From Thermoanaerobaculia bacterium (GTDB lineage Bacteria > Acidobacteriota > Thermoanaerobaculia > UBA5066): a DNA stretch of 64,000 nucleotides. A model generated the notes under the pieces. It did no database searches. It saw only the letters and a list, made by a program, of their open reading frames with translations, and had not been told where the DNA came from. Below, in pieces: positions 1 through 64,000 of this stretch. The stretch spans positions 57,090-121,089 of the forward strand of contig JBGASW010000006.1 in NCBI GenBank assembly GCA_044229475.1, given 5' to 3'. The translations under genes and the position numbers were made by a program. The number at the start of each line of letters is the position of its first letter. Within the stretch, counting starts at the first letter, position 1.

Positions 1-1
1 G

Positions 2-1552
2 GGGCGCAGCGGGCCCGCCTGGCGGCTGATCGGCGCCGCCGCGCTCGTGCAGGCCGCGCTCCACGCCGCGTCCGTCGGCCGGTACGGGATCTTCCGCGAC
101 GAGCTCTACTACCTCTCGTGCGCGAGCCGCCCGGCGGCGGGCTACGTCGACCAGCCGCCGTTCTCGATCCTCTTCCTTTCCGCGTGGCGGTTCCTCTTCG
201 GCGATTCGGCTGCGTCGCTGATGGTCCCGCCCGCGCTCTGCGGGGTCGCCGTCGTGGTGCTCACGGGCCTCCTCGCGCGGCGTTTCGGCGGCGGCCCGGC
301 GGCGCAGGGCCTCGCGTCCGCGGCGGCGGCCGTCGCGCCGATCTGGGTCGGGATGACCGGGTACTACTCGATGAACTCCTTCGACATCCTGCTCTGGACG
401 CTCGCGGCGACCGTCCTCGCGGCCCTTCTCGGCGACGAGCCCGGCCCGCGCGCGGGGCGGCTCTGGCTCACGCTCGGTCTCACTCTCGCGCTCGGCCTCC
501 TGAACAAGATCAGCGTCCTCTGGCTCGGCGCGGGGATCTTCGCCGGGCTCCTCCTCACGCCCGCGCGGCGCTGGCTGACGACGCTCGGCCCGTGGCTCGC
601 GGGCGGAATCGCGTTCCTCGGGCTCCTCCCGTACCTCGCGTGGAACGCCCTCCACCGCTGGCCGACGCTGGAGTTCATGCGGCGTGCGACGGGCGAGAAG
701 TACCGCGCGACGTCGCCGCTCGCGTTCGGCGGAGAGCTCCTCCTTCTCTTCCAGCCGCTCGCGGCGCCGCTGTGGATCGCGGGGCTCGTCTGGCTGCTCG
801 CGGCGCGGGACGGCCGGCGCTTCCGCCTCCTCGGCGTCGTGTTCGTCACGACGTTCGCAATCCTCCTCGCGAACCGCACGAGCAAGGCCGAGTACCTCGC
901 GGCGGCGTTCGCGCCGCTCCTCGCGGCGGGCGGCGTCGCCCTCGAGCGCCTTCTCCACCGCGGGCGCAGCGCGGCGGGCGCATGGGTCTACGGGACGCTC
1001 CTCGTTCTCGGGGGCGTCGCGATCGCGCCGTTCGCGCTGCCGCTCCTGCCCGTCCCCGAGTACCTCGCATATGCGAAGAAGCTCGGGATGGGCCCGACGA
1101 CGACCGAGCGCAACGAGCTGGGACCGCTTCCCCAGCACTTCGCGGACCGCTTCGGCTGGCCGGAGATGGCCGCCGAGGTCGCGCGCGTCGCCTCGATGCT
1201 GACGGCCGGGGAGCGCGGGACGGCCCGCGTCTGGGCGCGCAACTACGGCGAGGCGGCGGCGCTGGAGAAGTACGGCGCGCCGCTCGGCGTCCCGCGCGTC
1301 CTCTGCCCGCACAACAGCTTCTGGTTCTGGAGCGTCGCCGACGCGGAGAAGAACGCGCCGTTCAAGGGCCCGCTGATCGTGATCGGCGGGACGCGCCCGG
1401 ATCTCGAGACGGTCTTCGGCCGCGTCGAGGAGGCCGGGAAGACCGGCCACCCGCTCGCGATGCCCTACGAGAACGGGCGGCCGATCTGGATCTGCCGCGA
1501 CCCGAAGGAGGACCTCCGGGCCATCCTTCAGCGCGACCGGCTGTTCATCTGA
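2..1552 (+). CDS. ArnT/PMT-like GT-C membrane glycosyltransferase (family 39/83-like), probably 5'-partial
   Basis: FRDELYY...GYVDQPP motif and many TM helices; the frame is open back to position 2, so the start may lie upstream of the window. Confidence 0.8.
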
Positions 1553-3152
1553 TCCCGAACGTCGCGAGGAAGAACGTCGGGCCGTCCTTCTTCGCGACGC
1601 CGTGGTCGGGGTTCGCGGCGAGGTGGCGGAGGACGGCGAAGACGGTCTCGACGTCCGACTCGGAGAGCGCGCCCGCGATCTTCTCGGCGGTGCGGAACTC
1701 GCCCTTCCTCGCCCGGAGGTCCGCGAGGATCCGGGCCTGCAGCGCGAGGACGGCGATGGCGGCCTTCTTGCCCGCCTCGACGCCCGGCTGGTGGTACGCG
1801 TTGATGCCGACGAGCCCGGCGTAGAGGCCGACGGCCCGCTCGTAGAGCGCGATCAGGATTCCGATCGTCCGCGCCGACACGTCCGGCACGGTGAGCGTGA
1901 TCGACCCGCGGCCGTTCTCGGCGAGCGCCTTGCGTGTCCCGAGGAGGAAGCCGTTGAGGTAGTCGCCGGGCGTCACGTCGGGCTCCACCTCGAGCGAGCG
2001 CTCGCCGTCCGCGCGGTCCTTCTCGACCTCGAGGAAGGTCGCGAAGAAGTTCGGGACGCCCTCGCGCAGCTGCTGGACGTACGCGTGCTGGTCGGTCGAG
2101 CCCTTGTTGCCGTAGACGGCGATCCCCTGGTTCACGACGCGGCCCTCGAGGTCCCTCTCCTTGCCGAGCGACTCCATGACGAGCTGCTGGAGATAGCGCG
2201 AGAAAAGAAGGAGCCGGTCCTTGTACGGGAGGACGACCATGTCTTTCGCGCCGCGGCCGCCCGTCTCGTGGTGCCACGCGAGCGCGAGCATCGCCGCGGG
2301 GTTCTGTGCGACGTCGGGGACGCGCGTCGCCACGTCGCAGGCCGCCGCGCCGGAGAGCATCGCGTTGATGTCGAGGCCCTGGAGGGCCGCGGGCAGGAGG
2401 CCGACGGCCGAGAGCTCGGACGTCCGCCCGCCCACCCAGTCCCACATCGGGAAGCGCTCCAGCCAGCCGTCGCGGGCCGCCACCTCGTCGAGCTCGCTGT
2501 GGGAGCCCGTGACGGCGACGGCGTGCTTCGCGAAGTCGAGGCCGGCCCGGCGGTACGCGTCCGCGGCGACGAGCATCCCGTTGCGCGTCTCCTTCGTTCC
2601 GCCCGACTTCGAGATCACGACGGTGAGCGTCGCGGGGAGGCCGCCCTCCGTCGCCGCGATGCGCGAGATCTCGCGCGCCATGCCGTCGGGGTCCGTGTTG
2701 TCGAAAAAGAACGGCTTCAGCGGGTCGCGCGGCGAGCCGAGCGCGTCGGCGACGAACTGCGGCCCGAGCGCCGAGCCGCCGATCCCGACGACGAGGAGGT
2801 TCGTGAAGTGTTCGGCCTTCTCGGGCGCAATGCGTCCCGCGTGGACCGCGGCCGCGAAGGCCTCGAGGCGCGCGAGCGTCCCGCGGATCGCCTCGGCGGT
2901 CTCGGCGTCCGGCGCGCGCTCCGGGGCCCGCAGCCAGTAGTGGCCCACGCGGCGCTTCTCGTCCGGATTCGCGATCGCGCCCTTCTCGAGCGCGTCCATC
3001 GCGGCGAAGGCGGCGGGGAAGGCGCCCGTCACGAGCGGGTGCTTCCGCAGCGCGTCGTCCGCGAGGCCCGTCTTCGAGAGGTCGACGAGGAGGCCGAGCG
3101 CGGGCACGTGGAGCGACAGGGCCTGGACGCGGGGCCAGTCGTGAGCGGACAT
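1545..3152 (-). CDS. pgi: glucose-6-phosphate isomerase
   Basis: [45 protein letters not shown] motifs; ATG at 3152 (MSAHDWP). Confidence 0.95.
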
Positions 3153-3213
3153 CGGGAGCCTCCCCCCTCCATGATCTCCGATCCGGGCGGGGGCCGCGTA
3201 AACTGCGCGCCTC

Positions 3214-4185
3214 ATGGCGAAAACGAACGGCAAGGGCCTCGCCCTCGGGATCGACCTCGGCGGCACGAAGATCCTCGCGGGGATCGTCGACCCGTCGAAC
3301 CGCATCCTCGGGCGCGGCAAGCTCAAGACTCCCTTCGCCGACGGCCCCGACGCGATCGGCGCCGCGCTCGTCGAGGCCTGCGACCTCGCCTTGAAGGAAG
3401 CCGGCGCCGCGCGCGGCGACGTCTCCTCCTTCGCGATCGCGGCGCCGGGCGCCGTGGACACGATCAAGGGGACGCTGCTCAAGGCCGCGAACCTCAACGC
3501 CTCGAACTGGAACGTCGTGAAGGCCGTCGGGTCGGCGTTCCCCGGCGCGGCGGGCCGCGTCGAGAACGACGTGCGCCTCGCGGCGCTCGCGGAGGCCCGC
3601 CTCGGCGCCGGCCGCGGCTCGAACCTCATGGTCGCCGTGTGGGTCGGAACGGGCGTCGGCGGCGCCGTGATCATGAACGGGAAGATCCACTCGGGGCACA
3701 ACCGCAACGCGGGGGAGATCGGGCACACGCAGATCGACTTCCGCCGGGCGGCCCCCGGCACCATCGACGGGACGCTCGAGGGCACGGCCGCCAAGGTCGG
3801 GATCGCGGCTTACCTCAAGCGTCGGATCGACCGCGGCGACAAGACCGAGCTCGAGAAAGCGGTCTCGAAGAAGGACGTCCGCCTCAAGGGCTCGCAGCTG
3901 CGCGACGCGTGGGAGGAGGGCGACGAGCTCGCGCGCCGCGCGCTCCAGCGCTCGGCCCGCGCCGTCGGGATCACGATCGCGAACGTCTGGAACATCCTCT
4001 CGCCCGACGTCTTCGTCCTCGGGGGAGGCGTCGCGACCGACGTGGGTCCGGCCTACCTGGCGGAGGTCCGCAAGTGGGCGGACGCCTTCGCGTTCACGCA
4101 GGACCTCGGCACGCTCCGGGTGGAGCCGGCCGGCCTCGGGGACGACTCCGGGCTCCTCGGGGCGGCGCTCTACTCGCGCGACTGA
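3214..4185 (+). CDS. ROK family sugar kinase (glucokinase-like)
   Basis: [23 protein letters not shown] motifs; divergent from pgi. Confidence 0.9.
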
Positions 4186-4220
4186 GTCCCGCCCGGCTCA
4201 TCTGGCACAATCGGACTCCC

Positions 4221-5009
4221 ATGAGCTGTACGGGCTGTTCCCTCGGCACCTCCACGAACCCCGGCGGGAACTACGTCGGGGCGCGCCTCGCCGACGCCGA
4301 GGACGGCAAGACGACGCTCGTCTTCACGGGCGAGGTCCAGGTCAAGCCCGGCGAGCGCGTCATCGTCGAGACCGAGAACGGCCCCGAGTTCGCGGAGGTC
4401 ACGACGACGTCGCCGACCCTCGCGCGGTCCTGCTCGGCGAAGAAGGCGCGCCGGTTCCTGCGGCTCGCCTCCGATTCCGAGTACGCCGACTACGCCGAGC
4501 GCCTCGAGCTGCAGCAGGCCGCCCTCGCGTTCGCGGACGAGAAGGTCGCCGCGATGCGCCTCGACATCCACGTCGTCAAGTGCGCCGTCGGCTTCGACCG
4601 CCGCAAGCTGACCGTCCTCTACACGTCGGAGAAGAAGCCCGAGGTGCGCGACCTCTCGCGGGCGATCTCGGACAAGTTCGACCTCCGGGTCGACATGAAG
4701 ATGATCGGCGTCCGCGACGAGACGAAGCTCCTCGGCGGCATCGGCTCGTGCGGCCTGACGCTGTGCTGCTCGACGTGGCTCAAGGGCTTCCACCCCGTCG
4801 CGATCCGGATGGCGAAGATGCAGGGGCTCACGCCGAACCCCGCCAAGCTCACGGGTCAGTGCGGCCGCCTGAAGTGCTGCGTGGCCTACGAGCTCGAGGG
4901 CGGCATCGAGGCGGCCCGCCGGATGGGCCACGGCGGCGACCGCGATCGCCGTGAAAAGAACGTCCCGGCTCCGCCGACCCCGGCGGCTCCCCCGCCTCCT
5001 TCCGCCTGA
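4221..5009 (+). CDS. PSP1-domain RicT/YaaT-like Fe-S protein
   Basis: IGVRDE..GGIGSCG..LCCSTW and KLTGQCGRLKCC motifs; ATG at 4221 (MSCTGCS). Confidence 0.88.
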   Translation: MSCTGCSLGTSTNPGGNYVGARLADAEDGKTTLVFTGEVQVKPGERVIVETENGPEFAEVTTTSPTLARSCSAKKARRFLRLASDSEYADYAERLELQQAALAFADEKVAAMRLDIHVVKCAVGFDRRKLTVLYTSEKKPEVRDLSRAISDKFDLRVDMKMIGVRDETKLLGGIGSCGLTLCCSTWLKGFHPVAIRMAKMQGLTPNPAKLTGQCGRLKCCVAYELEGGIEAARRMGHGGDRDRREKNVPAPPTPAAPPPPSA

Positions 5010-5099
5010 GGCCGGTTTCGCCCTCCGGGGATGCCCGGAATAGACTCCGGGCAACATCCGTTCCCCCTGCCGCGTAGACACCCCTTGAGGAGTCCCCAC

Positions 5100-5537
5100 A
5101 TGGCTTCCGCGAAAAGGCCCGTTCCAGGCGCCCCTGCCCCCGGCGAGGGGGGAGGTCCGCCCGAGGAGCTGGGCCCGCGCAAGCTCATCCGGCCCTCGCT
5201 GGCCGGCGTCATGCGCGACCAGGGCTCGCCCCGGCCGGCCGGCGGCGGCGCCCGGCGCGTCGTCCCCCCCGAGCAGACGAACGCGGAGGCCTACTACTAC
5301 CTCAAGCAGATGCAGTCCAAGACGCCGATCGTCGTCCGCCTCGTGGACGGCGAGGAGCTCCGCGGCTGGATCGAGTGGTACGACAAGGACGTCATCAAGC
5401 TCAACCGGGACCACGCACCGAACCTCCTGATCCCGAAGCGCTCCATCAAGTACCTCTACAAGGAGGAAGAGGAGCGCATGCACAAGAAGAGGCGGCGGCC
5501 GCTGCCCGGCGCGGGCCCCGGGGTCGACGGCGCCTAG
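5100..5537 (+). CDS. Hfq-like Sm-fold RNA chaperone
   Basis: AEAYYYLKQMQSKTPIVVRLVDGEELRGWIEWYDK...LLIPKRSIKY resembles Sm1/Sm2; GAGGAG RBS before ATG 5100. Confidence 0.75.
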   Translation: MASAKRPVPGAPAPGEGGGPPEELGPRKLIRPSLAGVMRDQGSPRPAGGGARRVVPPEQTNAEAYYYLKQMQSKTPIVVRLVDGEELRGWIEWYDKDVIKLNRDHAPNLLIPKRSIKYLYKEEEERMHKKRRRPLPGAGPGVDGA

Positions 5538-5592
5538 ATGACGTCCCTGCGGGATTGACGGCGCGCCGCGCGGCGGGCATACACTCGCCCGC

Positions 5593-6999
5593 ATGAACGA
5601 CAGCAAACTCACCAAGGAAGCCCTCACGGCGTTCGCGGCCCAGAACCGCGATCGCTTCGAATCCCTCCTCAAGGACTTCGTCGAGCGCCCGACGGTCTCC
5701 GTCGACCCTTCGAAGAAGCCCGCCATCGCCGAGTGCGTGACGCTCGCGTGCGACACGATCAAGGCGTTCGGAGGCGTTCCGTCCGTTCTCGAGACGAGCG
5801 GCCACCCGATCGTCCACGGCGTGTTCGGCGACGACCCGTCCCGCCCGACCGTCACGGTCTACAACCACCTCGACGTCCAGCCCGCCTCCAAGCAGACGGA
5901 GCCGTGGGAGACGGAGCCGTTCGTGTTCACGAAGAAGGGCGACCGCTACTTCGGCCGCGGCACGACGGACGACAAGGGCCCCGCGCTCTCGGCGCTGTTC
6001 GGCGCGAAGGCCGCGATGGACGCCGGCGTCCCGGTGAACGTCCGCGTCCTGTGGGAGTTCGAGGAGGAGATCGGCTCGCCGAGCTTCGCGAAGGGCATCG
6101 GCGCCGCCAAGGACAGGCTCGCGACCGACTCGATCATCGTCTCGGACACGATCTGGATCGCCCGCGGCAAGCCCGCGGCGCCGGCCGGCCTGCGCGGCCT
6201 GCAGGGCATGCTCTTCACGCTCGAGACGGGCACGACGGACCAGCACTCGGGCGTGACGGGCGGCGCGGCGCGCAACCCGATGGCCGAACTCATGCAGGTC
6301 GTCTCGGAGTGCTTCGACGCGAAGACGGGCAAGGTCAAGATCCCCGGCTTCTACAAGGACGTGGTCCCGCCGACGAAGGCCGAGCTCGAGGACTTCCGGA
6401 AGTCCGGCTTCACGGTCGCCGGCTTCAAGAAGGACCACCTGTTCAAGTCGATCCGCACGAACGACGCGCTGGACGTCATGAAGCGCATCTGGGCGCAGCC
6501 GACGTTCGAGATCCACGGCTGCGTCGGCGGCTACACGGGCCCGGGCGTGAAGACGGTCATCCCGCCGCGCGCCGAGGTCAAGGTCTCCTGCCGCCTCGTC
6601 CCGAACCAGACGGGCGCGAAGATCGCGAAGCTCGTGACGGACTTCGTGAAGAAGAAGAACAAGGACGTGAAGGTCCACCTCGAGGGGCGCCTCGACCCGT
6701 ACCAGGGCGTGACGACGGGTCCGCTCGCGGACGCGGTGCGCTCGAGCGTGAAGTTCGCGTTCGGAAGGACGCCCGTCTTCGTGCGCGAGGGCGGCTCGAT
6801 CGGCGCGGTGCTCACGATGGAGCAGACGCTCAAGGCGCCGGTCCTCTTCCTCGGGCTCTCTCTGCCCGAGCACGGCTACCACGCCCCGAACGAGAACTAC
6901 GACTGGGAGCAGGCCTCGGGCGGCATGATCGCGTTCGCGAAGTACTTCCAGGAGGTCGGCGCGCTCGGCAAGGTCGGCGCGAAGGGCTACCGGCCGTAG
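5593..6999 (+). CDS. M20/M25/M40 metallopeptidase (dipeptidase-like)
   Basis: HLDVQP, GRGTTDDKG, EEEIGS, HAPNE motifs. Confidence 0.92.
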   Translation: MNDSKLTKEALTAFAAQNRDRFESLLKDFVERPTVSVDPSKKPAIAECVTLACDTIKAFGGVPSVLETSGHPIVHGVFGDDPSRPTVTVYNHLDVQPASKQTEPWETEPFVFTKKGDRYFGRGTTDDKGPALSALFGAKAAMDAGVPVNVRVLWEFEEEIGSPSFAKGIGAAKDRLATDSIIVSDTIWIARGKPAAPAGLRGLQGMLFTLETGTTDQHSGVTGGAARNPMAELMQVVSECFDAKTGKVKIPGFYKDVVPPTKAELEDFRKSGFTVAGFKKDHLFKSIRTNDALDVMKRIWAQPTFEIHGCVGGYTGPGVKTVIPPRAEVKVSCRLVPNQTGAKIAKLVTDFVKKKNKDVKVHLEGRLDPYQGVTTGPLADAVRSSVKFAFGRTPVFVREGGSIGAVLTMEQTLKAPVLFLGLSLPEHGYHAPNENYDWEQASGGMIAFAKYFQEVGALGKVGAKGYRP

Positions 7000-7011
7000 C
7001 CCATGGGGGGT

Positions 7012-7039
7012 GCGGGGGGAGCGGGGAAGCTCCCCCCGC
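7012..7039. terminator. perfect 11-bp hairpin between convergent genes (terminator or REP-like)
   Basis: GCGGGGGGAGC-GGGGAA-GCTCCCCCCGC; no U-tract. Confidence 0.5.
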
Positions 7040-7051
7040 CAAGACCCTCGA

Positions 7052-9787
7052 TCACCGTCCCGTTCCGGGACTCTCTTCTCTCGGGCGGAAGCTCCAGAAC
7101 TCGCCGTTCGTGCCGAGCGCCATCGCGAGGACGGTGCCGCCTCGGCCCCACGAGGCCGTCAGGATCTCGCCCGGGGCGCGCACGGGGATGAGCGTGAGCG
7201 CGCCGGTCGCGGGGTCGAGCACCGCGGGAACGGGCAGCCAGGTCTCCGGCGACACGGCCGAGACGAGGATCCTCCCGTCGGGCCCCACCGCGCCGCCCGA
7301 GAGCGGAGCGGTCGCGAGGCGGAGCGGCCCGGCCGTGAGGACGGGAGTCTCCGCGCGCGTCGCGAACGGAACGCGGACGAGCTGCACGCCCGACGCCGCG
7401 TTGCGCTGGACGAGGACGTCGTCCGCGCCCGGGTCGCCCGCGACGCCGTGTCCGGCGCAGAACGCCTTCGAGGCGCCGCTCGCGGCGTCCACGGACCAGA
7501 TCGTCCCGCCGTCCGCGAAGAAGATCGTCCGGCCGTCGCGGGACGCCGCGAGGGACGACGGGATCGCGCCCTTGGGCAGCGCGTGCTTCTTGACGAGGCG
7601 CCCGTCGGCGCGCGCCGCGACCGCGAGGAGCGGCGGCGCCGACGACGAACCGGTGAGGAACGCGACGGCGTCCCGCCCTGCGAGCGTCACGGGGCCGAAC
7701 GTCGGCTCCGAGAGCCCGGTGAAGGGCCGGAGGTCGCCGCCTTCTCCCGTCACGAGGATCTGGCGCCGGCCCGCGACGAGCCCGGGCACGAGGAGGCGTC
7801 CGTCCTCGAACTCGACGGGCGTCATGACGAGGCCCGCGGGCGCGCTCCCGAGGCGTTCGGGCAGGCCGCCCGCGACCGCGAGCCGGAGGATCTCGGCGAC
7901 GCCGTCGGAGAACCCGACGTAGAGCGTCCCCGCGGGCCCCTCCGCGAGGTACCGCGGCCGGCTCGAGAAGGAGAGGAGCGTCTCGACGCCGGTGCCGTCG
8001 CGCCGGGCCGCGACGATGCGGTGCAGGTCGCCGGCGGCGAGGCGCGCCAGAACGCGCGTCCCGTCGCGCGTCGGGAGGAACGGCGGGAGGAGCGGCAGCT
8101 CGGGCAGGAACGGGGTCGCGGCGCCGGTCTCGACGTCGAGGACGTGCAGGCGCCGCCCGCCCGCGTCCTTGGCGCCCGCGAGGCGCCCCCAGACGAGGAC
8201 CGACTTGCCGTCGGGGAACGCGCGCGAGACGAGGTCGCTCGAGTCCGCGAGGACGGGCGGCCCGACGTTCTTCTGCTTGCCGCTGTCGGGCCAGACGTGC
8301 ACGAGCTGGAACCGCCGCTCGGCGTCGAGCTTCACGACGAGGAGGCTGCCGTCGGGAAGCGGGTCGGGGCTCTGCGCGCCCTCGACGACGAGACGCTCCT
8401 CGCCGCCGATCGCGGGGACGCTCGAGACGCCCAGCGGGACGTCCGTCACGCGGTCGAAGAAGAGGCGCGTCCCGTCCGGAGACCACTCGACGCGGTGGAC
8501 CGCGCCCGCGTCGCGCCGCTTCGTGAGAACGGTCCAGTCCCCCGACTCGGGCTCCATGGCGGCGACCTGTGCGAGGCCGCCGACCGGCGTCAGGAACGCG
8601 ACGCGCCGGCCGTCCGGGCCGCTGCGCGGGGAGAGGACACGCGTGGACCCGCCCATGACGAGCGAGCCCGACCACGACGGAGCGGGCGCGTCCGCGGACG
8701 TGCGCCTCAGCCAGTAGCCGAGGCCGCCGCCTGCCGCGACGAGCGCGAGCGCGCCGAGCGTGACGAGAAGGACGCGCCCGACGCGGCGCGCGGCGGATTC
8801 GGGCGGGGCCGGAGCCGCGGCGGCAGCGGGCGTGCCGAGAGTGACGGACGGCCCGGCCCCCGCGCGCGTGCGCGTCGTCGCGACGGGCTCGTGGCGCGCG
8901 GTCTGGGCCGTCTGGAGGGACGTGTCCGTCGCGAGTATGTCGGCGTTGCGCTCGAGCTGCTGCCACTCGCGCGCGAGGTCGCGCGTCGACGCGTAACGCT
9001 CCTCGGGGTCCTTCGCGAGGCAGCGCTCGATGACCCACCGCACGGGGGCCGCGAGCCGCGGCGCGGCGACGGCGAGGGGCTCGGGCTCCTCCCGGATGAT
9101 CGCCGTGAGCGTCTCGACGGGCGTCGGGCGCTCGAAGGCGCGCCGGCCCGTCGCCATCTCGTAGAGGAGGAGCCCGACGGAGAACTGGTCGGAGCGGAAA
9201 TCCACGGCGCGGCCCGACGCCTGCTCGGGCGACATGTAGCCCGGCGTCCCGACGACGAGTCCCGTGCTCGTGAGCGCCGGCGTCGCGGCGCCGCCCGCGG
9301 CCGCCGGAGAGAGCTTCGCGATCCCGAAGTCGAGGATCTTGAGGAACCCGTCCGAGGAGAGCATGAGGTTCTCGGGCTTGAGGTCCCGATGGACGATACC
9401 GGCGCCGTGCGCGCTCGCGAGCCCGTCCGTGAGCTGCGCGGCGACGTCGAGCAGCCGGCGCAGCGGAAGGGGGCCGTCCTTGAGGATCTCGCGCATCGTC
9501 CGGCCGGTGATGAACTCCATCGCGAGGAAGGGCGCGCCGTCGGTCCTCCCGATGTCGTAGATCGTGACGATGTTCGGGTGGTTGAGCGCGGAGGCCGCGC
9601 GGGCCTCGTGGGCGAAGCGGACGAGGCCCTCCTTGTCGTCGGCGAGGTGCGCCGGGAGGACCTTCAGGGCGACCTCGCGCCCGAGGCGCGTGTCGCGGCC
9701 GCGGTAAACGTCGCCCATGCCCCCCGAGCCGAGGAGCGACACGACCTCGAACGGCCCGATCATGGTCCCGGCCTCGATGGTCAACAC
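7052..9787 (-). CDS. Hanks-type Ser/Thr kinase with TM helix and C-terminal TolB/PD40-like beta-propeller
   Basis: GSGGMG, VALK, HRDLKPEN, DFG, GTPGYMSPEQ; hydrophobic segment followed by WSPDG-type repeats. Confidence 0.92.
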   Translation of the reverse strand: MLTIEAGTMIGPFEVVSLLGSGGMGDVYRGRDTRLGREVALKVLPAHLADDKEGLVRFAHEARAASALNHPNIVTIYDIGRTDGAPFLAMEFITGRTMREILKDGPLPLRRLLDVAAQLTDGLASAHGAGIVHRDLKPENLMLSSDGFLKILDFGIAKLSPAAAGGAATPALTSTGLVVGTPGYMSPEQASGRAVDFRSDQFSVGLLLYEMATGRRAFERPTPVETLTAIIREEPEPLAVAAPRLAAPVRWVIERCLAKDPEERYASTRDLAREWQQLERNADILATDTSLQTAQTARHEPVATTRTRAGAGPSVTLGTPAAAAAPAPPESAARRVGRVLLVTLGALALVAAGGGLGYWLRRTSADAPAPSWSGSLVMGGSTRVLSPRSGPDGRRVAFLTPVGGLAQVAAMEPESGDWTVLTKRRDAGAVHRVEWSPDGTRLFFDRVTDVPLGVSSVPAIGGEERLVVEGAQSPDPLPDGSLLVVKLDAERRFQLVHVWPDSGKQKNVGPPVLADSSDLVSRAFPDGKSVLVWGRLAGAKDAGGRRLHVLDVETGAATPFLPELPLLPPFLPTRDGTRVLARLAAGDLHRIVAARRDGTGVETLLSFSSRPRYLAEGPAGTLYVGFSDGVAEILRLAVAGGLPERLGSAPAGLVMTPVEFEDGRLLVPGLVAGRRQILVTGEGGDLRPFTGLSEPTFGPVTLAGRDAVAFLTGSSSAPPLLAVAARADGRLVKKHALPKGAIPSSLAASRDGRTIFFADGGTIWSVDAASGASKAFCAGHGVAGDPGADDVLVQRNAASGVQLVRVPFATRAETPVLTAGPLRLATAPLSGGAVGPDGRILVSAVSPETWLPVPAVLDPATGALTLIPVRAPGEILTASWGRGGTVLAMALGTNGEFWSFRPREESPGTGR

Positions 9788-9799
9788 GGGAAGGATAAG

Positions 9800-10486
9800 T
9801 CAGCGCGCGAGATCGAGAGAGAGCGCCCCCGCGTAGAAGCTCAGGCCCGGGTTGTCGGGACCGACCGTGCCGAGGTTGGAGACGTGCGTCCGGCGGACGC
9901 CGACCGACAGCGCGGCGCCGCCGCCGAGACGGACGCGCACGCGTCCCCCGAGGATGTCGAGGAAATTGAAGCGCGAGCCCTCCGCGGGCACGGGCGAGAA
10001 CGCCCAGAGGAGGCCCACCGAGGCCTCGAGGCGAAGGCCGACCGCGGCGCGGGGGAACGCGTCCCACGCGAGGAACGGCGCGGCGGCCACCGCCGCGCGG
10101 CTCTCCCGCGGCCGGTCGGGCAGGTCGACTCGCGTGAGGCTCACGAGAAAGAGCGGCGTCAGCTCCACGCCCCAGGCGAAGCCCGAAGTGAGCGGGAAGT
10201 CGCGCGCGACGGAGAGCGACCCGAACTCCGCGAAGCCCTGAGACGTCGGCGCGGACGCCTGGCCGTAGGACGAGATCACGTGCCACACGGGCGGCGCGGG
10301 CGGCGCGGCGGGCGATGGCGTTTGAAGATTTTCTTCGAGTGGCAAGGAGCCGGAGGCAGATTGCGAGGCGGGCGCCTCGGGCGCCGGCGGCGCGGCAGCC
10401 CGGGCCGTTTTACCTTCTAAGAAGAAAACCAGCGTTGCGGCCAGCTGAATGGCGGCTCGCAGCGGTCGGGTCTTTGTCCCCCTCAA
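9800..10486 (-). CDS. PagL-like acyloxyacyl hydrolase / lipid A deacylase beta-barrel
   Basis: C-terminal FNF...HVSN...NPG pattern; TTG start overlaps the upstream TGA (TTGA); start uncertain. Confidence 0.65.
   Translation of the reverse strand: MRGTKTRPLRAAIQLAATLVFFLEGKTARAAAPPAPEAPASQSASGSLPLEENLQTPSPAAPPAPPVWHVISSYGQASAPTSQGFAEFGSLSVARDFPLTSGFAWGVELTPLFLVSLTRVDLPDRPRESRAAVAAAPFLAWDAFPRAAVGLRLEASVGLLWAFSPVPAEGSRFNFLDILGGRVRVRLGGGAALSVGVRRTHVSNLGTVGPDNPGLSFYAGALSLDLAR
10413..10423 (-). repeat. TTCTTAGAAGG intragenic motif, copy 1
   Basis: + strand CCTTCTAAGAA; encodes F-L(TTA)-E-G in the PagL-like gene. Confidence 0.6.
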
Positions 10487-11817
10487 TCCGGTTTCTTGAC
10501 GACCTTGCCGCGCGAGATCACCGCGACCGTCTTCTCCATCACCTTGATGTCCGTGAGCGGGTCGCCCTTCACCGCGACGAGGTCCGCGACGCAGCCGTCG
10601 GCGAGGCAGCCGAGCTTGCCGTCCTTGTGCGGTCCGAGGAGGTCCGCGGCCACGGTCGTCGCCGTGCGCAGCGCGTCCCACGGCGTCATTCCCCACGCGA
10701 CCATGAACGAGAACTCCTCGGCCTGGTTGCGCTTGTCCCAGGCGAAGCCGCCGGCGTCCGTTCCGAACGCGATCGGGGCTCCGGCCTTGTACGCGCGCCG
10801 GAACGAGTCCTGCGACGCGGCCCAGAGCTGGTCCCAGATCGGGTTCGTCTTGCTGCGCGGGCCCTTCACGAAGTCCGCGACGGTGATCGTCGGGCAGTAG
10901 GCGACCTTCTTCGCGACCATCGTCTTGACGGTCTCGTCGTCGAGCACGTCGCCGTGCTCGAGCGAGTCGACGCCCGCCTGGAGCGCGATGCGATGGCCGG
11001 TCGGCGTCATCGAGTGCGCCGCGACCTTCTTCCGGAGGCGGTGCGTCTCGTCCACGATCGCGTTCATCTCGTCCTGCGTGAAGTTCGGGATCGAGGCCCA
11101 GCCGCCGTCCGGCGTCCGGTAGTACGAGCCGTCGGCGTAGACCTTGATCCAGTCGACGCCGTACTGCGCCTGATAGCGCACGGCCTTGCGGCATTCGTCG
11201 GCGCCGTCGCACTTGAGGACGCCGTCGGGCATCTTGCGCTCCCACGAGAAGCCGAGGAGCGGGTAACGGCCGGTCGGCGTCATGGCCGGCCCGGCGGCGA
11301 AGACGCGCGGCCCGGGCACGACGCCGCGGTCGAACGCCTTCCTGAGGTCGACGTCCGTGAAGCCCGCGCCCTCCGAGCCGAGGTCGCGCACGGTCGTGAA
11401 CCCGTGGTCGAGCGCGATGCGCCCGGCCGCCGCGGCGCGGAGCGCGCGGTAGGGCGTCGACTCCTTGAGGACCTGCTCGTCGTATTCCTCCGAGGTCGCG
11501 TCGCCCTGCAGCAGGAGGTGCGTGTGCGCGTCGATGAGCCCGGGGAGACAGGTGTAGGAGGAGAGATCGAGAACGGACGAGGGGGAGGGAGATTCGGAGG
11601 AAGATTTCTTAGAAGGTGAAGAGGGCGGATGCGCAGCGGCGGCGCTCGCGGCCTCGACCCTCGCCACCTTTCCACCTTCGAAGAAAATCTCCACATTCGT
11701 CTTCGAGACACGGCTGCCCGGATCGAGAAGGGTCCCGCATTTCACCGTCAAGCCGGATTCGGCTGCGGCGAGCGGCAGGCTCAGCACGGCGGCGAAGAGC
11801 GCGAGGCGGATTCGCAT
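10483..11817 (-). CDS. secreted amidohydrolase (Xaa-Pro dipeptidase-like)
   Basis: Signal peptide; PGLIDAHTH, GFTTVRD, FGTDAG motifs. Confidence 0.9.
   Translation of the reverse strand: MRIRLALFAAVLSLPLAAAESGLTVKCGTLLDPGSRVSKTNVEIFFEGGKVARVEAASAAAAHPPSSPSKKSSSESPSPSSVLDLSSYTCLPGLIDAHTHLLLQGDATSEEYDEQVLKESTPYRALRAAAAGRIALDHGFTTVRDLGSEGAGFTDVDLRKAFDRGVVPGPRVFAAGPAMTPTGRYPLLGFSWERKMPDGVLKCDGADECRKAVRYQAQYGVDWIKVYADGSYYRTPDGGWASIPNFTQDEMNAIVDETHRLRKKVAAHSMTPTGHRIALQAGVDSLEHGDVLDDETVKTMVAKKVAYCPTITVADFVKGPRSKTNPIWDQLWAASQDSFRRAYKAGAPIAFGTDAGGFAWDKRNQAEEFSFMVAWGMTPWDALRTATTVAADLLGPHKDGKLGCLADGCVADLVAVKGDPLTDIKVMEKTVAVISRGKVVKKPD
11606..11616 (+). repeat. TTCTTAGAAGG intragenic motif, copy 2
   Basis: GATTTCTTAGAAGGTGAA within a Ser/Pro-rich segment of the amidohydrolase. 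Confidence 0.6.
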
Positions 11818-11857
11818 TTGACGGAGGCCCCCTTCCCGAGCAGGATGAGGGGGGATT

Positions 11858-12418
11858 ATGAGCCGCGCGGAGGAACTTCGTCAGGCCCGCGAGCGCATGG
11901 AGGCGGTGCGCGCCGGGATCTACGAGGCCGTCGAAGGGCGGTCCGACGCCGAGCTCCTCTGCCCGCCCGCGGACGGCGGCTGGTCGGCCGCGGAAGTGCT
12001 GGACCACATCGGCACGGCCGAGCGCACGCTCGTCAAGGCGCTCACGAAGCACGAGAAGGGCGAGCCCACGCGCGTGCCGAAGTACGCGTGGTGGTACCGC
12101 CTCCCGATGTCGCCGGTGTTCTGGAAGATCAAGTTCCGCGCGCCGAAGCTCGTGCGGCCGCGCCCGCGCTCCGAGGTGAACCCGCGCGAAGTCGTCGCAG
12201 GCCTCAAGGAGAGCCGCGCCGCCCTCCTCGCGATCGCGGATCGGATGGGCGAGGAGCGCTTCGCGGAGATGGTCTTCCCGCACTTCCTCCTCGGGCGCTT
12301 CAGCGGCGTCGACTGGTTCACGTTCCTCGCGAGGCACGAGGGAAAGCACCTCGGCCAGATCCGGCGCGTCCTCGCGGGGCCCAAGGTCCTGCGCTGCGGC
12401 GGCGCGAAGACGGCCTAG
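11858..12418 (+). CDS. DinB family protein
   Basis: WSAAEVLDHI and H..KHLGQI motifs. Confidence 0.85.
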   Translation: MSRAEELRQARERMEAVRAGIYEAVEGRSDAELLCPPADGGWSAAEVLDHIGTAERTLVKALTKHEKGEPTRVPKYAWWYRLPMSPVFWKIKFRAPKLVRPRPRSEVNPREVVAGLKESRAALLAIADRMGEERFAEMVFPHFLLGRFSGVDWFTFLARHEGKHLGQIRRVLAGPKVLRCGGAKTA

Positions 12419-13242
12419 CTCTCCGGCGCCGGCCGGACCGCTCCGAGGGCGGCGCGGATCGCCTCGACGAGAGCTCCCGGAGGCGCGTAGGTCGGGTGCG
12501 CCCGGAAGACGCCCGTTGTCTCGTACAGGGTCCGCAGCGCGTCGTAGGCGGCCGACGCTTCCTGGCGCGTGACGCGTGGAGCGAGGGGCTCGGCGCGCGC
12601 GTGGGCGCGGAGAGCGGCGAGTTGCCGGTCGCAGCGGCAAGGCACGTCCGGGCTCACGAGGCCGCACGTGCTCTTCAGGAAGCCCTCGAGCCGTGCACGC
12701 GCGCGGGACAGCCGCTTGCGGTGCGCCGCGGGCTCTATCTCCGCGACCGCGGCGGCCTCCTCCGACGAGAGTCCGAACACGACGTCGAGAACATAGGCGA
12801 GCCGCTGGTCGCGGTCGAGTGCCATCAGCATCCCCTGAGTGCAGTTCACGGCGACGTCGCGCGCCTCCGCTTTCTCCTCGGGGGTCAGGAGGGTGCCGCG
12901 TCCCGCCGCAGCGCCGAAGGCGAGACCCGCCTCGAGACGCGTGCCGATCTCCTCGAGCGACACGGTCTCCCGCGTCCGGGTGGCCGCCGTCATGAGGTGG
13001 TTGTGCGCGACGCGCCAGACCCACGTGCCGAACGCGGACTCCCCGCGGAAGCTGGAGAGACGCGTGACAATCTTGAGGAGAATCTCCTGACACGCGTCGC
13101 GCGCGTCCTCGCGGTTTCCAAGGATGCGCACGGCGAGGTTGAAGACACCAGGCTGCACGGCGACGACGACCTCGTCGAGCGCCGCCAGGTCCCCGTCGCA
13201 GGCCTTCGCAAGGAGCTCGGGTTCGATGTCGGGGATGCGCAT
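12415..13242 (-). CDS. ECF sigma factor with Cys-rich C-terminal extension
   Basis: DARDACQE, FRGESAFGTW (region 2), RKRLSRAR (region 4), then CGLVSPDVPCRC. Confidence 0.88.
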   Translation of the reverse strand: MRIPDIEPELLAKACDGDLAALDEVVVAVQPGVFNLAVRILGNREDARDACQEILLKIVTRLSSFRGESAFGTWVWRVAHNHLMTAATRTRETVSLEEIGTRLEAGLAFGAAAGRGTLLTPEEKAEARDVAVNCTQGMLMALDRDQRLAYVLDVVFGLSSEEAAAVAEIEPAAHRKRLSRARARLEGFLKSTCGLVSPDVPCRCDRQLAALRAHARAEPLAPRVTRQEASAAYDALRTLYETTGVFRAHPTYAPPGALVEAIRAALGAVRPAPES

Positions 13243-13251
13243 CGACGGAGT

Positions 13252-13989
13252 CTATTCGGCGAGCGCGACGCGATTCGTCGCGAGCGTGGAGGGGGCCAGG
13301 ATCGGCGCGTCGAACCACTCGATCTCCGCATCCTGGCCGTACCGCTGGCGCGCCTCGTCGTGCCAGGCGCGGCTGTAGTGACGTTCCGCGTCCACGCGGC
13401 TCACCCAGAGGTCCACGCCGCCGAAGCGGCCAGCCCCGTCTAGGACGAAGGCCTTGCGCAACAGGCCGGGCACCTTTCGATACGTGGGGACCGCGGCCTC
13501 GAAGTTCTGGATCATCTTCTCGCGAGACGCCCCGGCCGGAACCGGGAGAAGCACGAGCGAGGCGACGGCCGTGGACGAAGCGTTCGCCGGAGTCCCTCCC
13601 GGCGTGTTGTCGAGGACGATGGGTGCGTCGAAGAAGCGCACTTCTCCGGGCGTCTTTCGCTCGCGCTGGACCCGCACGAACCACTCGGGGCTGAACCACG
13701 CCTCGGCGCTCGCGCGATCGGTCCAGAGGTACAGGCCCCCGTAACGGCCGTCGGCGGTGAGGGAGTAGATCTTGTAGGCGAGACCCGGGATCGACTGGTA
13801 CTGGGGAATGGTCTCCCGCATCTTCCGGACGACGGCCGAGCGCGGCGCGTACCAGGGCTTCTTCACCCGGACGATCGTGACGACCGGAGTCGCAGCGGTT
13901 TCGGCTGGCGCCGGGGACGGCCGGGCAGGGGCAGCGACGGAGAGTGCCAGGCCGGCAGTCAGAAGGGTCGCGGCGCGGGGGCTCGGCAT
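13252..13989 (-). CDS. exported protein with tandem YdhR-like (putative monooxygenase) domains
   Basis: Signal peptide; repeated unit Y..IPGLAYK...YGGLYLW / Y..VPGLLRK...FGGVDLW. Confidence 0.75.
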   Translation of the reverse strand: MPSPRAATLLTAGLALSVAAPARPSPAPAETAATPVVTIVRVKKPWYAPRSAVVRKMRETIPQYQSIPGLAYKIYSLTADGRYGGLYLWTDRASAEAWFSPEWFVRVQRERKTPGEVRFFDAPIVLDNTPGGTPANASSTAVASLVLLPVPAGASREKMIQNFEAAVPTYRKVPGLLRKAFVLDGAGRFGGVDLWVSRVDAERHYSRAWHDEARQRYGQDAEIEWFDAPILAPSTLATNRVALAE

Positions 13990-14040
13990 GGGGTCCTCCT
14001 TCGCGGGGCGCGGTCGCGCCTCGCAAAGGTTTGGACCCGG

Positions 14041-14670
14041 TCAGGCCGGTCCTTGTGACCGGGGCCCGTCGAAAAGCCGGGCGATCCTGAAGCTCGCGTA
14101 CGCGAAGAACGGGGCCGCGAGGACGTCGATCGTGTAGTGAACGTGCTGCGCGAGGACGGAGATCCCCACCGCGGCCGTGCAGAAGAGAAAGAGCGCCTTC
14201 GACCGCCGGCCCGGCACGGCGAGGGCCAGCAGGAACAGCGTGGACGTGTGGCCCGAGAAGAAGAGGTCCTTCGTGAGGAGCTTCCCCGGCCCGAAGAGGC
14301 GCACGAGCGGGTCGTGGAGCGGGATCATTCCGGGCGGCGCCTCGAGCGGCGTGACCCACATGGCGGCCATCCGGAAGATCACCATGAGGACGTAGGCCTG
14401 GAGCGCGACGACGAGCGCTCGCGGATCGGCCGCGAGGCGCGCGACGCCGAACGCGAGGCCGAGGTAGATCAGCGAGAACGTCAGCCACGTCAGGTCGCGC
14501 GGTGCGAGGAGCGCGAGCACCGGGTCGGTCAGGACGGCGCCCGGCCGCGCCTCGACGAACGTGAGGAAGCGCGCGAGGAGCGCGAGGACGGCGACGAGCG
14601 CGGGAACGGTGAGGGCGAGACGCAGCCGGAAGCGCGGGTCCCGCCAGGCCTCGGCCCAGGCCGCGGCCAC
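14041..14670 (-). CDS. PAP2-superfamily membrane phosphotransferase, sphingomyelin-synthase-like
   Basis: DLFFSGHT and HYTIDV motifs; about 6 TM helices; GTG start. Confidence 0.8.
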   Translation of the reverse strand: MAAAWAEAWRDPRFRLRLALTVPALVAVLALLARFLTFVEARPGAVLTDPVLALLAPRDLTWLTFSLIYLGLAFGVARLAADPRALVVALQAYVLMVIFRMAAMWVTPLEAPPGMIPLHDPLVRLFGPGKLLTKDLFFSGHTSTLFLLALAVPGRRSKALFLFCTAAVGISVLAQHVHYTIDVLAAPFFAYASFRIARLFDGPRSQGPA

Positions 14671-14680
14671 CGCCGTCCGC

Positions 14681-16117
14681 CTAGCGCGCGCCGCGGCCGG
14701 AGAGGACCGTCGGGATCGTGCGCAGCAGGATCTTCGCGTCGAGGGCGAGGCTCCAGTTGTCGATGTAGGCGAGGTCGAGGTTCGTCCACTCCTCGAAGCG
14801 GGGAATCTCGTTCCGGCCGGAGACCTGCCACAGGCCCGTGACGCCCGGCTTCATGGAGAGCCGGCGGCGCTGCCATCTCTCGTAGCGCGCGACCTCCTCG
14901 GGGAGCGGCGGGCGCGGCCCGACGAGCGACATCTCGCCGCGCAGGACGTTCCAGAGCTGCGGGATCTCGTCGAGCGAGAAGCGGCGGATGAGCCGGCCGA
15001 ACGGCGTGAGGCGCGGGTCGTGTGCGGACTTGAAGACGGGGCCCTCGTGCTCGTTGAGGTGCGCGACCTCCGCGAGGCGCTGCTCGGCGTCCTCGACCAT
15101 CGTCCGGAGCTTCACGAGCGTGAACGGCCGCCCGTTCAGGCCGACGCGCGTCTGCCGGAAGAGCGCGGGGCCCTTCGACGTGAGCTTGATGAGGAGCGCC
15201 GCGAGCGTGACGGGGACGACGGCGACCGCTCCGAGGACGAGCGACAGAAGGACGTCGACGGTGCGCTTGGCCATCATCGCGGCGCTGTCGTCGGGCGTCG
15301 TCGAGAACGTGAGGAGCGGCGTCCCGTCCAGCTCCTCGAGCTCGACGCGCGCGAGGACGTGCGGGAAGAAGTCGAGGACGAGCCGCGTCTTGACGCCCAT
15401 CTCCTCGCACAGGAGGAAGAGGTCCTCCATCTTCGGGAGGTCGCCCCGGTCCACGGCGAGGAGGACCTCGTCGACGCTGAACTCCGTGAAGACGCGGGGG
15501 AAGTCCGCGAGCGTCCCGAGGTAGGGCACGCCGTTCGACGTCGTCGTCTCGCCGGGCTCGAGGGGCTTCTCGCGGATGAGGCCGAGGAGCTTGAGGCCCC
15601 ACCACGGGTGGTCGCGGATGAGTTTCGCCATCGAGGCCGCGCCCGGCGTGTCGCCCACGAGGACCACCGTCCGGAAGTTGAAGCCGAGGGCGCGCACGCG
15701 CCGCGCGACGAGGCGCACCGTGACGCGCTCGGCGACGAGGAGGAGGAGGTTCACGACGAAGAACGCGGCGAGGAAGGGGCGCGAGATGAAGTCCCAGCGC
15801 GCGCCGAAGACGACGAGCGCGAGGAGCACCGATCCGAAGAGGGCCGTCCGCGCGACGAGCGCGACCTCGTCCTTGAGCGCCTCCGTTCGGCGGCTGCGGT
15901 ACGCCCCGCCCAGGAAGAACAGGGCCGTCCAGATCAGGACGATCGGCCCAACGAGGACGAGGTACATGTTGAAGTCGTAAAGGGCGGTCAGGCTCTTCAC
16001 GAAATGCGGAACGATCTCGCTCCGAAGGAGATACGCCACCGGCAGCGTCGCGAGGGTGACGCTGATGTCGGCGGCGTACAGGAGGGCCGCAATCGTCCGG
16101 GCCTGTTGCTTCAGCAT
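14681..16117 (-). CDS. priming undecaprenyl-phosphate sugar phosphotransferase (WcaJ/WbaP-like)
   Basis: KLRTM, DPRLT, SLDEIPQLWNVLRGEMSLVGPRP, KPGVTGLWQVSGR. Confidence 0.93.
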   Translation of the reverse strand: MLKQQARTIAALLYAADISVTLATLPVAYLLRSEIVPHFVKSLTALYDFNMYLVLVGPIVLIWTALFFLGGAYRSRRTEALKDEVALVARTALFGSVLLALVVFGARWDFISRPFLAAFFVVNLLLLVAERVTVRLVARRVRALGFNFRTVVLVGDTPGAASMAKLIRDHPWWGLKLLGLIREKPLEPGETTTSNGVPYLGTLADFPRVFTEFSVDEVLLAVDRGDLPKMEDLFLLCEEMGVKTRLVLDFFPHVLARVELEELDGTPLLTFSTTPDDSAAMMAKRTVDVLLSLVLGAVAVVPVTLAALLIKLTSKGPALFRQTRVGLNGRPFTLVKLRTMVEDAEQRLAEVAHLNEHEGPVFKSAHDPRLTPFGRLIRRFSLDEIPQLWNVLRGEMSLVGPRPPLPEEVARYERWQRRRLSMKPGVTGLWQVSGRNEIPRFEEWTNLDLAYIDNWSLALDAKILLRTIPTVLSGRGAR

Positions 16118-16178
16118 CGGGGCGGACCCCGGCGAGGGGTCATGGGGATGCTAGCAAGTGCCGCGAAAACGCGCTTCC

Positions 16179-17279
16179 TCACGCGTCCGAGAGGGCCTTT
16201 TCGTAGGCGTCCGTGACTTCGTCCCACCGGTAATGCTTCCGGGCCCGCCGGCGGGCGGCCTCCCCGGAGTGCCGGCGGAGCTCGGGGTCGGCGAGCAGGG
16301 CCTGGATCGCCCGGGTCAGCGTCTCCGGGCGCACGGCGTCGGCGTAAAGGGCTGCGGTCCCGGCCGTTTCACGGTTCTCGGCGGTGTCGTGGACGACCAG
16401 AGGCCGGCCGAAGCCCATGGCCTCGAGGAGCGCGGGATGCGTCCCGCCGACCTCGGTCGCGTGGACGTAGACGGCGGCGTTCGCGAGGAGCTCGCGGTAG
16501 CCCTCTCCGTACAGGGCGCCGGGCAGGAGGACGCGCGGGTCCCCCGCGGCCTCGGCCTTCACGGCCGCGACGAACGCGTCGGCGTACGGCGCCCCGCCGA
16601 GCATCACGAGGGGAGCCGCGCCCGGCACTCCGCGGTACGCGCGCACGACGGCGTCGGCGTTGTTCTCGGGCTCGAAGCGCGAGACGTAGAGGACGTAGCC
16701 GCCCGGTGAAAGGCCCAGGCCCCTGAGCGCCGCCGTGCCGGAGGGCTCGGCGAGGTCGGAGCCGTACGGGACGTAGAGCGAGTCCTGGCCGTACGTGTCG
16801 CGGTAGTACGCCTGGATGGCGCGCGCGTCCGTCACGAGCACGTCCGGCAGCACGCAGCTCAGGCGCTCGGACACGGCGTACGCGAGGCGGCCGGCGGCGT
16901 TCCACTTCCGGCGGTTGCGCTCGAGCCCGTCCACGTTCAGGACGACGCGCGTTCCGGCCCCGAGGAGGCGCGCGAAGCGGCACGCGAGCGCGTTGACGCC
17001 GTTGCACACGAGGACGGCGTCGTAGCCCTGCGCGGCGGCATGGAGGCCCGAGAGGGCCGTGTGGACGACGGTCTCGAAGTACTTGTGCCGCACCGTCGGC
17101 AGGAACACGACGCGGGCGCCGCGGTGGAGGGCGACCTCGCCGGCCGTCCCGCCGTGCCGCGCGTAGACGGTCACGTCGTGCCCGCGCGCGGCGAGGCGCG
17201 CGGAGAGCTCCTCGGCGAACGTCTCGAAGCCGCCGTAGGCGGCCGGAACGCCGCGCGTCCCGAGAATCGCGATCCTCAC
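16179..17279 (-). CDS. GT4 glycosyltransferase (DUF1972-like N-terminus)
   Basis: IAILGTRGVPAAYGGFETF, RFEPENN, GGTHPALLEAM; GTG overlaps the upstream stop. Confidence 0.88.
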   Translation of the reverse strand: MRIAILGTRGVPAAYGGFETFAEELSARLAARGHDVTVYARHGGTAGEVALHRGARVVFLPTVRHKYFETVVHTALSGLHAAAQGYDAVLVCNGVNALACRFARLLGAGTRVVLNVDGLERNRRKWNAAGRLAYAVSERLSCVLPDVLVTDARAIQAYYRDTYGQDSLYVPYGSDLAEPSGTAALRGLGLSPGGYVLYVSRFEPENNADAVVRAYRGVPGAAPLVMLGGAPYADAFVAAVKAEAAGDPRVLLPGALYGEGYRELLANAAVYVHATEVGGTHPALLEAMGFGRPLVVHDTAENRETAGTAALYADAVRPETLTRAIQALLADPELRRHSGEAARRRARKHYRWDEVTDAYEKALSDA

Positions 17280-18301
17280 GCCTCGATCCTCGCGCCGCGC
17301 GGGTCGTCCGTGAACCAGCGCGCGAGGTCCGCGTCGGACACCGTGCGGCGGCCCTGGATCTCGGCGCGCTTTTCGAGGAGGCGCGCGCGGTTCTCGGCGA
17401 GCCACCGGAGCGCCTCGAAGGACGTGCGCTCCACCGTCAGGCAGCCCCCGACGACGAGGGCGTCGCGGAGGAAGGTCCGGAAGAACGTCGCGCGGAGGTG
17501 CGCCTTCCCGGCGTTGTTGATCCGGAGGAGGAAGCGGTTCTTGACGGAGTGGAGGTTCGCGAGGGGGGACATTTCCCGGCGCCGCTCCGGGAGGTTGCGG
17601 CGCCGGTGCCACGCCACCGCGGAGGGGACGCAGCGCGCGGCCCAGCCCCGTCCACGCAGGCGCCACGCGAGGTCGACGTCCTCGCGGTAGACGAAGAAGT
17701 CGTCGTCGAAGAAGCCCGTGGAGATCCGCACGTCGGCGAGCGCCTCCGTCCGGAACAGCACGGCGCAGCCCGAGGCGCCGAAGATCTCGGCGGGCCGGTC
17801 GAACCTCCCGTCGTCGGGCTCGCCCGCGCCGACGTCGAAGTGGCGCCCGTTGGGCGTCATGCGGATTCCGACGCTGTCGATCACGGACGTCGGCGTGAGG
17901 TCGGGCCCCTCCGCCCGGAGGATCTTCCCGGTGAACGCCGCGACGCGGGCGTGCTCCGGACGCCCGGCCTCCGCGAGAAGCGTCGCGACGAAACCGGGCG
18001 CGAGGACGACGTCGGTGTTGAGGACGAGGACCCACGGAATCCCCCGCTCGACGGCCTTCGCGATCGACCGGTTGTGGCCGCCCGTGTACCCGAGGTTCTC
18101 GCGCGACGGGAAGACCTCGAGCGGAACGGGCGCGATCTTCTCGAACGCCGCGAACGTCGCGCGCGTCCCGTCCTCGGACGCATTGTCGACGGCGGAGACG
18201 GCGAGATCGCGGAACGACTGCGCGAAGAGCGAGGGGACGAGCCGCTCGGCGTCGCGGGACTCGTTGTGCGTCACGAGCGAGACGAGGACGCGCGCCGTCA
18301 T
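17276..18301 (-). CDS. GT2 glycosyltransferase
   Basis: VDNASEDG, NLGYTGG, LNTD, YREDVDLAWR; ATGA overlap with upstream gene. Confidence 0.88.
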   Translation of the reverse strand: MTARVLVSLVTHNESRDAERLVPSLFAQSFRDLAVSAVDNASEDGTRATFAAFEKIAPVPLEVFPSRENLGYTGGHNRSIAKAVERGIPWVLVLNTDVVLAPGFVATLLAEAGRPEHARVAAFTGKILRAEGPDLTPTSVIDSVGIRMTPNGRHFDVGAGEPDDGRFDRPAEIFGASGCAVLFRTEALADVRISTGFFDDDFFVYREDVDLAWRLRGRGWAARCVPSAVAWHRRRNLPERRREMSPLANLHSVKNRFLLRINNAGKAHLRATFFRTFLRDALVVGGCLTVERTSFEALRWLAENRARLLEKRAEIQGRRTVSDADLARWFTDDPRGARIEA

Positions 18302-19242
18302 GCGGCCCCCGGGAGAAGGGCGGAGCGCCAGCCGAGACCGAGGAGGCCGCGGATCACCCGGACCTGGGCGCGCGCACTCTCCGCGCGCGGGTGGTCGCCG
18401 CCGACGAAGGGAATGAGCACGAGCCTCAGGAGCGCGCCCGAGAACGTCGCGGCCCACGCGAGGGCGCGGAGAGGAAGGGACGCGTGCCGCGCGAGGTAAC
18501 GCCGCTCGTTGCGGACGTAGAGCGGCCGGAAGTCGCTCCACGCGAGGGAGTCCATCGCGACGCCGCCGACGTGCGTCGCGACGGCGGACGGGACGTAGCG
18601 GATGCGGTGGCGGCGCTCGAGGAGCTTGGCGCAGAGGTCCACGTCCTCGAACCACGCGGGAGCGAACGCCGGGTCGAAGCCGCCCACGGCTTCGAAGTCC
18701 GCGCGCCGCACGAGGAGGGCGGCGGCGGCCGGCTGCTCGACGTCGAAACCCTCGTTCCGCGGCCGGTCGAGGTACCGGTCGCGAAGCCGCCAGGGGTTCG
18801 AGGGAAAGAGACGGTCGAACAGGAACGCCTCGCGGACGATCGAGCCCGCGTGCGGGAGGCGCCGGAGCTGGAAGAGCTCCTGCCCGGCGCCCTCGAGGCG
18901 CGGCGCCACGGCTGCGACGCCCGGGTCGACGTCGAGGGCCTCGAGGAGAGCCGCGAGCGCGGAAGTGCCGTCGACGAGCGCCGCGTCCGGGTTCAGGAAG
19001 AAGATCGTCTCGGAGGGGCCGCCCTCCTTCGCCGCGAGGTTGCAGGCCGGGCCGAACCCGAGATTCGCTCCGGCCTCGACGACGCGCGCGCCCGCGGCCC
19101 GGGCGGCCTCCGCCGACCCGTCCGTGGACGCGTTGTCGACGACGACGACGGGCACGCCGGACGGGACGGAGCGGATCGCCGCCGGCAGGTGCGCGGCGGA
19201 GTTCCACGACACGATCGCGACGAGGACGCGGGGGGCGGTCAA
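18298..19242 (-). CDS. GT2 glycosyltransferase
   Basis: VVDNASTDGS, NLGFG, LNPD, WFEDVDLC; TTG start inferred. Confidence 0.85.
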   Translation of the reverse strand: MTAPRVLVAIVSWNSAAHLPAAIRSVPSGVPVVVVDNASTDGSAEAARAAGARVVEAGANLGFGPACNLAAKEGGPSETIFFLNPDAALVDGTSALAALLEALDVDPGVAAVAPRLEGAGQELFQLRRLPHAGSIVREAFLFDRLFPSNPWRLRDRYLDRPRNEGFDVEQPAAAALLVRRADFEAVGGFDPAFAPAWFEDVDLCAKLLERRHRIRYVPSAVATHVGGVAMDSLAWSDFRPLYVRNERRYLARHASLPLRALAWAATFSGALLRLVLIPFVGGDHPRAESARAQVRVIRGLLGLGWRSALLPGAA

Positions 19243-19314
19243 AGCGGTTCGATGATAGTGCGCGGGGCGTGCTGCTTGAATCCCGGCGGCGCGCCCGACA
19301 GAATGCAGGGCTGA

Positions 19315-20601
<1,287 letters not shown>

Positions 20602-20605
20602 GGGG

Positions 20606-20956
20606 TCAAGCCCGCGCGCTGCGGATCTCGGCGAGGAGATCCGCGACACCTCGCTCCTCCGCGAACCGCTCGAGTGTTGCGTAGTCCAGCTTCTCGCCCT
20701 GCGCGGCGATGAGGGCGCGGACGTCGCGCACGTGCTTCGAGGATCCGCCCTCCTCGGCGGGCGGACAGTAGTACTCCGGGCCCGAGAACGCCTTTCGAAG
20801 CTCTCCTGGAGAGGTCACGCGCACCACGACGTCCACGTCCGCCGTGAAGCGCGGTTCGGCATAGAGCATGCTCGCGACCGAACCCGTAACCATGTACGTG
20901 AGTCCCGCCCGGTTCAGCGGCGCGACGAAGAGGTCGATCAGGTCGGCGTCAGGCAC
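20606..20956 (-). pseudogene. nucleotidyltransferase-family protein (toxin-like), apparently internally deleted
   Basis: YMVTGSVAS...EPRFTADVDVV N-terminus joined directly to EGGSSKHVRDV C-terminus; only 116 aa. Confidence 0.6.
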
Positions 20957-21176
20957 GCAGGAACTGCCGGCGCACTTCTTCGAGGACCTGCTCGTCGGTC
21001 CAGTCGGGATGCTCGGCGCGCAAACCGGCGCGCTTGACCTCGCGCGCCGTCCGCTGGAGCGCCTGTGCAACCGCCCAGCGCTCGTCCGGCGTCATCGCGG
21101 CGAAGCGCCGCATCTGCTCCGGATCGGGAGCGTCGTCGGGCAGCCGGTGTGTCGTCTCGGACGCGGCGGAAGCCAT
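20949..21176 (-). CDS. small antitoxin-like protein
   Basis: 75 aa, AMTPDER...GLRAEHPDWT; overlaps the NTase start by 8 nt. Confidence 0.65.
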   Translation of the reverse strand: MASAASETTHRLPDDAPDPEQMRRFAAMTPDERWAVAQALQRTAREVKRAGLRAEHPDWTDEQVLEEVRRQFLRA

Positions 21177-21321
21177 GAGTTCAGTCTAGCGCCCGGTGAG
21201 GAAGGGGCCGACGAGATATGTCCGATCGAACGTGAAGATCAGAACGGTGTGCGGCTGGCGGTCGGTGGGCATAGAGCACCTTGATCACTTGACGCCTCCG
21301 GGTGCCGACTCCAGTTTTACT

Positions 21322-21333
21322 TACCGGTCGGTA
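21322..21333. promoter_or_regulatory. putative TetR operator
   Basis: TACCG-GT-CGGTA inverted repeat 44 nt upstream of the TetR ATG; TTGACG at 21289-21294. Confidence 0.6.
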
Positions 21334-21377
21334 GTTCCTCTCGGGAACGAGCAGACCTGGGTCTGGAGGCCGTCAGG

Positions 21378-21998
21378 ATGTGCCCGGAAGTCACTGAACA
21401 CTCTGTAGAACAACGACTTCTGGACGCAGCCATCCAACTCTTCACGGAACGCGGGTACACCGCGACTTCCGTGCGGGAGCTCGTCGAGCGGGCCGGGGTG
21501 ACGAAGCCAGCCCTCTACTACCACTTCGCGAGCAAGGAGGACCTCTACCTCGCGATTCTGAGCGACCTCGCTCGCTACGCCGACGAGGTGATCGCGAGGA
21601 GCCGCGTGCGGAGCGGCCCGGTCCGGGAACGCCTGGAGAAGTTCCTCGTCGCGATGTTCGAGGCCTTCGAGGAGAAGAAGTCGGCCGTGCGCCTCATCAA
21701 CGCGGTCTTCTGGGGGCCCGCGCAGGGCGCTCCGCCGTTCGACTTCGCGACATTTCACAACAAGCTCCTCGTCGTCCTCAGGGAGATCGTCGACGAGGGG
21801 ATCGCCGCCGGCGAGCTCCGGGCCGCGAACCCCGCGGACATGACGCTCGCCCTCATGGGCGTTCTCTCGTTCACGATGGACCTCACGCTCGCGCGGCCGG
21901 AGCTCGGCGTCGGCAAGGACGGCCTCCGCCGTGCGCTCGACCTGCTCTTCGCGGGCCTGGCCGCGCCGGGCCCCGCCTTCAAGGAGACCCCCCGATGA
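21378..21998 (+). CDS. TetR/AcrR family regulator
   Basis: LF.ERGY.ATSVREL...AGVTKPALYYHFASKEDL helix-turn-helix. Confidence 0.93.
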   Translation: MCPEVTEHSVEQRLLDAAIQLFTERGYTATSVRELVERAGVTKPALYYHFASKEDLYLAILSDLARYADEVIARSRVRSGPVRERLEKFLVAMFEAFEEKKSAVRLINAVFWGPAQGAPPFDFATFHNKLLVVLREIVDEGIAAGELRAANPADMTLALMGVLSFTMDLTLARPELGVGKDGLRRALDLLFAGLAAPGPAFKETPR

Positions 21999-23101
21999 CG
22001 CGTTCGAACGCCGCCCTCCTCTCCAGTGTTCTCGCTCTCGCGGCCGCCGGCTGCAGCAAGCCCGTCGCGGGAAGAGCCGCTCCCGGGGCGGGCCGGCCGC
22101 CCGTCGCGGTCGAAACCGTGAAGGTCGCGACGGCCGATCTCGAGCAGACGGTCGACGTCGTCGGCACGCTCGCGGCGCGCAGCGAGGCCGACGTACGGAC
22201 GGAGTACAGCGGAACCGTCGCCGAGGTATACGTCACGCAGTGGGTGCGCGTGAAGGCCGGCACGCCCCTCGCGCGGCTCGACACGCGCGAGGCGGACGCG
22301 GCCGTGGCCGCCGCGCGTGCCGCCGCGCTCCAGGCCGAGGTGGCCGTGCAGCGTGCCGCACGGGAGCTGGAACGGAGCGCCAAGCTCAAGCAGGCGGGCC
22401 TCGCGACGCAGCAGGGGCTCGACGAGGCGAGGACGGCCGACGAGGCCGCGCGGGCGGGCGAAGCGGCCGCGAAGGCCCAGCTCGCGATGGCCGAGACGCG
22501 GAGGACGAAGGCCGTCCTCCGCGCTCCGATCGACGGCGTCGTCGCGACGCGGAACGTCAACGTCGGGGACTTCGTCGAGAACATGGGGAACCCTCCCCCG
22601 ATGTTCCGCATCGTCGACAACCGGCTTCTCGAGCTGACGGCGAGCGTGCCGTCGGCGCGGATGGCGGAGCTGAGGCCGGGCCAGCCGTTCGCCTTCTCGA
22701 GCGACGCGTTCCCGGGCCGGGAGTTCGCGGGCCGGGTCTCCTTCATCAACCCGGCGGCGGACGAGGCGAGCCGGACCGTGAAGGTGAAGACCGAGGTGCC
22801 GAACCCGGACGAATCGCTCAAGGCCGGGCTCTTCGTCAAGGGGCGGATCGTGACCGGCAGGAGGAGTTCGATCCTCGTCGTCCCCCGCTCGGCGCTCGTC
22901 TCCTGGGACACGGCGGCGCGCTCGGCGGGCGTTTTCGTCGTGGAGGGAGGCGCCGCGAAACGCCTCCTCGTCGAGACGGGCGCGGCGAGCGGCGACCGCG
23001 TGGAAATCGTGAAGGGCCTCGCCGCCGGTCAGGACGTCGTGACGCGGGGCGGCTTCAGCCTGCGCGACGGCGACCGCGTGCAGACCTCCGCGAAGGCGTG
23101 A
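21995..23101 (+). CDS. RND efflux periplasmic adaptor (MFP), lipoprotein
   Basis: Lipobox AAGC; RAPIDGVV lipoyl motif; alpha-hairpin. Confidence 0.92.
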   Translation: MTRSNAALLSSVLALAAAGCSKPVAGRAAPGAGRPPVAVETVKVATADLEQTVDVVGTLAARSEADVRTEYSGTVAEVYVTQWVRVKAGTPLARLDTREADAAVAAARAAALQAEVAVQRAARELERSAKLKQAGLATQQGLDEARTADEAARAGEAAAKAQLAMAETRRTKAVLRAPIDGVVATRNVNVGDFVENMGNPPPMFRIVDNRLLELTASVPSARMAELRPGQPFAFSSDAFPGREFAGRVSFINPAADEASRTVKVKTEVPNPDESLKAGLFVKGRIVTGRRSSILVVPRSALVSWDTAARSAGVFVVEGGAAKRLLVETGAASGDRVEIVKGLAAGQDVVTRGGFSLRDGDRVQTSAKA

Positions 23102-23104
23102 GCC

Positions 23105-26100
23105 ATGTTCCTGTCGAATCTCTCCATCAAGAAACCGGTCTTCGCGACCGTGCTCATGCTCGCCCTCGTGACGCTCGGCGTCTTTTCGTACCGGCGCCTC
23201 GCGATCGACATGTTCCCGGACGTCGAGATCCCGGTTCTCTCCATCTTCACGCGGTTCCCGGGCGCGTCGCCCGAGACGGTCGAGCGCGAGGTCACGAAGA
23301 AGCTCGAGCAGGCGGTCAACCCGATCTCGGGCGTCAAGCACGTCTTCTCGACCTCGCGCGAGGGGCTCTCGACGGTCATCATCGAGTTCAACCTCGAAGT
23401 GAAGATCAACGACGCGGCGCAGGACGCGCGCGCGAAGATCTCGGCGATCCGGAACGACCTCCCTCAGGGGATCGAAGAACCCGTCATCCAGAAGCTCGAC
23501 ATCGGCGGGATGGCGGTGGTGGCGCTCGCCGTCCGTTCCGACGCGATGACCCCGCGCGAGCTGACGACGCTGGTCGACCGCAAGGTCAAGCGCCGCCTCG
23601 AGAACCTCCCGGGCGTGGGCAAGGTCGACCTCGTGGGCGGGAGCAAGCGCGAGGTGACCGTCGACGTCGACCGGGCGCGGCTCGACGCTCTCGGCCTCGG
23701 CGTGGACGAAGTCGTCGCCGGGCTCTCCGGCGAGAACGTGAACACGCCCCTCGGCCGGCTCGACGGCGGCGGCCAGGAGCTGCCGGTGCGCGTCTCGGGC
23801 AAGCCGAAAGAGGTGCCGGGCTTCCGGTCCATGGTCGTCGCGACGCGCGGCGGCGTCGCCGTGACGCTCGGGGAGGTCGCCGACGTGAAGGACGGCGTCG
23901 AGGAGCGGCGCAAGCTGGCGCTCGTCAACGGCGTGCCGGCCGTCGCGCTCGACGTCTTCAAGCAGAGCAAGGCGAACACGGTCGGCGTCGTCGAAGCCGT
24001 CACGAAGGAGATCGAGCGCCTCCAGACCGAGCTGCCCCCGTCCGTCGAGATCCAGCTCGTCCGGGACGGCTCCGTGATGATCAAGGAGTCCGTGCACGAC
24101 GTCACGAACACGCTGATTCTCGGCGGCGTCCTCACCGTGCTCATCGTCTTCTGCTTCCTCAACTCGTGGCGGTCGACCGTCATCACGGGCCTCACGCTCC
24201 CGATCTCCGTCATCTCGTCGTTCATCGCGATGTACTTCCTCGGGATGACGCTCAACGTCATGACCCTGATGGCGCTGTCGCTCGCCATCGGCCTCCTGAT
24301 CGACGACGCGATCGTCGTCCGCGAGAACATCGTCCGGCACCTCGAGAAGGGGCAGGACCACATGTCGGCCGCCCGCGACGGCACGGCGGAGATCGGCCTC
24401 GCGGTCCTCGCGACGAGCCTGTCGATCATCGCGGTGTTCGTCCCCGTCGCCTTCATGAAGGGCATCATGGGCCGCTTCTTCTTCCAGTTCGGGATGACCG
24501 TCGCCTTCGCGGTGCTCGTCTCCCTCTTCGTCTCCTTCACGCTCGACCCGATGCTCTCCTCGCGCTGGGTGGACCCCGACGTCGAGCGGAAAGGGAAGCG
24601 CAGCGCGGTCGCGCGCGTCCTCGACCGCTTCAACGGCTGGTTCGACCGCACGGCCGACCGGTACCGGGCCCTCGTCGGCTGGGCCCTCGACCACCGCCGG
24701 ATCGTCCTCGGCCTCGCGGCGGCCGCGTTCTTCGGCGGGCTGCTCCTGTTCGGGACGCTCCAGAGCGAGTTCATGGTCAACGCGGACCAGGCAGAGTTCC
24801 AGATCCGGTTCAAGACGGCCCCGGACGCGTCGTTCGAGGAGACGCGCGGCCGGATGGGCGCCGTGCTCGCCGAGCTGAAGAAGATGCCCGAGGTGAAGCA
24901 CACATACGCCTCGATCGGCGCGGGCGAGACCGGCACCGTCCGCGACGCGCGTGTCTACGTCAAGCTCGTCGAGGCGAAGGAGCGGAAGAAGCACGCGACG
25001 GTCCTCGCCGCCGAGGCCCGCCGGCGGATCGCCCCGATCGCCGGGATCATTCCGTCGGTCGAGATCCAGACCGACGAGTTCGCCGAGAAGCCGATCATGG
25101 TGTCGATCCGCGGCGAGGAGATCCCGCTCCTCAAGAAATATGCCGCGGAGCTCAAGGACGCCGTGTACGGGATCCCCGGCATCGTCGACCTCGAGATGAC
25201 GCTCGAGCTCGACCTGCCCGAGTACCGGCTCGTCGTGGACCGAGAGCGCGCCTCGGATGCCGGCCTCTCCACGCCCGCGATCGCCCGGACGATCGGCGCC
25301 CTCGTCGGCGGGCAGGCCGTGACGACGTACGAGGACGAGGAGGGCGAGGCGGTCGACGTGAGGGTCCGCCTCCCGCTCCAGATGCGCCGCGACGTCTCGC
25401 AGATCGGCGACCTGAGGATCGCGGTCCCGGGCGGGAAGAAGGGGCACGCGCTCGTCCCCCTCTCGGAGCTCGTCCGGGCCGAGCGGGCGACGACGCCCTC
25501 GGAGATCTCGCGCCGCGACCTCTCGCGCGAGGTCCTCCTCACGGCGAACCTCGACGGGGTCCCGCTCGGAACGGCGGTCCAGAAGATCCGGGAGGCTTCC
25601 GCGAAGATCCCGATGGCTCCCGGCTACAAGATCTACTTTCCGGGCGAGGCCGAGCGGATGGAGGAGAGCTTCGGGTACATGGCCGAGGCGCTTCTCCTCG
25701 CGATCGTCTTCGTCTACCTCATCCTCGCGGCCCAGTTCGAGTCCTTCATCGAGCCGCTTTCCATCATGCTGTCGCTCCCGCTTTCGATCGTCGGGATGGC
25801 CGGGATGCTCGCGGCGACGGGCGACACCGTGAACATCATGTCGCTCATCGGGCTCATCCTCCTGATGGGCCTCGTCACGAAGAACGCGATCCTCCTCGTC
25901 GACTACACGAAGGTGCTCCGCGCGCGGGGGATGGACCGCCGGACCGCGCTCGTCACCGCGGGGAGGACGCGGCTTCGCCCGATCATGATGACGACGCTCG
26001 CCATGATCTTCGGAATGCTCCCGCTCGCGCTCGGCCTCGGGCAGGGGGCCGAGCTGCGGTCCCCGATGGGGCGGGCCGTCATCGGCGGCCTGATCACGTC

Positions 26101-27544
26101 GACGGTCCTCACGCTCCTCGTCGTCCCCGTCGTGTACACGCTCTTCGACGACTTCGCCACGTGGCTCCACCGGCGCTGGGCGAAGGCGAACGCCCAAGAG
26201 GCGGATGCGCACGTTGCGCCGGCGGCCGTGAAGACGGTGGTGTCGGCGCTGCTCACCGCCGCGCTGCTCGTCCCGGCCGGGAGCCTCGCCGCGGGCGCGG
26301 GGGAGACGACCGCGCCGGCGGCGGCCCGGGTCCTGACGCTCGCGGACGCCGTGGCGATCGCCATGGACAAGAACCGCGACGTCGAAAAGGCGCGCAGCTA
26401 CCAGGACTGGGTCCGCGGCAAGTACGTCGAGGAACGCGCCGCGGCCCTCCCGATCGTCTCGGCCGAGGCCGGCTGGGCGCGCTCGTGGGACGGGACGTTC
26501 GCGGCGCTCACGGGCGGCCTGTTTCCGTCGGGCCAGACGACGCAGGCCGCAGGGCTCACGCTGTCCCAGACGCTCTTCGCGTGGGGAAAGGTGGGTGCGG
26601 CCGTCCGCGCCGCCAAGCAGGGGATCGCGGCGGCGGACGATCAGCTCGAGCACTTCCGTCAGGCCGCCGTGCGCGACGTCACCGAGTCCTTCTATGACGT
26701 CCTGCTCGCGCGGCGGCTCGCGGAAATCTCGAAGGAGACACTGCGGTTGAGAGAGCAGCAGCTCACGCAGGCCGAGCAGCGACACGCGCTCGGCACGGCG
26801 ACGGACTACGACGTCCTCGCGGCGCGCGTCGCGCTCGACAACCAGAAACCCGAGGTGCTACGCACCGCGAACCTCGTCCTGATCGCCCTCGACCGCCTGA
26901 GGCTCGTCCTCGCGGAGGAGACCGCCGCGCTCGACGTGACCGGGACGCTCGAGTCCGGACCGGAGGAGATCCCGTCGTTCGACACCGCGGTCCGGACGGC
27001 CCTCGAGCGCCGGCCGGACGTGAGGGGGCTCGAGCACGGCGTCGGGGTCTACCGGGAATTCGTGAAGATCCGGAACGCGGACGACAAGCCCCGGCTGGAC
27101 CTGCGTGCGAACGCCGGTTGGACGTGGCTCGAGGCGGATCCGATCGCGGTCGACGGAAAGAAATGGGGAATCGGCGTCGCGTTCTCGTTCCCGTTCTTCG
27201 ACGGCCTCGCCACGCGCGGCAGGGTCCTCCAGGCGAAGAGCGACCTCACGCGCGCGGAGCTCGACCTCTCCGCGGCGCGCGACAGGATCAACGTCGAGGT
27301 CCGGACGGTCCTCGACCAGGCGAAGGTCGCCGGCGAGATCGTCGCCGCCCTCTCGGGAAACGTGGACCAGGCCCGGCGCTTTCTCGAGATGTCCGAGAAG
27401 GGGCAGGAGTTCGGCGTGAAGACGCGCCTCGAGGTCGACGACGCCCTCGTGAACGTGCGCCAGGCCGAGGGAAACCTCGCCCGGGCGAAGCGTGACTACC
27501 TCGTCGCGCTCACGAACCTCAGGTACGTGCAGGGAACGCTCTGA
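23105..27544 (+). CDS. AcrB-like RND permease fused to TolC-family outer membrane factor
   Basis: aa 1-~1025 RND (GLLIDDAIVV, KNAILLVD, RLRPIMMTT); from aa ~1042 a signal-like segment and an OMF domain (LTLADAVAIA..N, FPFFDG); no stop between them. Confidence 0.9.
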   Translation: MFLSNLSIKKPVFATVLMLALVTLGVFSYRRLAIDMFPDVEIPVLSIFTRFPGASPETVEREVTKKLEQAVNPISGVKHVFSTSREGLSTVIIEFNLEVKINDAAQDARAKISAIRNDLPQGIEEPVIQKLDIGGMAVVALAVRSDAMTPRELTTLVDRKVKRRLENLPGVGKVDLVGGSKREVTVDVDRARLDALGLGVDEVVAGLSGENVNTPLGRLDGGGQELPVRVSGKPKEVPGFRSMVVATRGGVAVTLGEVADVKDGVEERRKLALVNGVPAVALDVFKQSKANTVGVVEAVTKEIERLQTELPPSVEIQLVRDGSVMIKESVHDVTNTLILGGVLTVLIVFCFLNSWRSTVITGLTLPISVISSFIAMYFLGMTLNVMTLMALSLAIGLLIDDAIVVRENIVRHLEKGQDHMSAARDGTAEIGLAVLATSLSIIAVFVPVAFMKGIMGRFFFQFGMTVAFAVLVSLFVSFTLDPMLSSRWVDPDVERKGKRSAVARVLDRFNGWFDRTADRYRALVGWALDHRRIVLGLAAAAFFGGLLLFGTLQSEFMVNADQAEFQIRFKTAPDASFEETRGRMGAVLAELKKMPEVKHTYASIGAGETGTVRDARVYVKLVEAKERKKHATVLAAEARRRIAPIAGIIPSVEIQTDEFAEKPIMVSIRGEEIPLLKKYAAELKDAVYGIPGIVDLEMTLELDLPEYRLVVDRERASDAGLSTPAIARTIGALVGGQAVTTYEDEEGEAVDVRVRLPLQMRRDVSQIGDLRIAVPGGKKGHALVPLSELVRAERATTPSEISRRDLSREVLLTANLDGVPLGTAVQKIREASAKIPMAPGYKIYFPGEAERMEESFGYMAEALLLAIVFVYLILAAQFESFIEPLSIMLSLPLSIVGMAGMLAATGDTVNIMSLIGLILLMGLVTKNAILLVDYTKVLRARGMDRRTALVTAGRTRLRPIMMTTLAMIFGMLPLALGLGQGAELRSPMGRAVIGGLITSTVLTLLVVPVVYTLFDDFATWLHRRWAKANAQEADAHVAPAAVKTVVSALLTAALLVPAGSLAAGAGETTAPAAARVLTLADAVAIAMDKNRDVEKARSYQDWVRGKYVEERAAALPIVSAEAGWARSWDGTFAALTGGLFPSGQTTQAAGLTLSQTLFAWGKVGAAVRAAKQGIAAADDQLEHFRQAAVRDVTESFYDVLLARRLAEISKETLRLREQQLTQAEQRHALGTATDYDVLAARVALDNQKPEVLRTANLVLIALDRLRLVLAEETAALDVTGTLESGPEEIPSFDTAVRTALERRPDVRGLEHGVGVYREFVKIRNADDKPRLDLRANAGWTWLEADPIAVDGKKWGIGVAFSFPFFDGLATRGRVLQAKSDLTRAELDLSAARDRINVEVRTVLDQAKVAGEIVAALSGNVDQARRFLEMSEKGQEFGVKTRLEVDDALVNVRQAEGNLARAKRDYLVALTNLRYVQGTL

Positions 27545-27550
27545 GGGAGG

Positions 27551-27639
<89 letters not shown>

Positions 27640-27701
27640 GGAAACGCGCGGAAAGCCATTATCTCCTCTCCCTGCTAGACTTCGCGGCCCGGCGCCGCCA
27701 C

Positions 27702-27795
27702 GGACAGGTGGGTGAGTGGCTTAAACCAGCGGTTTGCTAAACCGCCGTAGGGCTTTAAAACCTTACCGGGGGTTCGAATCCCCCCCTGTCCGCCA
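27702..27795 (+). tRNA. tRNA-Ser (GCU)
   Basis: GGACAGG/CCTGTCC acceptor stem, GCGGT-TTGCTAA-ACCGC, long variable arm, GCCA end. Confidence 0.97.
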
Positions 27796-27883
27796 GCCCT
27801 TCGTCCCCGGCCGTGAAACTTCGCGGCCGGAAACCTCGTAACAGCGGCTGGAGTCAGCATTTGCACCGGAAGGGAGCCGTTCC

Positions 27884-29200
27884 ATGAGCACGCGGATCAA
27901 GGCGGCGATCGGAATCGCGGTCGTCGCGGTCCTGGCCGTCGTCGTCTGGGCGTCGGTCGCCCGCAAGGACAAGAACACCGTGCGGGTCACGACCGCGAAG
28001 GTCGGGAAGGTGCCGCTCGTCTCGACCGTGAGCTGCAACGGCCGCGTCCGCGCCAAGACGAAGGTCGACATCTCGTCGCAGGTGATGGGACAGATCGTGA
28101 CGCTGGCGGTGCGGGAAGGCGACCACGTCAAGAAGGGCGACCTCCTCCTCCAGATCGACAAGGCCCAGTACGACGCCGGCGCCCAGGCGACGCAGGCCGG
28201 CCTCGACGCCCTCTTCGCACAGCGCGAGTCCGACCGCGCGACGCGCGAGCAGGCCCAGCGCGACTACGCGCGCGAGCAGAAAAACTTCGATGCGAAGATC
28301 ACGTCCGAGCAGGCGCTCCAGAAGGCGAAGCTCTCGCTCGACGCGGCCGCCGCGAACGAGCGGGCCACCGAGCGGCGCATCGAGCAGGCGCGCGCGAACC
28401 TCATGGGAAACAAGGACAGCCTCCGGAAGACGACGCTCACGTCGCCGATCGACGGCGTCGTGACGGCGCGCCCGGTCGAGCAGGGCGAGAACGCGATCAT
28501 CGGGACGATGAACAACCCCGGCACCGTCCTCCTGACCGTTTCGGACATGTCGATCGTCGAGGGCGAGATGGAGGTCGACGAGACCGACATCCCGCACGTG
28601 AAGCTCGGCCAGAAGGCGACGCTCACCTTCGACGCGTACCCGGACAAGAAATACGAAGGCAAGGTCACGGAGATCGGCGGCAGCCCGATCACGAAGTCGG
28701 CCCTCGGCACGGACTCGTCCGCCGTGAACTTCAAGGTCAAGGTCCAGGTCACGAACCCGCCCGGAAACATCCGGCCCGGTTTCTCCGTGTCCGGCAAGAT
28801 CGAGACGGACCGCCGCGAGGCCGCCCTCGCGATCCCGATCCCGGCGCTCGTCGTCGCGGATCCGGCCTCGCTCGAGCGCCCAAAGCCCGGCAAGAAGGAC
28901 GACAAGGCGAAGCCGGCCGCCGGCGCGGCCGTCGCGGCGCCCGCGCCGGCGACCGCCGGCCCCGGCGAGAAGAAGAAGGACGTCGAGGGAGTCTTCGTCG
29001 TCTCGAAGGCGGGCACGGTCGAGTTCAAGAAGATCAAGACGGGCATCAGCGCCGATCTCCAGACCGAAGTCGTCGAGGGCCTCGCCGAGGGCGACGAGAT
29101 CGTCACGGGGCCGTTCAAGGCGCTGCGGCAGCTCAAGATCGGCGACAAGGTGAAGGTCGACAACTCCGCGCCCGCGGCCGACGCCGCGAAGAAATCCTGA
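27884..29200 (+). CDS. MacA-like efflux periplasmic adaptor
   Basis: N-terminal TM, VREGDHVKKGDLL, SPIDGVV, VDETDI. Confidence 0.9.
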   Translation: MSTRIKAAIGIAVVAVLAVVVWASVARKDKNTVRVTTAKVGKVPLVSTVSCNGRVRAKTKVDISSQVMGQIVTLAVREGDHVKKGDLLLQIDKAQYDAGAQATQAGLDALFAQRESDRATREQAQRDYAREQKNFDAKITSEQALQKAKLSLDAAAANERATERRIEQARANLMGNKDSLRKTTLTSPIDGVVTARPVEQGENAIIGTMNNPGTVLLTVSDMSIVEGEMEVDETDIPHVKLGQKATLTFDAYPDKKYEGKVTEIGGSPITKSALGTDSSAVNFKVKVQVTNPPGNIRPGFSVSGKIETDRREAALAIPIPALVVADPASLERPKPGKKDDKAKPAAGAAVAAPAPATAGPGEKKKDVEGVFVVSKAGTVEFKKIKTGISADLQTEVVEGLAEGDEIVTGPFKALRQLKIGDKVKVDNSAPAADAAKKS

Positions 29201-29207
29201 GGCTCCG

Positions 29208-30428
29208 ATGCTGTTCGGGGAGCTCCTGCGCGTCGCCTGGAAGGCGGTCACGGCGCAGAAGCTCCGATCGTTCCTGACGCTCCTCGGCGTCATCATCGGC
29301 GTCATGACCGTCATCGCCGTCGTGGCGGTCATCTCGGGGCTCAACAACTACGTCGCGACGAAGATCTTCTCCCTCTCGCCGGACGTCTACGCGGTCACGC
29401 GCTGGGGGATCATCACGTCGCGCGAGGAGTTTCTCGCCGCGCTCAAGCGCAAGCCGATCAACAAGTCCGAGGTCGAGCAGGTCATGCGCCTCGCGAAGAG
29501 TGCGGAGCGGATCGGGGCCTCCTCCGGGACGACGCGGCTCGCGCGCTACGAGGGCCGCAAGCTCTCGGACGTTCAGATCTCCGGCACGACCGCGAACATG
29601 GCGGAGATTCGGAACCTGGACCTCGAGTCGGGCCGGTTCTTCACGGAACTCGAGAACGAGCACCGCTCGTTCGTGGCCGTGATCGGCTCCGACGTCAAGG
29701 ACGAGCTCTTCCCGCGCCTCGACCCGCTCGGCCGCACGTTCACGCTGAACGGGATTCCGTTTCAGGTCATCGGCGTCCTCGTCAAGCAGGGCTCCGTGCT
29801 CGGCCAGAGCCAGGACACGATCGTCTACATCCCGCGCGAGACGCTCTGCAAAGCCTGGGGCTCGAACCGGAACATCAACATCCTCGTCCAGGCGAAGGGC
29901 GGCGTTCCGGGCGTGCCCGCGTCCATGGACGAGATGAGGGCGATCTTCCGCGCGCTGAGGCACACGGACCCGAAGGCCCCGGACCCGATTTCGTTCGTGA
30001 ACGCGGACGCGATCCAGGTCGTCTGGAAGGCGATCACGGCCGCCGCGTTCGCGCTCCTCGTCTTCATCAGCGGGATCTCGCTCGTCGTCGGCGCGATCGT
30101 GATCGCGAACATCATGCTCGTCTCGGTCATCGAGCGGACGAAGGAGATCGGGCTGAGGCTCGCGGTCGGAGCGCGCAAGCGCGACGTTCTCTTCCAGTTC
30201 CTTCTCGAGGCGGCGGTCCTCGCACTGGGCGGCGGGGTCCTCGGGGTGTTCTTCGGCTGGGTCATCGCGATCTGCGTGGACGCCTTCACGCCGCTCCCGA
30301 CGCTCGTGACGCCCGGCCTCGTCATCTCGGGCCTCGTTCTCGCCACGCTCACGGGCGTCATCGCGGGCGTCTTTCCGGCGATCAAGGCCTCGCGCCTGAC
30401 GCCGATCGAAGCCCTGAGGTTCGAATGA
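29208..30428 (+). CDS. MacB/FtsX-family ABC permease
   Basis: LRSFLTLLGVIIGV, NIMLVSVIERTKEIG, PIEALRFE. Confidence 0.92.
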   Translation: MLFGELLRVAWKAVTAQKLRSFLTLLGVIIGVMTVIAVVAVISGLNNYVATKIFSLSPDVYAVTRWGIITSREEFLAALKRKPINKSEVEQVMRLAKSAERIGASSGTTRLARYEGRKLSDVQISGTTANMAEIRNLDLESGRFFTELENEHRSFVAVIGSDVKDELFPRLDPLGRTFTLNGIPFQVIGVLVKQGSVLGQSQDTIVYIPRETLCKAWGSNRNINILVQAKGGVPGVPASMDEMRAIFRALRHTDPKAPDPISFVNADAIQVVWKAITAAAFALLVFISGISLVVGAIVIANIMLVSVIERTKEIGLRLAVGARKRDVLFQFLLEAAVLALGGGVLGVFFGWVIAICVDAFTPLPTLVTPGLVISGLVLATLTGVIAGVFPAIKASRLTPIEALRFE

Positions 30429-31699
30429 TCGCGCGCGTCCTCGACGGGTTCCGGCGCGTCCTCGCGGAGAACCTTCGGTTCGCGCTGATCGCGCTGCGCG
30501 CCCACAAGCTGCGCGCATTTCTCACGATGGTCGGCATCGTGATCGGCGTCTGGACCGTCATCGGAATGGTTTCGCTCGTGACGGGATTCGACCGCTCGCA
30601 GACCGAGGCTTTCTCGTCGTTCGGGACGACGCTCGTCCAGTTCCAGAAGTTCGAGCCGCGTTTCGGCCCCGGCCACCGCTCCGAGGAGGAGCGCAAAAGG
30701 CGCGACCTCACGATCGAGGACGCGCAGGCGCTCCTCGACCTGTGCCCCTCGATCCTCGCTGTGTCGCCCGAGCGGTACATGTGGACCCCGTCCAAGGTGA
30801 AGGCGAACGGCGTCGAGGCGAACTCCCCGCAGATCGGCGGCGTGAACCAGAGCTACGCGATCTGCAACAACTGGGAGATCAAGGACGGCCGCAACATCAC
30901 GGAGACGGACGTCCTCCACGCGACGGACGTCGCCGTCATCGGTCAGGACGTCATCGAGTCGCTCTTCAAGGGCAAGGACCCGCTCGGGCAGATCCTCACG
31001 ATCAACGGCAAGCGCGTGCAGGTCGTCGGGACGTTCGAGAAGAAGGGCTCGTCGGGCTTCGGCGGGCAGCCCGACAACATCGTCGTGATCCCGATCTCGA
31101 CGTTCGACCGCCATTTCCCGCAGACGAAGAACTCCCACGACGACACGATCCACATCGCGACGATTCCGCGCTCGCCCGAGCTCGTGGATCGCGTCATCGA
31201 GGAGGGCACAGCCGTCCTTCGGGCGCGGCGCAAGGTGCCGTTCAACGCCCCGAACGACTTCGCGATCTTCACCGCCGAGAAGATGCTCGCCCAGATGCAG
31301 GCCGTGACGAACGCGATCTCCGGCGTCATGGTCCTCATCGCGGCGATCGCGCTCCTCGTGGGCGGCGTCGGCGTCATGAACATCATGCTCGTCTCCGTCA
31401 CGGAGCGGACGAAGGAGATCGGCCTGAGGAAGTCCGTCGGCGCGCTCCGGAGGGACATCACTCTCCAGTTCCTCACGGAGGCGATGACGCTCACGGCCCT
31501 CGGGGGCGCCGTCGGCGTCCTCCTCGGCCTTCTGACGTCGCTCGTCGTCAAGAACGTCTCGAGCCTCAGGACGGAGACGCCGCTCTGGAGCATCCTCCTC
31601 GGCCTCGGGGTCTCGGTGTCGATCGGCCTCTTCTTCGGGATCTACCCTGCGATGAAAGCCGCGCGCCTGAATCCGATCGACGCCCTGCGCTACGAGTAG
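30425..31699 (+). CDS. MacB/FtsX-family ABC permease
   Basis: LRAFLTMVGIVIGV, MNIMLVSVTERTKEIG, PIDALRYE. Confidence 0.92.
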   Translation: MIARVLDGFRRVLAENLRFALIALRAHKLRAFLTMVGIVIGVWTVIGMVSLVTGFDRSQTEAFSSFGTTLVQFQKFEPRFGPGHRSEEERKRRDLTIEDAQALLDLCPSILAVSPERYMWTPSKVKANGVEANSPQIGGVNQSYAICNNWEIKDGRNITETDVLHATDVAVIGQDVIESLFKGKDPLGQILTINGKRVQVVGTFEKKGSSGFGGQPDNIVVIPISTFDRHFPQTKNSHDDTIHIATIPRSPELVDRVIEEGTAVLRARRKVPFNAPNDFAIFTAEKMLAQMQAVTNAISGVMVLIAAIALLVGGVGVMNIMLVSVTERTKEIGLRKSVGALRRDITLQFLTEAMTLTALGGAVGVLLGLLTSLVVKNVSSLRTETPLWSILLGLGVSVSIGLFFGIYPAMKAARLNPIDALRYE

Positions 31700-31733
31700 C
31701 CGCGGAGCGCGGCGTTCCGGTTAGGATCCGCCC

Positions 31734-32087
31734 GTGGCCGTGATCCCGAAAGACGTGCAGGTCCTCGGCGACGAGCTCGCGATCGTGTGGGCCGACGGAG
31801 CCGAGACGTACCTGAAACTCGCCGACCTCCGGCGCCTCTGCCCGTGCGCCTCGTGCCAGGGAGAGGGGGATCTCCTCGGAAGGATCTCGAAGCCGCCCGC
31901 CAAACCGCTCACGCGGGAGTCGTATGTCGTCAAAGGCACATCGCCCGTAGGCGGCTACGCGCTCCAGATCTTCTGGGGCGACGGGCACGCCGACGGGCTG
32001 TACACGTACGCGCGGCTGAAGGCCTGGGGCGAAAACCCCCCGGACCTGCCGCCCGTCAGCGCTTTTCCCCTGCTCCCGACGGTCTGA
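31734..32087 (+). CDS. DUF971 / GBBH-like N-terminal domain protein
   Basis: LRRLCPCASC and VGGYALQIFWGDGH..GLY motifs. Confidence 0.88.
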   Translation: MAVIPKDVQVLGDELAIVWADGAETYLKLADLRRLCPCASCQGEGDLLGRISKPPAKPLTRESYVVKGTSPVGGYALQIFWGDGHADGLYTYARLKAWGENPPDLPPVSAFPLLPTV

Positions 32088-33201
32088 CCTTCTCCTCGAG
32101 AGCCTTCTTCACCAGCTTCGAAAACTCGGGGTAGCCCTTGCCCTTCGTCGCCGAGACGTAGAGCGCAGCGACCGCGCGGGGGCCCGCCGCGAGGGCCTCG
32201 AGGAACTTCTCGCGCCCCGCGAGGCGCAGGACGCCGTCCGTCATCTGGGCGCCGACGATCGCGGGGTAGCGCTGCCAGAAGTCGCCCTTGCCGGCGTTCA
32301 GAAAGAGATCCAGCCTTCGGTCCTCCTTCACCTTGCCTTCGAGGAGGAGTTCCGCCGCCGTGTTCCAGCGCCCGAAGCTGCGCACGATGGGCTCCTCGAG
32401 GAATGGCGAAAGCGGGAAGAACTCGTCCGGCACGAGGAAGAGCGTGCCGGGGCCCTCGGCGACGGTGCGCGCGAGCAGCGCGTCGAAGTCGAGCCCCTTG
32501 TCGCCCGCGGGCGGCCAGGCGGGCGCCCTCCGCACCTGCGCCTCGAACAGGGTGCGCCACGCCTCGGCCGCCGCGCCCCGCAGGACTTTCAGGAGGGCCT
32601 CACGAGGCTGCGGCGCCGTGGCGGGGCTGCCGACGATGCGGGGAAGGTCGGCCGAGATGACGATCTCGCCGTCGCCGCTCACGGAGACGATCTCGGCGAA
32701 ACCCGAGATCGCGAGGAACGGCACGAGGACGACGTGCACTTTCACCGGCATGCCCGCGGGGATAAGCGATGCGAGCCGCCGCGCCAGGAGCGCGGCGTCG
32801 GCGGAGCCCGTGGCGTCCATCTCGTCCAGAAGCGCCGTGAAGGTCGGGCTCGTCCCGATGAACGACGTGAAGAGAGGATCCGGGGTCCCCGCGATCGCCG
32901 AGACGAGCTTGCCGTAGTAGTCGTCGGGCGAGAGGTTCTGCGCGCGAATCGCCGCGGTGGCGTGCGTCGACGCCTTCAGGCGCCGGAGCGCGGCCGTCGG
33001 CCCGGGCGCGCCGGCGAGGAGCCCGAGCACGTCCCGCGCCGGCTGCGTGTCGATGGTGAAGACGATCTCGTGCGGCGTCTTCGCGGCGAGGTCGAACGGC
33101 GGGCCGGACGTGACGCTGGCGGCGGGCGCGGGGCGGGCCGCGGCGAGCGCCGCGAGGACGAGGCTCGCCGAGAAAACAGGGCGAACGCGGGCGTCAACCA
33201 A
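32056..33201 (-). CDS. exported hypothetical protein (possibly DUF5700-like)
   Basis: Signal-like N-terminus; TTG start overlapping the HAD gene end; family call weak. Confidence 0.55.
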   Translation of the reverse strand: MVDARVRPVFSASLVLAALAAARPAPAASVTSGPPFDLAAKTPHEIVFTIDTQPARDVLGLLAGAPGPTAALRRLKASTHATAAIRAQNLSPDDYYGKLVSAIAGTPDPLFTSFIGTSPTFTALLDEMDATGSADAALLARRLASLIPAGMPVKVHVVLVPFLAISGFAEIVSVSGDGEIVISADLPRIVGSPATAPQPREALLKVLRGAAAEAWRTLFEAQVRRAPAWPPAGDKGLDFDALLARTVAEGPGTLFLVPDEFFPLSPFLEEPIVRSFGRWNTAAELLLEGKVKEDRRLDLFLNAGKGDFWQRYPAIVGAQMTDGVLRLAGREKFLEALAAGPRAVAALYVSATKGKGYPEFSKLVKKALEEKVRPSGAGEKR

Positions 33202-33898
33202 GGATGGCCTCCAGAGCGCGGGACGTATCGGAGAGGTCGGGGAGGACGACGGTGGCGCCCGCCTCGGCGAGCCGTCCCGCGGGCGTCCGGCCCGTGGCGA
33301 CGGCGACGATGCGAGCGCCGAGCGCGAGGGCGCAGGCGACGTCCTGCGGCGCGTCGCCGACCACGACGCAGTCTGGTCCGCGGAACGCGTGGCCCAGGCG
33401 GCGGGCCTTCTCGAGAGCCACCGGGCCGAGGTCCTCGCGGCGCGGCGCTTCGTCGCCGAACGCGCCGAACGCGAACCGGTCCCAGAGGCCGACGGCGGAG
33501 AGCTTGATGCGCGCACCGCGCTCGACGTTCCCCGTGAGGAGAGCCTGGACCGTGCCGCCGGAGCGGGCGACGCCGTCGAGAACCGCCGCGACGCCCGGCT
33601 TGAGGACCGGTCGCTCGGCGGCGAGCGCGGCCTCCAGGCGGTCGAGGTAGAGCGCCAGGGCGTCGGCACGGCGTCGGAGGACGGTCTCCTCGGGGACGCC
33701 CGCGGCGAGGAGGAGCTCTCTCACGATCATCGGATCGAGCTTGCCTTCGAACGCGAACGTGTCGACGTCGCCGCACGTCCCGAAGACTTCCGTGAGCGCG
33801 CCGGCGAAGACCGTGCGCGCGGCCCGGCCGCCCGAGAGGAGCGTCCCGTCGATGTCGAACAGGACGAGCCGCGGGCGCGGCGCGCGGGCGGCGCTCAC
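33194..33898 (-). CDS. HAD family hydrolase
   Basis: LFDIDGTL, LLTGN, VVGDAPQD motifs; GTGA overlap. Confidence 0.9.
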   Translation of the reverse strand: MSAARAPRPRLVLFDIDGTLLSGGRAARTVFAGALTEVFGTCGDVDTFAFEGKLDPMIVRELLLAAGVPEETVLRRRADALALYLDRLEAALAAERPVLKPGVAAVLDGVARSGGTVQALLTGNVERGARIKLSAVGLWDRFAFGAFGDEAPRREDLGPVALEKARRLGHAFRGPDCVVVGDAPQDVACALALGARIVAVATGRTPAGRLAEAGATVVLPDLSDTSRALEAILG

Positions 33899-34770
33899 GG
33901 GGTCTCCCCGGACGGGAGGCGCGCGGCGAGGGAGGCGGCGAAGTCGGGAAACACGCGTCTCCAGTACGGCCAGTCGTGCACGCCGGTTTCGAGCCGGACC
34001 TCGTGGGCCGCGCCGACGGCCGAGGCGAAGCGGCCGAAGAATCCGGCGATCTCCGCGAGGCGGTACTTGTCCTCCGTGCCGCAGCGCACGAGCAGAAACG
34101 GCGCCCGTGCCGCCAGGGAGGGGTCGTCGAGGAGCATCTGGTAAAGATCGTTCCGGCGCAGGACGTTCGCGACCGGATCGGCGCCGAAGACGGCTTCGAG
34201 AGACGGCCTGAGGAAGAACGGGAGCGCGGCGACGGAGGGAACGCACAGCTGCTGGATCGCGGGCGAAAGGCCGCCCGCCGCGGTGAAGAGGTCCGGCCGG
34301 GCGAGGGCCCAGCGCAGGGCGCCGTAGCCGCCCATCGAGATGCCTGCGGCGACGCGGCCGTCACGCGAGGGGCGGGTGCGGAAAGTCCGGTCCACGAACG
34401 GGACGAGGTCGTCCGTGAGGAACGCGGCCATCCGGCGCGCGCCGCCCTGCGCGTCCACCCACCACGTGCCCTTTCCCCGCGGACAGACGATGATCATCTC
34501 GGGGAGACGCCCGGCGCGCATCGCCGCGTCGAGCGCGTCGATCACGCCCTGCCGGAAGAGCACCGCCTCGTCGCCCTGCCCGTCGTGCAGGAAGTAGAGG
34601 ACCGGGTACCGCCGGAGCGGCGTTGCGTCGTAAGAAGGCGGCGTCGCGACGGCGACGGGAACCGGCCCCGGCATGTTGCGCGTGGGCACGCGCTCGTCGC
34701 GCCGCGCCGCCCTTGCCGGCGCGGCGGCGGCGAGCAGCGCGAGGAGCACGCACGCGATACGACGTCCCAT
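33895..34770 (-). CDS. secreted alpha/beta-hydrolase esterase
   Basis: YPVLYFLH, GISMGG nucleophile, CGTED, HDW. Confidence 0.88.
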   Translation of the reverse strand: MGRRIACVLLALLAAAAPARAARRDERVPTRNMPGPVPVAVATPPSYDATPLRRYPVLYFLHDGQGDEAVLFRQGVIDALDAAMRAGRLPEMIIVCPRGKGTWWVDAQGGARRMAAFLTDDLVPFVDRTFRTRPSRDGRVAAGISMGGYGALRWALARPDLFTAAGGLSPAIQQLCVPSVAALPFFLRPSLEAVFGADPVANVLRRNDLYQMLLDDPSLAARAPFLLVRCGTEDKYRLAEIAGFFGRFASAVGAAHEVRLETGVHDWPYWRRVFPDFAASLAARLPSGETP

Positions 34771-34803
34771 GACGGGATTCTAGGGGCCTGCTAACCTTTC
34801 TCC

Positions 34804-35544
34804 ATGCCTCGCTTCCTCGAAGGCCAGACGGCGATCGTGACGGGCGGCGGGCGCGGGATCGGGCGCGCGATCGCGCTCGCGCTCGCGCGCGAGGGGGCGA
34901 CGGTCGCCGTCGCGTCGCGTTCCGCCGACGAAGTCGAACGGACGGCGGCCGAGATCCGTGCGCGCGCCGGGCGGGCGCTGGCGATCCCCACGGACGTGAC
35001 GTCCCGGGCGGCCGTCGAGGCCCTCGTGGCGCAGACGCTGGAGGAGACGCAGCGCCTCGACGTCGTCGTGAACAACGCGGGCGTCTTCGTGTGGCGGGCG
35101 TTCGCGAAGCTCGAAGAGGACGACTGGGACCGGATCCTCGACACGAACCTCAAGGCGAGTTACCTGCTCGCGCGGGCCGCGCTCCCGGCGCTCTCGGCGT
35201 CGGGGCACGGCCGCATCGTGAACGTCGCGTCGATCCACGGCTCCGTCGGCGAGGCGAGTGTCGTCGCGCACTGCGCGGCGAAATTCGGGCTCATCGGGCT
35301 CACGAAGGCCCTCGCGGCCGAGCTACGGACCGTCGGCGTCACGGTCAACGCCGTCAGCCCGGGCGCGACGGACAACAAGAGCCTCGACCTCGACCCGCCC
35401 GCCCACGCCGAGCCCCTGAAGGAAAAGCTCCACGCGCGCGACGTGGCCGAGGCGGTCCTCTTCCTCGTCTCGCCCGCCGCGACCACCATCTCGGGTGCCG
35501 TGCTCGACGTGTGGGGCGGGACGTCCCTCGCGATCCGGACGTAG
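34804..35544 (+). CDS. SDR family oxidoreductase (atypical HxxxK)
   Basis: TGGGRGIG, NNAG, NVAS; HCAAK in place of YxxxK. Confidence 0.88.
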   Translation: MPRFLEGQTAIVTGGGRGIGRAIALALAREGATVAVASRSADEVERTAAEIRARAGRALAIPTDVTSRAAVEALVAQTLEETQRLDVVVNNAGVFVWRAFAKLEEDDWDRILDTNLKASYLLARAALPALSASGHGRIVNVASIHGSVGEASVVAHCAAKFGLIGLTKALAAELRTVGVTVNAVSPGATDNKSLDLDPPAHAEPLKEKLHARDVAEAVLFLVSPAATTISGAVLDVWGGTSLAIRT

Positions 35545-35565
35545 GAATCGGCCGGAGGGGCGTCG

Positions 35566-36198
35566 CTAGTCGACGAGGCCCTTGGCCTTCAGGTCCTTGC
35601 GGACGGCCTTTGTGACGTCCCGGACGAGCTCCCGGGCCGAGTCGGGGTTCTTGGTCTCGGTCGAGCCCCCCCAGACGAGCTTGTCGGTCGCCATGTCGTA
35701 GATGTTCGTTTCGAGCGTGACGTAGGTCTGCGTCTTCGTGTAGCTCGTGTTCGCGGCGACGTACGGGACGCCCCAGCTCGTGCCCCAGTAGCCGTAGTAC
35801 GTGTAGAACGTCCAGTAGTACGTCGGGCGGGCGGCGCCGGCCTCGCGGGTCATGCCGCCGTCCCCGCCGAGCGCGCGGAGGAGGACGACGCCGTCGAAGC
35901 CGCCCGCCTTGATCGCCGCGACCGCCTTCTCCTTGTCGACCGCGTCGGCCTCGGAGAGGATCGTGTAGCCGCGCGTGCACGCGGTCTTCACGACGTTCCT
36001 GCAGATCTCGTCCTCGGCCGTGCGGCGGAGGGACGCGTCCTTCGTCGCGACGATCGCGAGGACGTTCTTGAACTTCATCTTGCCGAACTGCGGGTCGGCC
36101 CAGCTCTCCTTGACCTTCGTGCCGGCGCGGGCGGACGAGGAGAGCGCGAGCGAAGCGAGGGCGGCGAGGGTCGCGAGGGAGGCGCGTCTTGTCGGCAT
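35566..36198 (-). CDS. exported hypothetical protein (DUF4136-like)
   Basis: Signal peptide, Tyr/Trp-rich segment, ETNIYD...KLVW; typical codon usage. Confidence 0.7.
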   Translation of the reverse strand: MPTRRASLATLAALASLALSSSARAGTKVKESWADPQFGKMKFKNVLAIVATKDASLRRTAEDEICRNVVKTACTRGYTILSEADAVDKEKAVAAIKAGGFDGVVLLRALGGDGGMTREAGAARPTYYWTFYTYYGYWGTSWGVPYVAANTSYTKTQTYVTLETNIYDMATDKLVWGGSTETKNPDSARELVRDVTKAVRKDLKAKGLVD

Positions 36199-36320
36199 GG
36201 CGCGAGAGCTTAGCCGATGGGCGGCGCCACGGTGATTCCGCGTCTCCGGCCGCACCCGGTCCGGGGGGCAGGGCATTGCTAAGATCCCTCGAAATTTTTC
36301 GGAACGAGGGAGGGCCAGCG

Positions 36321-38126
36321 ATGGCGGTTGGTCGTTCGTCTACCGCCGAGACTTCGCGGCGTGACTTTCTTCGCATGGCCGGCACCGGGGCGACCGCGCT
36401 CACCTTCGGGGTGGGGGCCGCGAGCGGCGCCGAACCCCCGGGCCCCGGCGTCTCCGGAGCGCCGGCTGCGGAGGCCTCCCGCTCCGGCCGGTACAACATT
36501 CTCTTCCTGCTGACCGACCAGGAACGCTTCTTCCGCCCGGGAGAGCTGCCGGCGGGGTTCCGCCTCCCCGGCCACGAGCGCCTGCGCTCGCGCGGCGTGT
36601 CGTTCGTGAATCACCGCATCAACTCCTGCGTCTGCACGCCGTCGCGCTCGGTGATCTACACCGGCCGGCACATCCAGCAGACCCGGATGTTCGACAACAC
36701 GAACTTCCCGTGGACGAAGAGCCTGTCGCCGGAGATCCCGACGGTGGGCCACCGGCTCCGGCGGGCGGGGTACTACACGGCCTACAAGGGGAAGTGGCAC
36801 CTGACCAAGGAGTTCGAAACCGTCAACACGCTCGGCACGCCGACGAAGATCTTCACGAAGGAAATGGAGGAGTACGGCTTCTCCGACTACTTCGGCGTGG
36901 GGGACATCATCGCCCACACGCGCGGCGGTTACCTGCACGACGGGGTCATCGCCTCGATGGGGGTGAGCTGGCTGCGCGGGAAGGGACGCGACCTGGCCGC
37001 GGAGGGAAAGCCCTGGTTCCTCGCGGTCAACCTCGTGAACCCCCACGACGTGATGTTCTACGACACGGACGCGCCGGGGACGCCGGTGCAGTCGAAGCGC
37101 GGCATCACGCACGTGGCGCGCGATCCCGCCGACCCGCTCTACGCGACGCAGTGGGACTTCCGGCTCCCGGCGAGCCACGCGCAGCCCCTCGACGCGCCGG
37201 GCCGGCCGCGCGCGCACCTCGATTTCCTCCGGTCGCACGACGCGCTCGTCGGCGCCATCCCCGACGAGGAGGCCCGCTGGCGCCGGCGGCACAACTACTA
37301 CCTCAACTGCCTGCGCGACGTGGATCGCAACATCGTGATGCTGCTGGACGAGCTAGACGCGTCGGGCCTCGCGGACCGGACGATCGTCGTCCTCACGGCG
37401 GACCACGGCGACATGGACGGGGCGCACAAGCTCCATGCGAAAGGGGCGGTGGTGTACCGGGAGCAGAACCAGGTCCCGCTCCTCGTCGCGCACCCGGCCC
37501 ACCCGGGCGGCCGGGAGTGCCGCGCCATCACCTCTCACCTCGACCTCGCGCCCACGCTCGTCGCCCTGGCCGGACCCGCCGCGGATCAGAAGCCGAGCCT
37601 CGTCGACGGACTCCCCGGCAAGGATCTCTCCGGCCTCCTCGCGGCGCCCGAAACCGCGGCGGTCGACGCCGTCCACGCGGGGACGCTCTTCAACTACAAC
37701 ATGTTCGCCTATCTGGACGGCGAGTACCTCAACAAGGCCGTCGACTACGTGCAAAAGGGAGGGAATCCCAAGGAGCTGAAGGCCGCCGGGCTCGTCCCGG
37801 ACATGATGAAGCGAGGGGCGGTGCGGTCCGTCCACGACGGGCGCTACGTCTTCGCGCGCTACTTCTCGCCGAAGCAGCACAACCGCCCGACGACCCTCGA
37901 GGACATCTACCGGAACAACGACGTCGAGCTCTTCGACACGACCGCGGACCCCCTCGAGATGACGAACCTCGCCGCGGGCGACCGGAAGCACCGGGACCTC
38001 GTCCTCGCCATGAACGAAAAACTCAACCTCCTGATCGACCGGGAGGTGGGCGAAGACCGGGGGCAGATGCTCCCCGGCGGCGTGGAGGCGGGCTGGGAGG
38101 TCACCGCCGAGACGATGGCGCCCTGA
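36321..38126 (+). CDS. Tat-exported Cys-type sulfatase
   Basis: SRRDFLR Tat motif, NILFLLTDQ, CTPSR, GYYTAYKGKWH, TADHG; GGAGG RBS. Confidence 0.92.
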   Translation: MAVGRSSTAETSRRDFLRMAGTGATALTFGVGAASGAEPPGPGVSGAPAAEASRSGRYNILFLLTDQERFFRPGELPAGFRLPGHERLRSRGVSFVNHRINSCVCTPSRSVIYTGRHIQQTRMFDNTNFPWTKSLSPEIPTVGHRLRRAGYYTAYKGKWHLTKEFETVNTLGTPTKIFTKEMEEYGFSDYFGVGDIIAHTRGGYLHDGVIASMGVSWLRGKGRDLAAEGKPWFLAVNLVNPHDVMFYDTDAPGTPVQSKRGITHVARDPADPLYATQWDFRLPASHAQPLDAPGRPRAHLDFLRSHDALVGAIPDEEARWRRRHNYYLNCLRDVDRNIVMLLDELDASGLADRTIVVLTADHGDMDGAHKLHAKGAVVYREQNQVPLLVAHPAHPGGRECRAITSHLDLAPTLVALAGPAADQKPSLVDGLPGKDLSGLLAAPETAAVDAVHAGTLFNYNMFAYLDGEYLNKAVDYVQKGGNPKELKAAGLVPDMMKRGAVRSVHDGRYVFARYFSPKQHNRPTTLEDIYRNNDVELFDTTADPLEMTNLAAGDRKHRDLVLAMNEKLNLLIDREVGEDRGQMLPGGVEAGWEVTAETMAP

Positions 38127-38147
38127 ACGCCCCGGGTGGAAGCCCTC

Positions 38148-38975
38148 CTACTGCTTGACGAGCTCGACGCGGCGGTTCTTCGCCCGTCCGTCCTCGGAGT
38201 CGTTCGAGGCGACCGGCGCGAACGGGCCCACCCCGAAGGCCCTGAGCCGGGCCGCGGCGATTCCGTGCCCCTCGACGAGCGCCTTCACGACGGCATCCGC
38301 CCGCCCCTGCGAGAGCTTGAGGTTGCCGTCGACTCCGCCCACGAGGTCGGTGTGTCCGACGACGAAGAGCTTGAGGGCGGCGTCCCCGTTCAGGAGCTTC
38401 GCAATCTCCGCGATCGCCCGCGCCGACTCCGGCTTGATCTCGGTCTTCGCCGTGTCGAAGTGGATGCCGTAGACCGCGGCGTGCCCGGTCGCGCGGATGT
38501 CGTTCGAGAAGGCGTCGGCGTTGCCGACGATGTCCTGCGCCATCGCCTCCTTCTCGACGATCGTCAGGAAGTACTTGCCCGTGAACTCGGCCCGGAGGTC
38601 GACCCAGAACTCCTTCCCGTCGCGCGCGATCCGGAAGGTCTCCTTGGCCTTGTCGGCGAAGACGACCGTGCCCCCGATCTTCCGGACGGCGTTCTCGAAG
38701 TTGCGGAGGATCTGGAGCTCGCTGGGCTTCTCCTTCGCCGCCGCCTGCGGGTAGTAGTTGATCGTCCACTTCCGGCCCTCGACCCGCTCCGTCTTGTCCT
38801 TGGCGACGGGGAAGGCGTGGGCGTCGAACGTCTTCTGAGAGCAGCTGTGGATCCAGCTCTCCGGCATCCGCGTGAAGAGCGGGTGGTCCGCGCAGTTCAC
38901 GGCGTCCTTCTGCACCACGGCGGCGCGGAGGGGCAGCAGGCCAAGCATCGACAGGAGGAGGATCGCCTTCTTCAT
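38148..38975 (-). CDS. OmpA-family protein (DUF4892-like N-terminus)
   Basis: Signal peptide, CADHPLFTR, GHTD, NLKLSQGRA, NRRVELVK. Confidence 0.9.
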   Translation of the reverse strand: MKKAILLLSMLGLLPLRAAVVQKDAVNCADHPLFTRMPESWIHSCSQKTFDAHAFPVAKDKTERVEGRKWTINYYPQAAAKEKPSELQILRNFENAVRKIGGTVVFADKAKETFRIARDGKEFWVDLRAEFTGKYFLTIVEKEAMAQDIVGNADAFSNDIRATGHAAVYGIHFDTAKTEIKPESARAIAEIAKLLNGDAALKLFVVGHTDLVGGVDGNLKLSQGRADAVVKALVEGHGIAAARLRAFGVGPFAPVASNDSEDGRAKNRRVELVKQ

Positions 38976-39056
38976 GTACGACTCCTTGACCTCAAGATGG
39001 TTCGGGAGCCGCGTTCGCGCAAGCGGGTCCGGCCCGACGTGGCAGGACGCGGCCGC

Positions 39057-39596
39057 TCAGAATCCGGTCGCGAAGCCGGCGCGGACGACCCAGGGGGTAC
39101 CGTAGACACCGTTCGCGTTTCCCGTGACGTCGTACAGGACCTCCAGCATCGCGCTGCTGCTGCCGCCGAGCGGCGCGCCGTACCCGCCGCCGACGAGGAA
39201 GCTCGTGATGTTGCTCCGGGAGGCGCCGTAGGTCCTGGACTCGTAACTCGTCCAGGCCCACTCGGTGTCCGCGAAGAAGCGGTCGAAGACGAAGTACCGT
39301 CCGAAGACGCCAACGCCGTAGTCGGTCGCGTTGAAGCTCGGCTCGTAACGCGTGTCGTTCGTGTAACGGAACATGCCATTCGTTCCGACCCAGACGCGAT
39401 CCGCCGGGAGGTAGCCGAGCTCGCCGGAGACCGACACCCAGTTCACGGACCCGAAGCCGAACCCGATCCCCCCTCCGATCGTGAAGCGGCTGGAACGCAG
39501 CCCGTAGTCGGAGGGAGCACGGCCCGCCTGGTCCTGCGCCCCCGCGGGCGGCGAGGCGAGGAGCAGGGCGGCGAGAATCGGCAACGCTCGCCTCAC
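39057..39596 (-). CDS. small outer-membrane beta-barrel protein
   Basis: Signal peptide, alternating aromatic/Gly strands, C-terminal Phe. Confidence 0.7.
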   Translation of the reverse strand: MRRALPILAALLLASPPAGAQDQAGRAPSDYGLRSSRFTIGGGIGFGFGSVNWVSVSGELGYLPADRVWVGTNGMFRYTNDTRYEPSFNATDYGVGVFGRYFVFDRFFADTEWAWTSYESRTYGASRSNITSFLVGGGYGAPLGGSSSAMLEVLYDVTGNANGVYGTPWVVRAGFATGF

Positions 39597-39686
39597 GATG
39601 TGATTTTCACACGCGGCCGCCCCGCAGGGGCGCGCACGGCCCGACGGCGGTGCTACAGTGATTTCGCGTTCGGCTGACGTCCGTGC

Positions 39687-39764
39687 CTGCCCGTAGCTCA
39701 GCTGGATAAGAGCATCGGCCTTCTAAGCCGAGGGTCGGGAGTTCGAATCTCCCCGGGCAGGCCA
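39687..39764 (+). tRNA. tRNA-Arg (UCU)
   Basis: CTGCCCG/CGGGCAG acceptor stem, TCGGC-CTTCTAA-GCCGA, TTCGAAT, GCCA end. Confidence 0.97.
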
Positions 39765-39767
39765 GTT

Positions 39768-40487
39768 CTACGGTCGTGCCGGGGGGCCTGCGGAACCTGC
39801 GAGTCCGAGCGGCGCCGTGGCCGGGGTCGCCGGGGCCCTCACACCCTTGACGAGGAGCAGAACGCCGAGGGGGACCTCGAAGGCAAGCATGGGGAGCCAC
39901 ACGAGCCGGGTGACGGGGCCGTGGACGAATCCCGCGAGCTGAAGCGGAAGCTCGACCACGAGGAGGACCGACGCCGCGACTCCCAGCCAGGCGAGGGGCG
40001 CGGGGATCAGCCGGCCGCGGAGGAAAAGGAGCGAGAAGAGCAGGCTGCCCACGGCGAAGAAGGTCGCGGTGAGGGCGATGTCCTCGCGAAGCAGGTGGGC
40101 GCCGAGCAGATGCCTGGCCGGAAGATCGGAACCGCCGACTCCCGTGGTTCGCGCGAGGTCGACGACGGCCAGCGTGCTGGCAATGCCGGCGCCGCTGAGG
40201 ATGCCCTCGGCCGCGCGACAGAGCAGGCCCATCATCGCGAGATCGCGGTCCGTCTCGCGCGTGAGGGCGTGCAGCGTGACGGCCAGGACCAGGGCCGAGA
40301 AGCACTGGAAGAGCAGGAGGATGACGACGACGGCCATCTCGGTCGGGTGGCGCGAGATTGCCTGGAGCCTGGCGGCGGGATCCGGTCCGCCGCTGGCCCG
40401 GCCGTTCAGGATCATGGAGGTGATACCCGCCACGATGTAGAAGAGGAACGTGAAGCCGGCGACTCGGGCGTTCGCGGATCGCGTCAT
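39768..40487 (-). CDS. DUF4386 family membrane protein
   Basis: ARVAGFTFLFYIV start, multiple TM helices, FEVPLG.LLLVKG end; GGAGG RBS. Confidence 0.8.
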   Translation of the reverse strand: MTRSANARVAGFTFLFYIVAGITSMILNGRASGGPDPAARLQAISRHPTEMAVVVILLLFQCFSALVLAVTLHALTRETDRDLAMMGLLCRAAEGILSGAGIASTLAVVDLARTTGVGGSDLPARHLLGAHLLREDIALTATFFAVGSLLFSLLFLRGRLIPAPLAWLGVAASVLLVVELPLQLAGFVHGPVTRLVWLPMLAFEVPLGVLLLVKGVRAPATPATAPLGLAGSAGPPARP

Positions 40488-40550
40488 CGGGCTGCCTCCC
40501 TGGCGCTCATCGTACGGCGCGCGGAACACGGAGACGGGCCCCGGCCACGT

Positions 40551-41228
40551 TTGTTCGAGACCCTCAACCTGGCGGTTCAGGTCGTCTTCGTCGGCGAGAT
40601 CGCGGCGCGCCTCTTCGCTCAGGCTCCGCGAATCCACCGCTTTTTCCTCGACGGCTGGAATGTTTTCGATTTCACGATCGTCGCGCTCTCGCTTCTTCCC
40701 GTCGCGGGACCCTTCGCCACGGTCGCCCGGCTCGCGCGCCTGCTGCGCGCGCTGCGGGTCGTCTCCGCCCTGCCCGAAATGCGCCTGATCGTGGCCACGA
40801 TGCTCCGCTCGATCCCTTCGCTCGCCAACGTCGTTGCGCTCCTCGGCATCATCCTTTACGTGTACGCGGTCCTGGGCGTGCACTTCTTCGGGGGGGCCGA
40901 TCCTGGCCACTGGGGGACGCTCCCCCGGGCCGGGCTGACCCTTTTCGAGATCCTCACCCTCGAGGGCTGGGTCGACCTCATGGACGCCTCACTCGCGGCC
41001 ACCCGGTGGGCCTGGCTCTTCTACGTGAGCTTCGTGGTGCTCGCCGTCTTCGTCGTCATCAATCTCTTCATCGCCATCGTGATCAACAACCTCGAGACGG
41101 CAAATGGCGAGCAGAAGCTGGCGGCCGGTTCGGAGCGGGAGCCTCTCGCGCGGCGCCTCGCCGGAATGAGGGCAGAGCTCGAAGCGATCGAGGCCGAGCT
41201 CCGGAAGCCCGTGTCCGGGAACGGCTAG
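40551..41228 (+). pseudogene. voltage-gated ion channel (BacNav/CavMr-like), lacking S1
   Basis: WNVFDF (S3), RLARLLRALR (S4), TLEGWVD filter, NLFIAIV (S6), coiled coil; no S1 or clear start. Confidence 0.75.
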
Positions 41229-41265
41229 GCCGCTCAGCGGGTCGCGGCCGCCTCCGATTCAGGCC

Positions 41266-42813
<1,548 letters not shown>

Positions 42814-42965
42814 TCCCCAACCTCTTCCCCGACGCGGCTCGCGCCGTCTTCCGCAGGACTCGACTTCTCCCCGGCCGCTCGACGCGTGCCTCGTCCGGTG
42901 TACGAGGCGCGGGACTTTACCAGCCCTTCATCCAAGCTCGTGGCCTCCTCGCCTACACTGGGTCG

Positions 42966-43676
42966 GTGAAGGCCGATCGCATCGGGCCGAACGCGTTCAC
43001 GCTGGAGTTTGAAACCGAGGAGGAGCTCCGCGAGGAGCACCGGACGAACCTCTCGCAGCGCGGGCTGAGGCTGCCGGTTTCGGAGCGGCCCGCGCCCTTC
43101 ACGCCCGTGGAGGTGACGCTCCGCGGCCCGTCCGGCGGCGAGGCGAAGGTGAAGGGGACGGTCGTCGCGCCGCTGCCCGACGGCGTGGCGCTCCACGTCG
43201 AGGGGGACGCGGGCGGGCTCCTCGAGGCGCTGCTCGCGTCCCCGGCCCCTCCGCCGGCTGCGCCCGGCAACGTGAGCGACTGGGACCGCCTGCGCGGAAT
43301 GTCGCGGACGGAGAAGCTCCTCCACGCCGCTCGCGCCGACCGCAACGACCGGCTCATCCTCGTCCAGGACGGCGACCCGCAGGTCCTCTACGCGCTCCTG
43401 AAGAACCCGCGCCTCACCGTGGACGAAGTCGTGCGCGTCGCGAAGTCGGCGACTCTCACGTATCAGACCGCCGAGCTGCTCCTCAAGACGAGCCAATGGG
43501 CGGCGAACGCCGAGGTGAAGGCCGCGCTCGTCCACAACCCGAAGACGCCACAGGTCTTCGCGCTCCGGATCCTGCCGGGCCTTCCCGAGGCCGAGATCAA
43601 GGCGATCGCGCGCGGCGCGGCGACGAGCATGGCCCTGAAGCAGGCCGCCCTCAGGCGGCTCCATGGAGGCGGCTGA
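42966..43676 (+). CDS. hypothetical protein with PilZ-like N-terminus and helical C-terminal domain
   Basis: NLSQRGL PilZ-like motif; LLKNPRLT and LVHNPKTP helical repeats. Confidence 0.65.
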   Translation: MKADRIGPNAFTLEFETEEELREEHRTNLSQRGLRLPVSERPAPFTPVEVTLRGPSGGEAKVKGTVVAPLPDGVALHVEGDAGGLLEALLASPAPPPAAPGNVSDWDRLRGMSRTEKLLHAARADRNDRLILVQDGDPQVLYALLKNPRLTVDEVVRVAKSATLTYQTAELLLKTSQWAANAEVKAALVHNPKTPQVFALRILPGLPEAEIKAIARGAATSMALKQAALRRLHGGG

Positions 43677-43751
43677 GCACGCGGTCGGCCCGGAACCCCG
43701 TCCCGCACCGCTCAGGTCCTCTCCGTGAAGAGGGCGCGCAGGCCAGGCCGG

Positions 43752-45521
43752 TCACGGTCGGTTCTGACGCGAAGTCGATCCGGGGTCCCGCGCAAGCAAG
43801 CCCATCCGCGCCAGACAGACTTGAAAGTCCGGACTTTCACGCAGGCGGTCCCACTGCGGAGCGACGGCGAGATCCACGAGACAGGACTCATGGCCGTCGA
43901 TGGCCCGAGCCAGATGCCGCATGGCGGCCTCCAGATCGCCCAACTCGCCGTGGAGCAGAGCGAGCTGGATCGCGGGCAGATGGGTGCCCTGGGTCTCGAG
44001 GAGCCACCGGACGAGTCCCGTGCGTCCGCCGCGGGCGTAGGCCTGCTTGATCGGTTCGAGGGCCTCGGCCGCCACACCGAAGGACTCCGCATGTTTGACG
44101 TTCTCCGCCATGTGCCGATCGAAGTCGCCGAGGGCCCAGTAGGCGCCGGCGAGATGCTCGCGCGCGACGAGGTGTCCCGCGTCGAGCTCGAGGGTTTTGT
44201 TCGCCCAACGGATGGAATCCTCGTATCGGCGTTGATGCCAGTACGACATCGAGATCGCCTGGTGCACGAGAGGCGAGAGCGGATCGCGCTCGAGAGCGCG
44301 CATCTTCATCTCGAGGCCTTCCTCGAGCCTGCCGAGCGTGTCCAGAAGCCGTCCGTACAGCACGGTGGCCTCGGTGTGGTTGGGATTGATCTCGAGGGCC
44401 CTCTGCAGGGCCCGCTCGGCGCCGACCCAGTCCCATTGGCCGAGAAAAGAGACCGCGGCCAGCGCGACCTGTGCGTCCGCGCACGCATCGTCCACCGCGA
44501 GCGCCCGAAGCGCGGCGTCTTTCGCGCGCGCATACGCTTCCGCCTGCGGGACGAGTCGAAGCTCGGCCTGCTGGCAGAAGGCCATGGCGAGACCCGCATG
44601 AGCGGCCGCGAAGGCCGGATCCAGTCCGATGGCGGCCTCGTACGCCGCGATGGCCTTCGGCGTCTCGGTTCTCGAGAAGGCCAGCAGATGGGCCCGTCCG
44701 CGTCCGATCAGCTCGTACACCTCGAGGCGACACGGAGGGCGTGAAACGCTGCGCCGGACGTCGGCCCAGTTCCCGAACACGCCGGCGGAACCGCCGCGCA
44801 GGGGCGTTGCGGCGAAATGGGCCGCGAGGGCTTCGGCCATCGCATCAGGAATGGAAGTCCCGTCGCCCGGGAGCTCGTCGTACGCGCCGCTCCATAGGCG
44901 GACGCCGTCGCGAGAGCGGAGGAGCTCGGCGGCGACGCGGATCCGCTCCGGTGTCTTCTCGAACTTGCAGACGATCACCGCGTCGACGCCCAGCGAGCGG
45001 CCGACCGCGGCCGGGTCCGGCTGGAGATCCGCGTAGGAGCGGACCGCCCGGGTGGGTCGAACCGAGATCCGCGTCAGGCTCCCGAGACGGGCGATCACGG
45101 CGTCCGCGAGGGCCAGGCCCACCGACTGTTCGGCATCGGAGGTCCCGGGACCGGCCGGCCACGCCGGGAGAACGGCAAGCGAGCGGCCGTCCCTCGCTCC
45201 GTCGTCTTGGACGGGTGCGATGAAGCGATACCCCGCGCGCGAAACCGTTTCGATGTACCGCCGCGATCGCCTGTCGTCGCCGAGCGCCCTGCGCAGCGCG
45301 GAGACGTGGACCGACAGGATCCCCTCCTCCACGAAGGACCCCGCCCACACGTGCTCGAGCAGCTCGCCCTTCGTGACGAGCCGCCCCGCATTGCGGACCA
45401 GGTGAACGAGGAGGTCGTGCCCCTTCGGGGCCAGGGGGACACTTCGCCCGCCTCTCGAGAGGCGGCGCTCGGCCACGTCGAGGGTCATGTCTCCGAACCG
45501 GTACGACTCCCGCTCGGCCAT
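43752..45521 (-). CDS. OmpR/CadC-type wHTH - TolB_N-like - TPR transcriptional regulator
   Basis: YRFG...LVTKGELLEHVW...LSVHVSALRRALGD..YIETVSRAGYRF, SLAVLP, TPR repeats. Confidence 0.88.
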   Translation of the reverse strand: MAERESYRFGDMTLDVAERRLSRGGRSVPLAPKGHDLLVHLVRNAGRLVTKGELLEHVWAGSFVEEGILSVHVSALRRALGDDRRSRRYIETVSRAGYRFIAPVQDDGARDGRSLAVLPAWPAGPGTSDAEQSVGLALADAVIARLGSLTRISVRPTRAVRSYADLQPDPAAVGRSLGVDAVIVCKFEKTPERIRVAAELLRSRDGVRLWSGAYDELPGDGTSIPDAMAEALAAHFAATPLRGGSAGVFGNWADVRRSVSRPPCRLEVYELIGRGRAHLLAFSRTETPKAIAAYEAAIGLDPAFAAAHAGLAMAFCQQAELRLVPQAEAYARAKDAALRALAVDDACADAQVALAAVSFLGQWDWVGAERALQRALEINPNHTEATVLYGRLLDTLGRLEEGLEMKMRALERDPLSPLVHQAISMSYWHQRRYEDSIRWANKTLELDAGHLVAREHLAGAYWALGDFDRHMAENVKHAESFGVAAEALEPIKQAYARGGRTGLVRWLLETQGTHLPAIQLALLHGELGDLEAAMRHLARAIDGHESCLVDLAVAPQWDRLRESPDFQVCLARMGLLARDPGSTSRQNRP

Positions 45522-45528
45522 GAGACTC

Positions 45529-45561
45529 AATCTTAGGCGAATCTTAGGCGAACCTTCGGGA
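45529..45561. promoter_or_regulatory. 11-bp tandem direct repeats, putative wHTH operator
   Basis: AATCTTAGGCG AATCTTAGGCG AACCTTCGGGA. Confidence 0.7.
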
Positions 45562-45621
45562 CGCCGGCGTGCACCGGGCGTACTCATGAGAGCAGGCGAA
45601 ATCACCATCTAGGAGGGACCC

Positions 45622-46041
45622 ATGACCGGCACGCTCGAGCAGGAAATCCTGGCACAGGAGGAACGACTGACGCGGGCCACGCGCGAGATCGATCTCGACG
45701 CTCTCGACCGAATCTATGCCGACGACATCCTGTTCACGGGTTTGACCGGCGCCACCTGCGGCAAGTCGAGTCTCATGGACGAGGCGCGGCGGGGCGCCGC
45801 CGAGCGCCAGGCGGCCGCCGGCGGGGCCAAGCCGTTCGTGGCGTCGTACGCGAAGGACGACGTCAAGGTCGTCGCGCACGGGGACACTGCCGTCACGAGC
45901 TACCGCTTCGTCGTCACGATCCAGAGCCAGGGTCAGGAGATCAAGCGCGGCTATCGAACCACCAACGTGTGGATGAAGAGGCCGCCCGGCTGGCAGGTGA
46001 TGGCCGGGCACACGGCCAGCCTCGACGTCGTCCCCGGCTGA
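45622..46041 (+). CDS. NTF2-like / DUF4440 protein
   Basis: ALDRIYADD, HGDTAV, TNVW...WQVMAGH; AGGAGG RBS. Confidence 0.88.
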   Translation: MTGTLEQEILAQEERLTRATREIDLDALDRIYADDILFTGLTGATCGKSSLMDEARRGAAERQAAAGGAKPFVASYAKDDVKVVAHGDTAVTSYRFVVTIQSQGQEIKRGYRTTNVWMKRPPGWQVMAGHTASLDVVPG

Positions 46042-46094
46042 CGCCGGTTTCGAAGGAGTTCATCGGCGCCCGGCCTTCGGATCAGAATGGCCGC

Positions 46095-46841
46095 ATGCGC
46101 GACCCCTATGTTCCGCTGGCGCCGCGATACGACCGGATGGCCGCCGATCCCGGCATCCAGGCGATCTACCGGGAGTTCCGGCGAGCCCTGACGACGGCGG
46201 CGGCCGCGCATCGCCTGCGCCCGCGCGTGATCGTCGACCTCGCGTGCGGAACCGGAAACACGGCCATTCCCTGGGCCGGCGCGCGCGGGCGCACGGTCAT
46301 CGGCGTCGACGTGTCGGAAGCGATGCTCCGCGTCGCACGGAGAAAGTCGCGACGCGTCCGGTGGGTCAGGCAGGACCTGACCAGACTCTCGCTGGACGTG
46401 ACGGCCGACGTCGCGACCTGCCACTTCGACGCCCTGAACCACATTCTCGACGCGAAAGACGTGCAGCGGATCTTCGCGAACACGGCTCGGCTCCTGCGCC
46501 CCGGCGGCCTGTTCCTGTTCGACCTGACCACACGGTCCTGGCTCGAGTGGCTGAGCACGAGCGAGAAGCTGTTCGAGGCCGGCCCCGACGTCTTCATGGC
46601 CACCAACGCGTTCGACCGGAAGACGGGCATCGCGACCTTCAACCAGCTCTGGTTCGTGAAGCAGGGGAGGCTCTACCGGAAGATCCTCGTGACCGTGAAG
46701 GAGCGCTCGTTCGAAGATGCGGAGGTTCGACGGATGCTCCGCGTCTCGGGGCTTCGCCTCGAGACGATCCGCGTGATCCAGCGGATGAAGGGACGGCCGG
46801 TCCGGAAGCTCTACGTCGCGTCCAGGCGCGGCGCGTCCTAG
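46095..46841 (+). CDS. class I SAM-dependent methyltransferase
   Basis: VDLACGTG, GVDVSEAML, DALNH, LRPGGLFLFD. Confidence 0.9.
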   Translation: MRDPYVPLAPRYDRMAADPGIQAIYREFRRALTTAAAAHRLRPRVIVDLACGTGNTAIPWAGARGRTVIGVDVSEAMLRVARRKSRRVRWVRQDLTRLSLDVTADVATCHFDALNHILDAKDVQRIFANTARLLRPGGLFLFDLTTRSWLEWLSTSEKLFEAGPDVFMATNAFDRKTGIATFNQLWFVKQGRLYRKILVTVKERSFEDAEVRRMLRVSGLRLETIRVIQRMKGRPVRKLYVASRRGAS

Positions 46842-46856
46842 CGTTCGTCGGAGCCG

Positions 46857-47753
46857 TTACTTCTTGACGAGCTCCACGCGCCGGTTCCTGGCGCGTCCTT
46901 CCTCCGTACGGTTGTCGGCGACGGGCGTCGTCTGCCCGTAGCCCTTCGCAGTCAGCCGGTCCGCCTTGATGCCGCGCCCCACGAGCGCGGCCATCACGGC
47001 CTGCGCGCGCTCCTGCGAGAGGCGCTGGTTCGCCTCGGGCGCGCCGACGTTGTCGGTATGCCCGGCGACCTCGACACGAAGAGTCGCGGCCACCTTGAGC
47101 GCAGCCGCCGCGTCGTCGAGCGTCTTGGCCGAGTCGGGCTTGATCGTCGACTTGCCGGTGTCGAAGTTGACGTAGAGCGTGACGAACCCGTCCTTGGTGA
47201 GCTTGTCGGCGAGCTCGTTCACGGTGACGTCCTGCTTCATCGCCTCGCGCTCGGAAACCGTCATCACGTACGACCCGTCGTTTTCGCCGGCCTGGAGGAA
47301 GACCCAGGTCTCCTTGCCGCCGCGCAGGAACTTGAGCGTCAGGGCGTAGCTCGTGCAGCCGTTCCCCATCCGCGGCATTCCCTCGGGGTCGTACATGGCC
47401 TTGCACCAGCCGGGGTACTGCCCCTCGACGGTGCCGCCGGCCTTCTTCGCCGCGTTCTCGAAGTTGCGCATGATCTGGAGACCGCTGGGCGGCGTCGCCC
47501 CTTCGTTGAGCTCGTAGCCGAGCCAGCGCACCGGACCCTCCACCTCGACCGACTTGAGGGTCTCGTCACCCTTTCCCTGCTGGCCGACGGGGAACTTTCG
47601 CAGGTCGAACTGGCTGCTCTGGCAGTCGATGATGTGCGTGTTCGGGAACCGCGTGAACAGCGGGTGATCCTTGCAGCCCTCCGCGTCCTGCGCGAGGCCG
47701 GGAGAGGCCGCGAGGAGCCAGAGCGCCGCGAAACCCACGAAGATCCGCTTCAT
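46857..47753 (-). CDS. OmpA-family protein (DUF4892-like N-terminus)
   Basis: Signal peptide, CKDHPLFTR, GHTDN, LSQERA, NRRVELVK. Confidence 0.9.
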   Translation of the reverse strand: MKRIFVGFAALWLLAASPGLAQDAEGCKDHPLFTRFPNTHIIDCQSSQFDLRKFPVGQQGKGDETLKSVEVEGPVRWLGYELNEGATPPSGLQIMRNFENAAKKAGGTVEGQYPGWCKAMYDPEGMPRMGNGCTSYALTLKFLRGGKETWVFLQAGENDGSYVMTVSEREAMKQDVTVNELADKLTKDGFVTLYVNFDTGKSTIKPDSAKTLDDAAAALKVAATLRVEVAGHTDNVGAPEANQRLSQERAQAVMAALVGRGIKADRLTAKGYGQTTPVADNRTEEGRARNRRVELVKK

Positions 47754-47846
47754 ACCGTTCTCCTTCTCAATCGTGACGTGCGAATCTTCTCACCGCGGAC
47801 CGCTGCGCGGGCCCCGGAGGTACGATGGGCGCAACGAGGTGACGCC

Positions 47847-48761
47847 ATGAAACGACCGATGCTTTTCGCCCGCATTCCCGCCCTGTTCCTCGCCGCGCTC
47901 GTCCTGACGAGTTGCGCATGGAAGAAAGACCTCGAGAAGGCGCAGGCCGAGAACAAGGCGCTGACCGAGGAGAAGGCGCGCGCCCAGCGGGAGCTCAGCG
48001 CCGCCGGCGCCGCCACCGCGGAGATGCAGGCGACGCTCGACGAGGTGCAGAAGGGCCTCGAGGAGCTGCGCGTCAAGGAGCTCAAGGCGGTCAAGACGTC
48101 GATCGCCGTCGCGCAGGAAGGCAAGACGAACACGGCGCAGCGCGAGGAGCTGAAGGCCGAGATCGCGGACATCCGCAAGGCCGTCGCCGCGAACCTCGCG
48201 AAGCTCGCGACCCTCCAGAAATCGCTGAAGGCCTCGGATGCGAAGGTGACGTCGCTCGAAAGGCTCGTCGGCGAGCTCCGGAAGCAGCTCGAGGAAAAGG
48301 AAGCCACCATCGCCGCCCTCGAGGAAAAGACGAAGGAACTCACGAAGACGGCCGAGGAGCTGCGGGGAACGGTCAAGGAGAAGGAAGAGACCGTTCAGCA
48401 GAAGGAAGCCGTGATCGCGGACCGGGAGGCGCAGATGGCGACCGCCTACGTCCTCATCGCGCCGAAAGAGACCCTGAAGAAGGCGGGCATCGTCGAGAAG
48501 AAAGGGGCGGTCCTGGGCCTCGGCGGCAACTACAAGCAGACGGGCCAGTTCGACGAAAACCTGTTCAAGCCGGTCGACACGCGAAAGGTCACGACGTTCG
48601 ACATCCCGGCCGCGGCGGACAAGGCCCGGGTCCTCTCGGACCACCCGAAGGACAGCTACACGCTCACGGCCGCGGGGGAGAAGGCGAGCACGCTCACCGT
48701 CACGGACGCCGCCCGCTTCTGGAAGGCGAGCAAGGTCCTGGTCGTGATGCTGCCCAACTGA
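47847..48761 (+). CDS. coiled-coil lipoprotein (Cbp1-like)
   Basis: Lipobox LTSC, long heptad region, C-terminal AYV...LKKAGI, HPKDSY, FWKASK. Confidence 0.7.
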   Translation: MKRPMLFARIPALFLAALVLTSCAWKKDLEKAQAENKALTEEKARAQRELSAAGAATAEMQATLDEVQKGLEELRVKELKAVKTSIAVAQEGKTNTAQREELKAEIADIRKAVAANLAKLATLQKSLKASDAKVTSLERLVGELRKQLEEKEATIAALEEKTKELTKTAEELRGTVKEKEETVQQKEAVIADREAQMATAYVLIAPKETLKKAGIVEKKGAVLGLGGNYKQTGQFDENLFKPVDTRKVTTFDIPAAADKARVLSDHPKDSYTLTAAGEKASTLTVTDAARFWKASKVLVVMLPN

Positions 48762-48822
48762 AGCAAATGCCTCATGCCCGGGGCACGCCGGAGGCCCACG
48801 TTGTGAGTGGAGGCTTCCGACG

Positions 48823-50580
48823 ATGGAGAAGTATTCGGTTCGGCACGATTCCAAGGGCGCGGCCCGGCTGGAGGTGCCCTACCGCGGCACACGGCTGCTC
48901 CGCCACCCCATGTACACGAAGGGCACGGCTTTCACGGAGGAAGAGCGCGAAGCGTTCGGCCTCGAGGGACTCCTGCCCCACGCCGTCAGCACCATGGAGC
49001 AGCAGGAGCGCCGCGTCTACGCGAACATCTCGCGCAAGGCGGACGAGCTCGAGAAGTTCATCGGGCTCGCGTCCCTGCAGGACCGCAACGAGCACCTGTT
49101 CTACCGGACGCTCGTGGACCACATCGAGGAGTTCCTCCCGATCGTCTACACGCCGGTGGTCGGGCGGGCGTGCCAGGAGTTCAGCCACATCTTCCGGCGC
49201 GCGCGCGGCCTGTGGATCACGCCCGGCCACCGCGGCCGGATCTACGAGGTTCTCGGGAACGCGCCGTTCGCCGACGTCCGCCTGATCGTCGTCACGGACA
49301 ACGAGCGCATCCTCGGCCTCGGCGACCAGGGCGCGGGCGGCATGGGCATCCCCATCGGGAAGCTCGCCCTGTACACGGCCGCCGCGGGCATCCACCCGGC
49401 GCAGACGCTCCCGATCAGCCTCGACGTCGGGACGGACAACGAGTCGCTCCTGAACGACGAGCTCTACCTCGGCTGGCGCTTCCCGCGCCTGCGCGGCGCC
49501 GAGTACGACTCGCTCGTCGAGGAGTTCGTGCAGGCCGTCAAGCGCCGCTTCCCGAAGGTCCTCCTCCAGTGGGAGGACTTCAAGAAGGTCAACGCGTTCC
49601 GCCTGCTCGACCGCTACCAGAAGTCGATCACCTGCTTCAACGACGACATCCAGGGCACGGCCGCCGTCGCCGTCGCCGGGATGATGGCCGGCTGCCGCGT
49701 GACGGGGATCCCGGTCAAGGAGCAGCGCGTCGTCATCCTCGGCGCGGGCGCCGCGGGAATCGGCATCGCGCGCCTCCTGCGCGACACGTTCTCCCGCGCC
49801 GGCGTCTCGGGCGAGGCGCTCACGCTCGCGACCGCGAACCTCGACAGCCAGGGTCTCGTCGTGGACGACGTCGAAATCAAGGACGTCCACAAGCGCCCGT
49901 TCGCGTGGCCCGCGGCCCTCGCCGCGAAGTACGGCCTCGGCACCGGCGCGCCGCGCGACCTCCTCGCCGTCGTGAAGGCCGTCAAGCCGACGATGCTCGT
50001 CGGGACGTCCGGCGAGCCCGGCACGTTCACCGAGGCGATCGTCCGGGAGATGGCCAAGCACGTCGAAAGGCCCGTCATCTTCCCGATGTCGAACCCGACG
50101 AGCAAGACCGAGGCGAAGCCGGTCGACATCACGAAGTGGACCGACGGCCGCGCGCTCATTGCGACCGGCAGCCCGTTCGACCCCGTGCCGCACGCGGGGA
50201 AGAAGATCGTCATCGGCCAGGGCAACAACGCATTCATCTTCCCGGGCGTCGGGCTCGGGGTCCTCGTCTCGGAGGCGAAGGAGGTGACCGAGGCCATGTT
50301 CGCCGCGGCCGCCAAGGCCCTCGCCGACGAGGTGAAGGCGTCGGATCTCGCGTCCGGCAGCCTCTTCCCCTCCACGGCGGAGATCCGGCGCGTCAGCGCC
50401 GCCGTCGCGGTCGCGGTCGTCAAGGTGGCGCGCGACTCCGGGCTCGGCAAGGCCATCCCGGACGCCGAGATCCCGAAGGCCGTCGCCGCCACGATGTGGA
50501 ACCCCGCGTACCTGCCGACCGTGGCCGTGCCGCTGCGCTCGGACGTGCACGCGGAGGATTTCGTCCCCGCGCTGGTCTAG
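48823..50580 (+). CDS. maeA: NAD-dependent malic enzyme
   Basis: PIVYTPVVG, TDNERILGLGDQG, QWEDF, FNDDIQGT, GAGAAG, SNPT, QGNNAFIFPG. Confidence 0.93.
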   Translation: MEKYSVRHDSKGAARLEVPYRGTRLLRHPMYTKGTAFTEEEREAFGLEGLLPHAVSTMEQQERRVYANISRKADELEKFIGLASLQDRNEHLFYRTLVDHIEEFLPIVYTPVVGRACQEFSHIFRRARGLWITPGHRGRIYEVLGNAPFADVRLIVVTDNERILGLGDQGAGGMGIPIGKLALYTAAAGIHPAQTLPISLDVGTDNESLLNDELYLGWRFPRLRGAEYDSLVEEFVQAVKRRFPKVLLQWEDFKKVNAFRLLDRYQKSITCFNDDIQGTAAVAVAGMMAGCRVTGIPVKEQRVVILGAGAAGIGIARLLRDTFSRAGVSGEALTLATANLDSQGLVVDDVEIKDVHKRPFAWPAALAAKYGLGTGAPRDLLAVVKAVKPTMLVGTSGEPGTFTEAIVREMAKHVERPVIFPMSNPTSKTEAKPVDITKWTDGRALIATGSPFDPVPHAGKKIVIGQGNNAFIFPGVGLGVLVSEAKEVTEAMFAAAAKALADEVKASDLASGSLFPSTAEIRRVSAAVAVAVVKVARDSGLGKAIPDAEIPKAVAATMWNPAYLPTVAVPLRSDVHAEDFVPALV

Positions 50581-50647
50581 CGGTCCCCCGCGGCGCCGGC
50601 CCGACCGCGGGCCGGCGCCCCGTCCGGCCTGATAGCCTCTCGACACG

Positions 50648-51799
50648 ATGCCGGAGCGAGCGGACGTCGCGATCATCGGCGCGGGGGTCATCGGAACGAG
50701 CGTCGCGTTTCAGCTCGCGCGGCTCGGGGCGACGCGGGTCGTCCTTCTCGAAAAGGAATCGCTGCCCGGCACCGGCTCGACGTCGAAGGCGAACGGCGGC
50801 ATCCGTGCGCAGTTCACGACGGACGTCAACGTCGCGATGTCGCTCGCCTCGATGGAGATCCTCGACGCGCTCGCGGGCGAGATCGGCCAGCCGCCGATGT
50901 ACAACAAGGCGGGCTACCTCTTCCTGACGGGCGACGCGGGGAAGCTCGCCGCGATGGAATCGGCGGCCGCGTTCCAGCGCGCCCGCGGCGTCGCGGTCGA
51001 GGTCCTCGACCCGGCGGCGGTGCGCGCGCGGGCGCCGTACGCGGAAGGCCCGATCGCCGGCGGGACGTTCGGCCCGCGGGACGGCTTCATCGACCCCGGC
51101 GGACTGACGAACTTCTTCCTGCGCGAGGCCGCGCGCGCGGGCGTGAGGACACTTTACGGCGCGGGAGTCAGGGCCATTGCGCGCGCGGGCGCCGACTACC
51201 GCCTCGAGACCGAAGCCGGCGCGGTCGAGGCGGGCGCCGTCGTGATCGCGGCGGGACCCTGGACCGGCCGGGTCGCGGCTCTCGCCGGCCTCGACGTCCC
51301 CGTCGAGCCCGTCCGCCGGCACATCTTCGTGAGCGGCCCCTGCCCGCACCTGCCGCCCGTGATTCCCATGACGATCGACGCGGACAGCGGCGTCCTCGTG
51401 CGCCGCGAGGGTAACCGCGTTGCGATCGCATGGTCGAACGCGGACGAGCCGCCCGGCTTCAATGCGGCGTTCGACCCGGACTTCTTCCTGCGCTTCGCCG
51501 AGCCCCTCGAAGCCCGGTTCCCGTCCATCGCGGCGGCCGGGCTCGACATGCGCAGGAGCTGGTCCGGCCTCTACGAAGTCACGCCGGACCACCACGCCGT
51601 CGTGGGCGCCGTGCCGGAAATGGCGGGCCTCTTCGTCGCGTCGGGCTTCTCGGGCCACGGCGTCATGCACGCCCCCGCGGCGGGGCGGGCGATCGCCGAG
51701 CTGATCCTCCGGGGGCGGTGCGAGACGGTGGACGTCGCGCCGCTCGCGCTCGACCGCTTCCGCCGCGGCGCCCTGATCCACGAGACGATGGTCCTTTGA
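50648..51799 (+). CDS. FAD-dependent oxidoreductase (DAO / sarcosine oxidase beta-like)
   Basis: IIGAGVIG, TPDHHAVVG, GFSGHGVM. Confidence 0.9.
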   Translation: MPERADVAIIGAGVIGTSVAFQLARLGATRVVLLEKESLPGTGSTSKANGGIRAQFTTDVNVAMSLASMEILDALAGEIGQPPMYNKAGYLFLTGDAGKLAAMESAAAFQRARGVAVEVLDPAAVRARAPYAEGPIAGGTFGPRDGFIDPGGLTNFFLREAARAGVRTLYGAGVRAIARAGADYRLETEAGAVEAGAVVIAAGPWTGRVAALAGLDVPVEPVRRHIFVSGPCPHLPPVIPMTIDADSGVLVRREGNRVAIAWSNADEPPGFNAAFDPDFFLRFAEPLEARFPSIAAAGLDMRRSWSGLYEVTPDHHAVVGAVPEMAGLFVASGFSGHGVMHAPAAGRAIAELILRGRCETVDVAPLALDRFRRGALIHETMVL

Positions 51800-51945
51800 C
51801 GGAGCCGGTTCGCCGGTTCAATGAAGCATCTGAATCAGCACGATTTCGTGTGATCTGCCGCCCGGGCAGGGCGATCATTCGCGGATCCAATCGGGTCCGG
51901 CCGCGCAACCCCCGTCGATGCAACACAGTCCGTTCGCCGCGCGGC

Positions 51946-51960
51946 TGGCACCGGACTTGA
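51946..51960 (+). promoter_or_regulatory. putative sigma-54 promoter
   Basis: TGGCAC-CGGAC-TTGA (-24 exact; -12 reads GA instead of GC), 50 nt upstream of the cytochrome ATG. Confidence 0.45.
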
Positions 51961-52010
51961 GACAACACGAACCGAGTCCCGATGACGGGACAAAACGGAG
52001 GAGAAAGAAC

Positions 52011-52286
52011 ATGAAGAAGACCACCACCGCCGTCGCCGCCATCGCCGCGCTCGTGATGGGCAGCTCCGCCTTCGCGACCATGGACATCATGAACCGCTAC
52101 AAGAAGGGCGCCGACGGCAAGGACATCAAGGACCCGAACGCGTCCTGCGCCAGCTGCCACAGGGAGAAGATGCCCAAGAAGGAGACGGCCGCCCTCAACG
52201 AGCTCGGCGACAAGGTCAAGGCCGCCAAGGGCAAGGACGGGAAGATCGACTGGACGAAGGTCCCGGTCGTCGAGGCCAAGAAGTAA
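52011..52286 (+). CDS. small periplasmic monoheme cytochrome c
   Basis: GGAGGAG RBS, signal peptide (..SAFA), single CASCH, Lys-rich. Confidence 0.82.
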   Translation: MKKTTTAVAAIAALVMGSSAFATMDIMNRYKKGADGKDIKDPNASCASCHREKMPKKETAALNELGDKVKAAKGKDGKIDWTKVPVVEAKK

Positions 52287-52321
52287 CGTCGTTCCAATCC
52301 GGCCGCCGCGCGGCCGTTTTC

Positions 52322-52357
52322 ACGCCTCCGGGCCTCCGCCCGGAGGCGTTTTTCTTT
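52322..52357 (+). terminator. Rho-independent terminator
   Basis: ACGCCTCCGGGC-CTCC-GCCCGGAGGCGT followed by TTTTCTTT. Confidence 0.85.
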
Positions 52358-52359
52358 CG

Positions 52360-53913
52360 TCAGGGCGCGCAGGGCTCGTCGGCGGCCCGCGCCGGGTCCG
52401 ACTTCGCCTCGAGCAGCTGAACCTTCGGCGGTTGCGTCGGCGAGAGCGTGATCTTCAGGGCGATCTCACCGCGCTCGCAGGCGAGGGTCCACTCCCCGCG
52501 CAGCGCGTTCTCGGCCTCGAGTGCGCGGGGCACGCATGCGCCGTGCTTCGCCCTCAGATCCGCGAACTCACGGCGTCGTTTCTCCAAGGGCGTGTCCAGG
52601 ACGAGGTTGTCCGCGGCGAGGGCGTCGAAGGCCCGATCGTCCCAGGCGGTGTAGAGCCGATTCACGGCGCCGTAGGCGGCCCTCAGAGCCGGAGCCGCCT
52701 GCGGAACGCGCGCCTTGAGGCCGCCGCCCCCTGCGAGGGCGTCGAGGGCGTCGTTGAAGATGCCGCTCCAGCCGGCGTACCGGAGGTTCGCGAGCGCCAC
52801 GAGCGCGACACCGTGCTCGGGCAGCCAGAGCATGAGCGACCCGTAGCCGGGCAGGCCGCCTCCGTGTGACACGACGTGGCGGAACTGGCAGGTCGCGCGG
52901 TCGTTGAGCCCGTAGCCGTACCCGCCCGCGGTGAGGCGCGGCTTGCCGTCGGCCGCGATCTTCACGGAGGCCCCGGTGGTGCGCGCGGCCTGCTGCATCT
53001 CGCGGCGCGACGCGCGCGAGACCGGGCCCGCGTCGGGGTCGTCGCGCGGCGGCCACGCCGAAAGGAAGAACGCCGTGTACCGCGCGAGGTCGCGCACGGT
53101 GGAGAAGAGCCCGCCCATCGCGCCGAACGCCCCGTCGCCGAGGAGCGGCTCGTCGACAGGGGTCTCGCCCTCGAGCCGCATTCCCGTCACGAGGCGGCCG
53201 GGCGGCACGGCCGACGCCTCCCAGAAGGTCGAGGTCATCCCGAGCGGCTTCAGGATGTTCGCGTCGACATAGTCGCGGTAACGCATCTTCGACGCGCGAG
53301 CCACGACGCGACCGAGGAGCGCGTAGCCCGTGTTCGAGTACTCGAACGCGACGCCCGGCGCGTTCGAGAACGGAATCCCGGCGCGCGCCATCGCGGCGAG
53401 GAACGCGTCGCTCTGCGCGAGCTGCCGGTCGCCCCACGGGTTGTCCTCGGGAAACCCCGCGGAATGAGTCAGCAGGTGGCGGATCGTGATCTCCGGGGAG
53501 TCCGCCGTCGCCTTCGGCATCCCGGCGAGCTCGGGCACCCACTTCGAGACGGGGTCGTCGAGGGAGAGCTTCCCCTCGTCGCGGAGCCGGAGGATCGCGA
53601 GGGCCGTGAAGCTCTTCGTCATCGACGCGATCCGGAAGACCGTGTCCGCATCCACGGCGCCGCCCGACGGGCCCTGCGCGCCCCAACCCTTCGCGAGGAC
53701 GAGATCGCCGTCCACGACGACGCCAAACGCGGCGGCCGGAAACTTCTTCTTCTCGACGGCCGCGGCGACGGCCTTCTCGACCGCGGGCAGCGCCGCGAGG
53801 AGCTTCGCCCGGCGTCCGGGATCCGCGAACGCGGCCGGCGGGACGTCGGCGGACGCGCGCGCGAGCGGTGCGGCGGCCACGAGTAGGGCGGCGAGGGACA
53901 GGATCGCTCTCAA
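52360..53913 (-). CDS. serine hydrolase, beta-lactamase/AmpC family
   Basis: Signal peptide, FRIASMTK (SxxK), LLTHSAG, YSN, HGG. Confidence 0.9.
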   Translation of the reverse strand: MRAILSLAALLVAAAPLARASADVPPAAFADPGRRAKLLAALPAVEKAVAAAVEKKKFPAAAFGVVVDGDLVLAKGWGAQGPSGGAVDADTVFRIASMTKSFTALAILRLRDEGKLSLDDPVSKWVPELAGMPKATADSPEITIRHLLTHSAGFPEDNPWGDRQLAQSDAFLAAMARAGIPFSNAPGVAFEYSNTGYALLGRVVARASKMRYRDYVDANILKPLGMTSTFWEASAVPPGRLVTGMRLEGETPVDEPLLGDGAFGAMGGLFSTVRDLARYTAFFLSAWPPRDDPDAGPVSRASRREMQQAARTTGASVKIAADGKPRLTAGGYGYGLNDRATCQFRHVVSHGGGLPGYGSLMLWLPEHGVALVALANLRYAGWSGIFNDALDALAGGGGLKARVPQAAPALRAAYGAVNRLYTAWDDRAFDALAADNLVLDTPLEKRRREFADLRAKHGACVPRALEAENALRGEWTLACERGEIALKITLSPTQPPKVQLLEAKSDPARAADEPCAP

Positions 53914-55286
53914 GGCGCGATCGGCTCGAAGCGCGCGGTAAAGTGCCGAAGGACGCGCGGGGCGGACGTGATGCGATAGCCGGGCAGGCTCGCGGCATCA
54001 CGTGCAACGGCGAGCACGACCTCGGACACGTAGTCGACGTGCGACTGCGTGTAGACGCGCCGCGGGAACGCGAGCCGCACGAGGTCCATCGGCCCCGGCT
54101 CCTCGCGCCCGTCGGGCTTCATCCCGAACATGACCGTCCCGATCTCGACTCCGCGGATCCCTCCGGCCTCGTAGAGGGCGTTGACGAGCGCGATCCCGGG
54201 GTACCTCGCGGGCGGGATGTGCGGGAGAAGAGCGCGCGCGTCGAGGTAGACGGCGTGTCCGCCGGAGGGGCGGATCATCGGGACGCCTCCCGCCTCGAGC
54301 TTCTCGGCGAGATACTCGATGGAGCGGATGCGGTACTGGAGGTAGTGCTCCTCGACCACTTCCACGAGCCCCTGCGCAATGGCCTCGAGGTCGTAGCCCG
54401 CGAGGCCGCCGTACGTCGGGAAGCCTTCCGTGAGGATCGTGAGGTTCCGCGCGTTCTCGGCCCACGCGTCGTCGTTCATCGCGAGGAAGCCGCCGATGTT
54501 CGCGAGGCCGTCCTTCTTCGCCGACATCGTGCAGCCGTCCGCGAGGGAGAACATCTCCTGCGCGATGGCCTTGGGCGTCCGGCCCTCCTGCCCCTTCTCG
54601 CGGCGCTTCACGAAGTACGCGTTCTCGGCGAACCGGCACGCGTCGAGAAAGAACGGCTTCCGGTACTTGTCGCAGAGCGCCCGCACACCCCGGAGGTTCT
54701 CGAGCGAGACGGGCTGGCCGCCGCCCGAGTTGTTCGTGACCGTCACCATGACGAGCGGCACGCGGTCGCCGTCCTCGACGAGCGTCTTCTCGAGAGCGGC
54801 GAGGTCGATGTTCCCCTTGAAGGGGTGGATGAGCGACGGGACGCGGCCCTCGGCGATCACGAGGTCGCGCGCCTCGGCGCCCTCGACCTCGATGTTCGCG
54901 CGCGTCGTGTCGAAGTGGTTGTTGTTCGGGACGACGTCGCCCTTCTTGAGGACGGTGTGGAACAGGATGCGCTCGGCCGCGCGGCCCTGGTGGGTCGGGA
55001 TGACGTGCTTGAAGCCCGTGAGGTCCTGGATGACGTCGCGGAAGCGGTAGAACGACCGGCTGCCCGCGTAGGACTCGTCGCCCTGGATGAGCGCGCCCCA
55101 CTGCGCGGCCGACATCGCGCCCGTGCCCGAGTCGGTCAGGAGGTCGATGAGGACGTCCGCGGCGGGAAGGAGGAAGACGTTGTATCCGGCCTCGGCGATC
55201 GCGCGGCGCCGGTACTCGGGCGTCGTCTCCTTGACGGTCTCGACGGACTTGATGCGGAACGGCTCGATGATCGTGCGGAAAGGCAT
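53910..55286 (-). CDS. tnaA: tryptophanase (beta-eliminating lyase)
   Basis: EPFRIKSVE, DLLTDSGT, HQGRAAE, MSAKKD, LRHFTARF (His favours tryptophanase over tyrosine phenol-lyase). Confidence 0.85.
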   Translation of the reverse strand: MPFRTIIEPFRIKSVETVKETTPEYRRRAIAEAGYNVFLLPAADVLIDLLTDSGTGAMSAAQWGALIQGDESYAGSRSFYRFRDVIQDLTGFKHVIPTHQGRAAERILFHTVLKKGDVVPNNNHFDTTRANIEVEGAEARDLVIAEGRVPSLIHPFKGNIDLAALEKTLVEDGDRVPLVMVTVTNNSGGGQPVSLENLRGVRALCDKYRKPFFLDACRFAENAYFVKRREKGQEGRTPKAIAQEMFSLADGCTMSAKKDGLANIGGFLAMNDDAWAENARNLTILTEGFPTYGGLAGYDLEAIAQGLVEVVEEHYLQYRIRSIEYLAEKLEAGGVPMIRPSGGHAVYLDARALLPHIPPARYPGIALVNALYEAGGIRGVEIGTVMFGMKPDGREEPGPMDLVRLAFPRRVYTQSHVDYVSEVVLAVARDAASLPGYRITSAPRVLRHFTARFEPIAP

Positions 55287-55345
55287 CGTGCCCGCAGGAT
55301 AACGCGCCTGCGGCCCGTCGGGCCGGACCGAAAAGGGGGCGCGGT

Positions 55346-55675
55346 TCAGCGCGCCGGCGTCACCACGGTGTAGCCCACCGTGACGCCCCGGTCGTCGGAA
55401 GCGTGAACCTCGATCTTCCTGCCGGTGACGTCCCCGCACTGCCCGCCCGTGACGGTGGCGACGACTTTTCCGTCGGCGACGAGCTCGACGACGGGCTCGG
55501 CGTCGCACACGCAGACGCGGTAGGTCGCGGGAGAGGTGCCGGTGTAGATCGTCTTGTCGGACTTCGCCTGGATCTGGATTTCGGTGAGCTTGCTGCAATC
55601 ACGGCCGGCGCCGGTGAGGGGCAGGGCCGCGGCGAGGAGGATCGCGAGCGCCACGGCGACCGGAGCTTTCCTCAT
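55346..55675 (-). CDS. small exported Cys-containing beta-rich protein
   Basis: AGGAGG RBS, signal peptide, 4 Cys, typical codon usage. Confidence 0.65.
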   Translation of the reverse strand: MRKAPVAVALAILLAAALPLTGAGRDCSKLTEIQIQAKSDKTIYTGTSPATYRVCVCDAEPVVELVADGKVVATVTGGQCGDVTGRKIEVHASDDRGVTVGYTVVTPAR

Positions 55676-55809
55676 GGGGAGATCCCTCCTCTTACAAGGT
55701 GCGTTCGGCCCCCGGCAGGCCGCCATTGAAGCAGCTGCTTCATGGGCGTCGGGCGGCTGCGGGCACACGTTTGAGACAGGGGGAGGTGTTCCCGCCTCCC
55801 GAGGCGTCG

Positions 55810-57114
55810 ATGGCCCACGCGACGGCGCGCACCGGATACCGGGACCTCGTCGACCGGCTGAACCGGTTCCCGCAGGGCGCGCCCCCCTCGCAGCTCCTCG
55901 ACCGGATCCTGCAGATCCTCTTCACGGAGCGCGAGGCGAGTCTCGTTTCGGCGCTTCCGATCAAGCCGTTCACGCTCGAGACGGCCGCGCGCATCTGGAA
56001 GACGACGCCCGCTGAGGCGCAGAACACACTCGACGCGCTCGCGTCCCGCGCGCTCCTCCTCGATGCGACGCACGGCGGCGTGACGCGCTGGGTCCTCCCG
56101 CCGCCGATGGCGGGCTTCTTCGAGTTCTCGATGATGCGGCTGCGCGGCGACATCGATCAGAAGACGCTCGCGGAGCTCTTCTACGGGTACCTCAACGTCG
56201 AAGAGGACTTCGCACGCGAGCTCTTCGCGCGCGGCGAGACGCAGCTCGGGCGCGCCTTCGTGAACGAGGACGCGCTTCCCGAGGACGAGCCCCTGGAGGT
56301 TCTCGACTGGGAGCGCGCGAGCGAGGTCGCGCGGACGAGCCGCGACGTGGGGGTCGGCCTCTGCTACTGCCGGCACAAGATGAGCCATCTCGGCCGGGCG
56401 TGCGGCGCGCCGATGGAGATCTGCCTGACGTTCGGCGGCACGGCGGCGGCGCTCGTGCGCCACGGCCACGCGCGCAAGTCGGATTCCGCCGAGGCGCTGG
56501 ACCTGCTCGCACAGGCCCGGGGGCAGGGCCTCGTCCAGTTCGGCGAGAACGTGCGCCGGCAGCCCGCCTTCATCTGCAACTGCTGCGGGTGCTGCTGCGA
56601 GGCGCTCATCGCCCAGCGGCGGTTCGGGTTTCTCAAGCCGGTCCACACGACCGGCTTCGTCCCGGAGGTCGACGCGGAGCGCTGCACGGGCTGCGGCAGG
56701 TGCGTCGAGGCCTGCCCCGTGGAGGCGATGGGCTCCGTCTCCGCGAACGACCCGAAGCTTCCGAAGAAGCGCCTCGCGCGGCTCGACGAGCGGATCTGCC
56801 TGGGCTGCGGCGTCTGCGTCCCGGCATGCCGTACGGGGGGCCTCCGTCTCGTGCGCCGGGAGAAACGCGTGATCCCGCCGCTCGACACGGTCCACCGCAC
56901 GGTCGTCATGGCGATCGAGCGCGGCCGGCTCGCGGAGGTCCTCTTCGACGACCGGACGCTCGCGAGCCACCGCATCCTGGGCGCCGTCCTCGGCGCGATC
57001 GTGAAGCTGCCGCTCGTCCAGCGCGGCCTCGCCTCGGAGCAGGTGAAGTCCCGCTACCTCGAGGCGCTCATCGAGCGGCTCGGTCCGGGCCGCGCCGGAG
57101 CGCGCCCGGCCTGA
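55810..57114 (+). CDS. 4Fe-4S dicluster-domain protein
   Basis: CYCRH, CNCCGCCC, CTGCGRCVEACP, CLGCGVCVPAC. Confidence 0.88.
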   Translation: MAHATARTGYRDLVDRLNRFPQGAPPSQLLDRILQILFTEREASLVSALPIKPFTLETAARIWKTTPAEAQNTLDALASRALLLDATHGGVTRWVLPPPMAGFFEFSMMRLRGDIDQKTLAELFYGYLNVEEDFARELFARGETQLGRAFVNEDALPEDEPLEVLDWERASEVARTSRDVGVGLCYCRHKMSHLGRACGAPMEICLTFGGTAAALVRHGHARKSDSAEALDLLAQARGQGLVQFGENVRRQPAFICNCCGCCCEALIAQRRFGFLKPVHTTGFVPEVDAERCTGCGRCVEACPVEAMGSVSANDPKLPKKRLARLDERICLGCGVCVPACRTGGLRLVRREKRVIPPLDTVHRTVVMAIERGRLAEVLFDDRTLASHRILGAVLGAIVKLPLVQRGLASEQVKSRYLEALIERLGPGRAGARPA

Positions 57115-57218
57115 CCGGCCGCGTTCCGTAAAACCCCTGAAATTCGGCTGAGATTGCGGGTTCCGCTGCGCCTACGTTGGGGAGCGTCCGACACAACGGA
57201 CGGAAAGGCAGGAACCCC

Positions 57219-58289
57219 ATGAAGAGCCGCCCGAGACTGATCGCTTTCTTCGCTGCCGCGGCGGCGACGCTGGGCGTCGCGGCCGCCCCGGCCGCCTCGG
57301 CGGACGGTCCGAAGCCCGTCAAGGTCATGACGTGGAACCTCTTCTACGGATTTGACGACGGACCGGTGATCGCCGCGGCGATGTCGGGCGATCCGGCGCT
57401 CATCGTGCCGGCGGCCACGGAGGCCTGGCGCCAGATCCACGCGACGGACTTCCACAGGCGCGTCCGCGACATCGCGCTGCGCGTCCGCCTCGAGGCGCCG
57501 GACCTCATCGGCGTCCAGGAAGCCGTCAAGTACACCCAGGCCGGCTCGACGGGCATCGTGGAGGAGCTCGACCATCTCGAGATCCTCGTCGCGGCGCTGC
57601 ACGACGCGGGCATTCCGTACGAGGTCGTGTCCTCGGTCGACACGCTGGCCATCGGACTGCCGGTCCTCGACGCGGCCGGGGAGCTCACGATGGTCTCCGT
57701 CCAGGATCGGGTCGCCGTTCTCGCGCGCTCGAGAAACGCCAAGGTCGCGGTCTCGAACCCGCAGAGCGGCATCTACCAGGTCATCCTCGGGCCGGAAGTC
57801 GGCTTCCCGTTCCCGTTGCCGCAGGGCTGGGCGTCCGTCGACGTCGAAGCCTCGGGACATCGCTTCCGCTTCGTCACGACGCACCTCGAGGACGCGTCCG
57901 CGGATCCCGCGGTGCTGCCGATCCAGGAGGCGCAGGCGGTCGAGCTCGTGAACCGTCACGCCGCCGACGGCCTTCCCGTCGTCTTCGCGGGCGACTTCAA
58001 CACGGACGGCTTCCGCAAGTGGCCCACGTACAAGCTCCTGACCGGTCCGCTCCACCTGACGGATGCGTGGAAAGCCGTGAACCACAACGCGCCCGGCCTC
58101 ACGTGGGGCCAGTCGCCGGACCTCCTGAACCCCTTCCCGCGCCTCACGCAGCGCATCGACCTCGTCCTCCTCTCGGGCCGGTTCGACGTGACGGACGCCG
58201 ACGTCGTCGGCGCCAGGCTCCTCGACCGCCTTCCGGCCGGCATGTGGCCGTCCGACCACGCCGGCGTCGTCGTGACCCTCGTCCCGTGA
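57219..58289 (+). CDS. secreted endonuclease/exonuclease/phosphatase (EEP) family protein
   Basis: Signal peptide, MTWN, GVQE, THLE, GDFN, RID, SDH. Confidence 0.9.
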   Translation: MKSRPRLIAFFAAAAATLGVAAAPAASADGPKPVKVMTWNLFYGFDDGPVIAAAMSGDPALIVPAATEAWRQIHATDFHRRVRDIALRVRLEAPDLIGVQEAVKYTQAGSTGIVEELDHLEILVAALHDAGIPYEVVSSVDTLAIGLPVLDAAGELTMVSVQDRVAVLARSRNAKVAVSNPQSGIYQVILGPEVGFPFPLPQGWASVDVEASGHRFRFVTTHLEDASADPAVLPIQEAQAVELVNRHAADGLPVVFAGDFNTDGFRKWPTYKLLTGPLHLTDAWKAVNHNAPGLTWGQSPDLLNPFPRLTQRIDLVLLSGRFDVTDADVVGARLLDRLPAGMWPSDHAGVVVTLVP

Positions 58290-58323
58290 GCAAGGACTCG
58301 CGCGGACGGAAAGGAAGGTCCCC

Positions 58324-59508
58324 ATGAACTCGCACGCGCGTCTCGTCCCCCTGCTCGCGGCCGTCGCGATCGCCGCGGGCCTCGCACTCAGCCCCCCAGC
58401 GTCCGCGGCCAGCGGAGCGCCCATCACCGTCATGACCTGGAACACGTACTTCGGCTTCGACGAGGGGCCGCTCTTCGGTGCCGCCGCGTCGGGAGACCCG
58501 GAGCTGATCGCCGCCGCGGTGAGCGACGTGTGGGCTCAGGTCCACGCGGCCGACTTCCGCGTGCGCGCCGCGGCGATCGCGAAGAAGGTGAAGGCCGCCA
58601 GGCCCGACCTCTTCGCGGTCCAGGAGGCCGTCCAGTACGTCCGTCTCGACGGGACGACCTTCGAGCCGATGGAGGTGATCGACCACCTCGCGATCCTCGT
58701 CGAGGCCCTCGCGGCCGAGGGGATGTTCTACGAGGTGCAGTCCGTCGTCGAGGACACGAACGTCATGCTCCCGGACGCGGAGGGCCACGTCGTGATGCTC
58801 CTCGACCGGAGCGCGATCCTCGTTCGCGGCGAGCCGTCTCCCGGAAAGCCGCGCCTCTCCGTCTCGAACCCGAAGAGCGGGACGTTCGCCCTCCTCGCCG
58901 AGCTCTGCATCGTGCCCGCGGCGGACGGCTCGTGCGAGGTCCCGCTCGTGATCAAGCGCGGCTGGGCCTCGGTCGACGTCGAAGACACCGGCTCGAGGTT
59001 CCGTTTCGTCGTCGCGCACCTCGAGGATGTGCCGGCGCCCGTCGCGAACGAGGAGCCCTCGCCTCTCGAGCAGCTCCAGCTCGCGCAGGCGGCCGAGCTC
59101 ACGCTCGGCGAGACAGGGCCGTTCGCAACCGACCTGAGGGTCGTGCTCGCGGGCGACTTCAACACGGACGCCGCGACGGGCTGGCCGACCTATCGGTTCC
59201 TGACGGCGCCCGCGCCGGCCGGACCCGGACTGAAGGACGCGTGGCTCGCGCTGCACCCGAAGGACGCCGGCCTGACGTGGGGCCCGAACCCGGATCTCCT
59301 CGCCCCGTTCCCGGCTTTCACGCAGCGGATCGACTTCGTGTTCCTCAAGGGAGACGGCTTCGATCTCGTGAGCGCCAACGTCGTCGGGAACACACGCGGC
59401 GACGTCGCCCCGGCCGGCCTCTGGCCGTCCGATCACGCCGGTCTCGTCGTGAGGGTGACCGTCGACCGCCCGGCGCGCTCCGTCGAGCGATTCGACATGA
59501 TTCCGTGA
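58324..59508 (+). CDS. secreted EEP family protein (tandem paralog)
   Basis: Signal peptide, MTWN, AVQE, HLE, GDFN, RID, SDH. Confidence 0.9.
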   Translation: MNSHARLVPLLAAVAIAAGLALSPPASAASGAPITVMTWNTYFGFDEGPLFGAAASGDPELIAAAVSDVWAQVHAADFRVRAAAIAKKVKAARPDLFAVQEAVQYVRLDGTTFEPMEVIDHLAILVEALAAEGMFYEVQSVVEDTNVMLPDAEGHVVMLLDRSAILVRGEPSPGKPRLSVSNPKSGTFALLAELCIVPAADGSCEVPLVIKRGWASVDVEDTGSRFRFVVAHLEDVPAPVANEEPSPLEQLQLAQAAELTLGETGPFATDLRVVLAGDFNTDAATGWPTYRFLTAPAPAGPGLKDAWLALHPKDAGLTWGPNPDLLAPFPAFTQRIDFVFLKGDGFDLVSANVVGNTRGDVAPAGLWPSDHAGLVVRVTVDRPARSVERFDMIP

Positions 59509-59567
59509 ACCTTCCCCGGGCGCGTGGAGGCGGCCCGGCACCCGCGCGGAGAGGCTAGACTGCACGG

Positions 59568-60878
59568 ATGCCGGACAGTTCCGCCCCGGGCTCCGCCCTC
59601 GCGCCGCCGCCGCCCGCCTACCGGTGGGCGGTTCTTCTCACGTGCAGCCTCGCGATGTTCGGGGTGTACTACGTCTTCGACGCGCTGTACCCGGTGACGC
59701 CGCTCCTCGAAAAGGCCTTCGGCTTCACGGGAGCCCAGATCGGACTCCTCGACACGGCCTACAACGTCGCGGCGCTCCTGACGCTCATCGCGGGCGGCGT
59801 CCTGATCGACCGGATCGGCGTCGCGGCCTCGGCCATTCTCTTCGGCGCCATCGGTGCCGCGGGGGGCATCCTGATCGCGGTCCTTCCGGTCCTCGTCCCG
59901 GGCGCCCCGTGGGCCGGGATGATGGCCGGGCGCTTCCTCCTCGGGATCGGCTCGGAGCTTTTCATCGTCGCGGCGACGACCGTGATCGGGCGCTGGTTCA
60001 AGGGCAAGGAGATCTCGTTCGCGCTCGCGATCCAGCTCCTCGTCGCGCGTCTCGGCTCCTGGGCCGCGGACAAGTCGCCCGACCTCTTCAAGCCCCTCTT
60101 CGCGACCTGGCAGCCGCCGCTGCTCCTCGCGGCCGCTCTCGGCGTCGTGTGGCTCGTCTTCGCGATCGTCTACTCGGGGCTCGAGCGCCGGGCCGCGCGT
60201 GTCTACGCGGTGTCGAGGCCCGGCATGACGGACAAGCTCGTGTGGTCGGACCTCGTGAGGTTCGACCTCGGCTACTGGTGGGTCGTCGGCCTCTGCGTCG
60301 CCTTCTACGCGACGATCTTCCCGTTCCGGACGTTCGCGAACCTGTACTTCATCGAGGCCAAGGGCCTGTCGCCCGAGGCCGCCGGGAACCTTAAGTCGAT
60401 CCTCCCGCTCCTGTCGATGATCGGGATGCCGCTCTTCGGCCTGCTCGCCGACCGGATCGGGAAGCGGGCGCTCCTGATGGCGGTGGGCTCGGCGCTCCTC
60501 GTCCCGCCGTTCTTCCTGTTGCCCTTCACCGGCGTTTCTCCGACGTTCCTGATGGGAATGCTCGGCCTCGCGTTCGCCCTCGTCCCGGCGGTCCTCTGGC
60601 CCGCCGTCACGTACCTCGTCCCCGAGGCCCGGCTCGGCTCGGCATACGCGCTCATGACGTTCTGCCAGCAGGTGGGCTGGGCCGGGATGAGCTGGGGCCT
60701 CGGCCTCCTCAAGGACGCCTCGCACGCGAGCGCCGAACGCCCGGAAGGCTGGACGCCCGTCGTCGTGACGCTCGGGGTGCTCGCCTCCGTCGGGTTCGTC
60801 TTCTCGTTCCTCCTCTGGCGGAGCGAGAGGGGACCCCGCCGCCACGGCCTCGAGGCGGTCACGCCGCCCGCGAAGTGA
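59568..60878 (+). CDS. MFS transporter
   Basis: About 12 TM helices, GVLIDRIG, GLLADRIGKR, WFKGKE. Confidence 0.9.
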   Translation: MPDSSAPGSALAPPPPAYRWAVLLTCSLAMFGVYYVFDALYPVTPLLEKAFGFTGAQIGLLDTAYNVAALLTLIAGGVLIDRIGVAASAILFGAIGAAGGILIAVLPVLVPGAPWAGMMAGRFLLGIGSELFIVAATTVIGRWFKGKEISFALAIQLLVARLGSWAADKSPDLFKPLFATWQPPLLLAAALGVVWLVFAIVYSGLERRAARVYAVSRPGMTDKLVWSDLVRFDLGYWWVVGLCVAFYATIFPFRTFANLYFIEAKGLSPEAAGNLKSILPLLSMIGMPLFGLLADRIGKRALLMAVGSALLVPPFFLLPFTGVSPTFLMGMLGLAFALVPAVLWPAVTYLVPEARLGSAYALMTFCQQVGWAGMSWGLGLLKDASHASAERPEGWTPVVVTLGVLASVGFVFSFLLWRSERGPRRHGLEAVTPPAK

Positions 60879-60880
60879 CC

Positions 60881-63817
60881 ATGACGCACGACCGCACGCC
60901 GTCGCGCCTTCTCGCGCTCGCCTTCCTCGCCGCGCTCCCGGCCGTCGCGCAGCCCTTCCCCCAGGGCCTGTTCGGGGAGATGCGCTGGCGGATGATCGGG
61001 CCCTTCCGCGGCGGCCGCACGGTCGCCGCCACCGGCGTCCCGGGAAACACGAACGTCTTCTACATGGCGCCGAACAACGGCGGCGTCTGGAAGACGACGG
61101 ATGCCGGGCGCACGTGGGTCCCGATCTTCGACGCGCAGCCCTCGGGCTCGATCGGCGCGCTCGCGGTCTCGTGGTCGCGCCCCGACCGCGTGTGGGTGGG
61201 GAGCGGAGAGGGCCTGCAGCGCCCGGACCTCTCCGTGGGGAACGGCATGTACCGTTCGGACGACGGCGGGAAATCGTGGGTCCGCCTCGGTCTCGCGGAC
61301 GGCCAGCAGATCGCGGCGATCGCCGCCGACCCGAAGGACGCCGACCGCGCGTTCGTCGCGGTCCTCGGCCACCCGTACGGCGCGAACGAGACCCGCGGGA
61401 TCTTCAGGACGAGGGACGCGGGTAAGACTTGGGAGAAGGTCCTCTACAGGGACGCGGACACCGGCGGCGCGGCGGTCGCGCTCGACCCGAAGGACCCGAA
61501 CGTCGTGTACGCGGCGCTCTGGTCCTCGCGGCTCGGGCCGTGGGAGAACGGGCAGTGGCAGGGGCCGGGCACGGGCCTCTTCAAGTCCACGGACGGCGGG
61601 ACGACGTGGCGGGCGATCGGCAAGGGCCTGCCCGCGCACGCCCAGGGCGGCGGCCGCATCGGATTCGGGATCGCGCCGTCGGAACCGAAGCGCGTCTACG
61701 CGACCGTCGACGCTCTCGACGAGGAGAAGGAGTCGGGCGGCGGGATCTTCGTCTCGGACGACGCGGGCGAGACGTTCGTGAAGGTGAGCGGCGAGAAGCG
61801 TCTCTGGGGCCGCGGCTCGGACTCCGCCGAGATCAAGGTCCACCCGGGCTCGAAGGACGTCGTGTGGGTCGCGAACACGTCCGCGTACCGGTCGAAGGAC
61901 GGCGGAAAGACGTTCGAGCCGGTGCGCGGCGCCCCGGGCGGCGACGACTTCCACACGATCTGGTTCCATCCGGAAAACCCCGACGTGATCCTTCTCGCGG
62001 CGGACCAGGGCGCGATCGTCTCGGTGAACGGCGGCGCCACGTGGAGCAGCTGGTACAACCAGCCGACCGCGCAGCTCTACCACGTGTCGACGGACGACCG
62101 CTTCCCGTACTGGGTCTACGGCGGGCAGCAGGAGAGCGGCTCGGTGGGGATCGCGAGCCGCGGCGACGACGGCGCGATCACGTCCCGCGACTGGCATCCC
62201 GTCGCGGCCGAGGAGTACGGCTACGTCGCGCCGGACCCGAAGGACCCCGACGTCGTCTACGGGGGCAAGCTCACGCGCTACCGCCACTCGACCAAGGAGG
62301 TCCAGGACGTCTCGCCCGCGCCCCTGCGCGGCACGTACCGCTTCTTGCGCACGGCGCCGGTGATCTTCTCGCCGGCCGACCCGCGCCTCCTCTTCTACGC
62401 GGGGAACGTCGTGTTCCGGACGGCGGACGGCGGCCGCCACTGGGACGTGATCAGCCCCGACCTCTCGCGCGAGAGGACGGCCGTCCCGGCCTCGATCGGC
62501 GTCTTCCGGACGAAGGACCTCGAGACGATGAAGCGCCGCGGCGTCGTCTACACGCTCGCGCCGGCGTACAAGAGCGCCGACGTGCTCTGGGCGGGGACGG
62601 ACGACGGCCTCATCCACCGCACCGCCGACGGCGGGAAGACGTGGGCCGACGTCACGCCTCCCGGGCTCACGGCGTGGAGCAAGGTGTCCATGCTCGCGGC
62701 CTCGCCGCACGACGACCTCACGGCCTGGGCCGCGATCAACCGCATCCGCCTCGACGACATGAAGCCGCACGTCCTTCGGACCCACGACGGCGGGAAGACG
62801 TGGGAGGAGGTCGTGCACGGCCTCCCCGACGACCCCGTCAACGCCGTCAGGGAAGACCCCGTGAGGAAGGGGCTGCTCTACGCGGCGACGGAGCGCATGG
62901 TGTGCGTTTCGTTCGACGACGGCGCGAACTGGCAGCCGCTGCGGCTGAACATGCCCGCGACGTCGGTGCGCGACCTCGTCGTCAAGGGCGACGACCTCGT
63001 GGTCGGGACGCACGGCCGCTCGTTCTGGATCCTCGACGACGTGACGCCGCTCCGGCAGTTGACGCCGGCCGTCGCCGCGGCGCGGGCGCACCTCTTCGAG
63101 CCGCAGAAGGCGACGCGCATCCGCAGGAGCCGCTGGACGGACACGCCCGTGCCCATCGAGGAGCCCGCCGGCGAGAACCCGCCCGACGGCGCGATCCTCG
63201 GCTACGTCCTCGGCGTTTCGTCCGCCACCCCCGTCGTGCTCGAGATCCGGGACGCCGCCGGCGGCGTCGTGCGCCGGTACGCGAGCGACGACGCGCCCGA
63301 GGCGAAGGTCGAGCCGCTCGTCGTCACGGCGGACTGGGCGCGGCCTGCGCTCACGCTGCCCCGGAGCGCGGGACACCACCGCTGGGTGTGGGACCTCCGG
63401 TACGCGCCGCCGCCGGTCTCATCGCGCGAGTACCCGATCTCCGCGGTTCCCTCTCGCACGCCGCCGGAGCCGGAGGGCCCGCTCGTTCTGCCCGGCACGT
63501 ACACCGCCGCGCTCACGGTGGACGGGAGGACGCTCACGCGGACGCTGACGGTCGGGATGGACCCGCGCGTCAAGGCCTCCCCGGGGGACCTCGCGGCGCA
63601 GCATGCGGCCGCGAAACGCCTCGCCGCGGACCTCGCGCGCCTCGCCGAAGCGCGGAAGAAGGGCGCGGACGCCGGGAAGGCCGAGTCCCTCGAGGGGAAG
63701 CTCACGCGCCTCTACGGGATGGTCCAGGAGTCGGACGACGCCCCGACGCCGCAGCTCCTCGCGGCCGTGGACGAGGTCGAAAAGGACTTCGCGGGGCTTT
63801 TCAGCCGCGCACGGTGA
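60881..63817 (+). CDS. secreted VPS10/BNR-repeat glycoside-hydrolase-like protein
   Basis: WRMIGPFRGGR, many SxDGGxTW Asp-boxes, GTHGRSFWILDD; alternative GTG start at 60875. Confidence 0.9.
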   Translation: MTHDRTPSRLLALAFLAALPAVAQPFPQGLFGEMRWRMIGPFRGGRTVAATGVPGNTNVFYMAPNNGGVWKTTDAGRTWVPIFDAQPSGSIGALAVSWSRPDRVWVGSGEGLQRPDLSVGNGMYRSDDGGKSWVRLGLADGQQIAAIAADPKDADRAFVAVLGHPYGANETRGIFRTRDAGKTWEKVLYRDADTGGAAVALDPKDPNVVYAALWSSRLGPWENGQWQGPGTGLFKSTDGGTTWRAIGKGLPAHAQGGGRIGFGIAPSEPKRVYATVDALDEEKESGGGIFVSDDAGETFVKVSGEKRLWGRGSDSAEIKVHPGSKDVVWVANTSAYRSKDGGKTFEPVRGAPGGDDFHTIWFHPENPDVILLAADQGAIVSVNGGATWSSWYNQPTAQLYHVSTDDRFPYWVYGGQQESGSVGIASRGDDGAITSRDWHPVAAEEYGYVAPDPKDPDVVYGGKLTRYRHSTKEVQDVSPAPLRGTYRFLRTAPVIFSPADPRLLFYAGNVVFRTADGGRHWDVISPDLSRERTAVPASIGVFRTKDLETMKRRGVVYTLAPAYKSADVLWAGTDDGLIHRTADGGKTWADVTPPGLTAWSKVSMLAASPHDDLTAWAAINRIRLDDMKPHVLRTHDGGKTWEEVVHGLPDDPVNAVREDPVRKGLLYAATERMVCVSFDDGANWQPLRLNMPATSVRDLVVKGDDLVVGTHGRSFWILDDVTPLRQLTPAVAAARAHLFEPQKATRIRRSRWTDTPVPIEEPAGENPPDGAILGYVLGVSSATPVVLEIRDAAGGVVRRYASDDAPEAKVEPLVVTADWARPALTLPRSAGHHRWVWDLRYAPPPVSSREYPISAVPSRTPPEPEGPLVLPGTYTAALTVDGRTLTRTLTVGMDPRVKASPGDLAAQHAAAKRLAADLARLAEARKKGADAGKAESLEGKLTRLYGMVQESDDAPTPQLLAAVDEVEKDFAGLFSRAR

Positions 63818-64000
63818 GGACGGCGCGCGCGATCTCACGGCCGTCGGCCGGCCGAACGAGCGCTACGCGTCGCGCACCTCCGCCTTCGTCGGTTCTCCCT
63901 TCTAAGAAATCCCCCTCGAACGCTTCCCCTCTGAACTCGACCTCGAGATCGAAGGGCGGGTCCGCGTGCGGCAGCGCCTCGAGGAGCGCGCGGAAGATCG
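63801..64000 (-). CDS. 3' end of probable acyl-ACP thioesterase / hotdog-fold protein (partial)
   Basis: Manual translation ...ALLEALP...LEVEFRGEAFEGD...DGREIARAVLTVRG*. Confidence 0.6.
   Translation of the reverse strand, partial: IFRALLEALPHADPPFDLEVEFRGEAFEGDFLEGRTDEGGGARRVALVRPADGREIARAVLTVRG
63898..63908 (-). repeat. TTCTTAGAAGG intragenic motif, copy 4
   Basis: + strand CCTTCTAAGAAATCC; encodes F-L(TTA)-E-G. Confidence 0.6.

Follow-up and report, generated by a model that had tools for sequence, protein, structure and literature searches.

A single open reading frame on the forward strand (23105..27544) of the window, i.e., the whole 64,000-nucleotide stretch of DNA that was analysed, encodes an MdtB/AcrB-like RND permease and a TolC-fold outer-membrane channel (OMF), separated by a polar spacer of 18 residues and, next to the channel, a segment resembling a signal peptide. 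Most probably (roughly 70%), the chain is cut by signal peptidase I into a pump of 115 kDa with 13 helices and a free channel of 45.5 kDa. Such a pump-channel fusion with an internal export signal is a variant on the known tripartite RND pumps and on known RND-OMF domain fusions.

A pump and a channel in one reading frame

The frame starts with an ATG and translates without a stop into 1479 aa (160.4 kDa), as a sequence-only reading of this DNA had described; its view that a full AcrB-like permease is joined to a TolC/OMF domain is also borne out, both parts being complete. The permease part (residues 1-1028; 23105..26188, forward strand) matches the Pfam family ACR_tran over residues 4-1014 and extends to the end of the family, with positions 2-1020 of the 1021 in the profile covered (894.8 bits against a cut-off of 28, E 8.8e-269). 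Its best relative of solved structure is MdtB (9lyq_B, E 2.8e-151), in an alignment that places residues 4-1028 on residues 13-1036 of the 1040 in the chain and ends 4 residues before the end of MdtB. AdeB, CmeB, MexB and AcrB follow at 1e-97 to 1e-109, and 80 distinct PDB sequences match the permease at E up to 1e-50. RND permeases have 12 helices with both termini in the cytoplasm (N-in/C-in), and the proton-relay residues of the HAE1 type sit in helices 4 and 10; by eye, D-D and K are visible in the translation, in L-L-I-D-D-A and V-T-K-N-A, respectively.

The predicted mature TolC-type OMF comprises residues 1063-1479 (417 residues, 45.5 kDa; 26291..27541, forward strand), and the fold itself begins at R1075. 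Pfam OEP is recognized in two stretches (180.1 bits against a cut-off of 22, E 5.1e-53, best at 1292-1474), and both repeats were recovered in the genome search as well. TolC (1ek9) matches the OMF part at 8.1e-13, with query residues 20-405 on chain residues 18-407, so that the alignment to mature TolC begins at about its first residue. A TolC protomer consists of four strands, two long helices and four half-length helices. The AF2 model (mean pLDDT 81.4, and above 85 over most of the OMF domain) has 4 long strands, 2 long helices and 4 half-length helices, with elements at E132-142, E159-174, H177-244, H249-284, E345-359, E362-376, H382-451 and H456-491. Foldseek places this model on TolC chains with E 1.6e-23 to 3.8e-21 and TM 0.72-0.78; as modelled, the OMF part thus has the TolC fold, and TolC chains outscore those of OprM and CusC against it.

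Upstream lie the TetR and MFP genes that had also been claimed as neighbours. The operon begins with the TetR-family regulator (21378..21998, forward strand; Pfam TetR_N 1.9e-21, TetR_C_24 8.4e-06), which overlaps by 4 nt the gene for the periplasmic adaptor, MFP (21995..23101, forward strand; Pfam HlyD_D23 1.4e-30, HlyD_3 1.7e-22). MFP is probably a lipoprotein, as its N-terminus ends in A-A-G-C, taken by eye as a lipobox. The genome belongs to a wastewater acidobacterium and contains two genes for signal peptidase I.

The fusion is real and does not result from an assembly error. All sampled words of 25800-26700 are present in 14 DNA runs of 8 studies. The sequence-only reading had advised looking at run data around the junction; two of these runs, each from another study (X1 and X10, either of which may itself be the source of this DNA), yielded contigs that show 0 differences and 0 gaps over 901 bases there. 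RNA-library contigs flank the junction on both sides, none of them spanning 26183-26229. A stop codon in the linker of close relatives, which would have pointed to a recent stop loss, was found in none of the 29 related loci covering the junction: in all 29, both halves are in one frame.

The linker and its counterpart in split orthologues

The architecture is conserved, and the search for homologues sharing ACR_tran and OEP that had been proposed returned at least 120: among the matches listed, both domains are present in 120 of 120 proteins of 882-1507 aa, whose OMF parts are 89% to 46% identical to that of the window. When 401 genomes of the class were searched, 53 of the 64 strong matches (E at most 7.1e-105) lay in uninterrupted frames of 1438-1645 aa. 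In the OMF tree, 28 members make up the fused clade, with OMF identities reaching as low as about 53%. The best version of this tree requires three switches between the fused and split architectures, although its well-supported branches demand a single one. Among single relatives, one (G356) has a frameshift inside the OMF part and another (G587) an internal TAA.

Sec signal peptides are characterized by a positive n-region, an h-region of about 7-15 residues and small residues at -3 and -1. In the translation of the window protein, the polar spacer (residues 1026-1043; 26180..26233, forward strand), predicted to be cytoplasmic, ends in K1043, the n-region. It is followed by a hydrophobic core of 13 residues, the h-region (residues 1044-1056; 26234..26272, forward strand), predicted to form a 13th membrane segment, and then by the c-region P1057-A-G-S-L-A1062 (26273..26290, forward strand), where signal peptidase I is predicted to cut after A1062 (or after A1063). 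The segment quoted by the sequence-only reading runs from V1042 (GTG at 26228) to A1063, which ends at 26293, and the AF2 model has a low-confidence helix at 1041-1054. The look of a signal peptide attributed to the linker is thus found in the basic K1043, the 13-residue core, P1057 and S-L-A, with a layout that is conserved and a sequence that is not.

Conservation of this layout was followed in 109 homologues, whose linkers measure 26-71 aa and vary in sequence with many indels around a fixed layout. K or R occupies the K1043 column in 78 of them and, in 102, is found no more than 6 residues ahead of the uncharged stretch; the Pro of the P1057 column is kept in 104, and all 109 have a (-3,-1) site, which is an exact A-x-A in 73. 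The median core run is 13 residues long (IQR 12-13), versus 17 (15-18) for RND helices. Relative to the Pro (104 homologues), K/R is found at -14/-13 and Leu dominates from -8 to -1, while positions -12 to -1 hold zero acidic and at most 7 basic residues each. Position +1 is small in 90 of the 104; +5 and +6 are small in 67 and 57, with hydrophobic residues down to 2 and 1, and from +5 to +7 hydrophobic residues vanish and acidic ones rise. Cleaved signals are reported to have shorter hydrophobic cores than signal anchors (PMC2120157), and signal peptidase I reads the -3/-1 rule (PMC9360617). K/R occurs at +1 to +5 of the script-chosen site in 18 of 109 homologues, which is unfavourable unless the true site lies a few residues downstream. 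From the predicted site to the first folded residue there are 12 residues in the window protein and 3-39 (median 12) in the homologues.

A strict rule-based signal detector matched the linker in only 57 of 109 homologues and gave 2.54 matches per protein elsewhere, mainly on the RND helices near residues 530 and 960. This detector is not specific, and the likeness to a signal peptide rests on layout, core length and position. Two lipoprotein readings were rejected, no Cys being present between residues 1026 and 1075: a NodT/OprM-type identity of the OMF, against which the better scores of TolC chains also speak, and processing of the window protein by lipoprotein signal peptidase (linker Cys in only 13/109 homologues). 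The signal-like segment is not N-terminal, since it begins at residue 1043 of 1479, and most homologues have no start codon for it; by position the linker is no classical signal peptide, but it may work like one.

Other Acidobacteriota have split TetR-MFP-RND-OMF operons (e.g., L039, L040, L041, and L045), with two genes in place of the single one here and, where the whole operon was read (L039-L041), the same gene order. The OMFs of 21 split loci are 34-53% identical to that of the window, and each begins with Met, followed by basic residues, a hydrophobic core (15 residues in the comparison of core runs, versus a median of 13 in fused linkers) and A-x-A immediately ahead of the L-T-L motif that is also conserved in the fused proteins. 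The signal peptide of the split OMFs occupies exactly the place that the linker has in the fused proteins. In 20 of the 21 loci the RND gene ends 45-63 residues past the start of helix 12 (L054 extends 107), and an SD-like motif with an ATG at this stop codon is found in 15 of 21 (ATGA overlap in 12, -5 overlap in 3).

Probable processing of the fused chain

In the favoured mechanism, the 12-helix permease would insert in the inner membrane such that its C-terminus stays cytoplasmic, and the segment made of K1043, the 13-residue core, P1057 and S-L-A would enter the Sec translocon N-in/C-out, like a signal peptide, carrying the 417-residue TolC-like domain across the membrane. Signal peptidase I would then cut after A1062 or A1063. 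One product would be a 115 kDa permease that retains the signal segment at its C-terminus, as membrane segment 13; the other, a free channel protomer of 45.5 kDa, would proceed to the outer membrane. With the lipoprotein adaptor from the upstream gene, both products would make up an ordinary TetR-controlled tripartite pump. The fusion would have originated in an operon where the ATG of the channel overlapped the stop codon of the pump: a small frame change would have merged the genes, the start codon and ribosome-binding site being lost afterwards. Architecture, conservation and the positional equivalence of linker and signal peptide are observations; membrane topology, cleavage and the exact site are what we infer.

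The hydrophobic segment might instead stay uncut as a permanent 13th helix, leaving the channel tethered to the pump, either in a membrane-spanning chain or as a periplasmic domain with another role. This is unlikely, even though RND helices 1 and 7 are themselves uncleaved signal-anchors preceding large periplasmic domains and the rule-based detector could not separate helix 7 from the linker. The tether would measure 3-39 residues (median 12), while the N-terminus of the channel lies in the equatorial belt, halfway along the 100 Å periplasmic barrel of a TolC-type channel (PMC8277102). As the first folded residue belongs to this mid-barrel belt and the spacer has 12 residues, an uncut chain would be unable to reach it from the inner membrane. 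Moreover, the core of 12-13 residues is shorter than RND helices, a plain anchor would not need a Pro, small, then acidic pattern at a fixed distance, and several changes between the fused and split states are easiest to understand if both give the same products. That another protease cuts the chain, or that the cut lies elsewhere than at the predicted signal peptidase I site, has a similarly low probability: the site is only predicted and several small-x-small positions exist between 1060 and 1066, but the conserved pattern is the one that signal peptidase I reads.

Separate synthesis of the channel from an in-frame start in the linker, i.e., two nested genes and no proteolysis, is very unlikely. 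The window does contain in-frame GTGs at V1042, V1045, and V1046, 5 of 29 loci (L023, L031, L032, L037, and L038) have a start codon in frame and with an SD-like motif ahead of the core, and one short RNA-library contig starts at 26229, although it is adapter-flanked and hence marks a fragment end only. However, none of the three GTGs is preceded by an SD-like motif, in agreement with the earlier remark that GTG 26228 has no clear SD, and initiation at this codon, once offered as an alternative, is disfavoured: the V1042 column is Ala in 74/109 homologues and Val in 7/109, and 8 of 29 loci have no ATG, GTG or TTG in frame between helix 12 and the OMF. In addition, a Met precedes the hydrophobic core in only 7/109 homologues, the split orthologues show what true starts look like (SD-like motif and ATG at the stop codon, 15/21), and a promoter-consensus scan of 20500-28200 gave 0 sites. 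Joining of two genes by an assembly error or a recent stop-codon loss, for which damage in single relatives (G356, G587) could be invoked, has a negligible probability; it is refuted by the identical junction in the contigs of two DNA runs, the frame open in 29/29 loci, the fused clade of 28 in the OMF tree and the full length of both domains.

A 1:1 ratio of pump and channel, the benefit proposed by the sequence-only reading, is plausible but of little extra value, since translational coupling already exists in the split orthologues. More speculatively, and with a fairly low probability, the fusion could be more than an accident of gene order: release of the channel at the translocon of its own pump could couple the assembly of inner- and outer-membrane trimers in space and number, and the retained 13th segment could act in cis, for example like a small-protein modulator of the permease or as a timer delaying cleavage until the pump has folded. 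Signal peptidase I would then be the maturation protease of a bacterial polyprotein with products in two membranes.

Relation to known pumps and polyproteins

In textbooks, tripartite efflux pumps are assembled from three proteins, each made separately, and how their inner- and outer-membrane parts are matched in number and location in cells is still discussed. If the favoured reading is true, signal peptidase I could act as a polyprotein-processing enzyme in bacteria, export of an outer-membrane barrel protein could start at the C-terminus of a polytopic inner-membrane protein, and RND permeases would tolerate an extra C-terminal membrane segment. The database name of the fusion genes is only 'efflux RND transporter permease subunit'; being named for the permease alone, they leave the outer-membrane channel invisible in gene lists, and such pumps would be scored as channel-less.

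The canonical MdtABC-TolC, AcrAB-TolC, and MexAB-OprM systems have the same three components as the operon of the window, but in separate genes. Here, in contrast, permease and channel share one frame, the export signal lies within it and lacks a start codon of its own, and the mature permease would have a 13th membrane segment and a periplasmic C-terminus. RND-OMF fusions elsewhere have the same ACR_tran plus OEP content (about 1360-1510 aa), and no paper was found in the literature on natural pump-channel fusions. ESM Atlas clusters of such fusions have Bacteroidota or Planctomycetota as commonest recorded phylum, these clusters being known by automatic names and Pfam shares, with a phylum recorded for 1-2 members; this is in line with the CusA/CzcA-OMF fusions of Bacteroidota that the sequence-only reading had mentioned. 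Further fusions are one 'Deltaproteobacteria' MAG protein and two other Acidobacteriota families. The junctions of P0125, P0192, P0241, P0248, L056, and L061 all show a basic cluster, about 12-16 hydrophobic residues and small-x-small, then acidic residues. The OMF parts of these fusions resemble that of the window only distantly: P0192, P0241, and P0248 reach 199-226 bits, versus 563 bits for P0125; the distant fusions probably arose by separate events, which the tree does not prove.

Two complete proteins in one ORF with an export-signal-like segment between them is also the arrangement of FbcH, the cytochrome b-c1 polyprotein of Bradyrhizobium, where a single ORF gives two membrane proteins and signal peptidase cuts an internal signal sequence. 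Both FbcH products stay at the inner membrane, whereas one product of the window gene is predicted for the outer membrane. Flavivirus and pestivirus polyproteins likewise use an internal hydrophobic segment with a host signal peptidase site to separate two membrane or secreted proteins, as proposed here; however, they belong to viral genomes and to the eukaryotic ER, whereas the fusion of the window belongs to a cellular bacterial operon, its parts being predicted for two different membranes.

One frame for a permease and a channel

The fusion ORF (23105..27544, forward strand) is a single frame of 1479 aa that begins with ATG and has no internal stop. An ACR_tran domain is recognized by Pfam at residues 4-1014 (E 8.8e-269), together with two OEP repeats that extend to residue 1474 (E 5.1e-53). 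Among solved permeases, MdtB (9lyq_B) is closest to the permease half (E 2.8e-151), followed by AdeB, CmeB, MexB and AcrB (E 1e-97 to 1e-109). The MdtB alignment places query residues 4-1028 on residues 13-1036 of the 1040-residue chain, so that the permease is complete, ending at most a few residues from where the family usually ends. The channel half aligns with E. coli TolC (1ek9, E 8.1e-13; query 20-405 on chain 18-407), and by the start of this alignment the conserved V-L-T-L motif (1076) marks approximately where mature TolC begins. Residues 986-1479 were modelled with AlphaFold2 from 22 aligned fused relatives (mean pLDDT 81.4). From residue 1075 on, the model adopts the TolC topology: its long elements are four strands and two helices of ~68-70 residues, accompanied by four helices of half length. 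Foldseek retrieves TolC chains with this model (E 1.6e-23 to 3.8e-21, TM 0.72-0.78). Between the two halves, the translation reads H-R-R-W (1022-1025), a polar spacer (1026-1043) whose last residue is K1043, a hydrophobic stretch of 13 residues (1044-1056), directly followed by P1057-A-G-S-L-A1062-A1063, and a Gly/Ala/Glu/Thr/Pro-rich stretch that runs from there to R1075. The model has a low-confidence helix at 1041-1054 in this seam, and coil at 1055-1074 (block-mean pLDDT 33-53).

The fused ORF described in the sequence-only reading is thus borne out, and its conservation argues more strongly against an artefact than does its recovery from DNA runs. A homologue search, which that reading had named as a check on the ACR_tran+OEP architecture, took residues 1000-1479, the OMF part, as query against proteins between 813 and 2589 aa long and gave 350 matches at E ≤1e-3 among 8000 candidates scored; all of the 120 matches listed, with identities from 89% to 46%, carry PF00873 and PF02321. 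The same class was represented by 401 genomes, of which 97 match at E ≤1e-20 and 64 do so strongly (E ≤7.1e-105), 53 of these lying within open frames of 1438-1645 aa. The remaining 11 comprise two separate OMF genes (G003, G013), one frameshifted gene (G356), four fused genes cut by contig ends whose junctions were read (G244, G304, G239, G319), and four further matches (G396, G324, G042, G146). At the junction, both halves stand in one frame in all 29 fetched loci that cover it (L009-L038 minus L030, which does not contain the junction), and none has the linker stop codon that, in relatives, would speak against a genuine fusion. At the level of reads, all sampled words of 25800-26700 are present in 14 DNA runs from 8 studies of wastewater, sludge and soil metagenomes. 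Contigs from two of these runs, belonging to different studies (X1, X10), span the 901 bases of this stretch with no difference and no gap, which is weaker support than it appears since either run may be the source of the window's DNA.

Two OEP repeats are found in ten open frames of the source genome (4.42 Mb, 10 contigs), and among these only the window's frame is fused. Within the window's own genus, the operon gene is present in 5 of 18 genomes, which makes this an accessory operon. The OMF identity to the window is similar for split operons outside the class (48-51%, family f41) and for fused genes of an own-class family (45-53%, f11), and the operon may be moving between lineages, as judged from sequence comparison. 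Two damaged copies were also seen: in G356:C25 (L042/L024), a frameshift lies ~115 residues into the query, within the OMF part of the fused gene, and in G587:C348 (L055), a TAA lies inside the OMF of a split operon. Both may reflect sequencing errors or decay.

Split relatives and the history of the fusion

Three class members (G003, G013 and G018) have the same gene order with RND and OMF as two genes, encoding RND proteins of 1032, 1031 or 1028 aa and OMFs of 488, 515 or 421 aa, with overlaps of 8, 8 or 4 nt. Outside the class, a phylum sample of 401 genomes gave 30 strong matches; 20 of these loci were fetched, 18 being split and two fused (L056 from G642 and L061 from G582). In all but one of the 21 split loci, the RND stop lies 45-63 residues past the beginning of helix 12. 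The exception is L054 (G685:C29), where the RND frame continues for 107 residues past this point and enters what is the upstream frame of the OMF in relatives; the extension suggests an indel within the RND tail and is a possible intermediate towards fusion. The OMF frame of the 21 split loci opens with a Met, which is followed by a basic stretch, then a hydrophobic core and an A-x-A immediately ahead of the L-T-L motif, so that the fused linker occupies the position of the N-terminal signal peptide of the split orthologues. An SD-like motif with an ATG one base ahead of the RND stop (ATGA overlap) is found in 12 of the 21, and three more have a 5-nt offset.

A maximum likelihood tree (quick IQ-TREE) was computed from 52 OMF parts with two paralogues of the window's own genome as outgroup; the frameshifted L024/L042, the truncated L030 and L055 with its internal stop were excluded. 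The 28 fused class sequences form one clade (SH-aLRT 99) that is nested among split forms, and the other two fused sequences are placed outside it. The fused/split label changes three times on the best tree, only one change being forced by well-supported branches. One old fusion within the 28-sequence clade is well supported by the phylogeny, and independent fusions elsewhere are likely rather than proven.

The linker and the fate of the chain

The 109 full-length homologues used for linker statistics represent clusters at 90% identity and are not independent of one another. Although sequence and length vary (26 to 71 residues), the layout of the linker is fixed. P1057 is the sole invariant linker residue in the alignment of 22 fused relatives, and a Pro is present in 104 of the 109 homologues. 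Counted from it in these 104, position -14 is K/R in 46 sequences and position -13 in 18; acidic residues are absent from -12 to -1, Leu dominates from -8 to -1, and the +1 residue is a small one in 90. At +5, +6 and +7, the number of hydrophobic residues drops to 2, 1 and 3 of 104, and acidic ones increase to 15, 19, 29 and 26 at +5 to +8. Over the full set, K/R lies ≤6 residues ahead of the uncharged stretch in 102/109, Pro or Gly falls at -8..-2 in 106/109, and an acidic residue in +1..+8 in 94/109. All 109 have a (-3,-1) site, with an exact A-x-A in 73; this rule corresponds to the S1 and S3 pockets of signal peptidase I, according to passages of PMC9360617. The median length of the hydrophobic core is 13 residues (IQR 12-13), against 15 (range 9-23) in the true signal peptides of the 21 split orthologues and 17 (IQR 15-18) in 1389 hydrophobic runs of the RND parts; signal anchors have longer cores than cleaved signals, as stated in PMC2120157. 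A rule-based signal-peptide scan of whole proteins was rejected as evidence because it is non-specific, hitting the linker in 57/109 and other places 277 times in the 109 proteins. With this strict rule set, hits off the linker fall mostly on helices around residues 530 and 960, so that rules alone cannot tell the linker segment from a signal anchor.

The sequence-only reading had proposed that the linker is an internal signal peptide from which signal peptidase I releases the OMF, with initiation at GTG 26228 as an alternative. Production of the channel from such a start within the linker is a weak explanation: an SD-like motif is missing ahead of this GTG and of either following GTG, while SD-led starts are in use among these organisms, as their split genes show. 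The column of GTG 26228 holds Ala in 74/109 homologues and Val in 7/109, and a Met ahead of the core is found in only 7/109. An in-frame ATG, GTG or TTG between helix 12 and the OMF is lacking altogether in 8 of 29 loci (L014, L015, L017, L018, L019, L021, L022, L035); a start codon with an SD-like motif ahead of the hydrophobic core, as this explanation would have it, does occur, but in only 5 of the 29.

Cleavage of a single chain is better supported. The C-terminus is cytoplasmic in the RND permease family, so that the hydrophobic segment (1044-1056) would span the membrane in the N-in/C-out orientation of a signal peptide, and a cut after A1062 would yield products of 114.9 and 45.5 kDa. 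In an assembled pump, the N-terminus of the channel lies well over 100 Å above the inner membrane. The predicted site is separated from the conserved motif by a median of 12 residues (range 3-39, 109 homologues), a tether of at most ~45 Å when extended; an uncut chain could therefore not form a normal pump, from which we infer that the chain must be cut. Passages of PMC8277102 describe TolC as a 140 Å channel made of a 40 Å barrel and a 100 Å periplasmic part; the equatorial belt, which lies midway along the periplasmic part, includes the first helix. Signal peptidase I has two homologues in the genome (TIGR02227, 140.7 and 136.6 bits for a cut-off of 47). Lipoprotein signal peptidase is excluded as the cutting enzyme since the translated linker of the window protein contains no Cys. 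An internal signal peptide cut by signal peptidase I is the best-supported interpretation, with a probability of roughly 0.7.

Operon, distribution and known systems

Upstream of the fusion gene lie a TetR regulator (21378-21998) and a HlyD-type adaptor recognized by Pfam (21995-23101), whose N-terminus ends in A-A-G-C, read by eye as a putative lipobox. Neighbouring genes share 4 nt or stand 3 nt apart, and tRNA-Ser(tga) (27552-27639, reverse strand) directly follows the fusion gene, ahead of tRNA-Ser(gct) (27702-27795, forward strand); with these tRNA genes right behind it, the operon consists of three genes, as had been proposed from the sequence. The seryl-tRNA synthetase gene serS (19315-20601, forward strand, Pfam) lies ~0.8 kb upstream of the first gene, so that the efflux operon is flanked by serS on one side and by two of its tRNA substrates on the other. 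An inverted repeat, TACCG-GT-CGGTA (21322-21333), 45 nt upstream of the TetR start, could be a TetR operator, but is so short that chance may explain it. A consensus scan of 20500-28200 returned no promoter-like site, the consensus being uninformative for the host organism, and seven terminator-like sites, no clear excess over shuffles (mean 3.1, sd 2.3). RNA-library contigs X15 and X16 cover pieces on either side of the junction, leave 26183-26229 unbridged and cannot show transcript ends.

A second efflux module follows downstream (27884-31699, forward strand), made up of one HlyD-type adaptor (27884-29200) and a pair of MacB_PCD+FtsX permeases (29208-30428 and 30425-31699), all assigned by Pfam. 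On nine neighbouring ORFs, the sole Pfam match is a glycosyltransferase (17276-19207, reverse strand), with neither an ABC ATPase nor a second OMF for the MacB-like genes among the ORFs scanned. This module might make use of the channel freed from the fusion, in which case the earlier idea of a 1:1 ratio between pump and channel would be weakened.

A profile search with the alignment of fused relatives against 1.84 billion representatives gave 47,479 matches at E ≤1e-3 and 1,510 at E ≤1e-30. Among the 150 matches listed, OMFs of ~420-510 aa are the majority and fused proteins recur, such as P0125 (1491 aa, 563 bits) and, at 199-226 bits, the distantly similar P0192 (1511 aa), P0241 (1490 aa) and P0248, a 938-aa fragment from a MAG labelled 'Deltaproteobacteria' whose cluster includes a 1471-aa member. 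At the seams of these four, a basic cluster precedes a hydrophobic run of ~12-16 residues, after which come small-x-small and acidic residues. The ESM Atlas also holds ACR_tran + OEP clusters of ~1356-1466 aa named CusA/CzcA-type, whose commonest recorded phylum is Bacteroidota or Planctomycetota, the phylum being known for only one or two members. The CusA/CzcA-OMF fusions that the sequence-only reading named for Bacteroidota agree with these names, domains and phyla as far as cluster-level data go.

No paper describing a natural RND-OMF fusion was found in the literature searched, the review PMC8277102 being covered in part, nor was such a fusion found in passages of PMC8277102, PMC4827864 and 10.1101/031039; the term 'RND-tolC', in the part of PMC12669032 where it occurs, names a locus and was set aside as a precedent. 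The listed homologues that bear names are called 'efflux RND transporter permease subunit' or 'HAE1 family exporter' and come from Acidobacteria, Thermoanaerobaculia and Holophagales MAGs, one being labelled Acidithiobacillales; genes for one-precursor pumps and channels thus sit in databases under a misleading name. FbcH of Bradyrhizobium is a bacterial polyprotein processed by signal peptidase, a precedent on which a literature search returned nothing relevant. The pump itself is ordinary. A variation on it, and as far as could be found one without prior study, is the union of its inner- and outer-membrane parts in one precursor, with an internal export signal that has no start codon, in a gene that is conserved and has probably arisen more than once.
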